Assembly: GCA_039090665.1 (NCBI GenBank)
Contig: JAWCSL010000001.1
Location: forward strand, 46,524-110,523
Direction of reading: 5' to 3'
Source of the DNA: Candidatus Aenigmatarchaeota archaeon
GTDB taxonomy: Archaea; Aenigmatarchaeota; Aenigmatarchaeia; CG10238-14; SCSR01
Length of the DNA: 64,000 nt
The translations under genes and the position numbers were made by a program. This document shows, in pieces, positions 1 through 64,000 of this stretch. Position 1 is the first letter of the stretch. Each line of letters begins with the position of its first letter. The notes below the pieces were generated by a model. The model saw only the letters and a program-made list of their open reading frames with translations, was not told where the DNA came from and ran no database searches.

Positions 1-22
1 CCAGATGGGCAGTTCGGCTGGG

Positions 23-108
23 AGTCTAGAAGTCTAAATGAGGAGTCCCTTAAGTTATGATTTTTTATGATTAAGGGCATACGAACCGAAAGGCTTCTAG
101 ACCAGCAA
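23..108 (+). ncRNA. BHB rRNA intron 1 (86 nt) in the P-loop; contains a C/D-box-like guide RNA
   Basis: Central helix GCTG(17-20)/CAGC(103-106), bulges GGA and AAG, intron stem GTCTAGAAG/CTTCTAGAC; excision restores GGCTGGG|GCGG. Confidence 0.9.
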
Positions 109-163
109 GCGGTACGCCCTCGGTAAAGGATCGAGGGCGCCCAAAGGTCAGCTCATCCGGGTC

Positions 164-252
164 ATGGTAGAGTCTAGTAAATGATTGGACCGTTCCAGAA
201 TGATCTTAATGATTTCTGAGGTAGCTGATGAGAATAGGCTCTACCACCCGCA
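164..252 (+). ncRNA. BHB rRNA intron 2 (89 nt) in the helix-84 loop; contains a C/D-box-like guide RNA
   Basis: Helix CGGG(158-161)/CCCG(247-250), bulges TCA and CAA, stem TGGTAGAG/CTCTACCA; excision restores CGGGTC|AGAAATCCG. Confidence 0.9.
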
Positions 253-396
253 AGAAATCCGGAGTAGAGTGTAAGCGCAAAAGCTGGCCTGACTGGATTC
301 CGCAAAGCGAGGAATCCAGCCGCGAAAGCGTGGGCTAGCGATACTTCGGTTCCTCTTAATGGGGGCCGGAGGTATCAGAAAAGCTACCTCGGGGAT

Positions 397-450
397 AAAC
401 TAGCTAGGGCTGATTAAATTATTTTTCTTCATATCTAGCTAGTTCCCTAA
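397..450 (+). ncRNA. BHB rRNA intron 3 (54 nt) beside the A2450/A2451 equivalents
   Basis: Helix GGGG(391-394)/CCCT(445-448), bulges ATA and AAA, stem AACTAGCTAG/CTAGCTAGTT; excision gives GGGGAT|AATGGG, colinear with the consensus. Confidence 0.85.
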
Positions 451-478
451 AATGGGCCCGTGGCCGGCGAAAGCCCAC

Positions 479-549
479 TGCTCGAAGGGGTTTTTCGTCC
501 CAAAGATAGCGAGCCTCGGGTTCTGAACTCGAGCCCTTCGCGCGGGTAA
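479..549 (+). ncRNA. BHB rRNA intron 4 (71 nt) in the helix-89 loop
   Basis: Helix GCCC(473-476)/GGGT(544-547), bulges ACT and AAA, stem GCTCGAAGGG/CCCTTCGCGC; excision restores GCCCAC|ATTGACC. Confidence 0.88.
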
Positions 550-1105
550 ATTGACCCGGCGCGTTGGTGCGTCGATGTTGGCTCCCCCTCTCCTGGCCGT
601 GCAGCAGCGGCCAAGGGTACAGGTGCCCACTGGTTAAAAGGGGACGCTAGCTGAGTTCAGAACGTCGTGAGACAGTTCGGTCGCTATCTACAGGAGGTGC
701 TGGTCGTCTGACCGGAAGGAAGGGTTAGTACGAAAGGAACACCCTTCCGTGGCCTCTGGTCTACCGGTTGTCCATTTGGCATCGCCGGGCAGCCAAGCCA
801 TACGTGGATAAGAGCTGAATGCATCTAAGCTCGAAACCACCCGGAAAAATAGACGACCACTCTTGCTACTGGTGCGCAAGCATCGGTGGCAAGACGAAGG
901 CCCCTGTAGACTACAGGTTTGATAGGGGAGAGGTGTAAGCCTCAAGCTTTCGAGCGAGAGGCGAGCCTGCTCCTACTAAAAGCCTGAGTTGTTAGGCCTT
1001 GATAAGCTCCTTGATCCTGTGGTAGTGTGAAAAAATTCTGATTCTCCCAAAAATATATACTAGAGTAGAGAAAACTTATTTAATTGTCACTACATAGTAG
1101 TTATT

Positions 1106-1827
1106 ATGGAAATGGAAGAAGAATTCAATAAAAAACTTCGGGAAATAGGAAGGGCTTGTGGTAAGATAGCTTATGATATAAAAAACTTATACAAGGGTGA
1201 GGTGGAAAAAATTCTTTTTGTTGTTCCTTTGAGAGGAGGCTGGCCAATCTGGGAAGGTGTTTCTTACGGCTTGTATAAACAGTTAGGCAGTTTTGAAGCA
1301 GATGTTGTTTTTCTTCCTGCCACTTCAATAGTGGAAGAAAGAGACAAATTTATAGAAAATAGTTTGACACACTTGTTCAAAAAATTGTATCCTTGAAAGA
1401 AATTATAAGGCAGTAATAATTGTTGATGAAGCTGTAAGTGGATCTTCTTCAAAAATGGTTTTTGATAATGTGAAAAATTGTGTGAAAAATTATAAGCCAG
1501 AGTGGAAAAGGTTTTTATTGGAAAGATTTGAGTATTGAGCTTTATTTGGTTGCAGCAAATAAAGGAGAAAAACTAAATCCAAGAATTCGGAAGATGAGAA
1601 ATGTTTTGATATACCCAATTGAAGATAAAATCATAACAACAGACAATTCTGAAATTTATCCTATGGAGTATGTAACAGAAGTTGGAAGAAGGGGTAGTGA
1701 AGATGATAAAATTTATAGAGTTGTAAAGCCAGATGTTGTTTTTGAGAAAAATGAAGTTTGGAAGGAGATTGTTAAAGAAATAGAAAGAGGTGTTGATGAA
1801 TTTTTTGAAGCTCAAAACAAGAGTTAA
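1106..1827 (+). pseudogene. Phosphoribosyltransferase-like gene split by two +1 homopolymer frameshifts
   Basis: VPLRGG in ORF 1106-1396; the intervening frame reads KAVIIVDEAVSGSS (PRPP-loop-like); extra A at ~1379-1384 and extra T at ~1512-1516. Confidence 0.65.
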
Positions 1828-1876
1828 ACAAAAATTCTTCAAAATTTTTATTCTTGGTCATTGAAAGCTATCTCCC

Positions 1877-2590
1877 CTAAAAAATCGCAACAAAGCAGAA
1901 TCCAGAAAGGACAAGCAAATCAATGTGAAAAGGAATAAAAGAAGTTTTTATCAAGATTTGTCTTAAAGCATCGACACCATAAGTTAGCGGATCTAAAATA
2001 GAAGCAGTTTTCAACCAGTTTGGAGCTTGGTCCAAAGGATAGAAAGTAGCACTCAACAACATCAAAGGCATGATCAAAAAGTTCATTATCAAGCCAAATA
2101 CTTCCATTGTTTTGAGAAAAGAAGCTATTATCAGGCCTATGCTCACGAGACCAAGGGAAATTAAAACCATGATAAAAATTGATGAAAAGAATGTGGGAAA
2201 ATCAAGATTTATGCCGAAAAAGAAAGACGAACACAAAATCAAAATTCCTTGAATCAAAGCTATTGTACAACCGCCTAAAGCCTTGCCCAAGAAGATCGAA
2301 ATCCTGCTCACAGGCGCTACCAAAATTTCTTTCAAAAATCCAAATTCTCTGTCCCAAATCACAGAAATCCCTGTTGCTATAGAAATCCCAACTAGCGAGA
2401 TTGCAACTATCCCAGGAAAAAGAAAAGTTTGGTAGTTTAGATTGCTAATTTTCACAAAGCCAAAACCACTTCCAAGAACTATGAGAAAAAGAATTGGTTG
2501 AAGAAAAGAACTTACCACTCTAACTTTATCTCTTGTATACTTTTTAAGTTCTCTCCACCAAATCCAATAAATCGCTTCAAGCTCTCTCAT
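1877..2590 (-). CDS. ABC-2 type transporter permease (DrrB-like); C-terminus probably clipped by a 1-nt slip in a T-run
   Basis: Multi-TM protein, DREFGFLKEILVAP motif, overlaps the ATPase stop; one extra T would extend it with LGEIAFNDQE to ~1848. Confidence 0.9.
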   Translation of the reverse strand: MRELEAIYWIWWRELKKYTRDKVRVVSSFLQPILFLIVLGSGFGFVKISNLNYQTFLFPGIVAISLVGISIATGISVIWDREFGFLKEILVAPVSRISIFLGKALGGCTIALIQGILILCSSFFFGINLDFPTFFSSIFIMVLISLGLVSIGLIIASFLKTMEVFGLIMNFLIMPLMLLSATFYPLDQAPNWLKTASILDPLTYGVDALRQILIKTSFIPFHIDLLVLSGFCFVAIF

Positions 2591-3524
2591 AATTTCTTTC
2601 CCTGATTTCTTTACCAGTGTAATGCAAGAAAACATCTTCCAATCTTGGTTTTCTTATGTTTATTGAACTGACTTTTATTCCTTCCTTTTCGGCAAAGCTG
2701 AGAAGTTTGGGAACAAACTTGTCAGCATCTTTAACTGTTATGTGGATTTTTTTCTCGAGAATGTGAAAATTTTTCACTTCTTTCAACTCTCTTAATTTTC
2801 CCAAATTTTCAGTATTTTCGACTTCAAGAGTTATGACATCACCTTCCAAACTTTTCTTTAAATTTTCAGGAGTATCCAAAACTTTTATTTCTCCTTTGTC
2901 GATTATGGCAACCCTGTTGCAAAGGAAGTCAGCTTCTTCCATGTAATGAGTTGTTAAGAAAATTGTTATGTTTTCCTTTTCTACAAGCTTCTTTATGTAT
3001 TCCCAAATATGTTCTCTTGTTTGTGGGTCTAAGCCTAGAGTTGGCTCATCCAAAAATAAAACTTTTGGGTAGTGAATCAAACCTCTTGCTATCTCAAGCC
3101 TTCTCTTCATTCCTCCTGAAAATTTTTTCACGATTTCATTTTGCTTTTCAGCAAGACCAACAAGCTCTAAGACTTCATCTATCCTTTTCTTTCTCTCAGC
3201 TTTAGGTACTCCATACAAGCCCGCGTGCATTTCCAGATTTTCTCTTGCAGTAAGTCTATCTTCCAAGCTAGGATCTTGAAATACTATTCCTATTGATTTT
3301 CTAACTTGATCTTTTTCCTTAATGATATCAAAACCATTAACTTTTGCTGTCCCGCTTGTTGGCTTCAATATCGTGCAAAGCATGGAGATGAAAGTTGTCT
3401 TGCCTGCACCATTCGGTCCAAGCAAGCCGAAAATTTCACCTTGATTGATTTGTATGCTCACATTGTTTACAGCTCTCAAGCCATTGAAATCTTTTGTTAA
3501 GTTGAAAGTTTCTATTGCAAACAT
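2577..3524 (-). CDS. ABC transporter ATP-binding protein (DrrA-like)
   Basis: GPNGAGKT, FSGGMKRR, LFLDEPT. Confidence 0.95.
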   Translation of the reverse strand: MFAIETFNLTKDFNGLRAVNNVSIQINQGEIFGLLGPNGAGKTTFISMLCTILKPTSGTAKVNGFDIIKEKDQVRKSIGIVFQDPSLEDRLTARENLEMHAGLYGVPKAERKKRIDEVLELVGLAEKQNEIVKKFSGGMKRRLEIARGLIHYPKVLFLDEPTLGLDPQTREHIWEYIKKLVEKENITIFLTTHYMEEADFLCNRVAIIDKGEIKVLDTPENLKKSLEGDVITLEVENTENLGKLRELKEVKNFHILEKKIHITVKDADKFVPKLLSFAEKEGIKVSSINIRKPRLEDVFLHYTGKEIRERNYERA

Positions 3525-3594
3525 CTTTCTCACTTTCAATAGGAATGAATTTTTATTTTATTTAAGTTTAAAAATTGCTTCCCAAATTTATTTT

Positions 3595-4431
3595 ATGAAA
3601 ATCATTTTCTCTGAAAAATGTTTAGAATATTCTGACTTTCATATAGAAAGCCCTGAAAGGGTGAGAAAAGCTTACGAAATTTTAAGAGAAGCGGGATATG
3701 AATTTCTTGAACCAGAGCCTGCATCTGAAGAAGACATTTTAAGAGTTCATACTAAGGAACATTTGGAAAGAATTAAAACTGGAAATTTTTTTGATCCAGA
3801 CACTCCTGCTTACAATAACATTTATGAGTATGCGAGATTAGCGGCAGGAGGAGCGATTCTTGCTGCAAAAGTAAAAGGCTTTTCTTTAATGCGTCCTCCA
3901 GGACATCATGCTGGCAAGAATGGAAAAGCCCTGGGTGCTTCAACTTTAGGTTTTTGCTATTTCAACAACATTGCAATTGCTGTAAGAGCTTTGGGCAAAT
4001 CAACGCTTATAATTGATATAGATGGCCATCACGGCAATGGTACTCAAGAAATTTTCTTCAAAGACCCAAAAGTTACTTACATTTCTTTACATTGTTCTCC
4101 CCTTTATCCAGGTACAGGTAAATATTCTGAAGAAAATTGCTTTAACTTTCCTTTGTCTGCAGATGTGGGAGAAAAGAAATATTTACAAACTCTTAAACTG
4201 GCTTTATCCAAAGTTGAAAAAAGAAATTTTGAGGTTATAGCAATCTCTGCGGGTTTTGATTGTCATGCTGGAGACATAGCTTCTTTGGGTTTGACTTCTA
4301 AATCTTTCAGGAAAATTGGAGAAATGATAAAGAAATTGGAGAGACCAGTTTTTGGTGTTTTAGAGGGTGGTTACATAGGAGAAAATGTGGGAAAAGATTT
4401 AAATGAACTTTTAAAGGGATTGGAAGCTTGA
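3595..4431 (+). CDS. Histone deacetylase / acetylpolyamine amidohydrolase family protein
   Basis: RPPGHHA, GFCYFNN, DIDGHHGNGTQ, SAGFD, LEGGY; start moved to ATG 3595. Confidence 0.93.
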   Translation: MKIIFSEKCLEYSDFHIESPERVRKAYEILREAGYEFLEPEPASEEDILRVHTKEHLERIKTGNFFDPDTPAYNNIYEYARLAAGGAILAAKVKGFSLMRPPGHHAGKNGKALGASTLGFCYFNNIAIAVRALGKSTLIIDIDGHHGNGTQEIFFKDPKVTYISLHCSPLYPGTGKYSEENCFNFPLSADVGEKKYLQTLKLALSKVEKRNFEVIAISAGFDCHAGDIASLGLTSKSFRKIGEMIKKLERPVFGVLEGGYIGENVGKDLNELLKGLEA

Positions 4432-4433
4432 AT

Positions 4434-4823
4434 TCATTTCAATTCCTTTAAAGTTCTTATTCCAACAATTTCAAAATAATCCACTTCTTCCCCTTGTTTT
4501 ATTTTTTCTTTTCTTTCTTCAGGAATCTCGAGCTCAAAAACTTCAAAAGTTGTTAAATCCATGAGCTGAGCCTTTTCACCAAGAATTGCAACAACCTGAG
4601 CTTTCTTCTTCTCCAGAATTGGAACTTCCACTGTTTCGTCAGCTGGTTTTACTATGCTTCTTCTCTTGTTGTCCAAAAGACCGATTGCTTCCACTCTAGC
4701 TTTGGCTGCCCCATGCTTGCCAGATTTGCTAACATCAACTCTCTCCACTCTACAAGGAACATCATCTATCAAAATGAAGCCATTTGGTTTAAGATCTTTT
4801 ATCACGGCTGTGGTTTTTGCCAT
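4434..4823 (-). CDS. eif5a: Translation factor aIF5A
   Basis: Hypusine motif SKSGKHGAAK. Confidence 0.95.
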   Translation of the reverse strand: MAKTTAVIKDLKPNGFILIDDVPCRVERVDVSKSGKHGAAKARVEAIGLLDNKRRSIVKPADETVEVPILEKKKAQVVAILGEKAQLMDLTTFEVFELEIPEERKEKIKQGEEVDYFEIVGIRTLKELK

Positions 4824-4956
4824 CAAACTTCACCTTCATAATAATTTGAGCAAAGGAATATAAATTTCTAAGGTCTTAAAAGTTTAATTCATGATTGGAA
4901 AATTTATTGTCGCCTGTTGATAAAAGCATAAATATTTTAATGTTTCACAAATTTTT

Positions 4957-5388
4957 ATGTCAAATGAAGATTTGATTGTTATACCTATTGAGATCAATTT
5001 CCCAGATTTTTATAATAAATATTTTAGCAGTGTGCCAGATCCTAAAAAGAATGTAAAAAGAGGCCAACCATATATTGCTTATCGCGATGAAGAGAGAAAT
5101 TCTTGCGAAATATCATTTACTTACATCATAAAAAAGGAAATGCGCGTGATCTTTACACTTCAGTTTGAAAAAGAAGACAATTCATATAAAGGAAGAATTT
5201 CTCAAACAGATGTTGCTCTACTTAAAGTAGAAAGAAATAGCTTGGAAAATAAATGGAGAGGAAGCCTGGAAAAAGCAAAAAATAATCAAGAGACCAAGGA
5301 TGCTGTAGAGTCTTTTCTTCATGACATCAATAAAATTAGAGAAGAGTTACAGCGACAATATTCACCTTCAACCAAACATTTATTCTAA
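4957..5388 (+). CDS. Hypothetical protein
   Basis: 143-aa ORF filling an intergenic gap, TATA-like element upstream. Confidence 0.6.
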   Translation: MSNEDLIVIPIEINFPDFYNKYFSSVPDPKKNVKRGQPYIAYRDEERNSCEISFTYIIKKEMRVIFTLQFEKEDNSYKGRISQTDVALLKVERNSLENKWRGSLEKAKNNQETKDAVESFLHDINKIREELQRQYSPSTKHLF

Positions 5389-5417
5389 AAATTTTTTGTT
5401 AAAAGAAGGATTGCCCT

Positions 5418-5630
5418 CTATCTGATAGCCATTTGCACATCTTCTCTCCTTACAGTAACACGCTTGGCATGTCTTGCTGCAACCAAAGCATCTAAAGCAA
5501 TTTTTTCAGCCATCTCAAGCATGATGTTCTTGAGCTCTATCACGGCTGACTCAGAGACCCTATCAGCCCCTACCTCTTTCCCTGCCTTTTTCAAAATCTT
5601 CTCTAATGGGAAGAGTGGAAAATCTTTCAT
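5418..5630 (-). CDS. Archaeal histone
   Basis: GADRVSESA...ARHAKRVTVRREDV histone-fold signature. Confidence 0.92.
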   Translation of the reverse strand: MKDFPLFPLEKILKKAGKEVGADRVSESAVIELKNIMLEMAEKIALDALVAARHAKRVTVRREDVQMAIR

Positions 5631-5674
5631 ATTAATTCTGTTTATTTTATTTTGCATTTTTATTATTTATTGTT

Positions 5675-6142
5675 ATGAGAGCAGTGCTAGATACTTCTGC
5701 AATAATTTATCTTCAAGATTTTCGAAAGTTTGATGAAATTTTCATCCCCCCTTCAGTGATAGAAGAAGTTAAAGACAAGCTTTCCACCATGAAACTTGAA
5801 GCTATGGAATCAAAAATAGTCGAGCCTGAAGAAAGTTTTGTTGAAGAAGTAAAAAGAGTAGCCAATAAGACAGGGGATTTGGAAAAGCTTTCTAAAACAG
5901 ACATTCAAGTTTTGGCTTTGGCCAAGCAAGTTGAAGCTGTTTTAGTTTCTGATGACTACAACATTCAAAATGTGGCAAAAAAGCTTGGAATAAAATACAT
6001 CACACTCTTCGGCAAAGGAATCAAAAAACTCTATTTTTGGAAAAAATATTGCCCTGCTTGCAAAAAATATTTCAAAAAAGATTTGAAAGAGTGTCTTGTT
6101 TGTGGAACCAAGCTGAAAAGAGTGCCAAAAAAATCAAACTAA
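5675..6142 (+). CDS. nob1: Nob1-family PIN endonuclease with Zn ribbon
   Basis: VLDTSA, LSKTDIQVLALA, SDDYNIQNVA, CPAC...CLVCG. Confidence 0.9.
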   Translation: MRAVLDTSAIIYLQDFRKFDEIFIPPSVIEEVKDKLSTMKLEAMESKIVEPEESFVEEVKRVANKTGDLEKLSKTDIQVLALAKQVEAVLVSDDYNIQNVAKKLGIKYITLFGKGIKKLYFWKKYCPACKKYFKKDLKECLVCGTKLKRVPKKSN

Positions 6143-6591
6143 ATCAACCAAAAAATCAAACCAATCAAACCCAAAATTATTAGCAAAATTCCAATAAATT
6201 TTGCGAGTTTTGCTACCAGAACCAAAATAATCCCAAAGATTAAAAGCAAAATAGGATTTGGAGCAATGATGCTGAAGAACACGCTTTTTATTTTATTTAT
6301 TTTGGGTTGTTCTGCAAAAGCTGTCTTGTTTGAATAACCCCATTGACATTTGTTGTTTATACACTGGCAAGTTAAGTTGTAGTTCTTTGCTATGTAGCAT
6401 TCTCTAAATTCACAAGTTGTTATAGTCCCTTCATTTACCCTTTCACAAACTTGTCCGCTACATCCACCCACTTGACAATCAGAATCTTTTGAGCAAGAGC
6501 TGTAAGTGGACCAGCCGCAAAAAGGTTGAAGAGCTGTGGTTGCTTGAGTTAAAAAAAGTAATGCAATTGTAAGCATTATCAACCTTTCCAT
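6139..6591 (-). CDS. Secreted/membrane-anchored eight-cysteine-cluster domain protein
   Basis: Signal peptide, FCGWST..C..DSDC..GGCSGQVC...TTCE...C.CINNKCQW, two C-terminal TM helices. Confidence 0.8.
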   Translation of the reverse strand: MERLIMLTIALLFLTQATTALQPFCGWSTYSSCSKDSDCQVGGCSGQVCERVNEGTITTCEFRECYIAKNYNLTCQCINNKCQWGYSNKTAFAEQPKINKIKSVFFSIIAPNPILLLIFGIILVLVAKLAKFIGILLIILGLIGLIFWLI

Positions 6592-6694
6592 AATATTGAA
6601 TTTAATTTTTTTGGATATAAAGATGGGGTAGAAAAGCTTTAAAAATATAACGCCTAGATTTACTCTAAGCACAAAAAATAAATAGGTGAAAAGT

Positions 6695-7897
6695 ATGAAT
6701 GTTCTGGTCTTAGGATGTGGTGCTGTAGGTTCTTCAATAATAAGGCTTTTACTTAAAGAGAAATTTATAGATGAAATTTTATGTGTAGCAAAAGACAAAA
6801 AAACAGCAAAAGATTTCTTACTTCAAAACTTCAAGGATATAGAGTTTAAAGTCGCTGATGCTCTTGATTTCAGCGAAATTAAAAACCTGTTACAAAAGTC
6901 AGATTTTGTGATAAATGCTTTACCAAGCTACTTGGAAGTTGCAGGTAAGAACATACTAGTTAACTTGAAAATTTTGGAATTTTGTTTGAAAGTTGGTGTC
7001 AATTACCTTGATTTTGCTTGCTATGGTGATGAAAAGAGAAAAATTGCAGAGCAACTCTTGATGGCCAAGAAATTTGAAAAAGAGAAGCTTTTTGCTTTGA
7101 TAAATGCTGGAATATGCCCGGGCTTGTCCAACCTTCTTGCAAAAGAGAGTAGCGAGGAATTTGAGTACTTGGAAAGTATAAAGATAAGGACTTTAGAAGA
7201 TCAGAGAGGACTAGAATTTGTTTTGCCTTGGTCTAAAGAAGGTCTGTTTGATGTGGCTTCCAAAGTTTTGGTCTACAGAAACTACAAGTTCTTCTTTAAA
7301 GAACCTTTCACAGAAAGGGAGAATTATGATTATCCTTCTTTCGGAAAAATTTCTTGCTATTTACTTTCGCATGACGAGGTTTACACTTTACCACACTTCA
7401 TCAAAGTGAGAAATGTGGATGTGAAAGGCGGAGGAAGCGATATAGAAATTTTATTTGCTCTCTACAAGCTTGGAATTTTGGAAGATGAGAAAGTTAGAGT
7501 TGGAAAGTTCAGGATTTCACCAAAGAAATTCGTTTATTCCATAGTCAAGGGCACACCAACAACAAAAGAGTTTGTGAAGATAATTGAAAGTGGAATAATA
7601 GAAGATGCTTTTTTTGGTCTATTTGTGGATTGTAAAGGATATAGAAAGAACAACAGAATTTTAGTCAGGAATTATGTCACTTTTTCTCAAAAGATGATAA
7701 ACAAAAAGCTTTACGGCACAAACTACATTTCTTATCCTACAGCTCTTTCTTCCGTGATTTTCTTGAAGTCTGTCCACAAAAGAAGGCTGTATGGAGTTTT
7801 GCCACCAGAAGCTTTGCCAAAAGCAGCGAGAAAGAAATTTTTGAATGAATTGGAGAGAAAAGACATAATACTGAATGAAGAATACAAGAAATTGTAA
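6695..7897 (+). CDS. Saccharopine dehydrogenase / carboxy(nor)spermidine dehydrogenase-like oxidoreductase
   Basis: GCGAVG Rossmann motif, NYLDFA, AGICPGLSN, HDEV, GVLPPE. Confidence 0.85.
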   Translation: MNVLVLGCGAVGSSIIRLLLKEKFIDEILCVAKDKKTAKDFLLQNFKDIEFKVADALDFSEIKNLLQKSDFVINALPSYLEVAGKNILVNLKILEFCLKVGVNYLDFACYGDEKRKIAEQLLMAKKFEKEKLFALINAGICPGLSNLLAKESSEEFEYLESIKIRTLEDQRGLEFVLPWSKEGLFDVASKVLVYRNYKFFFKEPFTERENYDYPSFGKISCYLLSHDEVYTLPHFIKVRNVDVKGGGSDIEILFALYKLGILEDEKVRVGKFRISPKKFVYSIVKGTPTTKEFVKIIESGIIEDAFFGLFVDCKGYRKNNRILVRNYVTFSQKMINKKLYGTNYISYPTALSSVIFLKSVHKRRLYGVLPPEALPKAARKKFLNELERKDIILNEEYKKL

Positions 7898-7901
7898 AAG
7901 A

Positions 7902-8312
7902 TTAAAAGAAGATCTTTGATGATGTTGTTATATCTTTTATTATAGTTGCCGGTTCTCCTTCTTTAATTTTATGTTCTTCAAATACAGAATAGCTAAGAAA
8001 TATCGCGTTTTTTTCTTCTTTTAGTAGATCTCGGTAATACTTGATGATCCGTATGTTCATCCCCACAAGCAGACCTTCAAGCTTAACTTTGTTTTTATGT
8101 GTCAATAATTTACAATTGATAACTGGATGTAAGGATTCTGAAGTAGCTAATTTTTTGAAGAAGTAACTATTAGTTAACATCAATTTTTCTCCAAATTCTT
8201 CATAAAGTTGTTGAATATTTTCATCTTTGAAAGTTTGGATTATTTTTTCTGTCGATTGGAACACGGAAGCAAGATATATTTGTGAATTTATCTTGGTCAA
8301 ATCAAGTCTCAT
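7902..8312 (-). CDS. Hypothetical protein
   Basis: ORF filling the gap between SDH-like gene and tfb. Confidence 0.55.
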   Translation of the reverse strand: MRLDLTKINSQIYLASVFQSTEKIIQTFKDENIQQLYEEFGEKLMLTNSYFFKKLATSESLHPVINCKLLTHKNKVKLEGLLVGMNIRIIKYYRDLLKEEKNAIFLSYSVFEEHKIKEGEPATIIKDITTSSKIFF

Positions 8313-8456
8313 CAACAAAAAATTTGTTATTAAAAATTTTATCAATTTATGTTCTTTCCACTTTTAGGCTAATTTCAAAAACGATAACTTTAAATACTTA
8401 TTGGTACAACATTTTTATAAGTTTTGAATTAAAGTTTCACCAAAGAGTGATAAAAA

Positions 8457-9389
8457 ATGGTAAAAAAAGCAAGAACAGGCTCAAGATGTCCTGAATGTGG
8501 TAGCCCTAACCTTATAGAAGATCCTAATCGTGGAGAAATGATTTGCAAGGATTGTGGACTTGTTTTGAAAGAAGAGCTCATAGACACTGGACAAGAATGG
8601 AGAGCTTTTGATTCAGAGCAGATGAGCAGGAGAGCAAGAGGTGGGGCTCCTTTAACTTTCACAAAGCATGATAAAGGAATGACTACAGAAATAGGAAAAG
8701 GTGTTGGTGAGCTTTACAAAGTTCCTTCCAAGAAAAGAGCCCAATATTACAGGCTAACAAAGTGGCATAAGCGCTTGATAAAATCAAAAGACAGAAACTT
8801 GAGCTTTGCTTTGAGCGAATTGCAAAGAATTGTTTCTTTCTTGAATTTGTCCAAAAGCATTCATGAAAGGATAGCAAGGTATTATGAAGAAGCTGTTAAT
8901 AAAGGGCTTGTAAGAGGAAGAAGCATAGAATCGGTCATAGCAGCTTTAACTTATGCTGTTTCAAGAGAATTTGGATCTCCCCGCACGCTTGATGAAATTT
9001 CAGAAGCTTCTGGTGTTGAAAAAAGGGAAATTGGAAGAACTTACCGCTACATAGCTAGAGAACTTGATCTCAGGATCTTACCTGCAGATCCGATAACTTT
9101 TGTTCCTCGTTTCTGCTCAATGCTTGGGTTAAGCGATAAAGTGCAAGCAAAAGCAATTGAAATTTTGAAGAAAGCAAAGAAATCAGAAATAACTTCTGGT
9201 AAAGGACCAACTGGAGTGGCAGCAGCTGCGATTTACATTGCTTCTGTTCTTGTTGGGGAAAAGAGGACACAAAGAGAAGTTGCTGACATTGTGGGTGTGA
9301 CAGAAGTGACCATAAGAAACAGACAAAAAGAGCTTGTAGAGAAGCTTGGGATTGAAGAGGAAGTGGAAAAGAAAGCTAGGGAAGAGTAG
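8457..9389 (+). CDS. tfb: Transcription initiation factor IIB
   Basis: CPECGS Zn ribbon, EWRAF, two cyclin repeats (RGRSIE, GKGPTG, VTEVTIRNR). Confidence 0.98.
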   Translation: MVKKARTGSRCPECGSPNLIEDPNRGEMICKDCGLVLKEELIDTGQEWRAFDSEQMSRRARGGAPLTFTKHDKGMTTEIGKGVGELYKVPSKKRAQYYRLTKWHKRLIKSKDRNLSFALSELQRIVSFLNLSKSIHERIARYYEEAVNKGLVRGRSIESVIAALTYAVSREFGSPRTLDEISEASGVEKREIGRTYRYIARELDLRILPADPITFVPRFCSMLGLSDKVQAKAIEILKKAKKSEITSGKGPTGVAAAAIYIASVLVGEKRTQREVADIVGVTEVTIRNRQKELVEKLGIEEEVEKKAREE

Positions 9390-10491
9390 GCGATTTTGAT
9401 CTTAGCTTTTCAAGGACATTTTCACCTTTAAGCAAATTCAATCCCTTTTCCGTGATTTTCCATAGTCTTGTTTTGCTAGTAATTTCTCCCCTTTCTACCA
9501 AGCCTTGTTTTTCTAAAATATAAAGAGCTTCTGTTTTTACTGTATCTGGAGATCTATTCAACAATTTGCCCAATTCTTGCCTTGTTCTAGGCTTTTCAGA
9601 GAGAAGTTGCAAAACTTTTAATCTCAATTCACCTTTTCTTGATTGCACAACTTTAAAATTTGAAATACCTTTTTTGAAATCATTTTGTTTTTCGGGTTGC
9701 AAAACACACAAATTCCATTTTTCAATAAGTTTAAAGTTGGACAAGCCTGTGATTAAGACGCATTCTTGTCCAGGTATTTCTTTATCTTTATCTGGAATGA
9801 TTTTTAATTTGAATAATAGTTGTCGAATAAAATCTCTTTTCGATTTTTCTTTTCCAGCTATGGTTATTTCTCTTAGTTTATTTTGGACTGGTAAAAGACT
9901 TACGTTTGCTTCAGAAGCAATTATACCTCTTAATATGCCAGCACAAAAAAGTTCATTTGAAAATAACAGTGGTTGCAAATTATCAAATAACAAATTCAAA
10001 ATTAAACCAAGCAACGTGGAATTTATTTTAATATCTATTATCGGTTTATTCCTTCTTTCTAAAATTCTAGTTTTATAGAAATTTTTCCTAGGAATACTCA
10101 ATTCTCTTGAGATGTTAGATTCAATTTCTTCCAATTTGCTGGATAAGCTTGGTGGCATTGTTATGGCGACTCTAAATTCTTTTGGCTCAATCCCAAAACT
10201 TTCTTTAGTAAATTTCAGAAAATACTTTATAAGCTCTAAGTTGGTATTGGAGAATCCATATACTTTGGGTAACCCAGCTTGCAATTTTATTCCATCCCCA
10301 AATCTTAGTCCCAAACCCTCGAAAAGCAATTCATTTATTTCAATAAATCTCTTGATCACAATCGGCTCAGCATTACCACCTCTTGCTGAATTTTTGTCCA
10401 CATAAACTTCAATTCTCTCAGGATCGACTTGCTTCCAAAGAATTTTCTTCCCACTAGGTAAAGCAGGAGGAAGCAATTTAACAACATCCAC
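9376..10491 (-). CDS. Free-standing double-motif LAGLIDADG endonuclease-like protein with C-terminal winged HTH
   Basis: LFEGLGLRFGDG and GILRGIIASEA motifs, FSNTN; C-terminal LQLLSEKPRTRQELGKLL...LEKQGLV...WKITEKG. Confidence 0.75.
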   Translation of the reverse strand: MDVVKLLPPALPSGKKILWKQVDPERIEVYVDKNSARGGNAEPIVIKRFIEINELLFEGLGLRFGDGIKLQAGLPKVYGFSNTNLELIKYFLKFTKESFGIEPKEFRVAITMPPSLSSKLEEIESNISRELSIPRKNFYKTRILERRNKPIIDIKINSTLLGLILNLLFDNLQPLLFSNELFCAGILRGIIASEANVSLLPVQNKLREITIAGKEKSKRDFIRQLLFKLKIIPDKDKEIPGQECVLITGLSNFKLIEKWNLCVLQPEKQNDFKKGISNFKVVQSRKGELRLKVLQLLSEKPRTRQELGKLLNRSPDTVKTEALYILEKQGLVERGEITSKTRLWKITEKGLNLLKGENVLEKLRSKSPTLP

Positions 10492-10630
10492 AAATTTCTT
10501 CCCATCTCGAATGAACTATCACACCTTTCACATTTTTTAGAATTGCAAGAAATGTATATGTAGATTTAGAACTCACTCAGTGAGTGAAAAAATCAAAAAG
10601 TTTTTATCTTATCTTTTGTTAAACTTTTTT

Positions 10631-10921
10631 ATGGGATTGTTTGATGTTGTGTCAGCAAATTTCAAATGTCCTTATTGTGAATACAAAGAAAAAGAGCACG
10701 ATTGGCAAACAAAATCTTTGCAGCGCGCTCTCAAAACTTATAGGGTTGGTGAAGTTCTTTCTCTTGAAGATTTTGAAAGCAAGCTGTTGATAAAAGAAGG
10801 TTATTTTGAAATTCACACTGTTTGCAAAAATTGTAAAAAGCCCGTAAGCGCAATGATAGAAGTTAAAGATTCTAGAATAACTGGAAAGATAAAATATGAA
10901 AAGTTAAAACACAAAAGCTAA
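10631..10921 (+). CDS. Small Zn-ribbon protein
   Basis: MGLFD..CPYC...WQTK...CKNC. Confidence 0.7.
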   Translation: MGLFDVVSANFKCPYCEYKEKEHDWQTKSLQRALKTYRVGEVLSLEDFESKLLIKEGYFEIHTVCKNCKKPVSAMIEVKDSRITGKIKYEKLKHKS

Positions 10922-11635
10922 AGAATAAATTAGCAAAATTCCAAGCAAGAAAACACCAAACTCCACTAAAGATCTTTTAATACTGGCTTCCTTTCTTATC
11001 TCTGGTATCAAATCGCTAGCTGCTATGTAAATGAAGTTGCCAGCAGCAAAGGGAAGCAAAATCTTCAAAAAATATTCAGAAGGGATGAAATAGCTTATCA
11101 AGCCACCAAAAATAGCAATCAAGGCTGAAAGGAAATTGAAAAATAAAGCTTTTCTTTTGCTGAAGCCTGAATAGACTAAAACACCAAAATCACCAATTTC
11201 TTGAGGAATCTCATGCAGAATTACAGCCAAGCTTGTGGTCAAGCCTAGCTTGAAACTTGATATAAAACTTGCAGCTATTATTAAACCGTCAATAAAGTTG
11301 TGGATTCCATCTCCAATTAAATTGATATAGCCAAAACTGTGAAATTTGCATTTTGCTTCATGACAGTGACGCCAATGGATTATTTTTTCCAAAAAGAACA
11401 AAATTATGAATCCCAACAAAGTGAAAAAAGAAATTTCTCCATAAGATAAAAATTCTGAAGCTTCTGGAAGCAAATGGAAGAAAGAATTTCCCATCAAAAC
11501 TCCTGCTGAAAGTGCGATAAGAACCAAAAGAACCTTTTTCACTAATTGCTTTTCCATCAAAAAAGTTAAGATGCCAATGAAAGCTATTAAGCTTACAAAA
11601 AAAGTTGAAAGCAAGATTAAGAACAAAGTAAACAT
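10904..11635 (-). CDS. ZIP family zinc/divalent metal transporter
   Basis: HLLPEA, GDGIHNFIDG, HEIPQEIGD. Confidence 0.95.
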   Translation of the reverse strand: MFTLFLILLSTFFVSLIAFIGILTFLMEKQLVKKVLLVLIALSAGVLMGNSFFHLLPEASEFLSYGEISFFTLLGFIILFFLEKIIHWRHCHEAKCKFHSFGYINLIGDGIHNFIDGLIIAASFISSFKLGLTTSLAVILHEIPQEIGDFGVLVYSGFSKRKALFFNFLSALIAIFGGLISYFIPSEYFLKILLPFAAGNFIYIAASDLIPEIRKEASIKRSLVEFGVFLLGILLIYSLAFVF

Positions 11636-11646
11636 GTTAATATTTT

Positions 11647-12156
11647 TCACTCGTGAGATATATTTTCTTTTAGCTTTTTTGCCTTTTTATCACACCAAAG
11701 CTTGAGTTTCATCTTTTTCTCAATTTCTTCATCTTTAAGTTTGTGGTGTTGAATTCTTTCTTTGTCAAAAATGTGAAACACTTCAAAATCATTCTCTGCT
11801 AAAACATTTGCTATGTATCTTCTATGACAACGCCACCACAAGAGTTCAGCGCAAAGTATTGCTACTGTCTTTTCTTTTGCAATTTCTACCAACTTTTCTA
11901 TTGCTTCAGAAAATTCTTTGCTCTTGCTGAAATTTTCATAACCTTCTTTTCTATATCCACCAAGCTCAGGAAAATGAATATATTCTATTTCATTTTTTTC
12001 TAATTCTCTTTCCAAATTTTCTTTGTTGAAATGAGGAAATTTTTTACTAGAAGGAAATTTGCGCACATCAACTACACACTTGATCTTGAAGCTCAAGAGG
12101 ATTTCCAAAAATTCTTCCAAGCTTCTGGTGCTATGACCCAAAGTGAAAATTTTCAT
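11647..12156 (-). CDS. DUF488 family protein
   Basis: IFTLGHSTR, VDVRKFP, LCAE..WRCHR. Confidence 0.9.
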   Translation of the reverse strand: MKIFTLGHSTRSLEEFLEILLSFKIKCVVDVRKFPSSKKFPHFNKENLERELEKNEIEYIHFPELGGYRKEGYENFSKSKEFSEAIEKLVEIAKEKTVAILCAELLWWRCHRRYIANVLAENDFEVFHIFDKERIQHHKLKDEEIEKKMKLKLWCDKKAKKLKENISHE

Positions 12157-12166
12157 GAATAATTTT

Positions 12167-12676
12167 TTAGTTTAGTCCATAAAATGTGTTGATTATTTCA
12201 TTTCTATAACTTGGGTCAAAAACTTTATTCCCGAGTTTATGGTAAACACCTTCAAATCTTGCCCTTAAATTGCCGTAAGCATCTTTAGCATACCCGGTTA
12301 ATTTTTTTGTTAACCAAGAAACATAACCCTCTTCCACATCTTTTGGAAGATTAAATCTTTCTAAGAATTTGTGCACTAATTCGTGATAAATAAGCGGAAT
12401 TCTTTCGCTTCTTTCTCTTATTTTGTCTATGTTTAAGTAAATTCTGTTTTTCAATTTATCAAATGCTCCGCCTATTTCAGCAACAACTTTATATACAATT
12501 CCTCTCAAAGGATCAATGATATAGCTTAAAATTTTTGGAAACTTTGTTAGCTTTATTTCAGGCATGTTTGGAGAATATTTGAAAATTTTTGAAAGATTCT
12601 CGTGAGCTTCATTCAATTCTTTATTCAAATCAAAAGGGCTTGTATCATAAAGCCTTGATAGCAAACTTTCAAACAT
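12167..12676 (-). CDS. Hypothetical protein with HExxH zincin-like motif
   Basis: LIYHELVH...VEEG. Confidence 0.6.
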   Translation of the reverse strand: MFESLLSRLYDTSPFDLNKELNEAHENLSKIFKYSPNMPEIKLTKFPKILSYIIDPLRGIVYKVVAEIGGAFDKLKNRIYLNIDKIRERSERIPLIYHELVHKFLERFNLPKDVEEGYVSWLTKKLTGYAKDAYGNLRARFEGVYHKLGNKVFDPSYRNEIINTFYGLN

Positions 12677-12723
12677 TTGATTGAATTTGAGTTTTTTATA
12701 GATTTAAGCTTTATTAAATCAAT

Positions 12724-13284
12724 ATGGAGCTTTCAGCTTGTCCTGTTTGCAAAAACCAAAGTTTAGTGTTTTCAAGCACAACAACAGAAATCCCTTACTT
12801 TGGAAAGATTTTGATTTTAAGTTTAAAATGCGAAAGTTGTGGTTTCAAGCACAACGATGTTTTAAATTTGGAGATAAAAGATCCTTTGAGCTATAGAATC
12901 GAGATTGAAGAAGAGAAAGATTTAACTGCAAAAGTCGTGAGGGCTTCTTCAGGCACAATCATAATTCCTGAGCTTGGTGTTAAAATCGAGCCAGGATCCC
13001 AAGCAGAGGGCTTTATAACCAATGTTGAAGGAGTTTTGGAAAGAATTGAAAGAGTTTTGAAATCACAAATAGAAGTACAAAAAGACAAGAAATTGGAAAA
13101 AGTGAAAGAACTTTTAGAGAAAATTGGAAAGATGAGAGAAGGAAAAGAAAAGTTCACTTTGATCTTGAAAGACCCTTTTGGAAATTCAGCAATAATTTCT
13201 CCAAAAGCTAAGAAGAGAAAATTGAGCGAAAAAGAGTTGAAAAAACTTAAAACAGGAATGGTAATTCTCGAGTTGAAAAAATAG
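12724..13284 (+). CDS. ZPR1-type zinc finger protein
   Basis: CPVC, IPYFG, CESCG, ITNVEG, DPFGNS. Confidence 0.92.
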   Translation: MELSACPVCKNQSLVFSSTTTEIPYFGKILILSLKCESCGFKHNDVLNLEIKDPLSYRIEIEEEKDLTAKVVRASSGTIIIPELGVKIEPGSQAEGFITNVEGVLERIERVLKSQIEVQKDKKLEKVKELLEKIGKMREGKEKFTLILKDPFGNSAIISPKAKKRKLSEKELKKLKTGMVILELKK

Positions 13285-13315
13285 CCTTTATTTTTTATTT
13301 TTATGAATTTAAATT

Positions 13316-13894
13316 ATGTTGAGCTTAGTTCAAGGAGAAAAACTCGTAAGACTTGCAAGGAAAGCTGTTGAAAAGAGAAAAGTTGAAAAGGAGTTTGATG
13401 AAGATCTAAAAGTCAAGAAAGGAGTTTTTGTGACAATAGAAACTTATCCTGATAAAGAGTTGAGAGGATGTATAGGCTTTCCTTATCCAATTTATCCTTT
13501 AGGCGAAGCAGTGCAAAAAGCTGCAATAGCGGCAGCTTTTGAAGACCCCAGATTTTCACCTCTAGAAAAAGAAGAATTGAGCAAAATTGTTTTTGAAGTT
13601 TCAATTTTAACTGAACCTGAGCTCATTCAAGTTAAAGAACCGAAAGAATATTTCAAAAAGATTGAAGCTGGTAAAGATGGTTTGATTTTGAAGAATGGGC
13701 CTTTTTCTGGTTTATTCTTGCCACAAGTTTGGAATTACTTCAAGACAAAACAAGAATTTTTGGAAAACCTTTGCTTTAAAGCTGGACTTACCCCCGATTA
13801 TATTTATGATAAGAATACAAAAATTTTCAAGTTTAGAGCGCAAATTTTTGCTGAAGAGAAGCCGAATGGAAAAATTGTTGAAGTTAAGCTTTAG
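13316..13894 (+). CDS. AMMECR1 domain protein
   Basis: GVFVT, LRGCIG, DPRF, GLFLPQV, LCFKAG. Confidence 0.93.
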   Translation: MLSLVQGEKLVRLARKAVEKRKVEKEFDEDLKVKKGVFVTIETYPDKELRGCIGFPYPIYPLGEAVQKAAIAAAFEDPRFSPLEKEELSKIVFEVSILTEPELIQVKEPKEYFKKIEAGKDGLILKNGPFSGLFLPQVWNYFKTKQEFLENLCFKAGLTPDYIYDKNTKIFKFRAQIFAEEKPNGKIVEVKL

Positions 13895-13924
13895 CTTTCT
13901 CTTCTTATCATCAAGTTTAAACAC

Positions 13925-14395
13925 TTAATTTCAATCTGTATCTTTTTTCTATTTCTTGAAATCCAAAAGATTCTAGCATCTTTTTAGAAATTTCATTAAA
14001 AGGTGAGATTACTGTTTCTATGATTTCCACTTTGTTTTTCTTTACCCCATGCAATAAATTTGTTTAGCAACTTCTTACCAATTCCTCTATTTCTGTAAGA
14101 TTCTTCCACGTGGATGAGCCAAATAAAGCCATATTTTTTCTGAGCATAAATTGGGGGATATTTTTCAATTTTTCCGTTTATAAATCCAACTAATTTACCA
14201 TCACTCTCTGCACATAATACTTCCATCTCTTACTTCTAAAAGTTCTATCTACAAATCGCCTTCCCCATTCTCTTGCTTTCTCACTCTTTTCATCAAGTCA
14301 TCAAATTTGTTTTTTAAATAAAAATTGAAGAACTTCCAATTCATCTCTTTTATTTAGTTTAAGTCTTTTTTAGTAGCTTCTCTTATTTTGAGCAT
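13925..14395 (-). pseudogene. GNAT acetyltransferase remnant
   Basis: MLKIREATKKDLN* then fragment with VEESYRNRGIGKKLL (motif A); stops and frameshifts. Confidence 0.75.
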
Positions 14396-14446
14396 AATTT
14401 ATTTATTTTCCTATAAATTTTTATTAAAAAGGAAGTGGAACAATTT

Positions 14447-15586
14447 TTATTTTTCTTCTTCCACTCCTTTTTCCTTCAAAACTCTAGCCAAATCATGAAT
14501 AAGCCTTCTCACATGCTCCCTCATCTCATAAACATCCTTATCAGGAATTTCCGTTATTTTCTTCTCGTCAGCAAGCTTCTTCATGTTCACGATTTTAGAC
14601 CACACTTCAGCATAGTAGGGATCTATTAACTTAGAATCAATAAACTCTCTCTTAAAAGCTAAAGCAACTTCTTCCTCTTTTTCAGGCATTTTATTCAAAC
14701 TCTTTAATGCAGTTATTGCAGCTTTGTGCATGACTTCATAAGTTCTTTCCAAAATCTTTTCTCTCTTTCTTATCTCCAAAGCATTTAATAAGCTAAACAT
14801 TTTGTTGACAAATTTTTCCGCTTTTTCAATCCACTCGTCCACAAACTTTCCTTCAACATCCATAAGTTCTTTGTGCTCTATTTTCTTCCTTATTTCAATT
14901 ATTTCTTTCAGCCATTCAGCATATTCCGGTTCAAGAATCCCAGGTTCAACCAAAAACTTTTTCACATCATCATAAGCTTTACTTGGTACAGGAGGAGCCA
15001 AGCCCATGAACATCAAAACAGCTTGAGCTGTGTTGAGCATAGCATAATAACAATCTTCTGCAAGCATTAGCAACTTTACAGTTTTTGCTCTCATTAGCTT
15101 CTTGGGGGCACCTTCCATATAACTTTCTATTGCTTCTCTTGTTGCAGGTATTTTTCCCATTTCAAGAAGTCTTTTGATTGGCAAGAAGAAACCTGTATCA
15201 TAAATAGCTATACCTTCTTTAATGAAGTTGTATATTATTGGGTGACAAACTCTTGCATAGTCCCAGAATTCAGTTAAAGTGTAGCTTGGTTGGATCGAAA
15301 GCTTGTCAGAAATCTTTTCAGCAATTTTTTCTAAATCCTCATCAATTTTTTCTTGAAGTTCTGTAGTGATTTCATGAGTTGTGTCGTCCAAAACAACAAA
15401 AATATCAATATCACTTTTTGGCTTGAATTCGTCCCTTGCTACAGAGCCCATCATGACTATGCATTTTATGTATTTTCCATATTTTTCCAAAACCTGCTTT
15501 GCAAATTCTTCCACTTCTTTAAGCCTTTGCTCCCTAGTTTCTGGCTTTTCTTCTTTTTTTGCTTCATCTTCCATTTTTCCCACCAT
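14447..15586 (-). CDS. Nucleotidyltransferase (Pol-beta/MNT)-HEPN fusion protein with extra C-terminal helical domain
   Basis: GSVAR...SDIDIFV, EGIAIYDTGF; HEPN-like YYAMLNTAQAVL and RKKIEH (R-x4-H). Confidence 0.85.
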   Translation of the reverse strand: MVGKMEDEAKKEEKPETREQRLKEVEEFAKQVLEKYGKYIKCIVMMGSVARDEFKPKSDIDIFVVLDDTTHEITTELQEKIDEDLEKIAEKISDKLSIQPSYTLTEFWDYARVCHPIIYNFIKEGIAIYDTGFFLPIKRLLEMGKIPATREAIESYMEGAPKKLMRAKTVKLLMLAEDCYYAMLNTAQAVLMFMGLAPPVPSKAYDDVKKFLVEPGILEPEYAEWLKEIIEIRKKIEHKELMDVEGKFVDEWIEKAEKFVNKMFSLLNALEIRKREKILERTYEVMHKAAITALKSLNKMPEKEEEVALAFKREFIDSKLIDPYYAEVWSKIVNMKKLADEKKITEIPDKDVYEMREHVRRLIHDLARVLKEKGVEEEK

Positions 15587-16049
15587 TCTTTTTCTCTTCA
15601 ACAACTTTAGCAATTTCTTTCTTTATATAATAAAGTGATTCAATGGGTAAGTTGGAAACCAGGGAAGAATAAGATGAGCTTATTTCGATAAAAATGGCAT
15701 CGGGATCACGAATACCTCTTTTATAAATTTTTTCTATTTCACTCCTTAAATCCAATGGTTTGTAAGAATCTTTTTTTTTTGGAGTTTGTAAAAACAACTC
15801 AACTAACTTACTTGAATTGTTTGAAGTTGGCAAAGCTTCATACTCTGAAATTTTTTCCAAAAAAATTTCTCTAGCTCTTTTTTCTTCTTCAGCCAGTTTT
15901 TCAACAATTTCTTCCAAATTTAAGTTCTTTGCTTTTTCATTTTCCAACTCTTCTCGTAATTTATTATATCGCTTTTTTGTATCTTCCAAATCTTTTTGAA
16001 ATTTTTCAGCAGCTTCAACTTTCTTTAAAAATTCTTCTACTAAACTCAT
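15564..16049 (-). CDS. Coiled-coil hypothetical protein
   Basis: E/K-rich heptads; translationally coupled between the two NTase genes. Confidence 0.7.
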   Translation of the reverse strand: MSLVEEFLKKVEAAEKFQKDLEDTKKRYNKLREELENEKAKNLNLEEIVEKLAEEEKRAREIFLEKISEYEALPTSNNSSKLVELFLQTPKKKDSYKPLDLRSEIEKIYKRGIRDPDAIFIEISSSYSSLVSNLPIESLYYIKKEIAKVVEEKKNGGKNGR

Positions 16050-16050
16050 T

Positions 16051-16905
16051 TCACTCAACCTCTGGCAATTCCTCACTCTTTAATTCTTCTGGAAGCAACT
16101 GCTTAAATCTATCTATTATTTCTTTTGTCAACTTGAGAGCCCTCTCAAGATAAGCAGCATCCACTTCTTTCACAATCTTGTGATCAATATCTTTCCAAAG
16201 CTTGTCAAGCTCTTTGAATTTCTCTATGTATTCTTTCTCCAGTTTTTTCTCTTCCACCAGCTTTTCCAAAAATTCTGGTATTGCCTTTTGGTCTGGTTGG
16301 GCTTTGTAGTAGTGCATGACAACAGCTTGAATGATATCAGTGGCAGCATATCTCAGCTCGAAGATCATGCTCTTCAAGTCAGCTTTTATTTTTCTATACC
16401 TCACTTCTCCTGCTTTTGCTTTCAGTTTTATGGTTTCTTCGCTTGGTGGCAGCAATCCCATTTGAAGCATTCTCTGAACAGGTTTGATGAAACCAGTATC
16501 GTAAATCGGCAAACCATACCTCAAGAAGTTAACAAGCTCAGGCGAGCCAGCCCTAACCCATTGCCAGAATTCCGTCAACAAAGTGATTTGAATGTGAAGA
16601 TCCTTGAGCTCATGAGCTATCAAATAAAGCTGAGAGCTTACTTTGTCCAAATCTTCTGAGCTTTTTGTTGCTGTGTCGTCAAGTATAACCCAAACATCAG
16701 CATCACTACCCTTTTTCATAGTTCCTTTCACAACAGACCCGAAAATTAGCACTGATTTAATCAAATTACCATACTGTTTCCTAGCTTCATTAGTGAATTT
16801 CACAACTTTTTCTATAACTTTTCTTTGTAATTCTGCCTGTTCTTGGTCTTCTTTCTTTGCTAACTCAACATCTTCCAATTCATCTTCCAAATTTTTTATG
16901 TCCAT
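16051..16905 (-). CDS. Second nucleotidyltransferase-HEPN fusion (paralogue; HEPN motif degenerate)
   Basis: FGSVVK...SDADVWV, YGLPIYDTGF; WKDIDH where the paralogue has RKKIEH. Confidence 0.85.
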   Translation of the reverse strand: MDIKNLEDELEDVELAKKEDQEQAELQRKVIEKVVKFTNEARKQYGNLIKSVLIFGSVVKGTMKKGSDADVWVILDDTATKSSEDLDKVSSQLYLIAHELKDLHIQITLLTEFWQWVRAGSPELVNFLRYGLPIYDTGFIKPVQRMLQMGLLPPSEETIKLKAKAGEVRYRKIKADLKSMIFELRYAATDIIQAVVMHYYKAQPDQKAIPEFLEKLVEEKKLEKEYIEKFKELDKLWKDIDHKIVKEVDAAYLERALKLTKEIIDRFKQLLPEELKSEELPEVE

Positions 16906-16950
16906 ACTTATTTATCTCCTTACTATAATACTTATATTGTAGTATTCTTT

Positions 16951-18768
16951 CTACCTAAACTTTTCTCTTTTCCACTCTTCTATTTTTCCCTTCTCCACTG
17001 CAGCTCTTCCAAGGAAGCCATGTGTTTCTTCTGGAACCATTAACAATCCTCTTAAAGGATCGTAAGCGTGTTCTTTTATCACAGTTCTCTGTCTTTCTTC
17101 TGATGCTACTTCCTTTACATCTATACCGAAAAATTCAGGGTATTCAATTAGTTTTTCTGGAGGTATATCTTTTTCCAAAAACTTGATAATCAATTGCAAT
17201 GAAATCACTGATTGTTGAAAACTTTCTGGTCCACCTCTTTCAAAAATTATGTAACAATCTTTATCTTTACCAAAACCTTTTTGCCTTAGTTTGTAGTACA
17301 TTTCATACAAGTATTTTTGTTGGTCTGAACCAACTTCTATTGGTAAGTGGGCTGGGGCTAAAGTTGAAGGCCAACCTGCGTGTATTACTCTAACATATTT
17401 GCCTCCGTCTTCCGGAAGCAATTCTATAACTTTTCCCGGATCTATTCTTAAGCTAAGCATGTGTTCAAAATCCATAGCAATTGCAAAAATATTTTTTCCT
17501 GCTTGTTTATTTGCTTCTTCAACCAAAAAGTAATACTGATAAGGATTAGCCAACCTAAGCCACTCTTCTATTCCTCTTCCTCCCATTGGTGATTCTAAAG
17601 CGAAAATCATTCCATCTTCGTCCAAATATTTTTTCGGATCTTCATACTCTTTTCTTGTTGGGAAAAAATGGCCATAAATGTATCTTGCAGAAACAGCAGG
17701 AACCCAAATCTCATAAACTGTCCTAAAGTTGCCATCTTCTATCGTAAGCCTTTCTGGGCTTATCCCTTTTTTCTTCATCCATTCCTCTACGCTTATACCA
17801 TCCCTTTTAGCAAAAAATCTTATGCTAGCATTCACTATTTTTTCCCACAAAGGATCTTTGTTTTCTTCCATCCATTTTGCAACGAAATAGTAAGCCCATC
17901 TCTCTGGGCCATAATGCAAATCTCTCGATTGAACCAGCGAAACAACATAATCCACAATATCAACAAAAGTTATTTCCAAAGATCTTCTTATTCCTTCATC
18001 AATCATATTTTTCAAAGCTTCTTCAGCTTCAACATACTTTTTCCCTCTGGATATTTCTTCACTTTGCACCCTGTTCATTATCCTATCTTGCAAATATTCT
18101 TCAAAAGTTCTTCCTCTCAAGAGCTCGAGCCAGAAAAAATTTTGCGGTTTTATTCCTTTTTCCCTGAAAGCATTTTCTATATCTTTTTTGTCTATTTGTC
18201 CTGTCTCTTTCCCTTTTTCTTTCCAAATATTCATCAAAATCTCAATCATTTCTTTTGATTTGTTTTCTTTGTTTCCGCTAATCAACCAATTTAAAAGCCA
18301 ATTATTTTGAGTTAGAAATTCCCTGAAAGGATTTCCTTGAGGATCGACCAAATCACAAGACTGTAGAGTTCTTTCTAAAAGCCTGAAAGGTTCTGATTCA
18401 GAAGAATGAACTAAAACATATTTTGCTCCTATATCTTTTGAATGTTTCAAAATCAAAATGAGTCTTTCATGAGCCCTCTCATATTCCATCTTTATCGCAG
18501 AATCGAGCTCAGCAGCTTCAACACCAAAAGCTCTTGTTTCGCTATGAATTCCAAATTCTATTCCAAGTTTTTCCTTAATATCTTTTTTCATCTTCTTTTC
18601 CAGCTCGGGCTCTTCAAATTCCGAAAGCGACTCTAAATCAAGCTGAACAAACTTCACACCTTTCGTTATTCCTGCTTGAGCTTTCTTGAACAATCCAGCT
18701 AGTTGAGGCTTTTCTTCCCCACCAGCAACCCCAAAAGCTCCGGTTGAAACCCCTAAGATATAACCCAT
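16951..18768 (-). CDS. Xylose-isomerase/AP-endonuclease-2-like TIM-barrel metalloprotein with large insertion
   Basis: Spaced metal-ligand motifs GIH, VLVHSS, LESP, MDFEH, VIHAG, AHLP, IFERG. Confidence 0.7.
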   Translation of the reverse strand: MGYILGVSTGAFGVAGGEEKPQLAGLFKKAQAGITKGVKFVQLDLESLSEFEEPELEKKMKKDIKEKLGIEFGIHSETRAFGVEAAELDSAIKMEYERAHERLILILKHSKDIGAKYVLVHSSESEPFRLLERTLQSCDLVDPQGNPFREFLTQNNWLLNWLISGNKENKSKEMIEILMNIWKEKGKETGQIDKKDIENAFREKGIKPQNFFWLELLRGRTFEEYLQDRIMNRVQSEEISRGKKYVEAEEALKNMIDEGIRRSLEITFVDIVDYVVSLVQSRDLHYGPERWAYYFVAKWMEENKDPLWEKIVNASIRFFAKRDGISVEEWMKKKGISPERLTIEDGNFRTVYEIWVPAVSARYIYGHFFPTRKEYEDPKKYLDEDGMIFALESPMGGRGIEEWLRLANPYQYYFLVEEANKQAGKNIFAIAMDFEHMLSLRIDPGKVIELLPEDGGKYVRVIHAGWPSTLAPAHLPIEVGSDQQKYLYEMYYKLRQKGFGKDKDCYIIFERGGPESFQQSVISLQLIIKFLEKDIPPEKLIEYPEFFGIDVKEVASEERQRTVIKEHAYDPLRGLLMVPEETHGFLGRAAVEKGKIEEWKREKFR

Positions 18769-18778
18769 TTATTCACCT

Positions 18779-20509
18779 CTATGGAGCACCAAATGAAGAT
18801 TTTATGAAGTTTACTATCATACCCCAGGCCGCTGCTACTTCACGTAAATAGTATTTTGTTATTCTCTCTTTGAGAGCAAATTCATAAGGAATTTTATAAG
18901 GAACTTTTGCTCTGAAGAAATTCAATTCTAAACCAAAGAACTCGAAAAATTTTTCAAAAATTTTAGTTATCCTTTCAACAGGATTCTCTCCTTTCTCCTT
19001 TACTTTTTCCTTTCTTTCTTCTTCAAACTTTTTTGTATACTCTTTCACAAGCTCATCGATATCAACAATTTCTATTCTCTTCTTTCCCCCATCTTCTTTT
19101 TCCAAAACTCCAGCCTCACCTAACATTTGTTTCAAATAAAGTTCAATCTTTTTGTCTTTTACTTCAAGCTCTATCAATCTACCTATTATTATATTTTGAG
19201 TTTCAAGCCAAGCCGTTAGTCTATCAAACATTAAATCTTCAATTTCAGTTCCATTTGGCAAGCGAATAACAGCTCTTATTACAGGAATTTCAAAGAACAT
19301 GAAGTACGGACTAAACACCCAAGCTTCATAGTCTGTAAGACCTGAAACAGATTTTTCAAATCTATTGACAAGTCTTTCTCTTGCTTTAAAAATCTCTTTA
19401 GCAGTAATTTTTATTCCTTTATACTCACTAGAGTTTTCTATAGCTTTAATTATTTTCCTTACAACCTCATCTATAGAAGGCTCTACAGGTAAAGCTTTAA
19501 CCATCCCATCTTTATCTAACAATCCTTCTTCTTTCAATTCTTCTATTTCTTCTGGCGTGAATCCTGCCTCTTCAGCAGGAATTTTGTCTAAAGGAGTTTC
19601 TCTCACAGCTTTGTACTTATCTGGAGCTGCAAAAGGTTTCCAGGCCCAAATGGTAGCAATATCTAAAGACATCGCTTGAGATTCAGGCTTCCAGAAAGCA
19701 GCTCTCTCAAGAAGAGAAGCTATTGCAGGATCGCTAAGTCCATCAACTATGGATTTATATCTTCTTAATGTAGGTTTAAGCATCTCTTTATATTCTTCAT
19801 AAGATTTTTTTCTCGCTTCAACTAATCCGATCAAGCTTTTAAACCTTTCTTCCACAGCTTTCTTGAAAAGCTCGTCTCTCCATTCCTTATAAAGTTTGTT
19901 TTTTGTTGCTAGGATTACAGCTTCTGCTTCAGAAACTTTGTGTTTTTCTGCTATTTTCTTTGGTTCAACATCTTCATCATCAAGCTTCATGAAATCTGCA
20001 ATAATTGTCGGCCATCTTGCAGCTATAGACCTCAAAGCAATTGGCTGGTTTGGTAAGTCTGTATGAGCATCAACTTGATCTATGAAAATTGCTTTGAGAG
20101 ATTGCTCACCTTGTAATCTAAGCTTATCATCTTTCTTTTTCTTACCAACTTCTATCATCTTGTAATAATCCATGAACTCCTTGTATTTTCTCAAATCATG
20201 TCTCAAGAGCTCTAAGTCCGAAAAAGCTGTGGCTATACTTGCCAAACCAGCTTTTATTATTGCTTCCAACTCTTCTTTTTGTTTCAGCGTTAGTTGGTAG
20301 TATTGTTGAAAAACTGGGCTCACTACTATTTTTTCATCAATTTTTACTCTTTCAAATCCCCACTTTGGAAGCTGGAAAATTAAAGCCAGAAGAACTCCAG
20401 AAGCTTTACCAAGATTTGAGTCTATATCAAGAAAAATGTTACAATCTTTTAGTTGAATGTTAAGGCCGCATCCTGGAGGAATTTTATCATCTTTCGGATA
20501 TTCAACCAT
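18779..20509 (-). CDS. 576-aa hypothetical protein, largely helical/coiled-coil
   Basis: Long intact ORF in operon; motifs LKAIFIDQVDAH, RWPTIIADF. Confidence 0.8.
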   Translation of the reverse strand: MVEYPKDDKIPPGCGLNIQLKDCNIFLDIDSNLGKASGVLLALIFQLPKWGFERVKIDEKIVVSPVFQQYYQLTLKQKEELEAIIKAGLASIATAFSDLELLRHDLRKYKEFMDYYKMIEVGKKKKDDKLRLQGEQSLKAIFIDQVDAHTDLPNQPIALRSIAARWPTIIADFMKLDDEDVEPKKIAEKHKVSEAEAVILATKNKLYKEWRDELFKKAVEERFKSLIGLVEARKKSYEEYKEMLKPTLRRYKSIVDGLSDPAIASLLERAAFWKPESQAMSLDIATIWAWKPFAAPDKYKAVRETPLDKIPAEEAGFTPEEIEELKEEGLLDKDGMVKALPVEPSIDEVVRKIIKAIENSSEYKGIKITAKEIFKARERLVNRFEKSVSGLTDYEAWVFSPYFMFFEIPVIRAVIRLPNGTEIEDLMFDRLTAWLETQNIIIGRLIELEVKDKKIELYLKQMLGEAGVLEKEDGGKKRIEIVDIDELVKEYTKKFEEERKEKVKEKGENPVERITKIFEKFFEFFGLELNFFRAKVPYKIPYEFALKERITKYYLREVAAAWGMIVNFIKSSFGAP

Positions 20510-20534
20510 AATTTAAATTAATTTTTTTTCTGTA

Positions 20535-20696
20535 TTAAGTTTTCAACAAGTAAATCCCAACAGCAATCAAACCAAAGCCTAAGATAACTCCAGTGAAGCT
20601 AATTTGTTCTGGTTGGTAATCTTTTATTTCAGGAAAGAACATAACTGTCAAAATTCCTCCAAGTAGACAAACTGCACCCAAAATTTTGTTTAACAT
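20535..20696 (-). CDS. 53-aa two-TM membrane micro-protein (not in ORF track)
   Basis: MLNKILGAVCLLGGILTVMFFPEIKDYQPEQISFTGVILGFGLIAVGIYLLKT; start abuts the upstream stop. Confidence 0.75.
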   Translation of the reverse strand: MLNKILGAVCLLGGILTVMFFPEIKDYQPEQISFTGVILGFGLIAVGIYLLKT

Positions 20697-20840
20697 CTAT
20701 TTAATTAATTGAATTCCCAATCCTAAAAAAATTGGACCAAGCAATAGCTGTACTAAAAAAGAATCGTAATCTTCCACCCTACCACAATTAAAAGTAAAAA
20801 CTAAACCAAGAAATATCAAAACCGCACCCAAAACTTTCAT
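20697..20840 (-). CDS. 47-aa two-TM membrane micro-protein, similar to its neighbour (not in ORF track)
   Basis: MKVLGAVLIFLGLVFTFNCGRVEDYDSFLVQLLLGPIFLGLGIQLIK. Confidence 0.7.
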   Translation of the reverse strand: MKVLGAVLIFLGLVFTFNCGRVEDYDSFLVQLLLGPIFLGLGIQLIK

Positions 20841-20909
20841 GTTTATTCTTTAAGACAAAGGATTTTAAATCTTTTTATTTTCTACCCATTAAATAAATTA
20901 TGTGGTTGA

Positions 20910-21443
20910 ATGCCGGTTTTTGCTAGAACAAAGCTTGTAATTCAAGATGATTGTTTGGTCCCACAAGCTTCTTTTGCCACAATAGAATACAAGGGCCCAA
21001 ATCCCCAAAACCTTTACAATAAAATTAAAGAATTGCTTGTCACAATTTGGAGAGTAGATCCTGGGGATGTTCAAGAGAGAGAATTCAGCTGGGATAGAAG
21101 CTCAGGAACTGAAAAATTCAGGGTTAGGTTTGAAGCTGTTAAAGACCTTGATACTTTCAGTTTTTTCTTCATAAGGATAAATTTAAGTGGAGAAGCAAAG
21201 CATAGTAGAGAATTTGGAAGAGAAGGAAGTGCAAAAATCGAGCTCGACACTTGTCTTAGAACAGAATATCCTCAAGACACGATTTGGCAAAGAAGCTTGA
21301 TTTATGAAATGTTTAGGATGCTTTGGCATAAAGCAATTTATCAGAACACAAGGCTAAGATACTTACAAGAGTGTAGGGAGCTCTCACATAAGTTTTTAGA
21401 AGAAATAAAATCTTTTCTTAACGCTTTACCAAAAAGTTATTAG
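20910..21443 (+). CDS. Hypothetical protein (paralogue of next gene)
   Basis: DD...IEYKGPNP...YNK...ERE F.W...LRTEY shared with 21452-21967. Confidence 0.8.
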   Translation: MPVFARTKLVIQDDCLVPQASFATIEYKGPNPQNLYNKIKELLVTIWRVDPGDVQEREFSWDRSSGTEKFRVRFEAVKDLDTFSFFFIRINLSGEAKHSREFGREGSAKIELDTCLRTEYPQDTIWQRSLIYEMFRMLWHKAIYQNTRLRYLQECRELSHKFLEEIKSFLNALPKSY

Positions 21444-21451
21444 TGTAAATT

Positions 21452-21967
21452 ATGCCGAGTTGGATTGTTGAAGACGATATTCTTGCACCAAGGAATAAGA
21501 TTGAAATAAATTACAAAGGATTGAACCCAATTCAATTTTACAAGAAACTTGATAGCAATTATTTTCAAACAAGATTTGAAGTTGGAGGTACAGACTATAT
21601 GGAAAGGGATTTCAGATGGAGTGCTGATAGCGAACCACACCCTTTTTTCATAAGAGTTTTTGTTCACAAAGGCTATGATAACTACACTGAAGCGTGGTTC
21701 GAAATTCTATTTCAAGGAGTTCAACCTTCTGATCCAACAAAAGAGGGAAACGTGAAGATAACAATAGGCGGGAACTTGAGGACAGAATTCAAACTTAAAA
21801 CAGGCTTCCAGCAAACTCCTTTGTACAAAGCTTTGCTTTGGCTTTACATAAAAATTTTCTATGCAAATGTGAGGAGAAGCTATTTGAAAGATGCACAAAA
21901 AAGGATTGAGTTGCTTGTGAAAGAAATAAGAGAATGGGCAGGAATGCCGGAGGTTGTTTATGTTTAG
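21452..21967 (+). CDS. Hypothetical protein (paralogue of previous gene)
   Basis: EDD...INYKGLNP...YKK...ERDFRW...LRTEF. Confidence 0.8.
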   Translation: MPSWIVEDDILAPRNKIEINYKGLNPIQFYKKLDSNYFQTRFEVGGTDYMERDFRWSADSEPHPFFIRVFVHKGYDNYTEAWFEILFQGVQPSDPTKEGNVKITIGGNLRTEFKLKTGFQQTPLYKALLWLYIKIFYANVRRSYLKDAQKRIELLVKEIREWAGMPEVVYV

Positions 21968-22175
21968 TTGGTTCAAGAAAAAAGAGAAGCCTTTGCCACC
22001 AGAATCTCTTAAGCCCTTGGAGCCTTTAGAACCTTTAGAACCTAAACCTGAAGTAAATAAAATCCCGACAGAGCAAAAAATTGAATTGCTTTTAGCGCAA
22101 ATTGAAGCGATGAATGAAAGATTGAAGAATATTGAAAGAATGGTGGAAGAAATTTATAAAATAGCAAAGGGTTAA
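21960..22175 (+). CDS. Small Pro-rich/coiled-coil protein
   Basis: PLEPLEPLEP repeat then coiled coil; overlaps the upstream stop. Confidence 0.7.
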   Translation: MFSWFKKKEKPLPPESLKPLEPLEPLEPKPEVNKIPTEQKIELLLAQIEAMNERLKNIERMVEEIYKIAKG

Positions 22176-22200
22176 TTCTCTGTCTTTTCAATATAGAATT

Positions 22201-23355
22201 ATGATAATTGGCATTTGTGGAAAAACAAATGTGGGTAAATCAAGCTTTTTCAAGGCAGCCACTTTAATTGATGTTGAAATTGCAAATAGGCGCTTTGTTA
22301 CAATAAAACCAAATTTTGGAATAGGTTATGTTATAACCGATTGTGTTTGCAAAGAGTTTGGAGTAAAGTGCAATCCGAAAAATAGCATTTGTAAAAATGG
22401 GAAAAGGTTCATTCCAATACAGCTTGTAGATGTTGCTGGTTTAATTCCAGGAGCTCATGAAGGAAAAGGTCTTGGGAACAAATTTCTTGACGATCTGAGA
22501 CAAGCTTCTGCTTTCATTCATATAGTTGATGCTTCTGGCTTGACAGACCAAGAAGGGAATCCAACTAAAGGTTATGATCCGAGCTTTGATGTAAAATTTG
22601 TTAAGGAAGAGATAGAATTGTGGTTTGCTGATGTAATAAAAAGAGCTTTGAGTAAAATTGTGAAAGCTCAATCTAGAACTGAGCTAGTTCAGCTTTTGAC
22701 AGAACAGCTTAGCGGGCTTGAAATCAGAAAAGAGCATATAGAAGCAGCTTTGGAAAAAGTTTGGATAAGTGATGTTGAGAAGTTTGCAAAGGAAATAAGG
22801 AAGATTTCTAAACCAATGCTAATAGCTGCCAACAAGATTGATTTACCGGAAGCTCAAGAAAATTTGGAAAAATTGAAAAAAGAATTTCCAGACTTGATGA
22901 TAATTCCAACTTCAGCTGACTATGAGATTGCTTTGAGGAAGGCTGCTGAAGCTGGGCTGATAGATTATTTGCCTGGTAATGGTTTTAAGGTTCTTGATGA
23001 AACCAAGCTGAGCGAAACACAAAAGAAAGCTTTGGAAAAGATAAAGGCTTTGATTGAAAAGTATGGTTCTACAGGAGTACAAGATTGTTTGAATAAAGCT
23101 GTTTTTGATTTGCTTGGCTACATTGTGGTTTATCCTGTTGAAGATGAGAACAAGCTTTGCGATAAGCATGGCAATGTTTTGCCTGATGCTTTGTTGATGC
23201 CAAAGGGTTCTACTGCTTTGGATTTGGCTTTCAAAATTCATACAGAAATTGGTGAGAAATTCATTTGTGCGATAGATGCTAGGAGCAAGAGAAGGCTTGG
23301 AAAAGATTATGTTCTTAAGGATAAAGATGTGATAAGGATAATGGTGGCAAAGTAG
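22201..23355 (+). CDS. ychF: YchF/Ola1-family Obg-like NTPase with TGS domain
   Basis: GKTNVGKS, DVAGLIPGAHEGKGLGNKFL, NKID, C-terminal TGS. Confidence 0.93.
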   Translation: MIIGICGKTNVGKSSFFKAATLIDVEIANRRFVTIKPNFGIGYVITDCVCKEFGVKCNPKNSICKNGKRFIPIQLVDVAGLIPGAHEGKGLGNKFLDDLRQASAFIHIVDASGLTDQEGNPTKGYDPSFDVKFVKEEIELWFADVIKRALSKIVKAQSRTELVQLLTEQLSGLEIRKEHIEAALEKVWISDVEKFAKEIRKISKPMLIAANKIDLPEAQENLEKLKKEFPDLMIIPTSADYEIALRKAAEAGLIDYLPGNGFKVLDETKLSETQKKALEKIKALIEKYGSTGVQDCLNKAVFDLLGYIVVYPVEDENKLCDKHGNVLPDALLMPKGSTALDLAFKIHTEIGEKFICAIDARSKRRLGKDYVLKDKDVIRIMVAK

Positions 23356-23435
23356 ACTTTTGCCTATTGTGAATCAATAGAAGTGTAAGAAGAACCTAAA
23401 GGTAAATAATTTCTAAAATCCAAATTACTTATTGA

Positions 23436-23549
23436 ATGGTTGTACTCAAGAAAAGGTTTCGTGGCGTTAGACAAAGCTTAAAAAGAGCAAGAGCTTACTT
23501 GGATAGAAAAATTTACAACAAGTTTTGGAGGTACTTGAGGAGGAAGTGA
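23436..23549 (+). CDS. Putative 37-aa highly basic peptide directly upstream of Ku
   Basis: MVVLKKRFRGVRQSLKRARAYLDRKIYNKFWRYLRRK; its TGA abuts the Ku ATG. Confidence 0.45.
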   Translation: MVVLKKRFRGVRQSLKRARAYLDRKIYNKFWRYLRRK

Positions 23550-24344
23550 ATGCCGAGGGCAATCTTCACGGGAGCAATTTCTTTCGGCCTCGTTCATATT
23601 CCGATCAGAATTTACACTGCTACTGAATCAAAAGAAATAGAGTTTCACAATTTGTGTCCTGAATGTCTTTCGCCTTTGGAATACAAGAGATGGTGTCCAA
23701 AATGTCAGAAAGAAGTTGCTTGGCAAGATGTAAAGAAAGGGTTCAAGATTTCAAAAGAAAGATGGGTTGTTCTTGATAAAGAAGAAATAGAAAAGCTCAA
23801 GCTACCAAGCACGAAAGCCTTAGAAATTCAAAGCTTTATTGATGTTTCTCAAATAGACCCAATTTTCTTCCAGAAAGCTTACTATGTTGTTCCTGAGGAG
23901 GGAGGAGAAAAACCTTATTCTCTGCTTGTAGAAGCTCTAAGGCTTGCGAACAAAGCAGCAATTGGCAAAGTGGTTTTGAAGAATAAGGAATACTTAGTTT
24001 GCTTGAGGCCTTTTAAGAAAGGGTTGGTCATGCACTTGCTTTACTTCTTGCGTGAAATTAAAGATATAGAAGAGTTGCCCGAACTTAAGAATTTGGTCGT
24101 TGTTAGCAAAGAAGAGCTCGAGTTGGCAAAAGCTTTGATAAGCAAGCTTACAGAAGAAGAGTTTGATGCCAGCAAGTTTAAAGATGAGTATACTGAAAAA
24201 CTGAAAGAACTGATAAAAGCTAAGGCTGAAGGTAAGGAAGTTGAAATCAAAGCTGAAGAGAGAGTAGCGGAAGCTAAAAGTCTTATGGAAGCCTTGAAAG
24301 CAAGCGTTGAACAAGCGAAGAAGAAAAAAGTTGAAGAGAAATAA
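23550..24344 (+). CDS. ku: Prokaryotic Ku protein (NHEJ)
   Basis: MPRAIFTGAISFGLVHIP, IDPIFF..AYYVVP, KDEYTEKL, LMEALKAS; CxxC/CxxC in bridge region. Confidence 0.95.
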   Translation: MPRAIFTGAISFGLVHIPIRIYTATESKEIEFHNLCPECLSPLEYKRWCPKCQKEVAWQDVKKGFKISKERWVVLDKEEIEKLKLPSTKALEIQSFIDVSQIDPIFFQKAYYVVPEEGGEKPYSLLVEALRLANKAAIGKVVLKNKEYLVCLRPFKKGLVMHLLYFLREIKDIEELPELKNLVVVSKEELELAKALISKLTEEEFDASKFKDEYTEKLKELIKAKAEGKEVEIKAEERVAEAKSLMEALKASVEQAKKKKVEEK

Positions 24345-24346
24345 TT

Positions 24347-25318
24347 ATGAGCCTTTGGAATAAAACGATAAAACCAATGCTTGCTGAAATTGCTAAGCCT
24401 TTTAGTGATGAGAAATTCTGCTTTGAGATAAAGTTTGATGGTACTAGAACAATAGCTTACATAGACAAGCAGAAAAAAGAAGTAAGGTTTTTAAATAGGC
24501 GTGGCATATGGTTTCAAGACCGCTACCCCGAGATGAAAGAGCTTTGGAAAGATGTGGAAGCAGAGCAAGTAATTCTTGATGGTGAGCTTGTTGTTTTTAA
24601 TCAAGGAAAGCCTGATTTTTACCTTTTGGCTGAAAGGGAGCATGTTGGAAGCAAAGCTAGAGCTGAAATTTTATCAAGGCTTAATCCTGCCACGCTTGTT
24701 GTTTTTGATGTTTTGCATTTGGATGGAAAAGATTTAGTTGATCTTCCTTTGATTGAAAGAAAGAAGATTTTGGAGAAAATTGTGAAAGAGAGTGAAAGAG
24801 TTTTGATTTCAGCTTATGTTATTGGTGAAGGTGAAAAATTTTTTGAAGAAGTTAAGGCTAAAGGTTTTGAGGGTGTGATGGCAAAGAGGCTTGATTCAAA
24901 GTATGAAATTGGAAGAAGAAGCAAGAATTGGCTGAAGATCAAAGCTTTAAACAGCTTGGATGCAATAATTTGTGGTTATACTTTAGGTGAAGGTAAGCGC
25001 GAGAAATACTTTGGGGCTTTGTTGCTCGGAGCGATACATGAAGGCAAGCTTAGGTACATTGGACGCGTGGGCACAGGCTGGCAGGAAAAAGATTTGGAAG
25101 AGCTAACTCAAAAACTTAAAAAAATTGAAATTGAGAAAAATCCTTTTGATGTTTTTGAAGAAGAGCCTTCTATTCTTGAAAAAGTTAAGTGGGTAAAACC
25201 AAAGCTTGTTTGTGAAGTTCAGTTTTTAGAGCTAACAGAAGATTTGAAGCTGAGAGCACCAAGCTTCAAGAGGTTGAGGGAAGATAAAGCTGCAGAAGAA
25301 TGTAGCTTAGAAGTTTAA
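24347..25318 (+). CDS. ATP-dependent DNA ligase (LigD-type ligase domain only)
   Basis: PMLA, EIKFDG, LDGE, FDVL, EGVMAK, WLKIK, GRVGTG, LRAPSF. Confidence 0.93.
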   Translation: MSLWNKTIKPMLAEIAKPFSDEKFCFEIKFDGTRTIAYIDKQKKEVRFLNRRGIWFQDRYPEMKELWKDVEAEQVILDGELVVFNQGKPDFYLLAEREHVGSKARAEILSRLNPATLVVFDVLHLDGKDLVDLPLIERKKILEKIVKESERVLISAYVIGEGEKFFEEVKAKGFEGVMAKRLDSKYEIGRRSKNWLKIKALNSLDAIICGYTLGEGKREKYFGALLLGAIHEGKLRYIGRVGTGWQEKDLEELTQKLKKIEIEKNPFDVFEEEPSILEKVKWVKPKLVCEVQFLELTEDLKLRAPSFKRLREDKAAEECSLEV

Positions 25319-25397
25319 AAAAATAATTAATTTACTTCGTTAGGTTTGTAGAGAAAATAGCCTATATGCTTTTAAATTCAGAAAAGAAAAATATCAC

Positions 25398-25886
25398 TTA
25401 AGATTTTTTCAGTTTTTTGAAAATCAGGAAAACCACAACTATACAAATTGCTATACTCGCAATCAAAATTACATATTGGTATAAAGGAATACTTTTTGTG
25501 GGACATCTTAACCTTCTATCAACTACACACTGGAAAGAGTTTCCATTAGGGTATGTTATGCTTATATTCCATGTATAGTTAGCATCAGAACTTACAGAAG
25601 CTTCAGCAAAACTAAAGCTTCCTGTAAAATTACATTCAAATTCTTTTCCAACGTCCCATCGATCAACTAAATAATTGCAAGTGTAGTTTTTAGTTTCCCA
25701 CCAATTCTTATCAAGTGGTTTGTTTACACCTATTCCAAGCCATCTTAAGTAGGGGTCGTCAGTACCTAGAATTTTAACTTTTACACTAGAAGCTGTGGTT
25801 GATCCATTAACTAAAGAAAGAGGTAAAACAATTAGAAGAAAAATAATGATACTTATAACAACTTTATTTTTTATCTTTTTTATCAT
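25398..25886 (-). CDS. Secreted protein with C-terminal membrane anchor
   Basis: N-terminal signal, C-terminal TM plus KKLKK. Confidence 0.7.
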   Translation of the reverse strand: MIKKIKNKVVISIIIFLLIVLPLSLVNGSTTASSVKVKILGTDDPYLRWLGIGVNKPLDKNWWETKNYTCNYLVDRWDVGKEFECNFTGSFSFAEASVSSDANYTWNISITYPNGNSFQCVVDRRLRCPTKSIPLYQYVILIASIAICIVVVFLIFKKLKKS

Positions 25887-25919
25887 TAATTATTAATTAT
25901 GTTCAGCCCAATAAATAAT

Positions 25920-26330
25920 AAATAATTTACTTCACAAGGAAGCCGCTTTTTTATAGCATCAACCCAATCTTTTTTACTCATCCAGTGTTTGAATTCAAAT
26001 TCAATTTTTTCTTCTTTCCCCTATGACAAATAAGTTACAACAATCTTTTGCCATGAGAGCAGTTTCGTGCCTATATGTTCTACATTTCTAATATTTTCAA
26101 GTGGTATAGAAACACTGTCTTTTGTTTCTCTTATCAATTTTTCCATCTCTTCTAGTGAAATTTTTCCTCTAGCTAAAAGTCTGTGAGCAAGTTCACCTCT
26201 ACCGAAGAAAAACATTTGTGCTTCTTTGTGAGGGGCTACCCACACTAGCCTTTTATTTGTCAAAATCAAGTGACCTGGTCTTAAAGTTAGCGCACCAATT
26301 CTTTCTAATAATTTCTCCTTCTATTTTCAT
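25920..26330 (-). pseudogene. Frameshifted PH-like domain gene
   Basis: GHLILTNKRLVW...SIPLENIRNVE; C-terminal KDWVDAIKK in another frame. Confidence 0.55.
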
Positions 26331-26360
26331 CACCCTATTCAAGCGATTAAAGTAGTGATA

Positions 26361-26948
26361 TTATAATTTTTTTTTCAAGATCATTGGAAGAAAAACTATT
26401 CCGATTACTGCCCCAATTACTATTCCGACTAGTGTTGCAACTACAATTATTCCCAACGCTTTCCCCATGGAGACTTTATGTAAGATTGAGATGCCTATGA
26501 GCATTATGTAAATCCCATACAAAATTCCTACTATGTTGACAAAAGGTATCCATCCCAGTAGGAATGAAGGAGTAGAAGAAATAGCAACTGCTGTCATGGT
26601 AGAAGGAAAATTTCCCTCCCCACCAAATATTTTGATAAATATATGGAGGTAAAGAGCTCCTATAATAAAGCTTATCAATAAAATAAGGATTACTCCCAAA
26701 AAAGAAAAATACACCTAATCCCATCAAAATTTGTAAGAACCTAAATCCTAATAATCCTCCTATAGCCATATTGGTAAGGATTGGTTAATAAAACTGTGTA
26801 TATAAGAGAAAAGATGGTAATGTATACCAAAGCCAAAGAGTCTACTATAGAAGGTTTAATTCGACTAAATAGTTGTGAAGGAGAAAGAATAGCATCCCTT
26901 ACAGTTGAAACAAAATTCTCTAAGATGTTGTCTCAAAATTAACTCATT
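26361..26948 (-). pseudogene. Yip1-domain membrane protein, frameshifted
   Basis: N-fragment RDAILSPSQLFSRIK; C-fragment LHIFIKIFGGEG...GWIPFV...KALG. Confidence 0.65.
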
Positions 26949-27047
26949 CTAAACACAAATTATAAGTCTAGACAGGTGTGTAGAGGAGGTATCCACTATG
27001 GTACTAGATGGAATTTTGTAATTTCTACCTTGATTACATTATCAGTA

Positions 27048-27815
27048 TCATTCACTCACAGTTGATGGTAGTTCAAATTCGGTATCCGGTGGCGCCTCTA
27101 AAATAAACTTAGTTGTACTTGCTGTTACTTTGCTTGTGACCAAACTTTCTTTACCCTCTTCTATCAGTTTGACAGAAATTTCTGCTATTGTTTCCAAAAC
27201 TAGACTGAATTCTTTATCCACACATTCTGTGACAAGATATTTTTCATACTTTACCTGATTTCCAGTAATTTCAAACACCTTGAGTAAGGAATTTACAACG
27301 TTCGTGAAATCCATTTTATGACAAACACAATTTCTTTTTGACACTTCTTTTTCCCAAGTATTAGTTATTGGAATTTTCTCCACATATTTTTCTAAGAAAG
27401 TTTCTGGAATTTTGTTAACTTTCTCTATTGTTTTTTCAATACCTTCCGACATTCCCACGAATTTACAAGACCAAACTTCCTCTATTTTCTCACACTTATA
27501 AATCTTGTTGCCAATCCAAAAAGAGCAACTCTCACTCATATCTGGTAATATTTCGCATATTTTAAGTTTATCACCATTTCTAATGATTTTCTTTTTCACA
27601 TTTAAGTAATTGAAGCTGAAAAGATTCCAATACAATTCTTCCTTTCCACCTACATCACCTTCAATTTTTTCTTCTGTCTCCCACTGAAATTTTTCAGGAA
27701 AATTTACTTTTTTCATCAATCCTTCTGAGAAAATGTGAGGTTTAGTTAAGACAATATATGTAGCCAAACCTGTTACCAAAAGAAGCCCAATTATTATCAA
27801 TAGTACTATTCTCAT
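27048..27815 (-). CDS. Membrane-anchored secreted protein
   Basis: N-terminal TM, paired Cys, C-terminal PPDTEFELP. Confidence 0.7.
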   Translation of the reverse strand: MRIVLLIIIGLLLVTGLATYIVLTKPHIFSEGLMKKVNFPEKFQWETEEKIEGDVGGKEELYWNLFSFNYLNVKKKIIRNGDKLKICEILPDMSESCSFWIGNKIYKCEKIEEVWSCKFVGMSEGIEKTIEKVNKIPETFLEKYVEKIPITNTWEKEVSKRNCVCHKMDFTNVVNSLLKVFEITGNQVKYEKYLVTECVDKEFSLVLETIAEISVKLIEEGKESLVTSKVTASTTKFILEAPPDTEFELPSTVSE

Positions 27816-27888
27816 TGTTTATTTAATTTATTTTTGATTTGAATAAATAAATACTAACATTAGTTCCAAATTAGAACGAAAAATTCAA

Positions 27889-28340
27889 ATGTTCTTATAT
27901 AGAACTTATCTGGAAATCTTAAAACTTCTTAATAAGTTGGTGGGAAAGTGGTGAAAATCAAAGGAAAAAGCACGTGAGTACAAGAGAAAGGTCTTCGAGA
28001 GTGCGAAAAAGACATTTTTCAATTACAGACAAATTCTCCTTTTGAATGGATTACGCAGAAGAGGAAAGACTACTATCATTTTTCAATTAATAGAAGAGAT
28101 CGACTTCTTGAAGTTGAATGATAAGTTTTGCCAATAGAAGTAAAGGAAAAAGAGACTATAAACAAAAAAGATATTGCAACATTGCTTTATTTCATGAAAA
28201 AATTCGAAGTAAGTAAAGGAGTAGTTGTATAATGGAAAAGAAGAAACTATAGAGATAAATAAAAGAAAAATAATACTTTTGCCGATACACAAACTTCTTT
28301 TCAATTTCAGCTTGGCAACTTCGAAAAAAATTGTGGAGCT
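27889..28340 (+). pseudogene. Internally deleted AAA_14/DUF4143 ATPase remnant
   Basis: QILLLNGLRRRGKTTIIFQLIE fused directly to EIDF...PIEVKEK...LLPIHKLL; stops and frameshifts. Confidence 0.7.
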
Positions 28341-28403
28341 TTTTGACAATTTTCGATAAGCAGTGGTCAAAAGAATTTTATTGTAAAAATTCAATTAATA
28401 AAT

Positions 28404-29273
28404 ATGAAGACAAAACACTTAATTCTTTTACCAATTGTTTTGCTGCTTTTAAGTCCTGTTGTTGCTCAAACCGAAATAGCTATTCCGATTGAAGCGATCA
28501 AAACAAGAACGGAAGAAATTCCAACACAAGCAACAAAGCCAATAGAAATTGATATAAGAAAAGCAGAAGAAATTAAATCCTTGCCAGCTGGTTGTAAAAA
28601 TTTGTGTGGTGATGGAACATGTCAAGAAATAGTTTGTCTTGCAATTGGTTGCCCTTGTCCAGAAACTAAAGAAAGTTGTCCTCAAGATTGTGGAGCTATA
28701 GAAAAAACAGCTCAGCCTATAATAACATTGCCAACGGAAGCTAGCATCAAGATCTCTCCTGTTGCCGAAAAACCTGTGCTGATTGAAGATAGGCCAGTTG
28801 AATTCAAGGGTGTGGAAGAAATTCCTTTGATCTCAATTGAAGTTAAGCCTGTTTTGCTTGCCTTGCCTTCCCAAGTTTCAAGCTTAGCAAGACCAGAAGT
28901 TAGTGTTAAAGTTGATATTGATGAAAAAGAAAAAATAACAAAATTGGAAGTTGGAGGTGTAGTTGCAGTGACAAAAGAAACTTTGAAGTTTGAAAATTCT
29001 TCCTTGAAAATTGAAACTCCGAAAAAAGAAGTTTTTGTCAACATCATGCCAAATTTAGCCGAACAAATCACACTCTTCAATGAAAAACAAAAAATAGAAA
29101 AAATGGAATTAAAAAGCGAGGAAGATAAAGCAGTTTATGAAATTGAGGGTAAGAAAGAGGCCAAGTTGCTTTGGATAATTCCGGTAACAATTCCCATCAA
29201 AACTGAAGTTAATGCTGAGAATGGAAAGATAGAGGGAATTGAAAAGCCTTGGTGGAGCTTTTTAGCAATTTAA
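28404..29273 (+). CDS. Secreted protein with Cys-rich module and C-terminal PepSY-like domain
   Basis: Signal peptide; CGDGTC...ETKESCPQDC; VYEIEG...VNAENGKI...KPWW. Confidence 0.75.
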   Translation: MKTKHLILLPIVLLLLSPVVAQTEIAIPIEAIKTRTEEIPTQATKPIEIDIRKAEEIKSLPAGCKNLCGDGTCQEIVCLAIGCPCPETKESCPQDCGAIEKTAQPIITLPTEASIKISPVAEKPVLIEDRPVEFKGVEEIPLISIEVKPVLLALPSQVSSLARPEVSVKVDIDEKEKITKLEVGGVVAVTKETLKFENSSLKIETPKKEVFVNIMPNLAEQITLFNEKQKIEKMELKSEEDKAVYEIEGKKEAKLLWIIPVTIPIKTEVNAENGKIEGIEKPWWSFLAI

Positions 29274-29581
29274 TCCATGCCTTTTAATTTTTGTTCTTTG
29301 TAAGTTGGCTTTTGAAGAACAAAAACAGACTTTAAAGCTTTTTTGAATCTGTATAGTGTAATTGGGTCTGTGATAATAACACCATCAACTTCAAATTCTC
29401 CTCCCACAACTTTTTCACCTTTTTGATAAAGTGTTTTATCAACTATGTAGAACAAATTTGTCCCTTTTGACCTAAACCATTTTCTCTCTCTACAATAAAC
29501 AAAATTTATTGATCCAGATTTTTTGGGCATAATTTCTTGAATTTTTTCCGCATCTTCAGGAATGTAACTTTCTAATCCCAA
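29270..29581 (-). CDS. Hypothetical protein
   Basis: 103-aa ORF, TTG start. Confidence 0.5.
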   Translation of the reverse strand: MGLESYIPEDAEKIQEIMPKKSGSINFVYCRERKWFRSKGTNLFYIVDKTLYQKGEKVVGGEFEVDGVIITDPITLYRFKKALKSVFVLQKPTYKEQKLKGMD

Positions 29582-30014
29582 TTCTTTATTCTTCTTTCAA
29601 ATTCACCAAAAAGTTTATTTAAGTCAGAATATATTTCTAGCTCTTTTAATCCAAAAACAGTTTTGCCAGAAAAAGAGAATTCTGCTTTAATTGGTCTCAA
29701 AAAGTAAAAGGAAGTTTTTCATTTTGTTGATCATATAAAATTAGAAGAAGTTTAAATGTTTAAGCTTTTTGAGTTAAAGATTTAAATTCAAACTCTGGCT
29801 ATTGTATTAGGAAAAACAGAGTTCAAAACCTTAACCAATTTCCTAGCTTTTCTTCTGTTTTTTGTGGAAATAGTTCCTTCCAGCTTAAATTCTTCACATC
29901 TAAGCTTTCCGTCTTTTTTACACAATTTCCTTTAATTTTATACGACTTCCGCATCTTTTGATTTAAGCCAATACCTATTGATTTGATAAACAACAGAAGG
30001 ATCTTCTGATGGTA

Positions 30015-30527
30015 TTAATCTTTAATTTCTAAAACAGCTTCTTCAAAACTTTTCACCTTCTTCTTTGCAGGCTTTTCATCTGGAAAACCCAAGCCTATAT
30101 TAGCTAAAACTCTGTACTTGCTAGGAATTCCTAAAAGCTTCCTAACATAATCTTCCCTCTTTTGGTCTTCTGGTGAGTAAACAGCATTCCAGCATGTGCC
30201 TAGGCCAAGCTCTGTTGCTTTAAGCATTAGCAGCATTATTGCGCAGCTCAAATCTTCTACCCAGTGTCTTGGGCTTTTGCTTTCTTCTGCCAGTGCTACT
30301 ATCACCACAGGAGCATTAGCCAAAAAAGCCGACCAAGGCTGGGTCTTGCTCAAAGCCAGAATTTTCTCTTTATCTTTTACAACAACAAACTTCCATGGCT
30401 GAGAATTGTGAGCAGAAGGGGCAAAGCAAGCAGCTTCTATGCATTTCTTGATCAAATCATCACTTGGCACTTCTTTCTTATACTTCCTTATGCTTCTTCT
30501 TTTCTCAATAGCTTCAGAAAGTTCCAT
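30015..30527 (-). CDS. Nitroreductase family protein
   Basis: RRSIRKY, APSAHNSQPW, LGLGTCW. Confidence 0.95.
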   Translation of the reverse strand: MELSEAIEKRRSIRKYKKEVPSDDLIKKCIEAACFAPSAHNSQPWKFVVVKDKEKILALSKTQPWSAFLANAPVVIVALAEESKSPRHWVEDLSCAIMLLMLKATELGLGTCWNAVYSPEDQKREDYVRKLLGIPSKYRVLANIGLGFPDEKPAKKKVKSFEEAVLEIKD

Positions 30528-30550
30528 AATTCTTCTTTTAAATTTTGACT

Positions 30551-31585
30551 TTAAAGCTTTTCCAAAACAAAAACATGTGGATACAAACCACCAGACTCTA
30601 TTACTCTTTCTTCCACAACTTTAAACTTTTTTGTTCTGCAAACAAAAGTTCTGAAAGAGTCAGCTCTTAAAGTTAAAGCTACAATCCTTCCAGAATCTTT
30701 CAAGACTTCATAAGAAGAAGTCAAAAATTTCTCGTAAAGAGATTTCAAGTTTTTTCTCTTCATCCTTACCCCATAAGGTAAGTCTGTGATTATTTTATCA
30801 ATTGAATTTTTGGGGAAAGCTTCTTCAAGCTTTGTTGCATCAGCAACTTTGAACTCTATGAATTTTTTCAAACCATTAGCCTTAGCATTTTTAATTGCAC
30901 CTTCAACAAACTTTTTGTTTATATCGCTTCCAAAAATCTTTACTTTGTTTTTGAACAAGTCAGCTAACTCCAAAAGGATTGTTCCACCACCACACATCGG
31001 ATCAAGGACCATTTCTTCTTCTTTCACATCAGCTATCCTTATTAAACCATAAGCTATAGTTGACTTTATTGCCGCTGGATGAACAAATGGAAGTTTAAAT
31101 CTCTTGTACAAAGATTCTTTTGTTAATTGAGATGAAACTAAAACATCTTTTCCGAAAACATCAACTCTCAAGTTAACATCAAAATTTTCAAGATCAACTT
31201 TCAACTCGTATTTTTCTTTTATAACTTGGCCAACAACTTTTTGGATTTCAATTGAAGTGAAGGAATGCAAGCCTATCCTTTGTGAAGTAATTCTGAAGCT
31301 TTTTTTGTTTCTGAAAATCTCTGAAAGGTTTATTTTTTCAATTTTTAAGGCTATCTCTTCCAGAGCATTTTTATCAAGACTTGAAATTTGGAAAGAAGAT
31401 ATAAGCTTTGCTATGTGGTGAATTGATCTGAAAGAAAACAATTTTCTTGAAGATTCAGCTTCGATTAAAACTTTTCCCGGCAAATTTTTGAATTTACCCA
31501 AAAATTTTGCGCTTTTTATTTTTTCATTTAGCTCTAGCTTTACTATATCTTCAAAACCTGGGTCGCAAGTAAGGATGAACTTCAT
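30551..31585 (-). CDS. THUMP-domain RNA methyltransferase (Trm14-like m2G)
   Basis: THUMP region, HPAAI, LDPMCGGGTI, TDLPYG. Confidence 0.88.
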   Translation of the reverse strand: MKFILTCDPGFEDIVKLELNEKIKSAKFLGKFKNLPGKVLIEAESSRKLFSFRSIHHIAKLISSFQISSLDKNALEEIALKIEKINLSEIFRNKKSFRITSQRIGLHSFTSIEIQKVVGQVIKEKYELKVDLENFDVNLRVDVFGKDVLVSSQLTKESLYKRFKLPFVHPAAIKSTIAYGLIRIADVKEEEMVLDPMCGGGTILLELADLFKNKVKIFGSDINKKFVEGAIKNAKANGLKKFIEFKVADATKLEEAFPKNSIDKIITDLPYGVRMKRKNLKSLYEKFLTSSYEVLKDSGRIVALTLRADSFRTFVCRTKKFKVVEERVIESGGLYPHVFVLEKL

Positions 31586-31806
31586 GTTTTTCTCTGATTA
31601 AATTCATTTCCTTGAGGAGTTATAAAGCTGAAGAATTTGAGAATTTTTTTTGGTTTTGCTATTAATGTAGCAAGAAAAATGAAAAGAATTATCTTGTGGA
31701 AAAATTCAAAGAAAGTTGTTATAAACCATAATTTTTGTGTTTTTTTCCCATCAATTAGGTTCTTAGAAGAGAAACGGTATTAATTTTAAAAACTTTAATA
31801 ATAATC

Positions 31807-32568
31807 ATGTTCCAAATAGAAAGAGTTAAAACTTTGATTCCTGGATTTGATGAGTTAGTGAAAGGAGGAATCCCAAAAAGAAATATAGTACTGCTTTCAG
31901 GAGGTCCGGGAACAGGAAAAAGTATATTTGCACAGCAATTTATCTTCAATGGCTTAAAACAAGGTGAAAGAGGTGTTCTAGTAACTTTAGAAGAACATCC
32001 TGTACAATTGAGGAGGAACATGCTTGCTTTTGGTTGGGATGTAAAAAAGTTTGAAGAAGAAAACAAGTTTGCTATTGTCGATGCTTTCACAGGAGGAGTG
32101 GGAGAAACAGCGAAAAAGGAAAAATATGTGGTAAGAAGCACTGATGATATACCTGAGCTATTAGATGTTATAAGACAATCCATTAAAGATATAGGAGCAG
32201 AAAGAATTGTAATAGATTCTATTTCAACCCTCTACCTTACAAAACCTGTTCTGGCTAGAGGTGTTTTAATGCAGCTTAAAAGAGTTATTTCAGGTTTAGG
32301 TGCAACAGCCATTTTTGTTTCTCAAGTGAGTGTAACTGAGAGAGGATTTGGTGGGCCTGGAGTTGAGCATGCTGTCGATGGAATAATAAGATTAGATTTA
32401 GATGAAATTAATGGAGAGCTTGTTAGATCTTTGATAATATGGAAGATGAGAGGCACTGCTCATGATATGCACAGAAGACCTTTTGAAATAACAGACAAAG
32501 GTATAATTGTTGATTCAAAAAAGATTGTGAAGATGAGAGGAGAATTTTCAAAAATTTTGGAGGGATGA
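31807..32568 (+). CDS. Single-domain KaiC-like ATPase (Thermococcales PH0284-like)
   Basis: [36 protein letters not shown]. Confidence 0.9.
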
Positions 32569-32969
32569 ATATGGATGAAATACCTTTAAAGCCTGCAGGA
32601 AAGGAAGAAATAAGAAAGCTGGAATTATCTTTGATTTTAGGTACTTTATTCAGGCCAGATGTTCTTGAAAGTATAAGAATGGCAAGCGATAAGGTAACTT
32701 GGTTAGATTCTTTAATAGTTGCTGCAGGAGCTTTGGCAAGAGAAAGGGCTGGAATGACTGCATCTAAAATAGCTGAAGAATTGGGAAGAACAGAACAAAC
32801 TATAAGAAATCATTTGAATGAGAAAACAGAAGCAGGAAAACTTGTTAAAGCAACTTATAAAAGTTTCTTGAAAGGAGAAAAGTTAGAAGTTCTAATAACT
32901 TCAGAGGCAGAAGAAAAGTTGAAAAAAGTGAAACAAAAGCTTGAAGAAATACTCAAGGAAATTTCTTGA
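32565..32969 (+). CDS. KaiC-associated HTH regulatory protein
   Basis: [18 protein letters not shown]...[16 protein letters not shown]. Confidence 0.85.
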
Positions 32970-32984
32970 ATTGGCTTTTCAATT

Positions 32985-33050
32985 TTTGCATTTTTTAAGT
33001 TTAGCTTGGTCACATTTTTTAAAACTTGAGTTGCAGTAAGGATGAACTTT
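32985..33050 (-). repeat. Degenerate copy of the 5' end of the THUMP methyltransferase gene (31505-31585)
   Basis: Shared AGTAAGGATGAACTT core; translates KFILT; flanks partially align. Confidence 0.6.
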
Positions 33051-33185
33051 AGGCTCATTATTCAAATTTTTCTTCAGTTTAAGGTCTAGAGTTTCAGAAA
33101 GCTCCTGGTTTAGTTCTAAAAAATATAAATAGTTTTTTAGGAAGAAAAATTCATAAGGAAGTTATTGCAATCATAATTTTTGTGC

Positions 33186-33619
33186 TTAAATGGATTTTTT
33201 CAATTCACAAATTTCTTTCTCCTTTTTCCTCAAGAGATCTTTGAGTATGTAGTTCAGGTTGTAATCTTTTGGCACTTTACCTATAACGCGGTTTCCTTTT
33301 GGTTCAGCTATGTTAACTATCAATGTTTCTATATCTTTTAAGTACCTAATTTTTTTAATTTCGAAATATAACAAACTTATCCCATTTTCCAGCATGTCTA
33401 TCTCTTAAGTGCCATCTTATTCTCCCATGGAGATTTTTGGTTAATCCAACATAGTAAAGTTCATCCCCCTTGTAAAGAGCATAGATCCCAGAATATCCTT
33501 TCATCAATTCTTTTAATTTTTCTTCAAATATAGGATCTTCGAGAATACTGCTTGGTAATTTTTTAGACATTCCTTTTATTAGAGCACCTTTTGTGCTCTT
33601 TTTGTTTTCTTTTTCCCAT
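33186..33619 (-). pseudogene. GIY-YIG nuclease-like gene, frameshifted
   Basis: SGIYALY...YYVGLT..L..RI..H, continued in another frame (KDIETL...PKGN). Confidence 0.75.
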
Positions 33620-33708
33620 CAATTAAAATTAATTCCAAAATAAATATCAATTTTTACTACTCTCAAGAGTTCTAAAGTTTAATTTTTCTCCTTTGCTAGG
33701 TTTGAAGT

Positions 33709-34345
33709 ATGTTTATAAAAGATTTTAGGAAAGAGGATAAACCTTTAGAAAGACTTGTAGAAAAAGGACCGGAAGCTTTAAGCAACACTGAACTTTTAGC
33801 TATAGCTTTATGGAAGCTTAATAATTGTTCTGTTTTTGAAAAAGCGAGCGAAATTTTAAAGAAGCAAAATGTTAAAAGACTTTTTGAATGTTCTGTTGGT
33901 GAGTTGGAAAATTTGATTGGAGACAAAATTAAAGCTTGTCAAATTGCTTCATGTTTTGAATTGGCTAAAAGAGCTTTCTCTTATGTTGAAGAAAAGCCTT
34001 TGATTGAAAGTCCAGAAGATGTTTATAGAATTTTAGGCCCGGAAATGCAAGGGTTAAAGCAAGAAGTGGTTAAAGTTGTTTTGTTGGATTCAAGAAATAG
34101 GTTAATTAAAATTGAAACTGTTTCGGTAGGAAGCTTGAATGAAAACTTGGTTCATCCTAGAGATGTTTTTAGAAAAGCTATAGAAAACAATGCTGCTTCT
34201 ATTATTTTAGTTCATAATCATCATTCAGGAGATGTTGAAGAGAGCGAAGAGGATATAAAAGTTACTAAAAACATAATAAAAGCTGCATACTAGGAATAGA
34301 AGTAAAGGATCATATTGTAATATGAGGTAATAGTTTTGTGTTTTT
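33709..34345 (+). pseudogene. radC: RadC/JAB family protein, C-terminally disrupted
   Basis: KGPEALSNTELLAI, VHPRDVF, HNHHSG; LGIEVKDHIVI lies out of frame after the stop at 34293. Confidence 0.8.
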
Positions 34346-34489
34346 CAAAAGATTACGAATATAATTTTTTCTAAGGAGAATATTAGTGAAATATCACTCA
34401 AAAGAAATAAAAATGATACGAAAATACTGGAAAAATAATCTCGACTTAAATTTTGATAAGTTTTTTAATTTTAACTTATCCACATAATC

Positions 34490-36511
34490 CTTTCAATCCT
34501 ACATTAATCTGATTTTAACGAAAAAACAGTTATATCACTGTTGCGATGACAAAAATCTTTCAATCCTACATTAGTCTGATTTTAACATTTTGATATTATT
34601 GAAATTTTTGATGAAAAGGAAGTCTTTCAATCCTACATTAGTCTGATTTTAACTCACAACTGCAGCAACTGCCACGAAAGCAAGTGGATCTTTCAATCCT
34701 ACATTAGTCTGATTTTAACTACTGATTGGCAAACAGGAGAACTTTTAGGAAAGTACTTTCAATCCTACATTAGTCTGATTTTAACCGTTCAAGTCTCCAG
34801 CCTCTGCTTTCACCGCATTCTCATCTACTTTCAATCCTACATTAGTCTGATTTTAACTAATCTATAAAAAGTGGTAAAAATAACTCTAGGTCTCTAGATC
34901 TTTCAATCCTACATTAGTCTGATTTTAACATAAATCTCATGCTTTGGTCCAAGTCAAAACGAAAGATCTTTCAATCCTACATTAGTCTGATTTTAACTGG
35001 CTTTTCTGTTTAAGAATATAATTTGGCTTGCAATAGCTTTCAATCCTACATTAGTCTGATTTTAACTAGTAAAATTGGCGAGAGAAATGCTTTATGAAGA
35101 AAATTCTTTCAATCCTACATTAGTCTGATTTTAACAATATATCTGGAGAGGAAGGCCTGCTTATGCAATCAGCTTTCAATCCTACATTAGTCTGATTTTA
35201 ACCTTTTTATCCTATTGCTAAGCAGCTTTTAAATTGGGTCTTTCAATCCTACATTAGTCTGATTTTAACAAGCAATGTGAATGTCACGCCAATATTCACT
35301 TTAACAGCCTTTCAATCCTACATTAGTCTGATTTTAACTATTTCACAATTAAGTGCGGAATGGAAATTGAAGTTTTCTTTCAATCCTACATTAGTCTGAT
35401 TTTAACAAGTATTTCTTTGCGGGTTTTCATCCCGCAAAACTACTCTTTCAATCCTACATTAGTCTGATTTTAACTAAAGTGACAAAGCAATGGTGGCTGG
35501 GTGATTGGTAAACTTTCAATCCTACATTAGTCTGATTTTAACACTGTTTTTTGGAAGTAGACTGGCGACAACTTTGTCTCTTTCAATCCTACATTAGTCT
35601 GATTTTAACCACATCAGACTGATTGGTTCATCATGAAGATAATAAACTTTCAATCCTACATTAGTCTGATTTTAACCTATGTTTTTCTTTCCAACTTTTC
35701 TGACCCAATCTTGCATGACTTTTTCTTTCAATCCTACATTAGTCTGATTTTAACCCTTTGTAAGTTCAGCTCTTTTGCCAGCTCATCTAACTTGCTTTCA
35801 ATCCTACATTAGTCTGATTTTAACTGGCAGTATGGAGAGAGAAATGAAAGTGAAAACTATAAACTTTCAATCCTACATTAGTCTGATTTTAACTTTGGAT
35901 TTGGATACCACATTCATCACACCTTCCATTCTTTCAATCCTACATTAGTCTGATTTTAACAAAAATCATACTGGAGATTGATGAATTACTTGCAACATAT
36001 TGCTTTCAATCCTACATTAGTCTGATTTTAACGTTGTATTTTAGGTTTCCAACTTCTGCAATCAAATTATCTTTCAATCCTACATTAGTCTGATTTTAAC
36101 TAATCAAGAGATGAATATGCTATTCCAACCACATGTGGTCTTTCAATCCTACATTAGTCTGATTTTAACTGTGGAAGGAGATTTAGATTCTGATGCAGAA
36201 CTTGATAACTTTCAATCCTACATTAGTCTGATTTTAACTTGTTTGGTGTTTATTATGTGTGTAGAATTCTTGACTCTTTCAATCCTACATTAGTCTGATT
36301 TTAACCTTTGATACAAACAAACAACACGCAAATACAGTTTAAGTTCTTTCAATCCTACATTAGTCTGATTTTAACAAAACTCGAACAAGGCCTATTCTCT
36401 TACTGCTATAAACTTTCAATCCTACATTAGTCTGATTTTAACTTGAAAAAATCCATCATTGTGTATAATAAAGTTTAAATACTTTCAATCCTACATTAGT
36501 CTGATTTTAAC
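34490..36511 (-). CRISPR. CRISPR array: 30 repeats of 30 nt (GTTAAAATCAGACTAATGTAGGATTGAAAG), 29 spacers of 36-48 nt
   Basis: Counted repeats; single-mismatch terminal repeat at 34490 marks the trailer end; 3' ATTGAAAG handle. Confidence 0.98.
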
Positions 36512-36609
36512 CCAGCCCGAAAGCCAAAATTTTTTCGATTAAAGCCGATTCCTTATATTTAAATCATCATGGATTTATAAAAAGCTATTTGTTTATAAAG
36601 ATCCACAAC
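36512..36609 (-). promoter_or_regulatory. CRISPR leader
   Basis: AT-rich non-coding stretch between cas2 and first repeat, with TTTATAAA / TTTAAATA boxes. Confidence 0.75.
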
Positions 36610-36873
36610 TTAGATAACCAAAGAAGGCTCTGCCTTTTTTATGCCTATATGTTCTTTTTGTAATACCTTGTCTGTTTGAAGTTGATAGATAATAACTGAA
36701 TCCTCATTTGCGTCTATTCTTTCTTTAATTCCAATTTCAACTTTCTTTAGTTCACTTTCAGTCAATTCTCCTTCAAAAACAGAATTTTGAATCCAATTCA
36801 AATATTGTCTTAGAAATTGACACACTTTATTAACTCTTTCCACCGAAACATCATAAACTATGATTACATACAC
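36610..36873 (-). CDS. cas2: CRISPR-associated Cas2
   Basis: YVIIVYDV, WIQNSVFEG. Confidence 0.97.
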   Translation of the reverse strand: MYVIIVYDVSVERVNKVCQFLRQYLNWIQNSVFEGELTESELKKVEIGIKERIDANEDSVIIYQLQTDKVLQKEHIGIKKAEPSLVI

Positions 36874-36874
36874 T

Positions 36875-37882
36875 CTACCACCAAATTACAAATGGTTCAT
36901 ATTTTTTAACTCCAAGCAAATGTTTTATGAGCTTATAACACTCTAGTCTAATTAATCTTTGAAAAGATACACTTCTTCCCAAATCTCTGTGTTTTATAGT
37001 AGTTTTAAGTTTTTCGTCATAGTGCTGTAAAAAAATCTTCTTTCCATTATTGTTAAGAAGAGTGTAGTTCAATTCCTTCATAAAATGTTTTTCTTCAATT
37101 ATTCGTTTGTTAATTAGCTTGAAGATAACCCTATCCGCTAATAAAGGTTTGAAAATTTCACTTAAATCTAAAGCTAAAGAAAATCTCCTTTCGAATGGTT
37201 CATGTAAATAACTTATGGTTGGATTTAATTGTGTGTTGTAAATTTCTGTTAATATTGTGGAGTAAACCAAAGAATTGCCAAAGCTAATTAAGCAATTTAT
37301 CATATTTTCCGGTGGCCTTTTTGTTCTTTTATCAAAATGGAACTTTTCAGGAAAAATTTTGTTAAAGCTTTGGTAATATGTATCCCAAATATTTCCTTCT
37401 ATTGCCATAATTGCTGGAATATCATTCTGTTTTTCCAGTTCATTTAAAAGAAATTTAATTTTTTCTATTTCATCTTGCAATTCTCCTTTTGTTCTTTCAT
37501 AATATTGTAAATTTTTCACAATATTCTGCCCGCAACCCTCAACAAATTTCTTTGCTAACTCTAACCTTTTCTCCTTGTTTAAATAATACTCAACTTGTTT
37601 TACTAGTAAATATCCCGAAACCAAAGTTTCTCTTGGATATAAACTACCTTCATAAAAGCCATATTTATTAAAGAAATGAATCGGCACACCATACTTTGAA
37701 AGATAAGAAACTACGCCAGAAGAGAAAGTTACTCTTCCGTGAGCAAAAATTGCATAAATCTTGTTTATCGGCAAAATTTTCTTTTCTACCTCACCATTTT
37801 CATTCTTTTTAATAAAATAAACTGTGTTTTGTTTTCTTTTTAAAATTCCATTGCTAGTAATATAGTAATTTACCTTTCCCAT
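36875..37882 (-). CDS. cas1: CRISPR-associated Cas1
   Basis: EGNIW..YY, NCLISFGNS, ISYLHE, LALDLSEIFKP. Confidence 0.97.
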   Translation of the reverse strand: MGKVNYYITSNGILKRKQNTVYFIKKNENGEVEKKILPINKIYAIFAHGRVTFSSGVVSYLSKYGVPIHFFNKYGFYEGSLYPRETLVSGYLLVKQVEYYLNKEKRLELAKKFVEGCGQNIVKNLQYYERTKGELQDEIEKIKFLLNELEKQNDIPAIMAIEGNIWDTYYQSFNKIFPEKFHFDKRTKRPPENMINCLISFGNSLVYSTILTEIYNTQLNPTISYLHEPFERRFSLALDLSEIFKPLLADRVIFKLINKRIIEEKHFMKELNYTLLNNNGKKIFLQHYDEKLKTTIKHRDLGRSVSFQRLIRLECYKLIKHLLGVKKYEPFVIWW

Positions 37883-37905
37883 TTAATTGTTTATAAGTTT
37901 GTTAA

Positions 37906-38469
37906 CTATTTATTAATCCAGCATAATTCAAAGTAGCTACATTTTCTACAATACTTTTTCTTTTCTGGTTTTGGTGGTTTAGGTAAACAAACTATTCTTT
38001 TAATTTCTTGAAAAAGTTTTTGTAATTCATTTTCTTTCTCCGGAGTTAGCTTGACTTCAACAATTTTTCTTTTAGATGGATAATTGATTATTCCTTCTGC
38101 GTTTTCGATCCCTTTCTCATGCTTAAGGTAGTAAAGATAATAAAGCATTTGATAATAGTGAGCCTCTTGAAATTTATCAGATTTTTTAATGTCATGAAGA
38201 ATAAGTTTATCTCCCTTTTTGATAAAATCTATAGATATCTTCTGATCTATAAGTATGTCTTTCTCTATATCTTTAAATGCAATTTCATGTAATATTTTAC
38301 CTAAAATTACAAGCTCAGATTCATGTTCCTGTGTAACATAATGAGAAAAATACCAAAGTTGTGTTTTACAATGAATGAAATAACTCACCTGAACTCCTGT
38401 AAACAAAGCCTCTTCTTCAAATATTTTCTGAGAGTTTTGAGAAAAATTGTCTTGCTTCACTAAATCCAT
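37906..38469 (-). CDS. cas4: CRISPR-associated Cas4
   Basis: HCKTQLW, IDF, DIKKS, QMLYY, CRKCSYFELC. Confidence 0.95.
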   Translation of the reverse strand: MDLVKQDNFSQNSQKIFEEEALFTGVQVSYFIHCKTQLWYFSHYVTQEHESELVILGKILHEIAFKDIEKDILIDQKISIDFIKKGDKLILHDIKKSDKFQEAHYYQMLYYLYYLKHEKGIENAEGIINYPSKRKIVEVKLTPEKENELQKLFQEIKRIVCLPKPPKPEKKKYCRKCSYFELCWINK

Positions 38470-39427
38470 ACACTTTTCTTGTTTTTTCTTTAAGCTCATA
38501 TGATATTTTTAAATTTACAAGTTTATCTAGTAGTTCTCCGTTTACATATCCATTGAGAAAATAATATAAAAACTTATTCAAAAGAGAAGATGACAATTCC
38601 CTGTATTGTTTATCTTGAATATATGTAGAAAAAATGAATTTTACAATGAAAGGGTAATCTTCTCTTCCAGTTAAATAACCTCCATACCATTTTGAAATAA
38701 AACTTTTCAATTTTGGAATAAAATACATTTCTTTTTTCTGTTTTGGAAGGTAACAAATTACTAATGTAACATCATCTCTTATGCCAATTTTTTCGAGTAA
38801 GGAGGGTATTCCCAGTTCTTCAACTTGTTTTTTCCAATTTTCTATTCCAAGAGATTCTTTTTTTATCCATGTAACAAATGATGAAATAAGAATGAAGGAA
38901 TAAATAAATTCGTTAAGAAGAGGCAAAACCTTTATGCCAATATTGTTCATTATTTTTTTTAAATCAATACCCCCTTTTTCTTTACCACTTGGAAAAATTA
39001 ATAGTTCTTCATTAATTAGATATTCTCTAAATTTACTCCTTATTCTTTCATCCACATTATCTAAATTTACTATGTATTCACCGCTATAAATTCCAGAAAT
39101 TATAAGATATAAAAATCTATAAATTTCGTCTTCACTCGGATTTTCTTTTCCAAGGTAGAAATTTGGTGCTTGGTCTGGAGATATTATTGTTGGTATGAGC
39201 GACGCATCATATTTTTTATCTTCCTTTACACACTTTTCTATCAGTGATTTAAAAATATTTAGCATATTCTTTTCTAATTCACTCTCATGAACTTTCATTT
39301 TCCCTTTAATAATGTAATAACCTTTTCTTAATCTCTGTTGTAATAATCTTCTGACTATTGGTAGAGCATAACTTCTATTACTTTTTTCCTTTAAGAAATT
39401 TTCTAAAAGTTCTTTATAGTTTGTCAT
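38417..39427 (-). CDS. Probable divergent Cas8a-like large subunit
   Basis: Position between cas3 and cas4 in an operon otherwise lacking cas8; no motif recognised. Confidence 0.55.
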   Translation of the reverse strand: MTNYKELLENFLKEKSNRSYALPIVRRLLQQRLRKGYYIIKGKMKVHESELEKNMLNIFKSLIEKCVKEDKKYDASLIPTIISPDQAPNFYLGKENPSEDEIYRFLYLIISGIYSGEYIVNLDNVDERIRSKFREYLINEELLIFPSGKEKGGIDLKKIMNNIGIKVLPLLNEFIYSFILISSFVTWIKKESLGIENWKKQVEELGIPSLLEKIGIRDDVTLVICYLPKQKKEMYFIPKLKSFISKWYGGYLTGREDYPFIVKFIFSTYIQDKQYRELSSSLLNKFLYYFLNGYVNGELLDKLVNLKISYELKEKTRKVYGFSEARQFFSKLSENI

Positions 39428-41526
39428 ATTATTTCACTCCCTACTTCTCTAAAACCATAAAAACTATTGTAAATTTTGTCTTTTAAATCTACTATTGGAA
39501 GAGCTTTTCTTTCTTCGTCTCTTAAGTATTTGCGAACCCACCATATTGGAACCGGAACACTAACTTCTTTAAATTCTGCTAATAATTTTCTTCTTTCATT
39601 AAAATTTTTATTTTTGAAGTCCTGACATAGAAGCTCTTCTATACATTTTTTAACTTCTTCGTCCTCTACACATTCAGGAGAAGGTATGATTAAAGTAGTG
39701 AAGCTATCCCTGTAACTTAATATTTTCGCCAATTCTTCTTCTGAAATATCAAGCGAAAAGAAAAATTGAAGGAGTTCTTCAAATTGCTCCAAATTAACTT
39801 TTTTAGTCTCTCTTTGCAAAATTTCCAATAATTTATCATAAGTATATATTTCATCAAGATTTTTTAAAAGGTCAAACTCACTTTTTAAGTTATTACTTAA
39901 TTCTTCAACTATTTTCTTAGCAATACATAATTCATCAGATGTATATGGATAGTATCGCTCATTCTCAATTTTTGGCTTAAAAATTTTCACATTTACTTCT
40001 TCTGTTTTCACACCTCTTCTATTTACCCTTCCAAATCGTTGAATTAAAGAGGGAAGAGGGGCTAATTCTGTAAACATAAAATCATAAGAAACATCTAATG
40101 AGACTTCGCATACTTGAGTTGTTATAAGTATGTGGGGTTTTTCTTTTAATTTTTCTATCTCATCCTCTTTTCTTTTTCTATCTTTATACATAAACCTTGC
40201 ATGCAAAAGTAAAACATTTTCTTTTCCCACTTCTTTCACCAATTTTTCTGCAATTTCAATGGATTTTTCAACTGTATTTACAACAACGATTACTTTCTTA
40301 CCATCTTTAAAATTCTTAACTATATCATCAATATGGAGATCTAAGTCTTCGTCCAAATACTCGAACAATGCTCTCCTTTTTGCTTTATATCCATAGGAGA
40401 AATCTAGAAAAGAATTCTGAGTTAAATTTAGCTCACTTGCTAAGTATTTTTCTAAACCTTTCGAAAGAGTTGCAGACATAAATAGAACTTTGAAACTGTA
40501 TATATTTTGAAATTTCTTAAGAAAGTACGTTAGAAGACTTAACATTAGTGGATTTAATAAATGTACTTCATCTAACACTATACCTGAATTTCTAAACATT
40601 ACACGCTTTGTATAATATTTTCCAACCTGTAAAAATGATAGGAGAAATTGATCTACGGTAGTTATTACAAAGGGTTTTATGAAATTTTCTATGAAAAACA
40701 TGTTTTGTAAAAGATCTAAATCTTCTTTTACTTCAGTATCATAGAAATAGAAGTATTTTATCACATTCCTCCCAAAAACGTTTTGAAGTTTTTGATAGAA
40801 TTTATTTATGGCTGTAATAGTCGGAAATAAGTAAAATATTTTGCTAACATCTTTATTTTTGAAAAACAAGAGAGAAACGTCAGTTTTACCCCAGCCTGTA
40901 TAAGCTCTTAATACACCAGGACTCTGAAGATTACATAGTTGCTGTTGTTCCAACCATCTATCAATATCTAATTGAAAATTAGATTTATTATTTTTTAGAA
41001 TATTTTTAACATCTTCGTCACATACAGCTGGTTTTTTTAGTTCTATACTTTTATTCTCTGCTGAGCACACATCCGCAATCTTGAATAGGCCAAAAGCATC
41101 GATGAGATTCGTTATATAATTAAAATCTAAGGTTTTAATTATTTCCTTAACTTCTTCTACTAAATATTGCATCGCAATGCCCTTAATATTTTTAGTAAGA
41201 GGAGAGTGATGCTTATAAATCAAATACCATAAAACGAATGTAATTTTTTTATCTTCAGGCAAGACTTTATACTCCATTAAGTATTTTACGGATAGAGGGG
41301 CATGATCCGGATTTTTTTCATTCCTTATATTCCACATTTTATGTAGTTTACCAAAGTCATGATATTTCACTATATATTCCAAAGCATTCTCTATTTCTTT
41401 TGGGAATGAGTAAAATTTTAGAAAAGTTGAAAAAATGTTTTCTACTTCATTTATATGAACTTGAAGGGGCTTATTCGGATGACTTTCCTTTAATAAATCT
41501 TCCCACTCATCATTTATTTCCTTCAT
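39424..41526 (-). CDS. cas3: Cas3 (N-terminal HD nuclease fused to SF2 helicase)
   Basis: YHDFGK, YKHH, AYTGWGKT, DEVH, MSAT, QRFGRVNR. Confidence 0.95.
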   Translation of the reverse strand: MKEINDEWEDLLKESHPNKPLQVHINEVENIFSTFLKFYSFPKEIENALEYIVKYHDFGKLHKMWNIRNEKNPDHAPLSVKYLMEYKVLPEDKKITFVLWYLIYKHHSPLTKNIKGIAMQYLVEEVKEIIKTLDFNYITNLIDAFGLFKIADVCSAENKSIELKKPAVCDEDVKNILKNNKSNFQLDIDRWLEQQQLCNLQSPGVLRAYTGWGKTDVSLLFFKNKDVSKIFYLFPTITAINKFYQKLQNVFGRNVIKYFYFYDTEVKEDLDLLQNMFFIENFIKPFVITTVDQFLLSFLQVGKYYTKRVMFRNSGIVLDEVHLLNPLMLSLLTYFLKKFQNIYSFKVLFMSATLSKGLEKYLASELNLTQNSFLDFSYGYKAKRRALFEYLDEDLDLHIDDIVKNFKDGKKVIVVVNTVEKSIEIAEKLVKEVGKENVLLLHARFMYKDRKRKEDEIEKLKEKPHILITTQVCEVSLDVSYDFMFTELAPLPSLIQRFGRVNRRGVKTEEVNVKIFKPKIENERYYPYTSDELCIAKKIVEELSNNLKSEFDLLKNLDEIYTYDKLLEILQRETKKVNLEQFEELLQFFFSLDISEEELAKILSYRDSFTTLIIPSPECVEDEEVKKCIEELLCQDFKNKNFNERRKLLAEFKEVSVPVPIWWVRKYLRDEERKALPIVDLKDKIYNSFYGFREVGSEII

Positions 41527-41555
41527 TTTTTTTACCTTTTTCTTTTACATTTTTA

Positions 41556-42215
41556 TCAACTTTCAAGATAATAGAACTTTTCCAAGGGAAAAACACCTAT
41601 ACCATCTACAGCCAAAACCGGGTGTTTAAGCTTTAATTTTCCTTTGAAAATAAAACAAAAGTTTGGGTTGGTTGAAAATTTATGCTTAACTGGCAAAATT
41701 TGAAGTTCCGTACCTTCATTCCATTCTATTTTTTCTATAAGATCCTGGGGAGCATAATTTTCGATTGAATAATTTTCTTCTACATCCATCTTTCCTTGGA
41801 CCTCTATATCTTCAGCAAAAAAATCATTCTGTCCACCATAAGGAAAGTAAGCTATTTTATCTTTTATTTTAAGATAAAACTCATCAATCTTTTCGTTATC
41901 AGCAACCAAAGCCATCGTATAGGTTGGGTGATTTAGAATTACACTAACCGTAACACCTCTTATACGTTTTCCAGTTTTATGCTGAATGTAAGTCGTGTTT
42001 TCTGAACAAGATCCTTTATACTTTAAAAGTTTAGCGCCGAATAAACAGTTTTTAAACTCTTCAGTTACTGCTCTTCTTTCTATTCCTAGCATTGCTCCAA
42101 ATATTCCCGCTACAGTTGTTGGTAACGGAATAAGATAAGTTTGTCGAAAGCCTTTTGTATGGTGTGCTTTAAAAAGAGCCTCAGAAAATGTTATTCTCAC
42201 TACAATTGCCTTCAT
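41556..42215 (-). CDS. cas5: Cas5
   Basis: TYLIPLPTTVAGIFGAMLG, PYGGQND. Confidence 0.9.
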   Translation of the reverse strand: MKAIVVRITFSEALFKAHHTKGFRQTYLIPLPTTVAGIFGAMLGIERRAVTEEFKNCLFGAKLLKYKGSCSENTTYIQHKTGKRIRGVTVSVILNHPTYTMALVADNEKIDEFYLKIKDKIAYFPYGGQNDFFAEDIEVQGKMDVEENYSIENYAPQDLIEKIEWNEGTELQILPVKHKFSTNPNFCFIFKGKLKLKHPVLAVDGIGVFPLEKFYYLES

Positions 42216-42225
42216 TATTTTAACC

Positions 42226-43155
42226 CTAAAGGAATTCAACTATTTCGCCAATAACTGGAGCTACACTAGTTACTTTTACTATTTCGTTTGGTACCTCGTT
42301 TATCTCCCCTTTATAATCTATTAGGAAAATTTTTTGCATATTTCTCCTTATTTCATTTCTTTCCATCATTTTCTTTAACCTCTCTATATTTATTTCATTT
42401 TTCTCAAAGTCATAATTTAAATACTGAAAAACTGGAACCGGTCCTTTTTCTGAAAGTACAACCAATCCTGCTATATATTCTGGAATGTTTAATGAATTTG
42501 TTGCACGAGGAAGAACATATAAAGGTGTAAGAAATACATCACAAAAAGCTTCTATTCTTTTCTTTCTTTCCTCTTCAGTTAATTTTTCAGGCACTTCTTC
42601 TAGGAATTTTTTCGCTTCTTCATTATCTTTAATGCTTTCAGCTACTTTTCTATCTACAGCAAAATTACCAACGTAATCATACATAATACAATTTATTTTT
42701 CCAATAAACTCTGCTACTTCTATTTCAAAAGGTGCTGGATTTTCTTCTTTACCCCATGGCCTAGGAAATCTTGCTGCAAATTCAGCTTTAATTGGAGTAT
42801 CTTTTAATGCTTTAAAATAGGAAAGAGCTATTGGTGCTTGCCTTTTTAATGCCCTTTCTCTTTCCAAAGTTCGCATATAGCCGAAAATATCATTGTCAAT
42901 ATATTTGTTGGGTCTAGCGCTATCGCTAAGTCGAAAAGTTTCTTCTGGATTCACATAAAAAGGATCTACTTCAAATCCTTTCTCTTTCAAAGCTTTTCTT
43001 ATTGCAAATTTTATGGCTCTAGCTGAAACAAAGGGTAAAACTTCACCTCCTGAAGAATACATTTTTTTCAAAGTAATTCTAGTACCTATCACTTCGTCTG
43101 CATTAACATTTCCCGCTATTTTACCTATTATTGAAATTTGGACAACTTTACTCAT
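42226..43155 (-). CDS. cas7: Cas7 (DevR/Csa2-like)
   Basis: PFVSARAIKFAIR, DIFGYM, KRQAPI. Confidence 0.9.
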   Translation of the reverse strand: MSKVVQISIIGKIAGNVNADEVIGTRITLKKMYSSGGEVLPFVSARAIKFAIRKALKEKGFEVDPFYVNPEETFRLSDSARPNKYIDNDIFGYMRTLERERALKRQAPIALSYFKALKDTPIKAEFAARFPRPWGKEENPAPFEIEVAEFIGKINCIMYDYVGNFAVDRKVAESIKDNEEAKKFLEEVPEKLTEEERKKRIEAFCDVFLTPLYVLPRATNSLNIPEYIAGLVVLSEKGPVPVFQYLNYDFEKNEINIERLKKMMERNEIRRNMQKIFLIDYKGEINEVPNEIVKVTSVAPVIGEIVEFL

Positions 43156-43166
43156 TTTTATCCACC

Positions 43167-43451
43167 TTAAGTAGCTAATGCGTCTGTTAAACCTGCAATA
43201 ATTGCAGACTTCATATAATAAAATTTATCTCCCTGCCATTTAACTTTGAATAATTCTGGTTTAATAGAAACATCTAATGCTATATTTTTATTTGTTTTGT
43301 ATTCAGATAGTCTATTTGATAATTTTTCCAAGAATCTTCCAGGTGTTTCCTCTGCACGGATATCAAAGATCAATCTCCTCACAAGTTCGCTATTTTTCTC
43401 TTTTATTGTCATTCCTATAGCATAAGCCCAATTCCATATTTCATCAAACAT
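43167..43451 (-). CDS. Probable small subunit (Csa5/Cas11-like)
   Basis: 94-aa helical ORF immediately upstream of cas7. Confidence 0.6.
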   Translation of the reverse strand: MFDEIWNWAYAIGMTIKEKNSELVRRLIFDIRAEETPGRFLEKLSNRLSEYKTNKNIALDVSIKPELFKVKWQGDKFYYMKSAIIAGLTDALAT

Positions 43452-43483
43452 AATTTTAATTCATTGCCCGAAGTATTTAAAAG

Positions 43484-44233
43484 TTATTTCATCACATTCA
43501 TAAACCCAAATCCCAAACTATTTCTCTCTCCAAACCCACAATCAATCCCAAACTCTAATATTTTTTTCTGTTGTTTACTTAAATAACTAAACATAAATTC
43601 CCATATACTCCCAATCATCTTATATTCAATTCCACCAATGATAACATGAGAAACTACAGGTTTTTTAAACTTAAATTGTTCAAATATAGGAAATTCCTCC
43701 ACATTTGTTTTATAAAATTCATTATATTTTTTAAACAAATTTTCTTCAAGTTGCTTAACAAAAGCTTCAAAAGCATATTCTGGACGCCAATAAACATATC
43801 TTTTCTTTTTCTCTTTTATCCCATATTTCTCATAATTTTTCTCCGGAATTCTTATTATAATCGGAGTTGCTGAAATTATTCTACAGTTTTTTCTTAACCT
43901 TGTTTTCAGTAATAAAATATCTCTGATTTTGAATGACATTTCACCTATGTTTATGACTTTATTTTCGTCTATCAATCCTTTAAGTCTACTTTCTAAAGTT
44001 TTAATAAATAATCTATCAGGAGAAGAAATGAGCAAATTTCTTTTATCCCCAATTTTCATTTCACCTATAGGAAAGATGTTTGAAAAGCAAAAAAATTTAT
44101 ATCCAACTTTATCGTGAAGAACACTATATTCACTTTCTTTGAGTAAGCTATAAACAAATCCTTGCAATTTATGAAAATATTTTAAATCATATTCACAATT
44201 TTTCCTAGCCTCCAATTTTAGGAGTACTCTCAT
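43484..44233 (-). CDS. cas6: Cas6 endoribonuclease
   Basis: YKFFCFS, ISSP, GFGERNSLGFG G-loop. Confidence 0.96.
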   Translation of the reverse strand: MRVLLKLEARKNCEYDLKYFHKLQGFVYSLLKESEYSVLHDKVGYKFFCFSNIFPIGEMKIGDKRNLLISSPDRLFIKTLESRLKGLIDENKVINIGEMSFKIRDILLLKTRLRKNCRIISATPIIIRIPEKNYEKYGIKEKKKRYVYWRPEYAFEAFVKQLEENLFKKYNEFYKTNVEEFPIFEQFKFKKPVVSHVIIGGIEYKMIGSIWEFMFSYLSKQQKKILEFGIDCGFGERNSLGFGFMNVMK

Positions 44234-44291
44234 TATTTAGATATACTTATTTTTAACTTGATTATTTTTATGAAAACAATTAATTTAATCT

Positions 44292-45113
44292 TCAACTCAA
44301 ATGCAGCTCAACCACATCTTTATCTTTAAGCAAGTAATTCAACCCCACTCTTCGACCAGAAAATTCACTCTCATCAAAAATTCTTGCAAACTTGAAGCTC
44401 TTTAACCAATTCTTGTTTATCTTTTCAACCAAATCTTTCAAGCTGCTCCCTTTCTTCAAAACCAAAGCTTTCTCTTCTCTAGGCTTTCCTATCGGCTTTG
44501 TGAAAACTCTCACAATTTCCGCTTCTTCCATTATCTTCTTAAGCAGCTGCTCATAATCTTTCTTGTCGATTGACCAAAAAACTTTCTTCTTTTCTATCTT
44601 GTGCTCAGCAAGAATTCTCTCAACTTCAGCCTTTTCTTCTTCACTGTTAGCCAAAACCAAAATCAAGTCAGAAGAATGAGCTAAGCTCATGTGCTTAGGC
44701 AAGAAGAAAGAAGGAATCTCAACAAACTGAATAGCTACACCTTCAAAAAAGCAAATTCCAGTTACAGGCTCTTTTGTTGTGTATGGCAAAGAGCTAACTT
44801 CAGCTTTAGCGTTTGTCAAAGCATTCAGCAGAGAGCTTTTGCCGCTTTTGGTCAAGCCCAAGATAGCAACAAGCAAGTCGCCAGATTTTTTGATAGAAGC
44901 TTGTTTTTTTCCCGGCTTCCTAGCTTTCTTCTCAAGCTGGTCTTCAAGCCTTGCTAGCCTTTTCCTCAGCTCAGCTAAAAGATTTTCTGTACCTTTGTGC
45001 TTTGGCGTTGCTGAAATGAGCTTTTTCAAGAGCTCTATTTTTCTCTCCAAATTTCTTTCTTCCAAGTATTCTTTCTCGATTGCAAACCATTCAGCAGGCA
45101 AGTTAGCAGGCAT
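44292..45113 (-). CDS. DRG/Obg-like GTPase with TGS domain (divergent)
   Basis: MPANLP, PKHKGTE, GLTKSGKS, PYTT, C-terminal TGS. Confidence 0.85.
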   Translation of the reverse strand: MPANLPAEWFAIEKEYLEERNLERKIELLKKLISATPKHKGTENLLAELRKRLARLEDQLEKKARKPGKKQASIKKSGDLLVAILGLTKSGKSSLLNALTNAKAEVSSLPYTTKEPVTGICFFEGVAIQFVEIPSFFLPKHMSLAHSSDLILVLANSEEEKAEVERILAEHKIEKKKVFWSIDKKDYEQLLKKIMEEAEIVRVFTKPIGKPREEKALVLKKGSSLKDLVEKINKNWLKSFKFARIFDESEFSGRRVGLNYLLKDKDVVELHLS

Positions 45114-45238
45114 AATTATGAATTTGTGAAGGAGTGATAAAATTTGATTATTATTTTCAAACTATACATAAAAACGGCAAGAATGCAACTATGTATTTCC
45201 AATTTTTGAAAAGTTCCGGCCTTTCGTTGTTTTACTTA

Positions 45239-46213
45239 TTAAACAGGTACTAACATGCAAACATTGTTAACGCATTTTATTCTTAAATTACCAGCAATTC
45301 CTGTACAAAAGTCTGGACACTGTTTTGAAGTATCAATAAAAATTTTATTTCCATAAGCACATTTTCCAGTTTGTTTATCTACTCCACATGCACAATCTTC
45401 GTCACTATTGCAGGCCATTTTTTGAATTTCTGAAGGTAATCCTGGAATTTCACTTTCACAAGCTTTTAAATCATCCTTGGTGAAATTCGGTAGGCCTCCG
45501 TCCATTCCAAAATTGGTTAAAGTAATTGATCTTTTTGTTTTGTCAATTGTTTCACTATTCATCACAAGATAAGTCGGCACTTCTCCTGAAAGCCAAAGTT
45601 CATTGATGATTTTATTTCCTTCAAAAATAGTTTCTCTTCTAAATTTGTAAACTTCGATTTGTTTCCCCGATTCTAAAGTTATTTTTTCTTTACTCACAAA
45701 ATTCCATTCAGAAGTATCAACACTATATTCATTTTCTAAATTCTTTCTAGAAAATTCTTCATAAGGTAAGCCACTAATAGTTGCTGGCAATTGTTTTGAA
45801 CAAACAATCGGAGCTCCCTTTATTTTCATTAGATAAATTGTTTCATTTTTTTCTGGATGTAACAAAAGGGCAAATGTAAAGCTCTCAATACCACTTTCCT
45901 CTTTTCCATCTAACTCGATTCCAATATGTTCTTCACCTTGAATTGAAAGAGAAATAAGCTTAACTAACAATTTCCCAATTTTTTGAGTTGTTGTTCCCCC
46001 TTCAATTTTTACACCATACCCTTCAATTTTATATTCCGACCAAGCTTCTCTTTTGAAACCAACTCCCTTAATTTTAAGAATATTTTCTGGTGTTATGCTA
46101 CCTTCTAGAGGTATATACTCCTTGTCTCTTTGAGCCCCTTTAAATAAAAAAACCACTCCTATCAATGAAAGAGCAATTATTCCAATTAAAATTAAAACGA
46201 AATTTTTAAACAT
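45239..46213 (-). CDS. Membrane-anchored surface protein with C-terminal Cys-rich module
   Basis: N-terminal TM; CNSDEDCAC...C...CPDFC...CVNNVC. Confidence 0.75.
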   Translation of the reverse strand: MFKNFVLILIGIIALSLIGVVFLFKGAQRDKEYIPLEGSITPENILKIKGVGFKREAWSEYKIEGYGVKIEGGTTTQKIGKLLVKLISLSIQGEEHIGIELDGKEESGIESFTFALLLHPEKNETIYLMKIKGAPIVCSKQLPATISGLPYEEFSRKNLENEYSVDTSEWNFVSKEKITLESGKQIEVYKFRRETIFEGNKIINELWLSGEVPTYLVMNSETIDKTKRSITLTNFGMDGGLPNFTKDDLKACESEIPGLPSEIQKMACNSDEDCACGVDKQTGKCAYGNKIFIDTSKQCPDFCTGIAGNLRIKCVNNVCMLVPV

Positions 46214-46267
46214 ACTATAGATAATTACTTGTCAAAATTTAAAAATTTATTCAAGTGGGGAAAAATT

Positions 46268-47533
46268 TCACTTTTCTTCCAAAAGCCACTTCCACAAAGG
46301 CTTGAAAACAATTTTTTTATTCTTCACTTTTAACTCATCTTCATAATCCCAAGTTATTATCAAAAGATCTTTACATTTCAATTCTTCACTTGCTTTAATC
46401 AAAGCCTTTATTTCCCTTTTTTCAATCTCATCTTTTCCAGAAGCATAAGTAACTTGAATCAACTGCTTTATTTTCAATCCCTCCTTCAACACAAAATCAA
46501 CTTCCCCACTCAAAGCACTAAAATAATAAATTTCACAATTCTTAAACCTTCTTTTAAGTTCAAGAAAGACAACATTTTCCATCAACCTCCCCCAGTCTGT
46601 AGAAAATCTTGGAGAAAAGAATTTTATTAAACCATTATCCACAACATAAACTTTTTTCTGTGTTTTTATAGTTTCTTTTACTTTTCTTTCAAACTTTTCA
46701 ACAGAAAAAATCAAGAAAACGTCTTCCAGCATTTTTATAAACTCTATTACAGTATTTTTTGAAATTTTAATCCCAGAAGATGTTAATATGTTTTGCAGCT
46801 TGGAATAAGTGTAGTAAGAAGAAAAATTTGAAACCAAAACTTTTGTCAAGAATTCAAGCGTCTTAATTTTTTTCACTTTAAACCTTTCAACTATATCCTT
46901 GTAAAAAACACCATCTTTTATCGAAATTAGTAAATCTTGATGAAGATGTGGCTTAAGAACAGTTTCTGGAAAACCTCCTTTTTCAATATATTCGTTTAGC
47001 ATTTTAAGCAAACCCCCCCTTTCGGTATAAATTGAAAACTTATCTTCTTTAAATTTCTTGGCTCTGAGAAATTCCTTGAAAGAAAAAGGAAAAACAAAAA
47101 CACTTACAGCCCTTCCCCTCAATTGAGTAGCAATTTCTTTGCTCAAAAGCTTTGAAGAAGAACCTGTGAGAAAAATTCTGTAGCCTTTGTCATAAAGTTC
47201 TCTAATACCAATTGGCCAATCTTTCACAACTTGTATTTCATCCAAAAACAAATTTTTTGGTTTTTCTCCATAAAGTTCTTGATATGCAGCAATCATATCA
47301 TTGAAATTTTTGGCAGATGCGCCAATTAAGTTTCCTCTTTCAAAATTTATGAAAAGGCAATCTTTCTTACCCATTTCCTTAATTTTTTGATAGAGCAAGT
47401 AAGTTTTTCCACTTCTTCTAGGCCCAACTATTGTTACAAGGTTATGCTCAGGAATTTCTATTTCCCTCTCTACCAAATCAGGAAGTTCAGATTTTTCGAA
47501 TTCTGCTATAGCCGCCTTGAATTCCTCTTTCAT
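46268..47533 (-). CDS. AAA_14 ATPase with DUF4143 C-terminal domain
   Basis: GPRRSGKT, FLDEIQ, TGSSS, LRGR, GGFPE, EVDFV. Confidence 0.9.
   Translation of the reverse strand: MKEEFKAAIAEFEKSELPDLVEREIEIPEHNLVTIVGPRRSGKTYLLYQKIKEMGKKDCLFINFERGNLIGASAKNFNDMIAAYQELYGEKPKNLFLDEIQVVKDWPIGIRELYDKGYRIFLTGSSSKLLSKEIATQLRGRAVSVFVFPFSFKEFLRAKKFKEDKFSIYTERGGLLKMLNEYIEKGGFPETVLKPHLHQDLLISIKDGVFYKDIVERFKVKKIKTLEFLTKVLVSNFSSYYTYSKLQNILTSSGIKISKNTVIEFIKMLEDVFLIFSVEKFERKVKETIKTQKKVYVVDNGLIKFFSPRFSTDWGRLMENVVFLELKRRFKNCEIYYFSALSGEVDFVLKEGLKIKQLIQVTYASGKDEIEKREIKALIKASEELKCKDLLIITWDYEDELKVKNKKIVFKPLWKWLLEEK
46275..46504. repeat. 230-bp exact direct repeat, copy 1 (copy 2 at 47594-47823)
   Basis: Base-by-base identity; encodes the C-terminus from EVDFV in both ATPases. 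Confidence 0.93.
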
Positions 47534-47586
47534 AATGTATAGTATAGTGGACAAATATTTAAATTTTTGTCTAATATATTATTAGG

Positions 47587-48900
47587 TTATTTCTCTTCCA
47601 AAAGCCACTTCCACAAAGGCTTGAAAACAATTTTTTTATTCTTCACTTTTAACTCATCTTCATAATCCCAAGTTATTATCAAAAGATCTTTACATTTCAA
47701 TTCTTCACTTGCTTTAATCAAAGCCTTTATTTCCCTTTTTTCAATCTCATCTTTTCCAGAAGCATAAGTAACTTGAATCAACTGCTTTATTTTCAATCCC
47801 TCCTTCAACACAAAATCAACTTCATTCTGCTGATAATCTTTAAAATAGAAAATCTCCACCAAGGGATTTATAAAACTTTGTTTTTTAAGTTCAACAGCTA
47901 CTAAATTCTCAATTATTTTTCCAATATTTTCACTAAACCTCAAACCTATTGCATTTGCTAATCCTATATCAGTGCAATAAACTTTTCTTGGAGATTTTTC
48001 TACTTCTTTAACCTTTTTAGAAAATCTTGAAACAAAAAATATCAAAAAACTTTCTTCCATGTAGCTGGAGAATTTTTCTATTGTATCTGCTGTTATCTTT
48101 AAAGAATCTTCTAGTGAGGTATATGTTATTGGATTAGAAATGTTAGTAAGATAAAATCTTGCCAAGCTTATAAGTTCTCTAACTTTTTTAATTCTGTATC
48201 TTAAAACAATATCCTTTGTTATTATATCTTCAAAATAGTTCAATAAAATTTCTTTCTTGCTTGTTGAAAGTACAACTTCGGGAAAGCCACCAAACTCACA
48301 ATATTCTCTTACTAAAGATTTTATTTCAATTTTCTTATTAATCAAATCCAACTTATCTTTTATCTCTAAATTTTTAAAGCTGAGAAATTCTTTGAAATCC
48401 AAAGGAAAAATTATTAAGTCCAAATGCCTACCAGTTAGCAAGCTTGCTAAGCTACTTTTCAAAAGTTTTGATGTTGACCCAGAAATTATAATTTTACATT
48501 TTCGCAATTCTTGAAATGTTCTTACCCATCTTTCCCAATTTTCAACTTTATGCACTTCATCCAAAAAAATATATGGCTTGGACTTTGGTTTAATAAATTC
48601 TAAATAAGTTTCAAAAATCTCATCTAAAAGTTCTATCGAAAAATCTGTAAATCTTCTGTCCTCGAAGTTCACTATTAGAATTTCTCTTGGGTCTATTCCT
48701 TCTTCAATTAAATTCTTTGCTATTTGCATCATTAAAAAGGATTTACCTGCTCTTCTCACACCTATTAAAGCAATTACCATATTCGTTTTAAGAAATCTTT
48801 TAACCTTTTCTAAGTATTTTTTTCTAAGTATACCAGTATCCATATCTTTTTTCCAGAAGTTCCAGTCCATTAAAATTTCCAAAATTTCTTCTTTTTTCAT
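47587..48900 (-). CDS. AAA_14 ATPase with DUF4143 C-terminal domain (paralogue)
   Basis: GVRRAGKS, FLDEVH, SGSTS, LTGR, GGFPE, EVDFV. Confidence 0.9.
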   Translation of the reverse strand: MKKEEILEILMDWNFWKKDMDTGILRKKYLEKVKRFLKTNMVIALIGVRRAGKSFLMMQIAKNLIEEGIDPREILIVNFEDRRFTDFSIELLDEIFETYLEFIKPKSKPYIFLDEVHKVENWERWVRTFQELRKCKIIISGSTSKLLKSSLASLLTGRHLDLIIFPLDFKEFLSFKNLEIKDKLDLINKKIEIKSLVREYCEFGGFPEVVLSTSKKEILLNYFEDIITKDIVLRYRIKKVRELISLARFYLTNISNPITYTSLEDSLKITADTIEKFSSYMEESFLIFFVSRFSKKVKEVEKSPRKVYCTDIGLANAIGLRFSENIGKIIENLVAVELKKQSFINPLVEIFYFKDYQQNEVDFVLKEGLKIKQLIQVTYASGKDEIEKREIKALIKASEELKCKDLLIITWDYEDELKVKNKKIVFKPLWKWLLEEK

Positions 48901-48987
48901 ATACCTAACTTATTAGTCAAAATATTTAAATTTTGACGAGTATGAAAGGTAAAATTTAGTAACTCTTTTTTATCTCTCATTGAAAAT

Positions 48988-49078
48988 TCTATTTTTCTTT
49001 CCAAATTTCTTTCTTCCAAATATCCTTTCTCGATTACAAACCACTCAGCAGGCAAGTTTGCAAGCATAACTATGAATT
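48988..49078 (-). repeat. 91-bp copy of the 5' end of the DRG-like GTPase gene (45034-45124)
   Basis: 8 mismatches by hand alignment; translates MLANLPAEWFVIEKGYLEERNLERKIE. Confidence 0.9.
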
Positions 49079-49209
49079 GTTGAATGAAATGTTAATTTCT
49101 TGTAGTCTTTAAAAGAGCCTGCGGATTCCTCCACGGATTCCCTCGCTCCCCTCCTCTTCTATGGGAGATGTTGGTTTAAGATATATTTTGCAATAAATTT
49201 CTTCGGATT

Positions 49210-49467
49210 TTAAGGATATACATATGGAACACTATCTTCTCCAACATTATGGTAAGCATCAAATTCCATTCCACTAATTTTATGAATTATATGTTGTATT
49301 GGCTTCTCTTGAGGAATAATCTTTATTCCTTTCTTTCCATCTAACATTATCCACATTTTTTGCTCAGGAACTATCATCAAATACATATTTAACTGGTCAA
49401 GTAAATTTTTCGCTCTTTCTAACTCATCATCATAGGAAACTACGAATTCAGCAAGCTTGTAATCCAT
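49210..49467 (-). CDS. Hypothetical protein
   Basis: 85-aa ORF with AGGTGGTG SD-like element upstream. Confidence 0.6.
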   Translation of the reverse strand: MDYKLAEFVVSYDDELERAKNLLDQLNMYLMIVPEQKMWIMLDGKKGIKIIPQEKPIQHIIHKISGMEFDAYHNVGEDSVPYVYP

Positions 49468-49759
49468 ATGATCCCACCACCTATAATTGCATAAATAATA
49501 ACTTTAATCAACAAGTGAAAATTTATTATACAAAATTTAACTAAAAAAGCTCTTCACAATTTCTGAATTCTCCAAAATGTCTCACAACAAGGAAAAAGAA
49601 GACTTTTTTTAACACAAGTTCTGAGCAAATTTTTCAAAATCTCTTTTTTATCTTAATATGTTTGCGAACTTCCTTCGGTATTGTTTTCAGAGTAACTTGA
49701 TTTTGAATCCCAAACAAATTAATACCTCCTCTTCCAATTTATTAATGGAGTGTGAAACA

Positions 49760-51091
49760 TTGTACTCTCAAGAAATTTTGTCACTACTAAAGAGTAAAAG
49801 AATTTCTGTTGGTGATAGGGTAAGGATTACCAAGGGCAAAGCAAGCTATGAAGGCTTACTCATGCCCAGGATAGCCCTAGGCGACCCTTCAGTTCTTGTG
49901 TTAAAGCTTGACAATGGCTACAATATCGGAATAAAATTCGAGAAAGGAGTGCAGCTCAAGCTCCTCAAGAAAGGAAAGCCAATAAAGTTCAAGCCAGCTG
50001 TTCTTAAGCCAAGAATCGATAAAGCTAAGCCAACTGTTTCTATCTTGGGCTGTGGCGGCACAATAGCTTCAAGAGTTGAATACACTACTGGAGCTGTCTT
50101 TCCCGCTTTTTCTCCCGCTGACTTGCTTCTTACTTTTCCCGAAATTGGAGAAATAGCTAATATCAAAGCAAGAAAGCTTTTTGATCTTTTTTCTGAAGAC
50201 ATGACACCAAGCCACTGGCAACTAATAGCAAGAGAAGTTGAAAAGGAAGTGAAAGCAGGCTGTGAAGGAGTTGTTTTGATGCACGGTACTGACACACTAC
50301 ACTACACTTCAGCAGCCTTAAGCTTCATGCTTCAAGATTTACCTGTACCTGTGGTTCTTGTTGGAGCTCAGAGGAGCAGCGATAGAGGGAGCAGTGATAA
50401 TGCGATGAACTTGCTTTGCTCTGTCTTGGCTGCAAGCAAAAGCGATTTAGCTGAAGTTTGTGTTTGCATGCATGCAAGTATGAGCGATGATTTTTGCTTC
50501 TTGCATCAAGGCACTAAAGTTAGGAAGCTGCATACAAGCAGGAGAGATGCTTTTCAGTCTGTTAACGCCTTGCCTTTTGCAAGAATTTGGTACCAAGAAA
50601 GAAGGATAGAATACCTTAGACAAGATTTCAGAAAGAGGGAAAAAAGAACCTTGAAGGTTGACGACAAGATAAATCCAAATGTTGGTTTGATCCAAGTTTA
50701 TCCTGGAATAAAACCTGAATTCATCGAAAGCTTGGCAAATCACTTTGAAGGCATAGTTTTGGCTGGAACAGGTTTGGGCCATGTTCCAACAAACCCAAAC
50801 AATGATAAGTTTGCTAAGAGCTTGCTTCCTGCCCTCAAAAACTTGATTTCTTCAGGAATTCCTGTCGTTATAGCGCCACAAACAATTTTTGGCAGGCTCA
50901 ACTTGAATGTTTATTCGGCTGGCAGGCTGTTGGATGAAGTTGGAGTTATAGGAAATGGCTGTGACTGGCTTCCTGAAGTTGCATTTGTAAAACTTGCTTG
51001 GGTTTTAGGTCACACGAAAGATATGAAGAAAGTTAAAGAAATGATGCTCACGAATTATGCTGGTGAAATTTCAAGGAGGATTGAAAAATGA
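49760..51091 (+). CDS. gatD: Glu-tRNA(Gln) amidotransferase subunit D
   Basis: LKLDNGYNIG, GGTIASRV, HGTDT, QRSSDR; TTG start after GGAGTGTG. Confidence 0.97.
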   Translation: MYSQEILSLLKSKRISVGDRVRITKGKASYEGLLMPRIALGDPSVLVLKLDNGYNIGIKFEKGVQLKLLKKGKPIKFKPAVLKPRIDKAKPTVSILGCGGTIASRVEYTTGAVFPAFSPADLLLTFPEIGEIANIKARKLFDLFSEDMTPSHWQLIAREVEKEVKAGCEGVVLMHGTDTLHYTSAALSFMLQDLPVPVVLVGAQRSSDRGSSDNAMNLLCSVLAASKSDLAEVCVCMHASMSDDFCFLHQGTKVRKLHTSRRDAFQSVNALPFARIWYQERRIEYLRQDFRKREKRTLKVDDKINPNVGLIQVYPGIKPEFIESLANHFEGIVLAGTGLGHVPTNPNNDKFAKSLLPALKNLISSGIPVVIAPQTIFGRLNLNVYSAGRLLDEVGVIGNGCDWLPEVAFVKLAWVLGHTKDMKKVKEMMLTNYAGEISRRIEK

Positions 51092-52965
51092 GTGAAAGTG
51101 AAAAAATAAATTACAAGAAAATTGGGTTGAAGGTCGGACTTGAAATCCACCAACAACTGGATACTAAAGAGAAACTCTTCTGTGGTTGCTCCACTGCTAT
51201 GCAAGAAAGAGAACCTGTAGCAATAATTATGAGAAAGCAGCATCCTGTAGCTAGTGAGCTTGGTGAGATTGACATAGCAGCCCAACACGAATACTTGAGA
51301 GACAGAACTTTTTATTATCAAGTTTTCAAGAATGAAAGCTGCTTGGTCGAGTTAGACGAAGAGCCTCCTCATGAAATCAATCCTGAAGCTTTAAATGTTG
51401 CTTTGCAAGTTGCTTTGCTCTTGAATTGCCAAATTCCTGAAGAAATTGAAGTCATGCGAAAAACTGTGATAGATGGAAGCAACCCGACAGGCTTTCAAAG
51501 AACAATGATAATTGGGATGAACGGCTTCTTGAAGTACAAGGGCAAAAAAATTGAAATAAGAAGTATAAGCTTGGAAGAAGATGCTGCTGCCATAGTAGCA
51601 GAAGAAAAAGGCAAGGTAACTTACCGTCTCAATAGGCTTGGAATTCCGCTGGTGGAAATTTCCACAGGAATAATACAAGGATTCAGCCCTGAAGAAATAG
51701 AAGACATAGCTTATCAAATTGGAATGATTTGCCGCTCAACAGGAAAGACTAAGAGAGGAATTGGAACTATAAGACAAGATCTTAACATTTCAATAAAAGG
51801 TTGTGAAAGAACTGAAATCAAGGGAGTTCAAGAGCTTGGTTTGCTGTCAAAAGTCATAGAAAATGAAGTTAGGAGACAACTCTCTCTACTTTCAATTAAA
51901 GCTGAATTAAGGAAGAAAGGTGTGAAAAAGATAAATTTCAAGCCTGTTGATGTTAGCAATTTCTTGAAAGATAGCAATTGTAGAATATTGCGAGCTATAG
52001 TTGAAACTGGAGGGAAAGTTTTTGCTTTGAGACTTCCAAACTTTGGTGGCTATCTTAAAAGAGAAATTTTTCCTGGCAAGACTTTGGGTAAAGAGCTTGC
52101 TGAATTCGTTCAAATTTTTGGTCTAGAAGGAATCATTCACTCAGACGAAGATTTGGCAAAGTACAAAGTGGAAGCTGACTTCAAAAAGATAAGAGAATTT
52201 TTAAAAGCTAAAGAAGAAGATGCGATAATCCTTGTTGGCGAGCCAAAAACTGAAGGAAAAGTTTCGGAGGAGCTTTTGAAGAAAATAAACAGAATTTTGG
52301 AAGTAGGTTCAGAAAAAGAAACTAGAGCTGCAGACGAGCAAGGCATCACGAGATTCACAAGACCATTACCAGGAGCTGCAAGGCTTTATCCAGAGACTGA
52401 TGTCAAACCTGTTTTACTTACAAAAGAATTTTTAGAAAAATTGAGGAAAGAGCTTCCGGAGCCTTGGACCAAAAAGTACGAGAGATTCAAGAAGCAATAC
52501 AAGCTTTCAGACGAGCTTGCAAAACCTTTGCTCGAATCAAAGTACTTCGAGCTCTTTGAAGAAATTTTGAAAAAACACAAGGTTGCTCCTGCAATAGTTG
52601 CGAACACTTTTGTCAACACTTTGAAAGATTTGCATCGAAGGGAGAAAGTTGAAGTTGAGAGGATCACAGAAAAGCATTTCTTTGAGCTTTTTGAAGCTTT
52701 AGAGAAAAAAGAAATAGTTAAAGAAGCCATACCAGAAATTTTGAAGTATTTAGCAAGCTATCCTGGCGAAAGCGTGGAAAATGTGATAAGAGAGCTAAAC
52801 TTGAGACCGATAAGCTTGAATGAGCTGAAGAAGATAGTTGAAGAAGTTTTGACTCAGCCTGGTTTAAGCTACGAGAAGGCTATTGGAATTGTGATGAGTC
52901 AAGTTAGAGGAAGGATAGAAGCTCAAACTGTTATGGAAACTGTGAAAAAGCTTATGAAGAAATGA
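51088..52965 (+). CDS. gatE: Glu-tRNA(Gln) amidotransferase subunit E
   Basis: GLEIHQQL, DGSNPTGFQRT, LEEDAA, PGAARLYPETD. Confidence 0.97.
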   Translation: MSESEKINYKKIGLKVGLEIHQQLDTKEKLFCGCSTAMQEREPVAIIMRKQHPVASELGEIDIAAQHEYLRDRTFYYQVFKNESCLVELDEEPPHEINPEALNVALQVALLLNCQIPEEIEVMRKTVIDGSNPTGFQRTMIIGMNGFLKYKGKKIEIRSISLEEDAAAIVAEEKGKVTYRLNRLGIPLVEISTGIIQGFSPEEIEDIAYQIGMICRSTGKTKRGIGTIRQDLNISIKGCERTEIKGVQELGLLSKVIENEVRRQLSLLSIKAELRKKGVKKINFKPVDVSNFLKDSNCRILRAIVETGGKVFALRLPNFGGYLKREIFPGKTLGKELAEFVQIFGLEGIIHSDEDLAKYKVEADFKKIREFLKAKEEDAIILVGEPKTEGKVSEELLKKINRILEVGSEKETRAADEQGITRFTRPLPGAARLYPETDVKPVLLTKEFLEKLRKELPEPWTKKYERFKKQYKLSDELAKPLLESKYFELFEEILKKHKVAPAIVANTFVNTLKDLHRREKVEVERITEKHFFELFEALEKKEIVKEAIPEILKYLASYPGESVENVIRELNLRPISLNELKKIVEEVLTQPGLSYEKAIGIVMSQVRGRIEAQTVMETVKKLMKK

Positions 52966-53380
52966 TCTTCTTCCTCTCTTTTGCAACAATCTTGCTCGCT
53001 TTCTCCACATCTTTCGGAAATTCTTTTCCCCTCATGATGAAGTGCTTCTCAACTTTTTTCGGCTCAAATCTCTCAACAACAAAAGCTTCGGCTTTCTTCA
53101 AATCAAAGTCTTTACAAGAAAAAATATCAACAGAAGCGAAAGCTTGCTTGACGAAAGTGTGAATGCTTATGTGGCTTTCTGCGATTAAAACAAAAGCTGA
53201 AATGCCACCAGCATCAAAAGAATTTGGATTACCTGGATATTCAATGACTTGGGGAGGAGCTATTTTTCTCATTCCTATGAGGTCTGGGAATTCTTCGAGA
53301 AAGTTAAGTATGAAATTTTTATCAGAGAGTTTTTTCTTGTTGCACTCGTAGAGATCTAAAGTTAAATGCGGACCGAACAT
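52952..53380 (-). CDS. speD: Pyruvoyl-dependent S-adenosylmethionine decarboxylase proenzyme (an arginine decarboxylase paralogue is not excluded)
   Basis: GPHLTLDLYEC, IAESHISIHT, DIFSC. Confidence 0.88.
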   Translation of the reverse strand: MFGPHLTLDLYECNKKKLSDKNFILNFLEEFPDLIGMRKIAPPQVIEYPGNPNSFDAGGISAFVLIAESHISIHTFVKQAFASVDIFSCKDFDLKKAEAFVVERFEPKKVEKHFIMRGKEFPKDVEKASKIVAKERKKIISS

Positions 53381-53446
53381 CTCTTTCTATGACCTCTTTT
53401 GAAATATGATAATAATATTTTGCAATTCTCCTATTTAAATTTTTTT

Positions 53447-54721
53447 TTAAATTTTCTTTGCGACTATAAAATTTTCTCTTGCTTCTTTGATTTCAACTTC
53501 AACAAATTTTCCAAAAATTTCTTCTCTCGTTTTCAGCACAATCGGCTTATAAGCAAAGTTTCTAGCAACAAATGTTTTTTTCTTACCGATTTCATCAACC
53601 AGAGCTTCACCTCTCCATCCAACCCATTCTTTATTTCTTTCCAAAGAAATCTTTCTTATCAGCTCGCTCAACTTCAAGCTCCTTTCATTTATTGTTTTAG
53701 CATCAAGTTGCTCCATTTTAGCGGCTTCTGTTCTTGGTCTTGAACCAAATTTCGACAAATTAACAACTTCTGGTTTGACCTTTTCCAAAATTTTCACGGT
53801 AGCCAAAAAATCTTTTTCAGTTTCGGAAGGAAAACCTGCTATGATATCTGTACTCAAAGTTAGCTGAGGAAAAGTCTTCCTGAATTTTTTCACAATTTTG
53901 ACAAAATCTTTTGCTTCATAGCCTCTGTTCATGAGCTTCAATATCCTATTGCTTCCAGACTGCAAAGGCAAGTGCAAGAATTTGAAGATCTTCTCATCTT
54001 GATAAGCTTCTACAAGCTCTTTCAAAATCTTTTTAACATGCAAAGGATTTGCCATCCCAACTCTCACGAAAAACTTTCCTTCTATCTTGCGAACTTCTCC
54101 CAAAAGCTCTGCCAAATTTGTTCCAATATCAAAGCCATAGCATCCACAATCCAAGCTGGTAAGCCAAATTTCTCTGCAGCCATCAGCTACAGCTTTCTTC
54201 ACTTCTTCCACTATTCCTTGCAAAGGATAGCTGAATAGTTTGCTCCTATAAGGCTCGTAGCAATAGCTACAATTTGAAGTACAACCTCGAGCTATTTGCA
54301 CTATTCCCACGAGAGGGTTCCTTCTACATCTTGGCAATCCTAGTTTAGGATTTTTTAAATCTTGAATTAAAACAACTCTTTCTCCTTGTAAAGTAGCTTT
54401 TACCACATCAACCATTTTTTCAACATTGTCGGGAGCAAGTATAGAAGCTCTCGGATTTATTTTTTCTATTAGCTTGGCATCAGTTTTCGCCATACAACCA
54501 GCAACTATCAGAGGCTTTTTCAATTTTGAAAATTCTCTGATCTTGTGGAGCATTTTGTTGAAAGTTTGTTGCTTTACCACACAAGTGAAAATTACATTTA
54601 AACTACTTTCTTTTTCATCTTTCGCTATTTCAAATCCAGACTGCTTAAGAAGACCACAAGCTATTTCGAAATCTGCCGTGTTGGATGGGCAGCCATAAGC
54701 TTCAAGGTAAACTTTTACCAT
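53447..54721 (-). CDS. MiaB-like tRNA methylthiotransferase (archaeal MtaB type)
   Basis: YGC, TC, AGC N-domain; CTSNCSYC; HLPLQSGS; TRAM domain. Confidence 0.92.
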   Translation of the reverse strand: MVKVYLEAYGCPSNTADFEIACGLLKQSGFEIAKDEKESSLNVIFTCVVKQQTFNKMLHKIREFSKLKKPLIVAGCMAKTDAKLIEKINPRASILAPDNVEKMVDVVKATLQGERVVLIQDLKNPKLGLPRCRRNPLVGIVQIARGCTSNCSYCYEPYRSKLFSYPLQGIVEEVKKAVADGCREIWLTSLDCGCYGFDIGTNLAELLGEVRKIEGKFFVRVGMANPLHVKKILKELVEAYQDEKIFKFLHLPLQSGSNRILKLMNRGYEAKDFVKIVKKFRKTFPQLTLSTDIIAGFPSETEKDFLATVKILEKVKPEVVNLSKFGSRPRTEAAKMEQLDAKTINERSLKLSELIRKISLERNKEWVGWRGEALVDEIGKKKTFVARNFAYKPIVLKTREEIFGKFVEVEIKEARENFIVAKKI

Positions 54722-54726
54722 TTTCC

Positions 54727-55170
54727 CTACTTTTTCTTTCTAGAGCTAATTATTTGTTGGAAGTGTTCATAAACTTCCTCAGGATTTTTTATTCCTTTCA
54801 AGAGAATTTCATCTTTAAAGCCAGAGATTTTCACATCACCAAATTTCAGTATTCTTCCGATCAAAGTTTTGTTCATTGTCGTGCCGGCTATTTGGTCATA
54901 AGGTATGGAAATTCTCTTTTTTGATAGGATTCCTTCAACCATGGTGACATTCTCTTCTTCTAGAAAATATTCCCTATAAATTCTGACAATCTCTGGCTCA
55001 ACTAAAGCTATTATGATTAAAGGAATGCAAACGAGTAAAAAAACTGATTTAAGGGAGTAATCGAGTTCGGTAAAATAAATTGAGATCAAAAAAACAACAA
55101 GAATCAACACAAAGATATAATTTGAAAAGAAAGATATGCGTGAAGTTTTGTACTTGGTAGGTAGCTTCAT
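54727..55170 (-). CDS. Membrane protein with bacterial PH domain
   Basis: Two TM; GILSK...IPYDQI...GRILKFGDV. Confidence 0.8.
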   Translation of the reverse strand: MKLPTKYKTSRISFFSNYIFVLILVVFLISIYFTELDYSLKSVFLLVCIPLIIIALVEPEIVRIYREYFLEEENVTMVEGILSKKRISIPYDQIAGTTMNKTLIGRILKFGDVKISGFKDEILLKGIKNPEEVYEHFQQIISSRKKK

Positions 55171-55202
55171 AATTAAAAATAAAATTTTTTAGAATATATT
55201 TA

Positions 55203-55814
55203 GTGATTTCTTTGAATGTGAAAGAAGAAAAACAAAAGTTGAGAGAAGAAATTTGGAACAAAATGGAAAAATTGCGCGTTGCTTTACCACCTTTTCCTAT
55301 TAGGAATAGAATTCCAAATTTCATTGGAAGTGATAAAGCCGCAGAAAAAGTGAGGGAATTGGAAGAATGGAAGAAAGCAAAGGTGATATTGGTAAATCCA
55401 GACTCTCCTCAAAGAAGAATAAGAGAGCTTGCTTTACTAGATAAGAAAATTTTAGTTTTCGCTTCACCTAGGCTGAAACACGGTTACCTTAAAATTGATT
55501 CACAAAAAACCGAAGGAAAGGAAAAGCTTGCCTCAACCATAAAAGGTGCTTTTAAGTTTGGTGAAAAGTTGAAAGAATTGCCAAAACCAGATTTGATAGT
55601 TACGGGATGTGTTGCTGTAGACAAAGATTTCTACAGGCTTGGCAAAGGTTGTGGCTATGGTGATAAGGAAATAAAAATGTTTGAAGAGAAATTCGGGAAG
55701 ATTGTGGTCGTTACTACAATTCATGATTGCCAGCTTGTAGAAAAAGTTCCGAGAGAAGAAAATGACACAAGAGTGGATATAATAGTTACACCTACCAAAA
55801 TCTTTAGGCGATAG
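55203..55814 (+). CDS. 5-formyltetrahydrofolate cyclo-ligase family protein
   Basis: RIPNF, VNPDSPQ, RLGKGCGYGD, DIIVTP. Confidence 0.9.
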   Translation: MISLNVKEEKQKLREEIWNKMEKLRVALPPFPIRNRIPNFIGSDKAAEKVRELEEWKKAKVILVNPDSPQRRIRELALLDKKILVFASPRLKHGYLKIDSQKTEGKEKLASTIKGAFKFGEKLKELPKPDLIVTGCVAVDKDFYRLGKGCGYGDKEIKMFEEKFGKIVVVTTIHDCQLVEKVPREENDTRVDIIVTPTKIFRR

Positions 55815-55815
55815 A

Positions 55816-56913
55816 ATGGGAATTTGCAAAATCTGTAAAAAAGAATCAAATCTAATTTCTTCTTATTTAGAGTTATGTAGAGATTGTATCCTTAAAGAGA
55901 AGAAATCAGTTGAAGTTATTCGTGAAGTCCATTCAAAATCTAGAGAAGAATTTAAACTACCGGAAAAAATCCCAAAATGTAAGAATGGTTTGCTTTGTGG
56001 AATGTGTGGCAATAAATGTAAAATTGGGTTGAAGGAAAAAGGATTTTGTGGTTTAGTAGAAAATAAAGACAACAAGCTTGTAAGGCTTGCTGGAACTAAA
56101 GAAAAAGGATTGTGTGAATGGTATTATGATGAACATGTGACGAATTGTGTAGCTTCTTGGGTTTGCCCAGCTGGTACTGGTTGTGGTTATCCAAAATATG
56201 CGAGAAAAGAAGGACCTGAAATTGGCTACTACAATTTAGCTGTGTTTTATGGGGCTTGCAATTTCAATTGCCTCTTTTGCCAAAACTGGCACTTCAAAGA
56301 AAATACAAGAAAACTTTTCCCCTTGATTTCAGCGCAAGAGTTAGCAGAAAAAGTGAATGAAAATGTGAGTTGTATTTGTTATTTTGGTGGTGATCCTGGA
56401 CCACAATTGCTCCATGCAATAGAAACTTCAAAAATAGCAAGAGAAAAATTCAAGAATTTAAGAATTTGTATGGAAACAAACGGTAACTTAAACACTTCTC
56501 TTTTAAAAAAATTTGCGAAAATTTCTTTTGAGTCTGGTGGTACAATAAAGTTTGATTTGAAATTCAAAAGCGAAGCCCTTTCTTTGGCAATTTGCGGTAT
56601 TTCTAACAAGCAAACTTACAAGAATTTCAAAATTTTAGCAAAATTTCACAAAAAAAGAAAAGAAGTTCCTTTCTTACATGCAAGCACTTTGTTGATTCCG
56701 GGCTATGTGAATGAAGAAGAAGTTAAGACTATTGCAAAATTCATAGCAAAGCAAGATAAAAGCATACCTTACTCTCTTCTAGCCTTTTATCCAACTTTCT
56801 TTTTTTCTGATCTTCCTTTCACGAGCAAAAAACTAGCTTTCAATTGCTTGAAGGTAGCGAAAGAAGCTGGGTTAGAAAAAGTTAGGATTGGAAATTTTCA
56901 TTTGCTACATTAG
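55816..56913 (+). CDS. Radical SAM protein (PflA-like / AmmeMemo-related)
   Basis: CNFNCLFCQNW, YFGGDP, ETNG, RIGNFHL. Confidence 0.88.
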   Translation: MGICKICKKESNLISSYLELCRDCILKEKKSVEVIREVHSKSREEFKLPEKIPKCKNGLLCGMCGNKCKIGLKEKGFCGLVENKDNKLVRLAGTKEKGLCEWYYDEHVTNCVASWVCPAGTGCGYPKYARKEGPEIGYYNLAVFYGACNFNCLFCQNWHFKENTRKLFPLISAQELAEKVNENVSCICYFGGDPGPQLLHAIETSKIAREKFKNLRICMETNGNLNTSLLKKFAKISFESGGTIKFDLKFKSEALSLAICGISNKQTYKNFKILAKFHKKRKEVPFLHASTLLIPGYVNEEEVKTIAKFIAKQDKSIPYSLLAFYPTFFFSDLPFTSKKLAFNCLKVAKEAGLEKVRIGNFHLLH

Positions 56914-57663
56914 CCTCAACTCTTTAATTTTAGGAAATTTTAACGCACCAGCTTCTTTATCCAAAGCTATTGGAGTCAATTCATCCACATCAACTTCTTT
57001 TAAAATTGGAGAGAGCAATTCTTCTTTTTCTATTGCATTTATCGCAACACCAGAAGCCAAAGGTGAAAAAGCTGGCAAGCAAATTATTTTTCTCCCGTCT
57101 TTCATCTTCCCATAAAGCAAGCAAGGCACTTTTATTCTGTCATAGCCTTCAGCCAAAAGAATTGCAGGCTGCTCATGCCCTATCACAACAACCTTAGCTT
57201 CTTTAGGGAACAAAATTTTCTTGTGACCATGTGTAAAGAGAATTTCGCCAGCTAGATAATAAGGATCAAAAACTTTTATGCCCAGCTTGCTTGCTATGTT
57301 TAGCAAATAATTGTCATGATTCCCCCTAACAAGAATTATCTCACCAACTTTCTTGCTCAAAAAGCCTATCAGCTCCTTAACTTCCCTCCACTCTTGAGCA
57401 GAAGCTTCACCAAACTCGTGCTTCACATCACCATTTATCACAACAGCCTTTGGCTCAACCTTTTTAAAAATTCCTTTCAAAGCTTCTATAATTTCTTTCA
57501 GTTGAACTTGTGGCACAAAAATCCCTTGCTCTGCCAAATAAAGCTCTTCTCCAAGTTGCAAATCGGAAATTGCAAGCAAGCTAAGCTTCTCAACAAAAAT
57601 AGCGGGATAGCTGTCTATTACCTTAATTCCAGGGAAAATTTCAATTTCACTTTTCTTCCGCAT
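56905..57663 (-). CDS. Metallophosphoesterase (Lhr-associated type)
   Basis: ISDLQLG, NGDVKH, RGNHD, THGH, GHEQP, PAFSPL. Confidence 0.9.
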   Translation of the reverse strand: MRKKSEIEIFPGIKVIDSYPAIFVEKLSLLAISDLQLGEELYLAEQGIFVPQVQLKEIIEALKGIFKKVEPKAVVINGDVKHEFGEASAQEWREVKELIGFLSKKVGEIILVRGNHDNYLLNIASKLGIKVFDPYYLAGEILFTHGHKKILFPKEAKVVVIGHEQPAILLAEGYDRIKVPCLLYGKMKDGRKIICLPAFSPLASGVAINAIEKEELLSPILKEVDVDELTPIALDKEAGALKFPKIKELRLM

Positions 57664-57814
57664 AGATAACAGCATCTTTATTTATAATCTTCCTCTTTCC
57701 CTTATCTTCAAGAACTATCCATTGATCAGCTTCTTTTAAAATTCCTTCAAAAGGCACGGAAGTGTCGCCAAGCATCACGATAAGTCTAACTTTCTTGCCA
57801 ACAAGATCTTTCAT
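57647..57814 (-). CDS. 55-aa Sm/Hfq-fold-like small protein (not in ORF track)
   Basis: MKDLVGKKVRLIVMLGDTSVPFEGILKEADQWIVLEDKGKRKIINKDAVIYAEEK; ATGA overlap with the lhr stop. Confidence 0.7.
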   Translation of the reverse strand: MKDLVGKKVRLIVMLGDTSVPFEGILKEADQWIVLEDKGKRKIINKDAVIYAEEK

Positions 57815-60489
57815 GCTTTCACCCTCTCCAAAACTTTTTTGTGAAGCTCTAATAATAATTTTTTCCTATCTTCCATTAGAACAACATCACTTTCACCAAG
57901 AACAATTAGCGAATGAGCAAACGGGCTTGGTAAATCACTTTCAGGCAAGAACTCAAGTTTTATCTTGCCCTTTTCGATTTTTTCCAAAATTTCTTTTGCA
58001 TGTTTTATGTCCATATAATCTTCCAAGACTTCACGATAAGTTTCTTTTAAAACAGGGAAATCCTTAATCTTCTCGCAAGCTTTTATTAAGCGGTCAGCAT
58101 TCAATTGCTGCTTGGCAACTCTTATCTCATATCCCTTGTAATTCCTGAGTATCATTAGAGCTCTAACAGCAGAATGCCTAAATTTTCTCTTCACAAGCTC
58201 AGTTTGCCTCAAAGCCTTTTTCAAAATTTCTTCCAGTTCATTTGATTTAACGAGCTTGACCAACTCGGTTGGCTCAACTCTTTTAGCTTTGATTTCTTTT
58301 ACTTTTTTGATGAAAAGCCACCCTTGCTCCAAAGTTTCTGCAGGAATTGTTAGCATGAAACCATTGTCGCTTATAGTCACAGCAACAGATTTTCCCAATT
58401 TTTTTGTCAAAACAAAAGCGAAAGCTCTTGATAAAGCATCATTGACGCGCCTACCATACAAAGAGTGAAAGATTATGTTTTGATTTCCCCTTTCATCAAT
58501 GTAATTTTCAACCAAAATTCTTTCATATGAAGGAAAGCTTTTGGCTTTCATCTTTTCCAGAAATTTCGCTTGGTAATAAAAGTAATCAGTTATAGCTTTA
58601 GCAGCCCACTCGTTAACAGGATAATTCTTCAACAACCATTCCGCAACTTCTTTCCTCGATTTTTCTTTCAATAGCTTGAACATTTTTTCCCTAAACTTAC
58701 CGACTTCTATTGCTAGTTCAAAGCTTAATGGTAATTGTTCGGAAAACCAGCTCGGCACTGTAGGCCTTTTCTCTTTTACTGGCAAAACAAAAGCATTAGC
58801 TTGCCTTGCTTTAACAAACTGGTAAGTTTTACCAGCCAGAACAAACACATCACCAGGAACAAGCCTTTGCAAGAATTCTTCTTCTATGCTTCCTATGTAT
58901 TTTCCATCCAAGCTTTTAACCTTTATCTTAACTTCATCAGGAATTGTGCCGATATTCAAAGAATAAATAACTCTAGCATACTTGCCACGCCTTCCAAAAA
59001 CCATATCTTTGAAATCGACCCAAATCTTGCCATAAACTTTCTTATCTTCTAAGCTATGGTGAGCTCCTGAAAGGTATTCAAGAACCGAAATAAAATCTTC
59101 CCACTTCAAATCTCTGTAGCAATAAGATCTTCTCACCAAATTGAAAGCTTCCCTTATGTTCCACTTCTTCTCCAAACTCATTCCCATCAAGTGCTGAGCT
59201 AAAACATCCAAGCAATTGCGGGGAATTTGGATTTTGTCCAAAAAGTACTCATAAGCTTTCTTGAACATGACAGCAGTTTCAACCAAATCATCGCGATCCA
59301 TACAAATTATCCTTCCGACAGAAGTTTCGTGGAGCTTATGGCCCGCCCTTCCAATTCTTTGTAAGCCTCTTGCAATACTTTTCGGTGAGCCAAGTTGAAC
59401 AACAAGGTCAATATAACCTATATCAATTCCCAACTCCAAGCTTGTTGAAGAAATTATAGCCTTGAGCAAGCCTTTTTTCAACTTTTCTTCAAGCTCAAGT
59501 CTTATGTCACGAGAAACAGAGCTATGATGAGCTCCAATATCTTCATCGCTATAAACTTCAGGAAACATTTGTTTTAAATGGTGAACAACCCTTTCTGTCC
59601 CACTTCTCGTGTTTGTGAAAACAAGTGTTGTCTTGTGTTTTGAAATCATTTCATGTAAAAGCTTGTACATGCTATTTGTTATTTCTTCAGCTGGAGTATA
59701 AACTATGTCTTTAACTGGAGACAAAACTTTTATGTCCATTGGCTTTACAAATCTCGCATCCACTATCATACAATCTCTTTCTTTTCCATTCTCATATCCG
59801 ACCAAAAACCTTGCAACTTCTTCAAGTGGATGAAGAGTCGCCCCTAAACCAATTCTTGTAAATGGTCTTCCAACAAGCTCTTGCAACCTTTCCAAACTTA
59901 AGCTCAAGTGTACACCACGTTTAGAATTTGCAAGCTCATGAATTTCATCAACCACAATCCATTTCACATTTTTGAACTTTTCTCTGAATTTTCTTGTGCT
60001 CAAAACAATAGCAATGGTTTCAGGAGTTGTAACAAGAATGTGTGGTGGCTTCTTGAGTTGTTTTTGCTTCTCATTTGCTGAAGTGTCACCTGTTCTAACA
60101 CCAATCCTAACTTCAGGTAATTCTATTCCTTGTTCTTTAGCAATTTCTCTTATTTCTTTTAGTGGAACAAGTAAGTTTCTGTGAATGTCATTGTCCAAAG
60201 CTTTGAGTGGGGAAATGTAAACGCAATAAACCATATCTTCAAGCTTTCCCTCTTCTGCAAGTCTAAACAAATGGTCGAGAATTGATAGAAAAGAGCTTAA
60301 GGTTTTGCCTGAGCCTGTAGGTGCTGTGATCAAAGTATTTTTTCCTTTATGAATCAGCTCTACAGCAAATTTCTGGTGAATTATCATTTCTTTGAAATTT
60401 CTTTTGAACCACTCGCGAACATAAGGCCTAAGTAAAGCTAAAACTTTTTCATCTTGTTTTGGTTTTTTTATGTTAACGTAGCGAATCAT
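57811..60489 (-). CDS. lhr: Lhr-family ATP-dependent helicase
   Basis: APTGSGKT, PLKAL, DEIH, SLELGID, QRIGRAGH, GTIPD, PSWFSE. Confidence 0.95.
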   Translation of the reverse strand: MIRYVNIKKPKQDEKVLALLRPYVREWFKRNFKEMIIHQKFAVELIHKGKNTLITAPTGSGKTLSSFLSILDHLFRLAEEGKLEDMVYCVYISPLKALDNDIHRNLLVPLKEIREIAKEQGIELPEVRIGVRTGDTSANEKQKQLKKPPHILVTTPETIAIVLSTRKFREKFKNVKWIVVDEIHELANSKRGVHLSLSLERLQELVGRPFTRIGLGATLHPLEEVARFLVGYENGKERDCMIVDARFVKPMDIKVLSPVKDIVYTPAEEITNSMYKLLHEMISKHKTTLVFTNTRSGTERVVHHLKQMFPEVYSDEDIGAHHSSVSRDIRLELEEKLKKGLLKAIISSTSLELGIDIGYIDLVVQLGSPKSIARGLQRIGRAGHKLHETSVGRIICMDRDDLVETAVMFKKAYEYFLDKIQIPRNCLDVLAQHLMGMSLEKKWNIREAFNLVRRSYCYRDLKWEDFISVLEYLSGAHHSLEDKKVYGKIWVDFKDMVFGRRGKYARVIYSLNIGTIPDEVKIKVKSLDGKYIGSIEEEFLQRLVPGDVFVLAGKTYQFVKARQANAFVLPVKEKRPTVPSWFSEQLPLSFELAIEVGKFREKMFKLLKEKSRKEVAEWLLKNYPVNEWAAKAITDYFYYQAKFLEKMKAKSFPSYERILVENYIDERGNQNIIFHSLYGRRVNDALSRAFAFVLTKKLGKSVAVTISDNGFMLTIPAETLEQGWLFIKKVKEIKAKRVEPTELVKLVKSNELEEILKKALRQTELVKRKFRHSAVRALMILRNYKGYEIRVAKQQLNADRLIKACEKIKDFPVLKETYREVLEDYMDIKHAKEILEKIEKGKIKLEFLPESDLPSPFAHSLIVLGESDVVLMEDRKKLLLELHKKVLERVKA

Positions 60490-60553
60490 AGAAAATCGCA
60501 TAATATATGTGAATTTTAAAGAATAAGTTTTGCGATTTTACTTATAGATAAAG

Positions 60554-61096
60554 ATGAAGAGTTTGGAAGAAATCGCAAAGGAAATAAAGAAATGCAAAAA
60601 ATGTGGGCTTTGGAAAATTAGGAAAAATGCTGTGCCTGGAGAAGGACCATCAAATGCAAAAGTTGCTTTTCTTGGGCAAAATCCAGGAAGAAATGAAGAC
60701 CTTCAAGGAAAACCTTTTGTTGGGTTGGCAGGAAAATTTTTAGAAAAACTTTTAGAGTCAATAAAATTGAAGAGGGAAGAAATTTTCATAACAGGAGTGG
60801 TGAAATGTCATACTCCAAAAAACAGGAGGCCGAGCAAAACTGAAATCGAAGCTTGCAAGTCTTACACTTTTGAACAGATTGAAGTCATAAAGCCTAAAAT
60901 TTTGGTTTTACTTGGTGATGTTGCAAGAGAAGCTTTTGGTTTTGAAGGAAAAATTTCAGAAATTCATGGCAAAGTTTTGAAGAAAGACGGAAGAATTTAC
61001 TTCTTCACTTTCCATCCTGCTGCTGCTATGAGGTTTCCAAAAATCAGAAAGCTGATGGAAGAAGATTTTCTTAAGCTTAAGAGGCTGATAAAATGA
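60554..61096 (+). CDS. Family-4 uracil-DNA glycosylase
   Basis: CKKCGL, GQNPG, PFVG, VKC, HPAA. Confidence 0.92.
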   Translation: MKSLEEIAKEIKKCKKCGLWKIRKNAVPGEGPSNAKVAFLGQNPGRNEDLQGKPFVGLAGKFLEKLLESIKLKREEIFITGVVKCHTPKNRRPSKTEIEACKSYTFEQIEVIKPKILVLLGDVAREAFGFEGKISEIHGKVLKKDGRIYFFTFHPAAAMRFPKIRKLMEEDFLKLKRLIK

Positions 61097-61671
61097 AGTT
61101 GCTAGAGAAAAAATTTTTTGAAAGAAGTCCGGAAAAAGTTGCTAAAGAATTGTTAGGAAAAATTTTGGTCAGAAAGCTGAATGGAAAAATCTTGTCTGGA
61201 AGAATTGTTGAAGTTGAAGCTTACTTTGGAGAAGAAGATCCTGCTTCAAGAGCTTATTTGGGAAGGCCAAAATATTGTGTACAGCTAATGAAAGATGAGC
61301 CGGGAAAAATTTTAATTTACAATGTCCACAACAACTGGATGTTCAATGTTGTGGCTCATGAGAGAGGAAAAACAGGAGCTGTTTTAATAAGAGCTATCGA
61401 ACCAATAGAAGGAATGGAAGAAATGAAAGAAAATAGAAAGACAAGAGATGTTTTCGACTTGACAAAAGGACCGGGAAAGCTTTCCAAAGCTTTGGCTATA
61501 GATAAAAGCTTGAATGGAATTGATTCCACGAAAGAAGAAAGTCCAATAAATTTTTTTGATGTTGGTGATAAAAATTTTGAAATCGATTGTTCTTACAGAA
61601 TTGGGGTGAAAAAAGATTTGGCCAAGCCGTTAAGATTTTTTATAAAAGATAATAAATTTGTATCAAGGTGA
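61093..61671 (+). CDS. mpg: 3-methyladenine DNA glycosylase (MPG/AAG family)
   Basis: IVEVEAY, AVLIRAIEP, GPGKL, RIGV. Confidence 0.93.
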   Translation: MKLLEKKFFERSPEKVAKELLGKILVRKLNGKILSGRIVEVEAYFGEEDPASRAYLGRPKYCVQLMKDEPGKILIYNVHNNWMFNVVAHERGKTGAVLIRAIEPIEGMEEMKENRKTRDVFDLTKGPGKLSKALAIDKSLNGIDSTKEESPINFFDVGDKNFEIDCSYRIGVKKDLAKPLRFFIKDNKFVSR

Positions 61672-61672
61672 A

Positions 61673-62404
61673 ATGATTAAAGTTGGTTGCTGCGGTTGGG
61701 GCTTCTTTAGACCAAAAGACTTCTTTGGAAATAAAGCCAACAAGTTCAAGACTATATTGCAAGCCTACTCTTCTGTTTTTCCTTCAGTTGAAGTCAACTC
61801 AACTTTCTACAGAATTCCAAAAATTAAAACAGCAGAAAAGTGGAGGAAAGAAGTGGATGAAATCAACAAAAATTTTGAGTTTACAGTAAAATGCACGCAA
61901 CTCATAACACATCAAATAAAATTTTCAAAAGCTTCTGTTAATCTGTTCAACACGATGAAGGAGATTTGCAAAGCTTTGAAAGCAAGGATCTTGCTTTTTC
62001 AGTCACCAGCAAGCTTCAAGCCTAGCGAGGAAAACATGAAAAGAATGGAAGATTTTTTCAAATCAATCAAAAGAGAAAAATTGATTTTGGCTTGGGAGCC
62101 AAGAGGAGAGTGGCATAAGAATCCTGAGTTGATAGAAAAAATTTGCAAGAAGTTTGATTTGATCGAGTGTATAGATCCATTCAGGAATGAGCCTCTTTAC
62201 TTCGGAAGAGAAAAAATAGCCTATTTTCGTCTTCATGGCTTCGGTTTGATGAACATGTACAACTACAGCTTCAGTAAACGCGAGTTAGAGCAACTGAAAG
62301 AAAAAGTTAGAGAACTTGAGAAAAAAACTGAAGAAATTTGGGTTATGTTCAACAACACCAACATGTATAAAAATGCGCTAGAATTCATGAAAATGATAAA
62401 ATAA
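61673..62404 (+). CDS. DUF72 family protein
   Basis: VGCCGW, VEVNSTFY, LFQSP, WEPR, YFRLHG, MFNN. Confidence 0.92.
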   Translation: MIKVGCCGWGFFRPKDFFGNKANKFKTILQAYSSVFPSVEVNSTFYRIPKIKTAEKWRKEVDEINKNFEFTVKCTQLITHQIKFSKASVNLFNTMKEICKALKARILLFQSPASFKPSEENMKRMEDFFKSIKREKLILAWEPRGEWHKNPELIEKICKKFDLIECIDPFRNEPLYFGREKIAYFRLHGFGLMNMYNYSFSKRELEQLKEKVRELEKKTEEIWVMFNNTNMYKNALEFMKMIK

Positions 62405-62422
62405 AAAATAGGAGAAGAGATT

Positions 62423-62680
62423 TTATTCCTCTTCCCCCAAGTTCTTTAAAACTTTTTCCCCTATGGCAAATCTGTTTTTTACTTGTGTTATTTTTATTCT
62501 TGTTTTTTCTCCCTGTTTGGCTCCAGCTATGAAGACAACAAAGTTCTTTATTCTTGCTATTCCGTCTCCTTTAGAGCCAACTTCATTTATCTCTACATCA
62601 TATTCTTCACCAACTTTAACAGGCTTCGGAATATCTAATCTAGGACCAAATTTCCTAAATCCGAGTTTTCCAAAAGGCAT
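62423..62680 (-). CDS. Stand-alone TRAM-domain RNA chaperone
   Basis: PVKVGEEYDVEI..VGSKGDGIARI.NFVVF. Confidence 0.92.
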   Translation of the reverse strand: MPFGKLGFRKFGPRLDIPKPVKVGEEYDVEINEVGSKGDGIARIKNFVVFIAGAKQGEKTRIKITQVKNRFAIGEKVLKNLGEEE

Positions 62681-62924
62681 TTTACAAAACCTCCTTTACT
62701 TTTTTATTTCACCTCTTGGAGTTAGAAGTAGAGTAGAACTCTACTTTCCTTCCCCTATTCATAATTCTTAAGATAAGTATTTAAAGTTGAGCTTGAGCGT
62801 TCTGATTGGTTGGATTAGAAGATTAGGAAAAGTGTTTTTCCAAGCAAAAATTTTTAATTTGAATGAAAAATTTTAATTCAGACTTTAATTATCAATCTAC
62901 TGAAAATATTCATCATACAAAGTG

Positions 62925-63809
62925 ATGGACTTGAGTGAAAAATGTAGTAAATGCTCACAAGAACCTGTTTTTTATGTGGGTTGGAAAAACAGATACTATT
63001 GTAAAAATCATTTTAACGAATATGTGGAAGGCCAAGTGAAGAAAGTTTTTGATAAATTTAAAGTAAGTAAAGAAGCAAAAATTTGCGTCGCTCTTTCTGG
63101 TGGTAAAGATTCTTCAGTTTTAATCCACATCCTCAAAAAAATTGGGTGTAAAAATTTGGAGGCTTTGCACATAAATCTCAAAATAAACAACTATTCAAAA
63201 AAATCTCTGAAAAAATGTAAAGAAATTTGTGAAAGACTTGGAATAAAACTCAATGTAATTGAAATAAATCTTTTCAATTTTGCTAAAGGGAACAAAAACA
63301 TTTGTAAAATTTGTGGTATAGTTAGAAGATATAATTTCAATAGTTTTGCTTTCAAAAACAATTTCGATTACCTAGCTACAGGTCAGAATTTAGATGACAT
63401 AATTTCTCATGCTATCATGACTTTGTATTCAGGTTATTTACTAGGCTTGAAAAATTTTTCCCCTGTTTCTAAAAAAATAGAAGAATTCGGCTTAGTGAGT
63501 GTAATTAAGCCACTTTTCTTCTTAAGAAAAGAAGAAATCGAGGCTTATGCTAAAATCAATGGGATTGATTATGTGAATGAAAAATGTAGCTATTGGAGAA
63601 GTTCATTTAGGATAGAAGTAGAAAAAGTGTTGGAAAAATTAGAAAATGAAAATCCTAGATTTTTAAGAAAAATTGCTTCTTCTTTAATCAAGTTGTCTTC
63701 AATAATAGAAAATTTGGAAATGGTGAAAATTAGGAAATGTAAAATTTGCGGATTTGCTTCTTTGGGAAAAATTTGTAGTTTTTGTAAGCTAAGCCATAAA
63801 AAAGAATAG
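62925..63809 (+). CDS. TtuA/Ncs6-family tRNA thiolation protein
   Basis: SGGKDS PP-loop, CKIC, ATGQNLDD, N- and C-terminal Zn fingers. Confidence 0.88.
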   Translation: MDLSEKCSKCSQEPVFYVGWKNRYYCKNHFNEYVEGQVKKVFDKFKVSKEAKICVALSGGKDSSVLIHILKKIGCKNLEALHINLKINNYSKKSLKKCKEICERLGIKLNVIEINLFNFAKGNKNICKICGIVRRYNFNSFAFKNNFDYLATGQNLDDIISHAIMTLYSGYLLGLKNFSPVSKKIEEFGLVSVIKPLFFLRKEEIEAYAKINGIDYVNEKCSYWRSSFRIEVEKVLEKLENENPRFLRKIASSLIKLSSIIENLEMVKIRKCKICGFASLGKICSFCKLSHKKE

Positions 63810-64000
63810 AGAAAAAGAAGACGCCTAGGGTGGGAAAGGTCGAAAGAAGGGAGTTAAACTTGAATTAGAGTAAAATCATTCAACACCAGCTTTTTTCAAA
63901 TTCTCTTCTTCACAAGCCCGTTTCAGCAACTTGCAAATCTTATCAATCAACTTCTTCAAATTCTCCTCCATGCTTCTCCATCATCGAGATTAGCTTAAAG

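Follow-up and report, generated by a model that had tools for sequence, protein, structure and literature searches.

A small intron in the 23S rRNA P-loop of an Aenigmatarchaeota archaeon is a probable dual box C/D guide for 16S rRNA

The window analysed here is a stretch of 64,000 nucleotides from the genome of an Aenigmatarchaeota archaeon, labelled G000 in this work. It corresponds to C1:46524-110523 of a 620,606-bp assembly that consists of 15 contigs, has a G+C content of about 34%, and is 90.57% complete. The runs containing this DNA are labelled as hot-springs metagenomes. Positions 1-999 of the window cover the 3′ third of a 23S rRNA gene of archaeal type (Rfam RF02540, 510.8 bits over model positions 2323-2987). 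The complete 23S rRNA gene occupies C1:44179-47522 and is 3344 nt long, as compared with the 2987 positions of the model. The 16S rRNA gene, 1737 nt long against 1478 model positions, is located upstream at C1:38869-40605, about 3.6 kb from the 23S rRNA gene, and a gene for tRNA-Ala lies approximately 320 nt before the 23S rRNA gene.

The 23S rRNA gene is interrupted within the P-loop (helix 80), the guanines of which bind the CCA end of tRNA. Relative to the Rfam consensus GgcuGGG-NN-ggcAC, the gene contains 88 extra nucleotides at positions 23-110, and comparison with intron-less 23S rRNA places the insertion at 23-108. The 5′ exon side aligns to model position ~2340. Excision that joins position 22 to position 109 restores UGGGGCG within the joined sequence GGCUGGGGCGGUAC, which matches the Rfam consensus and is also found in 13 of 16 related 23S rRNA genes, where the P-loop is uninterrupted. 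The ends of the insertion form a motif of the bulge-helix-bulge (BHB) type. It consists of a 3-bp outer helix (U14·G112, C15-G111, and G16-C110), a 4-bp central helix GCUG/CAGC (G17-C106, C18-G105, U19-A104, and G20-C103), 3-nt bulges on the 5′ side (G21, G22, and A23) and 3′ side (A107, A108, and G109), and an inner stem of 9-12 bp, which starts with the pair G24-C102. The two 3-nt bulges, the 4-bp helix between them, the flanking helices, and the positions of the cuts, which follow G22 and A108 within the bulges, identify the segment as a canonical BHB intron in the 23S rRNA P-loop. RNAfold reproduced the central helix, the 3-nt 5′ bulge, and the inner stem, with nucleotides 17-21 paired with 102-106, and the 3-bp outer helix was absent from its prediction. 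The 5′ exon side of the motif is invariant in eleven intron variants that we aligned, in part because its columns are fixed by the search pattern. The features of the intron are listed in Table 1.

Table 1. Features of the P-loop intron and its splice-site motif, in window coordinates
Feature	Position	Strand	Basis
BHB intron, 86 nt	23..108	+	insertion relative to the Rfam model and intron-less 23S rRNA
5′ exon side of BHB, 5′ half of P-loop helix 80	14..22	+	sequence reading, Rfam alignment, RNAfold
3′ side of BHB	103..112	+	sequence reading; joint 22 to 109 in RNA contigs
Closing (terminal) stem, 5′ strand, pairs with 91-102	24..35	+	covariation
Closing stem, 3′ strand	91..102	+	covariation
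Box C variant AUGAGGA	38..44	+	sequence reading
D′ guide GTCCCTTAAGTT (RNA GUCCCUUAAGUU), 12 nt	45..56	+	16S complementarity, conservation, known guides
Box D′ variant AUGA	57..60	+	invariant in 11 variants
Loop TTTTTT between D′ and C′, variable	61..66	+	all 6 columns vary
Box C′ variant AUGAUUA	67..73	+	conservation in 11 variants
D guide AGGGCATACGAA (RNA AGGGCAUACGAA), 12 nt	74..85	+	16S complementarity, conservation, known guides
Box D variant CCGA	86..89	+	sequence reading

Support for the removal of the intron was found in metatranscriptomes. RNA contigs in which position 22 is joined to position 109, so that exactly 86 nt are skipped, are present in three of four metatranscriptome runs, with a single contig from each of X11, X16, and X20. 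Another contig from X11 contains exon sequence 109-164 with no differences, directly preceded by the last 17 bases of the first exon. Four other DNAs that share the start of the second exon with G000 (L073, L076, L079, and L163) all contain the intron, and the intron-less relative G007 has two differences from G000 in positions 109-164. Because intron-less relatives exist, and the source organism of the contigs is unproven, the joined RNA contigs support splicing but do not prove it. The four metatranscriptome runs provided no contig depth over positions 25-96, which is uninformative about small or circular RNA, since the contigs derive from standard libraries. The genome encodes the splicing endonuclease EndA (PF01974, C12:23832-24110, E 1.5e-27) and the ligase RtcB (PF01139, C14:31340-32644, E 4.6e-165).

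The interior of the intron has the organization of a box C/D sRNA. Such RNAs contain box C with the consensus RUGAUGA and box D with the consensus CUGA, which together form a kink-turn with tandem sheared G·A pairs beside the terminal stem. In the intron, the spacers from box C to box D′ and from box C′ to box D are both 12 nt long, in agreement with the two spacers of about 12 nt expected of this class. The coordinates and sequences of the boxes and guides, as well as the closing stem 24-35/91-102, were given by an earlier sequence-only reading of the locus, and all of them were exact on re-reading. Each of the four boxes contains the GA dinucleotide needed for the tandem sheared pairs, with G40 and A41 provided by box C. 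The deviations of the boxes from the consensus compensate each other, since G42 can pair with C87 and G43 with C86 in the C/D motif, and A57 with U72 in the C′/D′ motif. The outer motif AUGAGGA/CCGA keeps the GA/GA pairs and has Watson-Crick pairs at positions 3 and 4, and is predicted to form a kink-turn, the adjoining pair of which is A36·A90 in G000. The internal boxes, AUGA and RUGAUUA separated by a loop of 3-6 nt, have the sequence characteristics of a kink-loop. Rfam yielded no C/D family match on 23-108, even at E values up to 10, which is uninformative because the archaeal sRNA families in Rfam are species-specific.

Both guides are complementary to the 16S rRNA of the same genome. 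The sequence-only reading had suggested searching the organism's own 16S rRNA for the guide complements, and a near-complete match to each guide was found there. The D′ guide matches 16S nucleotides 925-935 (AACTTAAGGGA; RNA AACUUAAGGGA; C1:39793-39803) at 11 of 12 positions, with 11 contiguous Watson-Crick pairs. The D guide matches nucleotides 1304-1315 (TCCGTATGCCCC; C1:40172-40182 for nucleotides 1304-1314) at 10 of 12 positions, nine of which are contiguous, and its duplex contains an A·C mismatch. The reading had likened the complements to conserved archaeal 16S segments; both sites do occur in 16S rRNA, but one of the segments it cited, GGTTCGTATGCCCT, is absent as such. It had also named a lack of complements of at least 9-10 nt to the guides as the outcome that would speak against it, and the 16S rRNA contains runs of 11 and 9 nt. 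In archaeal C/D sRNAs, the methylated nucleotide is the one paired with the fifth guide position upstream of box D or D′ (N+5 rule). The predicted targets are accordingly U929, which pairs with A52, and U1308, which pairs with A81. Alignment with E. coli rrsH by MAFFT showed that U929 corresponds to E. coli position 912 and U1308 to position 1203. Complementarity of at least 9 nt with a paired N+5 nucleotide is present at both sites; the uninterrupted runs comprise 11 and 9 pairs in G000, and 10-12 pairs in its relatives.

The specificity of the two matches differs. A run of 11 nt in 16S and 23S rRNA was reached by 14 of 5000 shuffles of the D′ guide, and a run of 9 nt by 211 of 5000 shuffles of the D guide. 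Taken alone, the D-guide match of G000, with nine contiguous pairs, a mismatch, and this shuffle frequency, is weak. Each guide complement is unique in the whole assembly: if the opposite strand of the guide itself is set aside, the 16S site is its sole occurrence. A scan of the 23S rRNA and 25 tRNAs provided no near-equal site, with the best scores of 9.5 and 9.0 of 12. Both genes are available from three other genomes, in which the D′ guide matches the 16S rRNA of the same genome at 11-12 of 12 positions and the D guide at 10-11 of 12. All genomes checked have a Watson-Crick pair at the N+5 nucleotide. The 16S rRNA of the genus of G000 contains AAGGG, whereas that of G023, from another genus, contains AAAGG, and the guide fits the 16S rRNA of its own genus.

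The guides resemble those of expressed sRNAs from seven archaea that are compiled in supplement 1 of Dennis et al. 2015 (PMC4644070). The D′ guide is in identical register with guides of Sac-sR101 (AUGAAGA GUCCUUUAAGUA CUGA), Tte sR146 (GUCCUUUAAGAG CUGA), Pca sR56 (AUCCUUUAAGAU CUGA), and Mka sR114 (AUCCUUUAAGUG CCGA), and Table 3 of the same paper assigns the D guide of Pca sR56 to 16S U894 in its own numbering. The D guide is in identical register with that of Mka sR52, the sequence of which, GGGGCAUACGGU CUGA, is the same as GGGGCAUACGGU+CUGA of the G095 intron variant, and with those of Tte sR134 and Pca sR31, both of which are AGGCAUACUGG CUGA. The two guides belong to the families GUCC(C/U)UUAAGU(U/A)+NUGA, directed to site 912, and (A/G)GGGCAUACGGU+CUGA, directed to site 1203, by comparison with the sequences in that supplement. 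The variant boxes of G000 are also attested in it: Mka sR52 has AUGAGGA as its C box, and Mka sR114 has CCGA as its D box. The matching expressed sRNAs come from Sulfolobus, Thermoproteus, Pyrobaculum, and Methanopyrus. We consider the match to known families in this compilation, which is independent of the shuffle statistics, to be the strongest single argument that the two segments are likely to be real methylation guides. The likeness in register may stem either from shared ancestry or from independent convergence towards one site. The free-standing sRNAs of the 912 and 1203 families in the supplement share the guide, register, and predicted target nucleotide with the intron, and Mka sR52 and Mka sR114 also share its box variants. 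However, they are encoded by separate genes, and the two guides occur in different sRNAs, each with another partner guide, whereas here a single RNA, contained in an rRNA intron, combines both. In the intron, the 912 guide occupies the D′ side; in the listed free-standing sRNAs, it occupies the D side.

The distribution of the intron was determined with a guide-blind pattern, which contained only exon sequence and the BHB ends. It detected the P-loop intron in five of the 370 genomes of the class (G000, G005, G017, G094, and G095), which represent three genera of one family. A pattern that included the guides found the same five genomes among the 117 of the order. In metagenome contigs, ten of the 120 guide-blind matches listed were in 23S rRNA context, each of them with the guides; the remaining 110 listed are unrelated chance matches. 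A scan of the collection with both guides identified seven stretches, four of which are P-loop introns from archaeal MAGs. The other three are bacterial, have no boxes, and were dismissed as chance matches.

Together, the five genomes and the metagenome contigs among the matches listed provided the eleven distinct intron variants of the alignment. Both spacers of the C-D′-C′-D layout described in the sequence-only reading stay 12 nt long in all eleven, and the guide cores are kept. The closing stem has compensatory two-sided changes in 6 of 12 pairs, with 98.4% of cells paired, and none of 500 shuffles reached the observed level of covariation. Variable columns make up 6 of 35 in the guides and internal boxes versus 22 of 33 in the stem, loop, and spacer (Fisher p ~6e-5, a value that overstates the contrast because the variants are related by descent). 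The guide regions contain no indels, whereas the loop, which is 3-6 nt long, and the spacer before box C vary in length. Eleven of the twelve columns of the D′ guide are invariant. The D guide keeps the core GGGCAUACG; C82 is changed to U in one variant, in which it can still form a G·U pair with 16S rRNA. Changes at the guide ends mostly add pairs with 16S rRNA: G45 to U (pairing with A), A74 to G (with C), and A84 to G (with C). Box C is AUGAGGA in two variants, AUGAAGA in eight, and AUGUAGA in one, and box D is CUGA in eight, CUAA in two, and CCGA in G000. Box C′ is GUGAUUA in four variants, so that only its first (R) position varies, and positions 2-7 are invariant. One sheared G·A pair is lost in three of the eleven variants, G095 (AUGUAGA) and G017 and L082 (both CUAA). 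The outer C/D motif is less conserved than the inner one.

Five close relatives that lack the intron (G007, G006, G023, G012, and G016) were searched for free-standing copies of either guide, with at most one mismatch allowed, and no recognisable replacement guide was found, a result that falls short of proving absence. Matches were about as frequent as those to a reversed-pattern control: for the D′ guide they were fewer, and for the D guide somewhat more numerous in G023 and G016. Inspection of 19 match contexts revealed no convincing box layout.

The proteins of a C/D RNP are partly represented in the assembly. Fibrillarin (2.9e-87) and the adjacent Nop5 (2.2e-64) are encoded on C3. L7Ae was not found in the 90.57%-complete assembly: TIGR03677, the cut-off of which is 134.6, scored only 19.4 bits, and a tblastn search with L7Ae of G007 reached E 0.17. 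The protein is present in all eleven relatives searched, including all seven of the genus. None of the 12 open reading frames in the L7Ae neighbourhood of G007 has a match in G000, whereas four of five control loci of G007 have one and the fifth does not. Since the whole neighbourhood has no counterpart in G000, the missing L7Ae is likely due to an assembly gap. The sole PF01248 match in G000 lies between rpoA′′ and nusA, and because of this position, it was rejected as L7Ae; from the gene order, we take it to be L30e.

Based on these observations, the intron probably functions as a dual box C/D guide for positions 912 and 1203 of 16S rRNA. EndA would cut the precursor after G22 and after A108, and RtcB would ligate the exons and probably circularise the intron. 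The freed 86-nt RNA would be a box C/D sRNA with a kink-turn formed by the terminal stem and boxes C and D, a kink-loop formed by boxes D′ and C′, and two 12-nt guides, and it may be stable or circular in the cell. An RNP assembled with L7Ae, Nop5, and fibrillarin would then pair with 16S rRNA and direct 2′-O-methylation to U929 and U1308 (912 and 1203 in E. coli numbering). Both targets are in another RNA, and therefore the action must be in trans. That an intron of the large-subunit rRNA may guide modification of 16S rRNA in this way had been proposed by the sequence-only reading, and it is supported by the BHB motif, the unique complements, the conservation, the match to guide families, and the presence of fibrillarin and Nop5. 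The like layout of the neighbouring intron (positions 164-252) also speaks for the dual-guide reading. Points against it are the missing L7Ae, the deviating outer boxes, the A36·A90 pair, the possible pairing of the two guides with each other, the weak D-guide match of G000, and the lack of recognisable replacement guides in the five relatives searched. Because the P-loop has to be restored for a working ribosome, each 23S rRNA made would release one small-subunit guide, which may couple the two subunits.

A related explanation keeps the RNP but assigns it another task. A C/D-type RNP, either excised or still within pre-23S rRNA, might be an assembly chaperone or checkpoint that links the subunits, with methylation absent or secondary. 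Such a chaperone role has been proposed in section 11 of Dennis et al. 2015 (PMC4644070) for sR15 and sR17 of N. equitans, dual guides with distant 16S targets. The surroundings of the targets could be read in the same way, since the target of the D guide in G000 begins 2 nt past a 16S intron, and the target of the D′ guide in G005 ends at one. The weakened outer boxes of three of the eleven variants would also matter less if no catalysis took place. However, G094 and G095 contain the guide intron but no 16S intron beside either target, and because of them, 16S introns next to the targets were rejected as a general requirement for guide function. The 12-nt spacer rule is kept, the N+5 nucleotide is Watson-Crick paired in all genomes examined, and the guides are in the exact register of the methylation guides of other archaea given in the supplement cited above. 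We regard a chaperone or checkpoint role in place of methylation as unlikely.

Alternatively, the segment could be a mini-intron that forms a plain rod, or a captured sRNA that is decaying into a relic; the complementarity to 16S rRNA would then no longer be used, and the conserved core would be kept for splicing or for hairpin structure. This is consistent with the minimum free energy fold predicted by RNAfold, a rod that uses a helix between the two guides (-35.4 kcal/mol, z -2.87). The possibility of such a helix was a caveat of the sequence-only reading, and it is real, as nucleotides 47-53 can form 7 bp with 71-77. The outer boxes are off the consensus, and damaged in the three variants described above, L7Ae was not found in the G000 assembly, and the intron is rare in the class. 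On the other hand, the hairpin formed by the guides is not unusually stable, with energies of its core alone from -9.9 to -11.5 kcal/mol at 37 °C and z scores from -1.3 to -1.8, and 12, 27, and 13 of 200 shuffles were as stable. The helix is invariant, and therefore covariation neither supports nor excludes it. Invariance extends to the segments GUU and CAUACG, which lie outside the hairpin, whereas the true stem shows free covariation. The changes at the guide ends mostly increase the pairing with 16S rRNA, and two independent in-register matches to the families in the published supplement are improbable by chance. These observations make an inert intron or a relic quite improbable. The suggestion that the insertion is an expansion segment retained in mature 23S rRNA is hardly credible: it is supported only by being an insertion in an rRNA gene, it would split the universally conserved P-loop between its tRNA-binding guanines, and it disagrees with the BHB ends and with the RNA contigs that join across 23-108.

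The proposed dual guide is related to several known systems. One of them comes from the pre-tRNA-Trp of euryarchaea (Haloferax volcanii; Pyrococcus sR50), the intron of which is described as a box C/D sRNA in sections 6 and 9 of a 2021 review (PMC7994747). Like the P-loop intron, it is a BHB-spliced intron that provides a dual C/D guide from the precursor of a stable RNA. However, according to these sections, its host is a tRNA and its targets, C34 and U39, are in its own exons, whereas the present intron is inserted into the P-loop of 23S rRNA and has both of its targets in 16S rRNA. The archaeal rRNA BHB introns of Desulfurococcus mobilis, Staphylothermus, and Pyrobaculum, as presented in a 2013 review (PMC3608112), are also located at conserved functional sites of rRNA and removed by EndA. 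They are described there as hundreds of bases long and often containing homing-endonuclease open reading frames, in contrast to the 86-nt intron without an open reading frame and with the build of a guide RNA. Section 6 of that review (PMC3608112) states that whether rRNA introns yield non-coding RNAs still needs work.

Eukaryotic intronic box C/D snoRNAs, in the account given by PMC7994747, are similar to the intron in that the guide is housed in an intron, the host gene serves the translation apparatus, and the output of the guide is tied to the host. They differ in being located in spliceosomal introns within protein-coding or non-coding genes and in being freed by debranching and exonucleases, whereas the host here is rRNA and the release is proposed to occur by the tRNA splicing endonuclease. 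The sRNAs sR15 and sR17 of N. equitans belong, like the P-loop intron, to a DPANN archaeon with a reduced genome, and in PMC4644070 they have a D′ guide for the region around 16S position 900 and a D guide for a region 290-450 nt downstream. According to the same source, they are nonetheless directed to other target nucleotides, which are in the two strands of one helix, and they are expressed from free-standing genes. The gene contexts of archaeal C/D sRNAs given in section 9 of the 2021 review (PMC7994747) are genes with their own promoters, overlaps with open reading frames, clusters, tRNA-sRNA dicistrons, and tRNA introns, and rRNA introns are absent from those given there. A literature search, which covered mainly open full text, found no C/D guide in an archaeal rRNA intron. 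The class of RNA, the guides, and the splicing route are known; the rRNA intron as a host, the P-loop as a site, and the direction from the large to the small subunit are new.

A broader arrangement can be considered, the probability of which we place a little short of even. In this genome-reduced DPANN lineage, rRNA genes may be the main hosts of methylation guides, with small BHB introns, and the 23S leader, each releasing a C/D sRNA, probably circular, upon excision by the tRNA splicing endonuclease. The P-loop intron would then link the subunits, so that synthesis of the large subunit supplies, and may pace, the modification of two conserved sites in the 30S subunit. If this is correct, the intron is an archaeal counterpart of eukaryotic intronic snoRNAs, and the large subunit could not mature without freeing one guide for the small subunit. 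BHB splicing would provide a concrete biogenesis route for circular C/D sRNAs, the origin of which in thermophiles is unexplained. If the P-loop intron is indeed a guide RNA, small rRNA introns would serve the cell beyond selfish mobility, and a minimal genome would have a means of expressing guides that need no promoters of their own, in constant proportion to ribosome output. The idea that the biogenesis of the two subunits is coupled becomes directly testable.

A strict C/D scan of the G000 genome produced six raw candidates. It missed a second intron of the same 23S rRNA gene, located at positions 164-252 of the window, and is therefore too strict for counting the sRNAs of the genome. This neighbouring intron has the same C/D layout, and the only C/D-type match from Rfam, snoZ165 at positions 189-258, scored 16.5 bits, compared with a gathering score of 90. 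Its D guide can form ten Watson-Crick pairs and one G·U pair over 12 positions with 23S rRNA at positions 381-392 of the window.

The guides of the P-loop intron, a box C/D-type intron of the 23S gene, are complementary to segments of 16S rRNA that lie next to 16S insertions in some of the genomes compared. The 88-nt insertion in the 16S gene of the studied contig C1 (see table) ends 1 nt upstream of the start of the duplex formed by the D guide. The same insertion was found in the related archaeal genome G006 and in contig C3 of G005, and it is missing from the congener G007 and from two other related genomes, G094 and G095. A 16S intron of approximately 240 nt, present in contig C29 of G005 and in G007, starts immediately 3' of the target of the D' guide. 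Therefore, the guide targets of the P-loop intron lie at insertion sites of 16S introns in several relatives. The 16S gene of contig C1 contains two further insertions, and the 106-nt one includes box-like strings of the UGAUGUGAUGAUGAG type.

Insertions and guide-like elements in the rRNA genes and 23S leader of contig C1
Feature	Position	16S local position	Length	Remark
16S insertion	C1:40083-40170	1215-1302	88 nt	outside the window
Further 16S insertion	C1:40451-40556	1583-1688	106 nt	
Further 16S insertion		~738-816	~80 nt	
23S intron, next after P-loop intron	window 164-252		89 nt	BHB ends
Short insertion, 23S helix-89 region	window 397-450		54 nt	
Short insertion, 23S helix-89 region	window 479-549		71 nt	
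C/D-like unit, 23S 5' leader	C1:44086-44140			~90 nt upstream of 23S 5' end, ~2.4 kb upstream of window

The assembly G005 (1.7 Mb), which has the same genus handle as the assembly of the studied contig, G000, looks like a mixed bin, because it contains three different 23S genes, one of them only 69% identical to the 23S gene of G000, and multiple 16S genes, at least two of full length and a third in fragments. Searching the whole of G000 did not reveal the gene for L7Ae (eL8) or any of its neighbourhood as present in the congener G007.

In a relative from another family, G024, the P-loop of the 23S gene contains a large insertion positioned two bases further in, after GGGGC. Its reading frame includes a LAGLIDADG-like string, recognized by eye, which suggests that the P-loop is also an insertion site for an endonuclease-type intron.

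The second 23S intron has the same C/D layout as the P-loop intron, with the order AUGAUUG, 12-nt spacer, AUGA, 5-nt loop, AUGAUUU, 12-nt spacer, and AUGA. Metatranscriptome RNA contigs show a joint from position 163 to 253/254, and at this site approximately 11 of 16 related 23S genes carry an intron that shares its conserved cores. No good target of its D' guide was identified among rRNA or tRNA. The D guide can form ten Watson-Crick pairs and one GU pair, out of twelve positions, with 23S at window 381-392, and this pairing indicates that the intron would act on its own host RNA.

Both short insertions in the helix-89 region are skipped in RNA contigs, the 54-nt one in all four metatranscriptome runs (joint 396 to 451) and the 71-nt one in three of the four (joint 478 to 550). 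The unit in the 23S leader has the order AUGAUAA, 11 nt, CUGA, 6 nt, AUGAAGA, 13 nt, and UUGA. One of its spacers has a 10-nt complement in 23S (AGACAGUUCG, at approximately window 670), and the other has an 8-nt complement in 16S.

Follow-up and report, generated by a model that had tools for sequence, protein, structure and literature searches.

Judged from its sequence, the insertion at positions 164–252 of the window (the whole 64,000-nucleotide stretch of DNA that was analysed) is a canonical BHB intron in the 23S rRNA, and the body of this intron is, in its structure if not in the consensus of its boxes, a complete dual-guide box C/D sRNA. We consider it highly probable that this intron, hereafter intron 2, carries a working guide, which would direct the methylation of two nucleotides of the very 23S rRNA that hosts it, namely G2251 and U2438 in E. 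coli numbering. In recognizing a C/D guide RNA directed against its own rRNA, the original prediction was largely right, with corrections to the position of box D, to one of the modification sites and to the location of the second target.

The window opens inside an archaeal 23S rRNA gene, in its 3' third. Window positions 1–999 on the forward strand, the strand of all features described here, correspond to positions 2323–2987 of the Rfam model RF02540 (LSU_rRNA_archaea, 510.8 bits) and are interrupted by several insertions. The complete gene is located at G000:C1:44179-47522 of a host genome of 620,606 bases in 15 contigs, which belongs to an archaeon of the Aenigmatarchaeota (DPANN), is 90.6% complete and has a G+C content of about 34%, and the DNA of the window was found again in hot-spring metagenomes. 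A covariance alignment to the archaeal model reveals inserts of 88, 93 and 130 nt, the second of which is intron 2, placed by the Rfam alignment as a stretch of 93 nt after position 164. Its boundaries are defined by seven aligned relatives without the insertion, which read GGTC-(A/G)GAAAT at the corresponding site, and the insert is thus assigned to 164–252 with a length of 89 nt. The E. coli numbering relies on a local alignment to the annotated rrlH, where window G20–G22 correspond to G2250–G2252, G109 to G2253 and positions 377–398 to 2430–2451, and where intron 2 resides in an apical loop at 2306/2308; a blastn search of exon 258–398 against E. coli genomes gave no match.

The classification of intron 2 is reflected in the defining layout of BHB introns, in which 3-nt bulges on opposite strands are separated by a helix of 4 bp and surrounded by flanking helices, all of which are present. 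The central helix is formed by the exon sequence CGGG (158–161) and CCCG (247–250), with the 5' bulge UCA at 162–164, found as UCA in 31 of 42 homologues, and the 3' bulge CAA at 251–253, which together with the preceding helix strand occupies 247–253. Inside the intron, an inner helix pairs 165–175 with 236–246 and is apparent in the sequence, in the MFE fold and as a covarying pairing of 8 bp in relatives, whereas the outer helix comprises just two base pairs in the window (157–254 and 156–255). The tRNA endonuclease cleaves behind the second nucleotide of a bulge, a rule that predicts cuts at 163/164 and 252/253, which equal the joint 163→253 of the RNA contigs described below. Among 42 homologues at the same site, the bulges are constant at 3 nt and the pair types of the central helix covary (CGGG/CCCG, GAGG/CCUC, CUGG/CCAG, AGGG/CCCU, GUGG/CCGC); the helix was scored by script as fully paired in 37 of the 42, and four of the five misses are loci that were mis-anchored by the search pattern (L054, L057, L063 and L066). 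It is this covariation and not folding energy that underlies the assignment, as in the MFE fold of 150–265 the exon helix of the mature rRNA is preferred to the BHB motif.

The removal of the insertion may further be reflected in contigs from four metatranscriptome runs, which join 22→109, 163→253, 396→451 and 478→550, and for which an intron-less near relative could be the source. With the same possible origin, contig X20 joins 163→253, X11 and X16 read across 164/254, and one RNA contig of 77 nt equals the window exon 109–164 with zero mismatches and with both spliced neighbours flanking it. No contig from these runs provides cover within 169–240, which is uninformative with respect to the excised intron since contigs lose rare and short RNAs. 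Both EndA (E = 1.5e-27) and RtcB (E = 4.6e-165) are encoded in the host genome.

Enclosed by the inner helix, the intron contains a variant of box C (AUGAUUG, 181–187), a D' guide of 12 nt (188–199), box D' (AUGA, 200–203), box C' (AUGAUUU, 209–215), a D guide of 12 nt (216–227) and box D (AUGA, 228–231), so both spacers are exactly 12 nt long, within the 10–12 nt of archaeal guides, and the loop between D' and C' comprises 5 nt. The motifs listed in the original prediction are all located where it had placed them, including the spacer at 188–199 and a CTGA at 225–228, which had been offered as an alternative to the ATGA at 228–231 for box D. The register of the boxes and the covariation in relatives select the AUGA, whereas the CUGA was rejected because relatives carry non-box letters at its position and a conserved NUGA 3 nt downstream; box D is found in this same register in all homologues, as AUGA, UUGA, CUGA and related variants. 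Words of the ATGA type are common in a genome of about 34% G+C. The box consensus of archaeal C/D sRNAs is RUGAUGA for box C and CUGA for box D, from which the boxes of intron 2 (AUGAUUG in C, AUGAUUU in C' and AUGA in D and D') deviate at C6–C7 and D1 only.

Homologues for comparison were obtained in a DNA search of 60 relatives, with 30 loci being aligned and 25 parsed for boxes, after a match with a spurious look (L039 on G055:C21) had been dropped. In the alignment of the 30 loci, the insert is conserved in the same position, and four short boxes and two stretches of 12 nt are retained while stems and loops drift. The 25 parsed homologues share the order C, D', C' and D, where C and C' read NUGANNN, D and D' read NUGA, and a loop of variable length connects D' to C'; the spacers from C to D' and from C' to D are both 12 nt long in 19 of them. 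Boxes C and C' share an invariant UGA and boxes D and D' an invariant GA, which would allow the formation of the two sheared G-A pairs, and C5 and D2 of the window are both U (a U-U pair). C6 and D1, a U-A pair in the window, form Watson-Crick pairs in 23/25 homologues (18 UA, 4 AU, 1 GC), as do C'6 and D'1 in 24/25 (15 UA, 6 AU, 2 GC, 1 CG), and both pairs hold in 22/23 sequences of an independent MAFFT alignment. Within an extended set of 74 distinct homologues, standard pairs of the types UA, AU, GC and CG are found in 69 cases for C6:D1 and in 72 for C'6:D'1. The covariation score of these kink-turn pairs, in an alignment of the 74 homologues that was fitted to the model, was reached by none of 500 shuffles, and in the equally fitted alignment slid registers score 0.10–0.18 compared to 0.85 for the kink-turn pairs. 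The conservation of boxes and their covariation in relatives, which the original prediction had named as a check, are thus both seen in the homologue alignments.

The combination of these elements is rare, as a strict pattern of four boxes (separated by 12, 3–9 and 12 nt, with Watson-Crick C6:D1 pairs twice) has two matches in the 620-kb genome, located in introns 1 and 2 of the 23S rRNA, and 1, 0, 0, 0 and 0 matches in five block-shuffled genomes. In most relatives the boxes are adjoined by helices of 3–6 bp, with a terminal helix of 5 bp being paired in 82% of cells of the fitted alignment. The window and its closest relative show an interrupted helix next to the terminal kink-turn and a stem of 10–11 bp at a distance of 5–7 nt from the boxes; in the window, the helix 165–175/236–246 is accordingly set off from boxes C and D by an internal loop. 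A search of Rfam with intron 2 at the gathering cut-off and at E ≤ 10 returned no family at threshold, with best scores of 16.5 and 11.6 bits (E = 1 and 3.8).

Both guides find their best match in the same 23S rRNA, in exons of the host transcript. Residues 189–198 of the D' guide pair with C18–G22 and G109–U113 over 10 bp with two G-U pairs, placing C195, the N+5 position, opposite G21. The two halves of this target are part of the P loop (18–22, equivalent to E. coli 2248–2252, and 109–113, equivalent to 2253–2257) and become contiguous only once intron 1 (23–108) is gone, as in the RNA joint 22→109; methylation of the P loop must follow that step if the pairing proceeds as proposed. G21 corresponds to G2251 by the rrlH numbering and is the predicted site of 2'-O-methylation from the duplex, which is the sole match of at least 8 bp of this guide in 16S and 23S rRNA. 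The original prediction had sought this target outside the window, but the exact string it proposed, TCTGGAACGGTC, is absent from the whole genome, and the target that does exist is instead the spliced P loop inside the window, across the junction of intron 1.

For the D guide, residues 216–226 pair with 382–392 (E. coli 2435–2445) over 11 bp with one G-U pair, placing A223, the N+5 position, opposite U385, which corresponds to U2438 and is the predicted methylation site. The longer pairing between 212–226 and 382–396 that had been proposed, with 15 bp including three G-U pairs, is correct as such and contains a Watson-Crick core of 9 nt, but since 212–215 are inside box C', the usable duplex is confined to 216–226 and 382–392. 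Similarly, C388 and U385 (E. coli U2438) had been named as alternative sites, and with box D at 228–231 the fifth guide nucleotide is A223, which selects U385 and is incompatible with C388. Neither guide has a match of at least 8 bp in the 16S rRNA. After shuffling, 121 of 2000 D guides and 285 of 2000 D' guides reached an equal run length through N+5 somewhere in 16S and 23S rRNA, and complementarity alone is in this single genome weak evidence.

More informative is the behaviour of guides and targets in relatives, which could be compared for homologues with their own 23S rRNA at hand, 49 of 77 for the P loop and 43 of 77 for the second site. Runs of at least 9 bp through N+5 are found in 34/49 cases for the D' guide and in 34/43 for the D guide, and the pair at N+5 is of the Watson-Crick type in 43/49 and 43/43 cases, respectively. 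Changes in the target are met by changes in the guide: in four genomes where C2254 of the P loop is replaced by U, the guide contains A in all four; in eight genomes with a replacement of U2257 by C, the guide contains G in four; and in eight genomes where the U at window position 389 is replaced by C, the guide contains G in all eight, with a G-U intermediate found in three. Both guides thus covary with their targets, as was asked of relatives in the original prediction. The correspondence has its exceptions, including one genus where seven homologues carry a different D' guide without a match to the P loop, five guides with an A opposite C2254, and seven D guides with a mismatch at N+8.

The predicted sites are also predicted guide targets elsewhere in archaea. 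In the available portion of Dennis et al. 2015 (PMC4644070), guides to G2520, the equivalent of E. coli G2251, are predicted in Methanopyrus, Thermoproteus and Pyrobaculum, and the equivalent of G2251 is described as modified in several organisms. The supplement of the same study, as far as accessible, lists sR14 of Nanoarchaeum equitans, whose D guide contains a GGAGUAGCU core and whose listed target is U2712 of 23S rRNA. By our own arithmetic, U2712 is equated with E. coli U2438, since the alignment block in this supplement runs from E. coli 2427 to consensus 2800. The proteins that would carry out the reaction are encoded in the host genome, as had been proposed as a check for fibrillarin and Nop5: fibrillarin is intact (E = 2.9e-87) and is accompanied by Nop5 (E = 2.2e-64) and L7Ae (E = 1.5e-17). 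The closest fibrillarin genes among public genomes belong to Candidatus Aenigmatarchaeota and share 81–88% identity. Taken together, these properties suggest that the two guides would direct 2'-O-methylation of G2251 and U2438.

Guide conservation and covariation demonstrate pairing and not catalysis, and they would also fit a C/D-type particle that acts mainly as a folding chaperone, holding the P loop and the strand at 2435–2445 in rRNA assembly, with methylation being absent or secondary. Such a role would be in line with the location of both targets in domain V, about 190 nt apart and both flanking intron sites, with the synthesis of the guide in cis and at a ratio of 1:1 to its target, and with the off-consensus boxes, which permit an altered recruitment of the enzyme. 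We still find it improbable, given that strict spacers of 12 nt and a Watson-Crick pair at N+5 (43/43 for the D and 43/49 for the D' guide) are what the geometry of methylation needs, that G2251 is a predicted guide target in other archaea too, that fibrillarin is present and intact, and that a search of the 90.6%-complete genome found no SpoU/RlmB-type methylase or other candidate enzyme for Gm2251. We thus favour a guide that would serve in methylation.

The distribution of this guide was investigated with a covariance model built from the homologues, which was searched against 117 genomes of the host's order. The guide RNA was found in 78 of these genomes with 80 matches, nearly always in single copy. 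Classification of 77 matches (leaving out those in G064, G087 and G099) assigned 42 to the site of intron 2, one to another 23S intron and 34, from 33 genomes, to free-standing copies. The latter contain terminal stems and are preceded by TATA-like boxes about 25–30 nt upstream (judged by eye). The host genome has one copy only, in intron 2, and no second copy was found by this search in any genome of the order with an intron copy. Conversely, six of the seven aligned 23S loci without insertion stem from genomes with a free-standing copy. This pattern, with relatives containing either the intron or a free-standing copy, fits the proposal in the original prediction that the intron would be useful rather than selfish. 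In a sample of the phylum, the guide was detected in 87 of 151 genomes, and outside of the order all 21 matches that were examined, out of 46, are free-standing, again with TATA-like boxes upstream as judged by eye. It thus appears likely that the free-standing guide is ancestral and that the intronic form was derived within the order, where number and direction of the switches are inferred from tallies by family and genus only.

The same distribution bears on whether the guide would act only in cis on its own precursor prior to excision, with the excised intron being degraded. Within the same transcript, the intron is located 60 nt downstream of one target and 130 nt upstream of the other, and the guide in the tRNA-Trp intron was, according to the available text of PMC7994747, initially proposed to be cis-acting, before a trans or intramolecular action was demonstrated. 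An action confined to the precursor is yet very unlikely for intron 2, as the free-standing orthologues necessarily act in trans, the P-loop target requires the earlier splicing of intron 1, and the BHB motif occupies exon residues 158–161, so the fold prior to splicing competes with the mature helix. Finally, intron 2 might be suspected to be an ordinary BHB intron, either selfish or neutral, or else an expansion segment that is not spliced at all, with its C/D motifs and complementarity reflecting chance in AT-rich sequence. This reading could draw on shuffles that match the complementarity in 6–14% of trials in the single genome, on the frequency of ATGA-type words at 34% G+C and on the lack of an Rfam match for the intron, but it is contradicted, to the point of being hardly credible, by free-standing homologues with the same two guides and promoter-like boxes (33 genomes of the order and all 21 cases examined outside), by the confinement of conservation to boxes, spacers and guides while stems and loops drift, by covariation in the kink-turn pairs and between guide and target, by the occurrence of the strict C/D pattern only twice in the genome, and by RNA contigs that are joined over the insertion.

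In the mechanism that we propose for the methylation guide, the rRNA precursor would be cleaved by EndA at both 3-nt bulges and the exons ligated by RtcB, which would free an intron of 89 nt that is probably circular and shut by the inner helix of 10–11 bp. L7Ae would bind the two kink-turns (C/D and C'/D'), where a U-A pair replaces the usual G-C at C6:D1, and Nop5 and fibrillarin would complete the particle. The D' guide on the P loop would then set G2251, and the D guide on the 3' strand adjacent to the peptidyl-transferase ring U2438, at N+5, leading to the addition of a 2'-O-methyl group to both nucleotides. Excision in the host, circularization, particle assembly and methylation are each inferred from the features described above. 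Since the P loop of the host forms this target only once intron 1 is removed, its methylation would have to follow this splicing step.

The nearest known case is the intron of the euryarchaeal pre-tRNA-Trp (Haloferax volcanii; Pyrococcus sR50), which in the accessible part of PMC7994747 is likewise described as a BHB intron whose body is a dual-guide C/D RNA, and where, as in intron 2, both guides target exons of their own host RNA. It is also the only guide-carrying archaeal intron named in this part of the source, whose list of contexts of sRNA genes includes tRNA introns and tRNA-adjacent, intergenic and gene-overlapping locations and names no rRNA intron. In contrast to the tRNA-Trp guide, the host is in our case the 23S rRNA with G2251 of the P loop and U2438 as putative targets, one target spans the splice junction of another intron, the boxes depart from the consensus and have compensated kink-turn pairs, and many relatives possess the guide as a free-standing gene. 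With free-standing archaeal C/D sRNAs, as represented in the available sections of PMC4644070, intron 2 shares the architecture, the 12-nt guides and the N+5 rule, whereas its boxes (AUGAUUR/AUGA) deviate from theirs. It has the core of the D guide and the predicted site (U2712, equated with U2438) in common with N. equitans sR14. Unlike the intronic guide described here, sR14 and the guides directed to G2251 are independent genes in these sections, and the target pair of intron 2 is absent from the predictions found there, with the other guide of sR14 being without prediction and G2520 being combined with other sites in the sRNAs that target it.

With respect to its host site, intron 2 resembles the small BHB introns without reading frame in rRNAs of Thermoproteales and other archaea, which from the accessible text of PMC4496867 and PMC6125680 share a conserved rRNA site, cleavage by EndA and a patchy spread. 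These introns are treated there as mobile or neutral elements, whereas in the host genome a conserved guide is present in intron 2 and nowhere else; the accessible text of both papers does not mention sRNA or methylation, and the word 'guide' appears once, in the title of a reference of PMC6125680. A full-text search of the open literature did not turn up any box C/D RNA described from an intron of an rRNA.

In eukaryotes, intronic box C/D snoRNAs are released from introns of transcripts that are linked to ribosome production. As in intron 2, the release from a ribosome-linked host transcript couples the guide to ribosome synthesis. The eukaryotic hosts are, in the part of PMC7994747 at hand, protein-coding or non-coding genes transcribed by Pol II, with the snoRNAs being liberated from spliceosomal introns by exonucleolytic trimming, whereas the host of intron 2 is the target rRNA itself and the release would proceed via a tRNA-type endonuclease.

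To our knowledge, no use has so far been assigned to ORF-less rRNA introns in archaea. Here, a conserved guide for the guanosine of the P loop equivalent to E. coli G2251 resides in such an intron alone, which would explain the retention of the intron and might permit a fixed 1:1 production of guide and target in a genome of 0.6 Mb. The transition between stand-alone and intronic states constitutes a natural experiment on a guide gene, with 34 against 43 copies in one order and stand-alone copies in 21 of 21 examined cases outside. The compensated U-A/A-U pair in the kink-turn would at the same time broaden the definition of box C/D RNAs for gene finders in DPANN archaea.

A more general scenario, which we regard as possible but doubtful, would have a free-standing guide gene move into its own target rRNA to become an indispensable intron, with rRNA introns serving as a general vehicle for guides (in at least two 23S introns, probably a 16S insertion and further candidates in the spacer), with an order of events built into ribosome assembly, where methylation of the P loop would signal that splicing is complete, and with an intron-guide unit that can transpose. 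The mobility of such a unit is hinted at by one relative (L082), where the guide resides about 20 nt upstream of the P loop in another BHB-like insertion of the 23S rRNA gene, and where the usual site of that gene is empty. As a separate observation, the C/D architecture of intron 1 (23–108), which matches the strict pattern, is combined with complementarity to 16S rRNA.

The strict box C/D architecture of intron 2 of the 23S rRNA gene (box, 12 nt, box, 3-9 nt, box, 12 nt, box; window 164-252) is also found in intron 1 (window 23-108), which is located in the P loop at the G2252/G2253 junction (E. coli numbering) and contains a C box ATGAGGA, a D box CCGA and spacers of 12 and 12 nt. Its guides show complementarity to 16S rRNA over 11 and 9 Watson-Crick base pairs. 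Inspection by hand places intron 1 in a canonical bulge-helix-bulge (BHB) motif, with a helix formed by 17-20 and 103-106 and bulges at 21-23 and 107-109, and its skipping is reflected in a joint connecting position 22 to 109 in RNA contigs.

Among relatives, the guides of intron 2 and their targets vary. At seven loci of one genus (L027, L085, L092, L095, L096, L100 and L104), the D guide is retained and the D' guide is replaced by a AACCTTTGATT-like sequence, in which no complementarity to the P loop was found. In other relatives (L012, L014, L021, L034 and L035), an intron directly following ...AAAAGCUAC interrupts the target of the D guide, which is thus whole only once this intron is spliced, as is the case for the P-loop target. 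The placement of the guide RNA differs in a further relative, where its orthologue (L082:440-535, genome G082) resides in another 23S insertion, BHB-like and situated about 20 nt upstream of the P loop; at the usual site, the sequence of this relative carries no insert and reads CCCGGTCAGAAATCGGG. This case hints at an intron-guide unit able to move between sites.

C/D-like candidates were also detected in other parts of the rRNA locus on contig C1 of the window's own genome. Helix 44 of 16S rRNA is expanded (L006:3039-3168, corresponding to C1:~40407-40536), encompassing 130 nt compared to 36 in the model, and contains a candidate at C1:40478, whose D' guide is complementary to the neighbouring decoding-centre strand CGUCAAGCCAAUC over 11 Watson-Crick base pairs. 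A relaxed scan revealed two more candidates in the 16S-23S spacer upstream of the window (C1:43977-44150). In one of them (C1:44086), the D guide matches 23S positions 4-16 of the window over 12 base pairs, 10 of them Watson-Crick, a stretch adjoining the P loop on its 5' side. In the L7Ae match of this genome (C11:28733-29011), the matched stretch is reported to include one in-frame TGA.

Further insertions lie in the 23S gene in the window. One, of 54 nt (397-450 or 399-452), immediately follows A2451 of the peptidyl-transferase ring and is absent from the RNA contigs of all four runs, which show a joint from 396 to 451 with an ambiguity of 2. It harbours a stem formed by ACTAGCTAG and CTAGCTAGT, and lacks a full C/D architecture. 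A fourth insertion, of 71 nt (479-549), is located in the helix after the peptidyl-transferase ring (E. coli 2455-2496 region); in three of the runs, RNA contigs skip it and show a joint from 478 to 550. Finally, 34 nt inserted relative to the archaeal LSU model close to the 3' end of 23S (860-893) look like a hairpin expansion.
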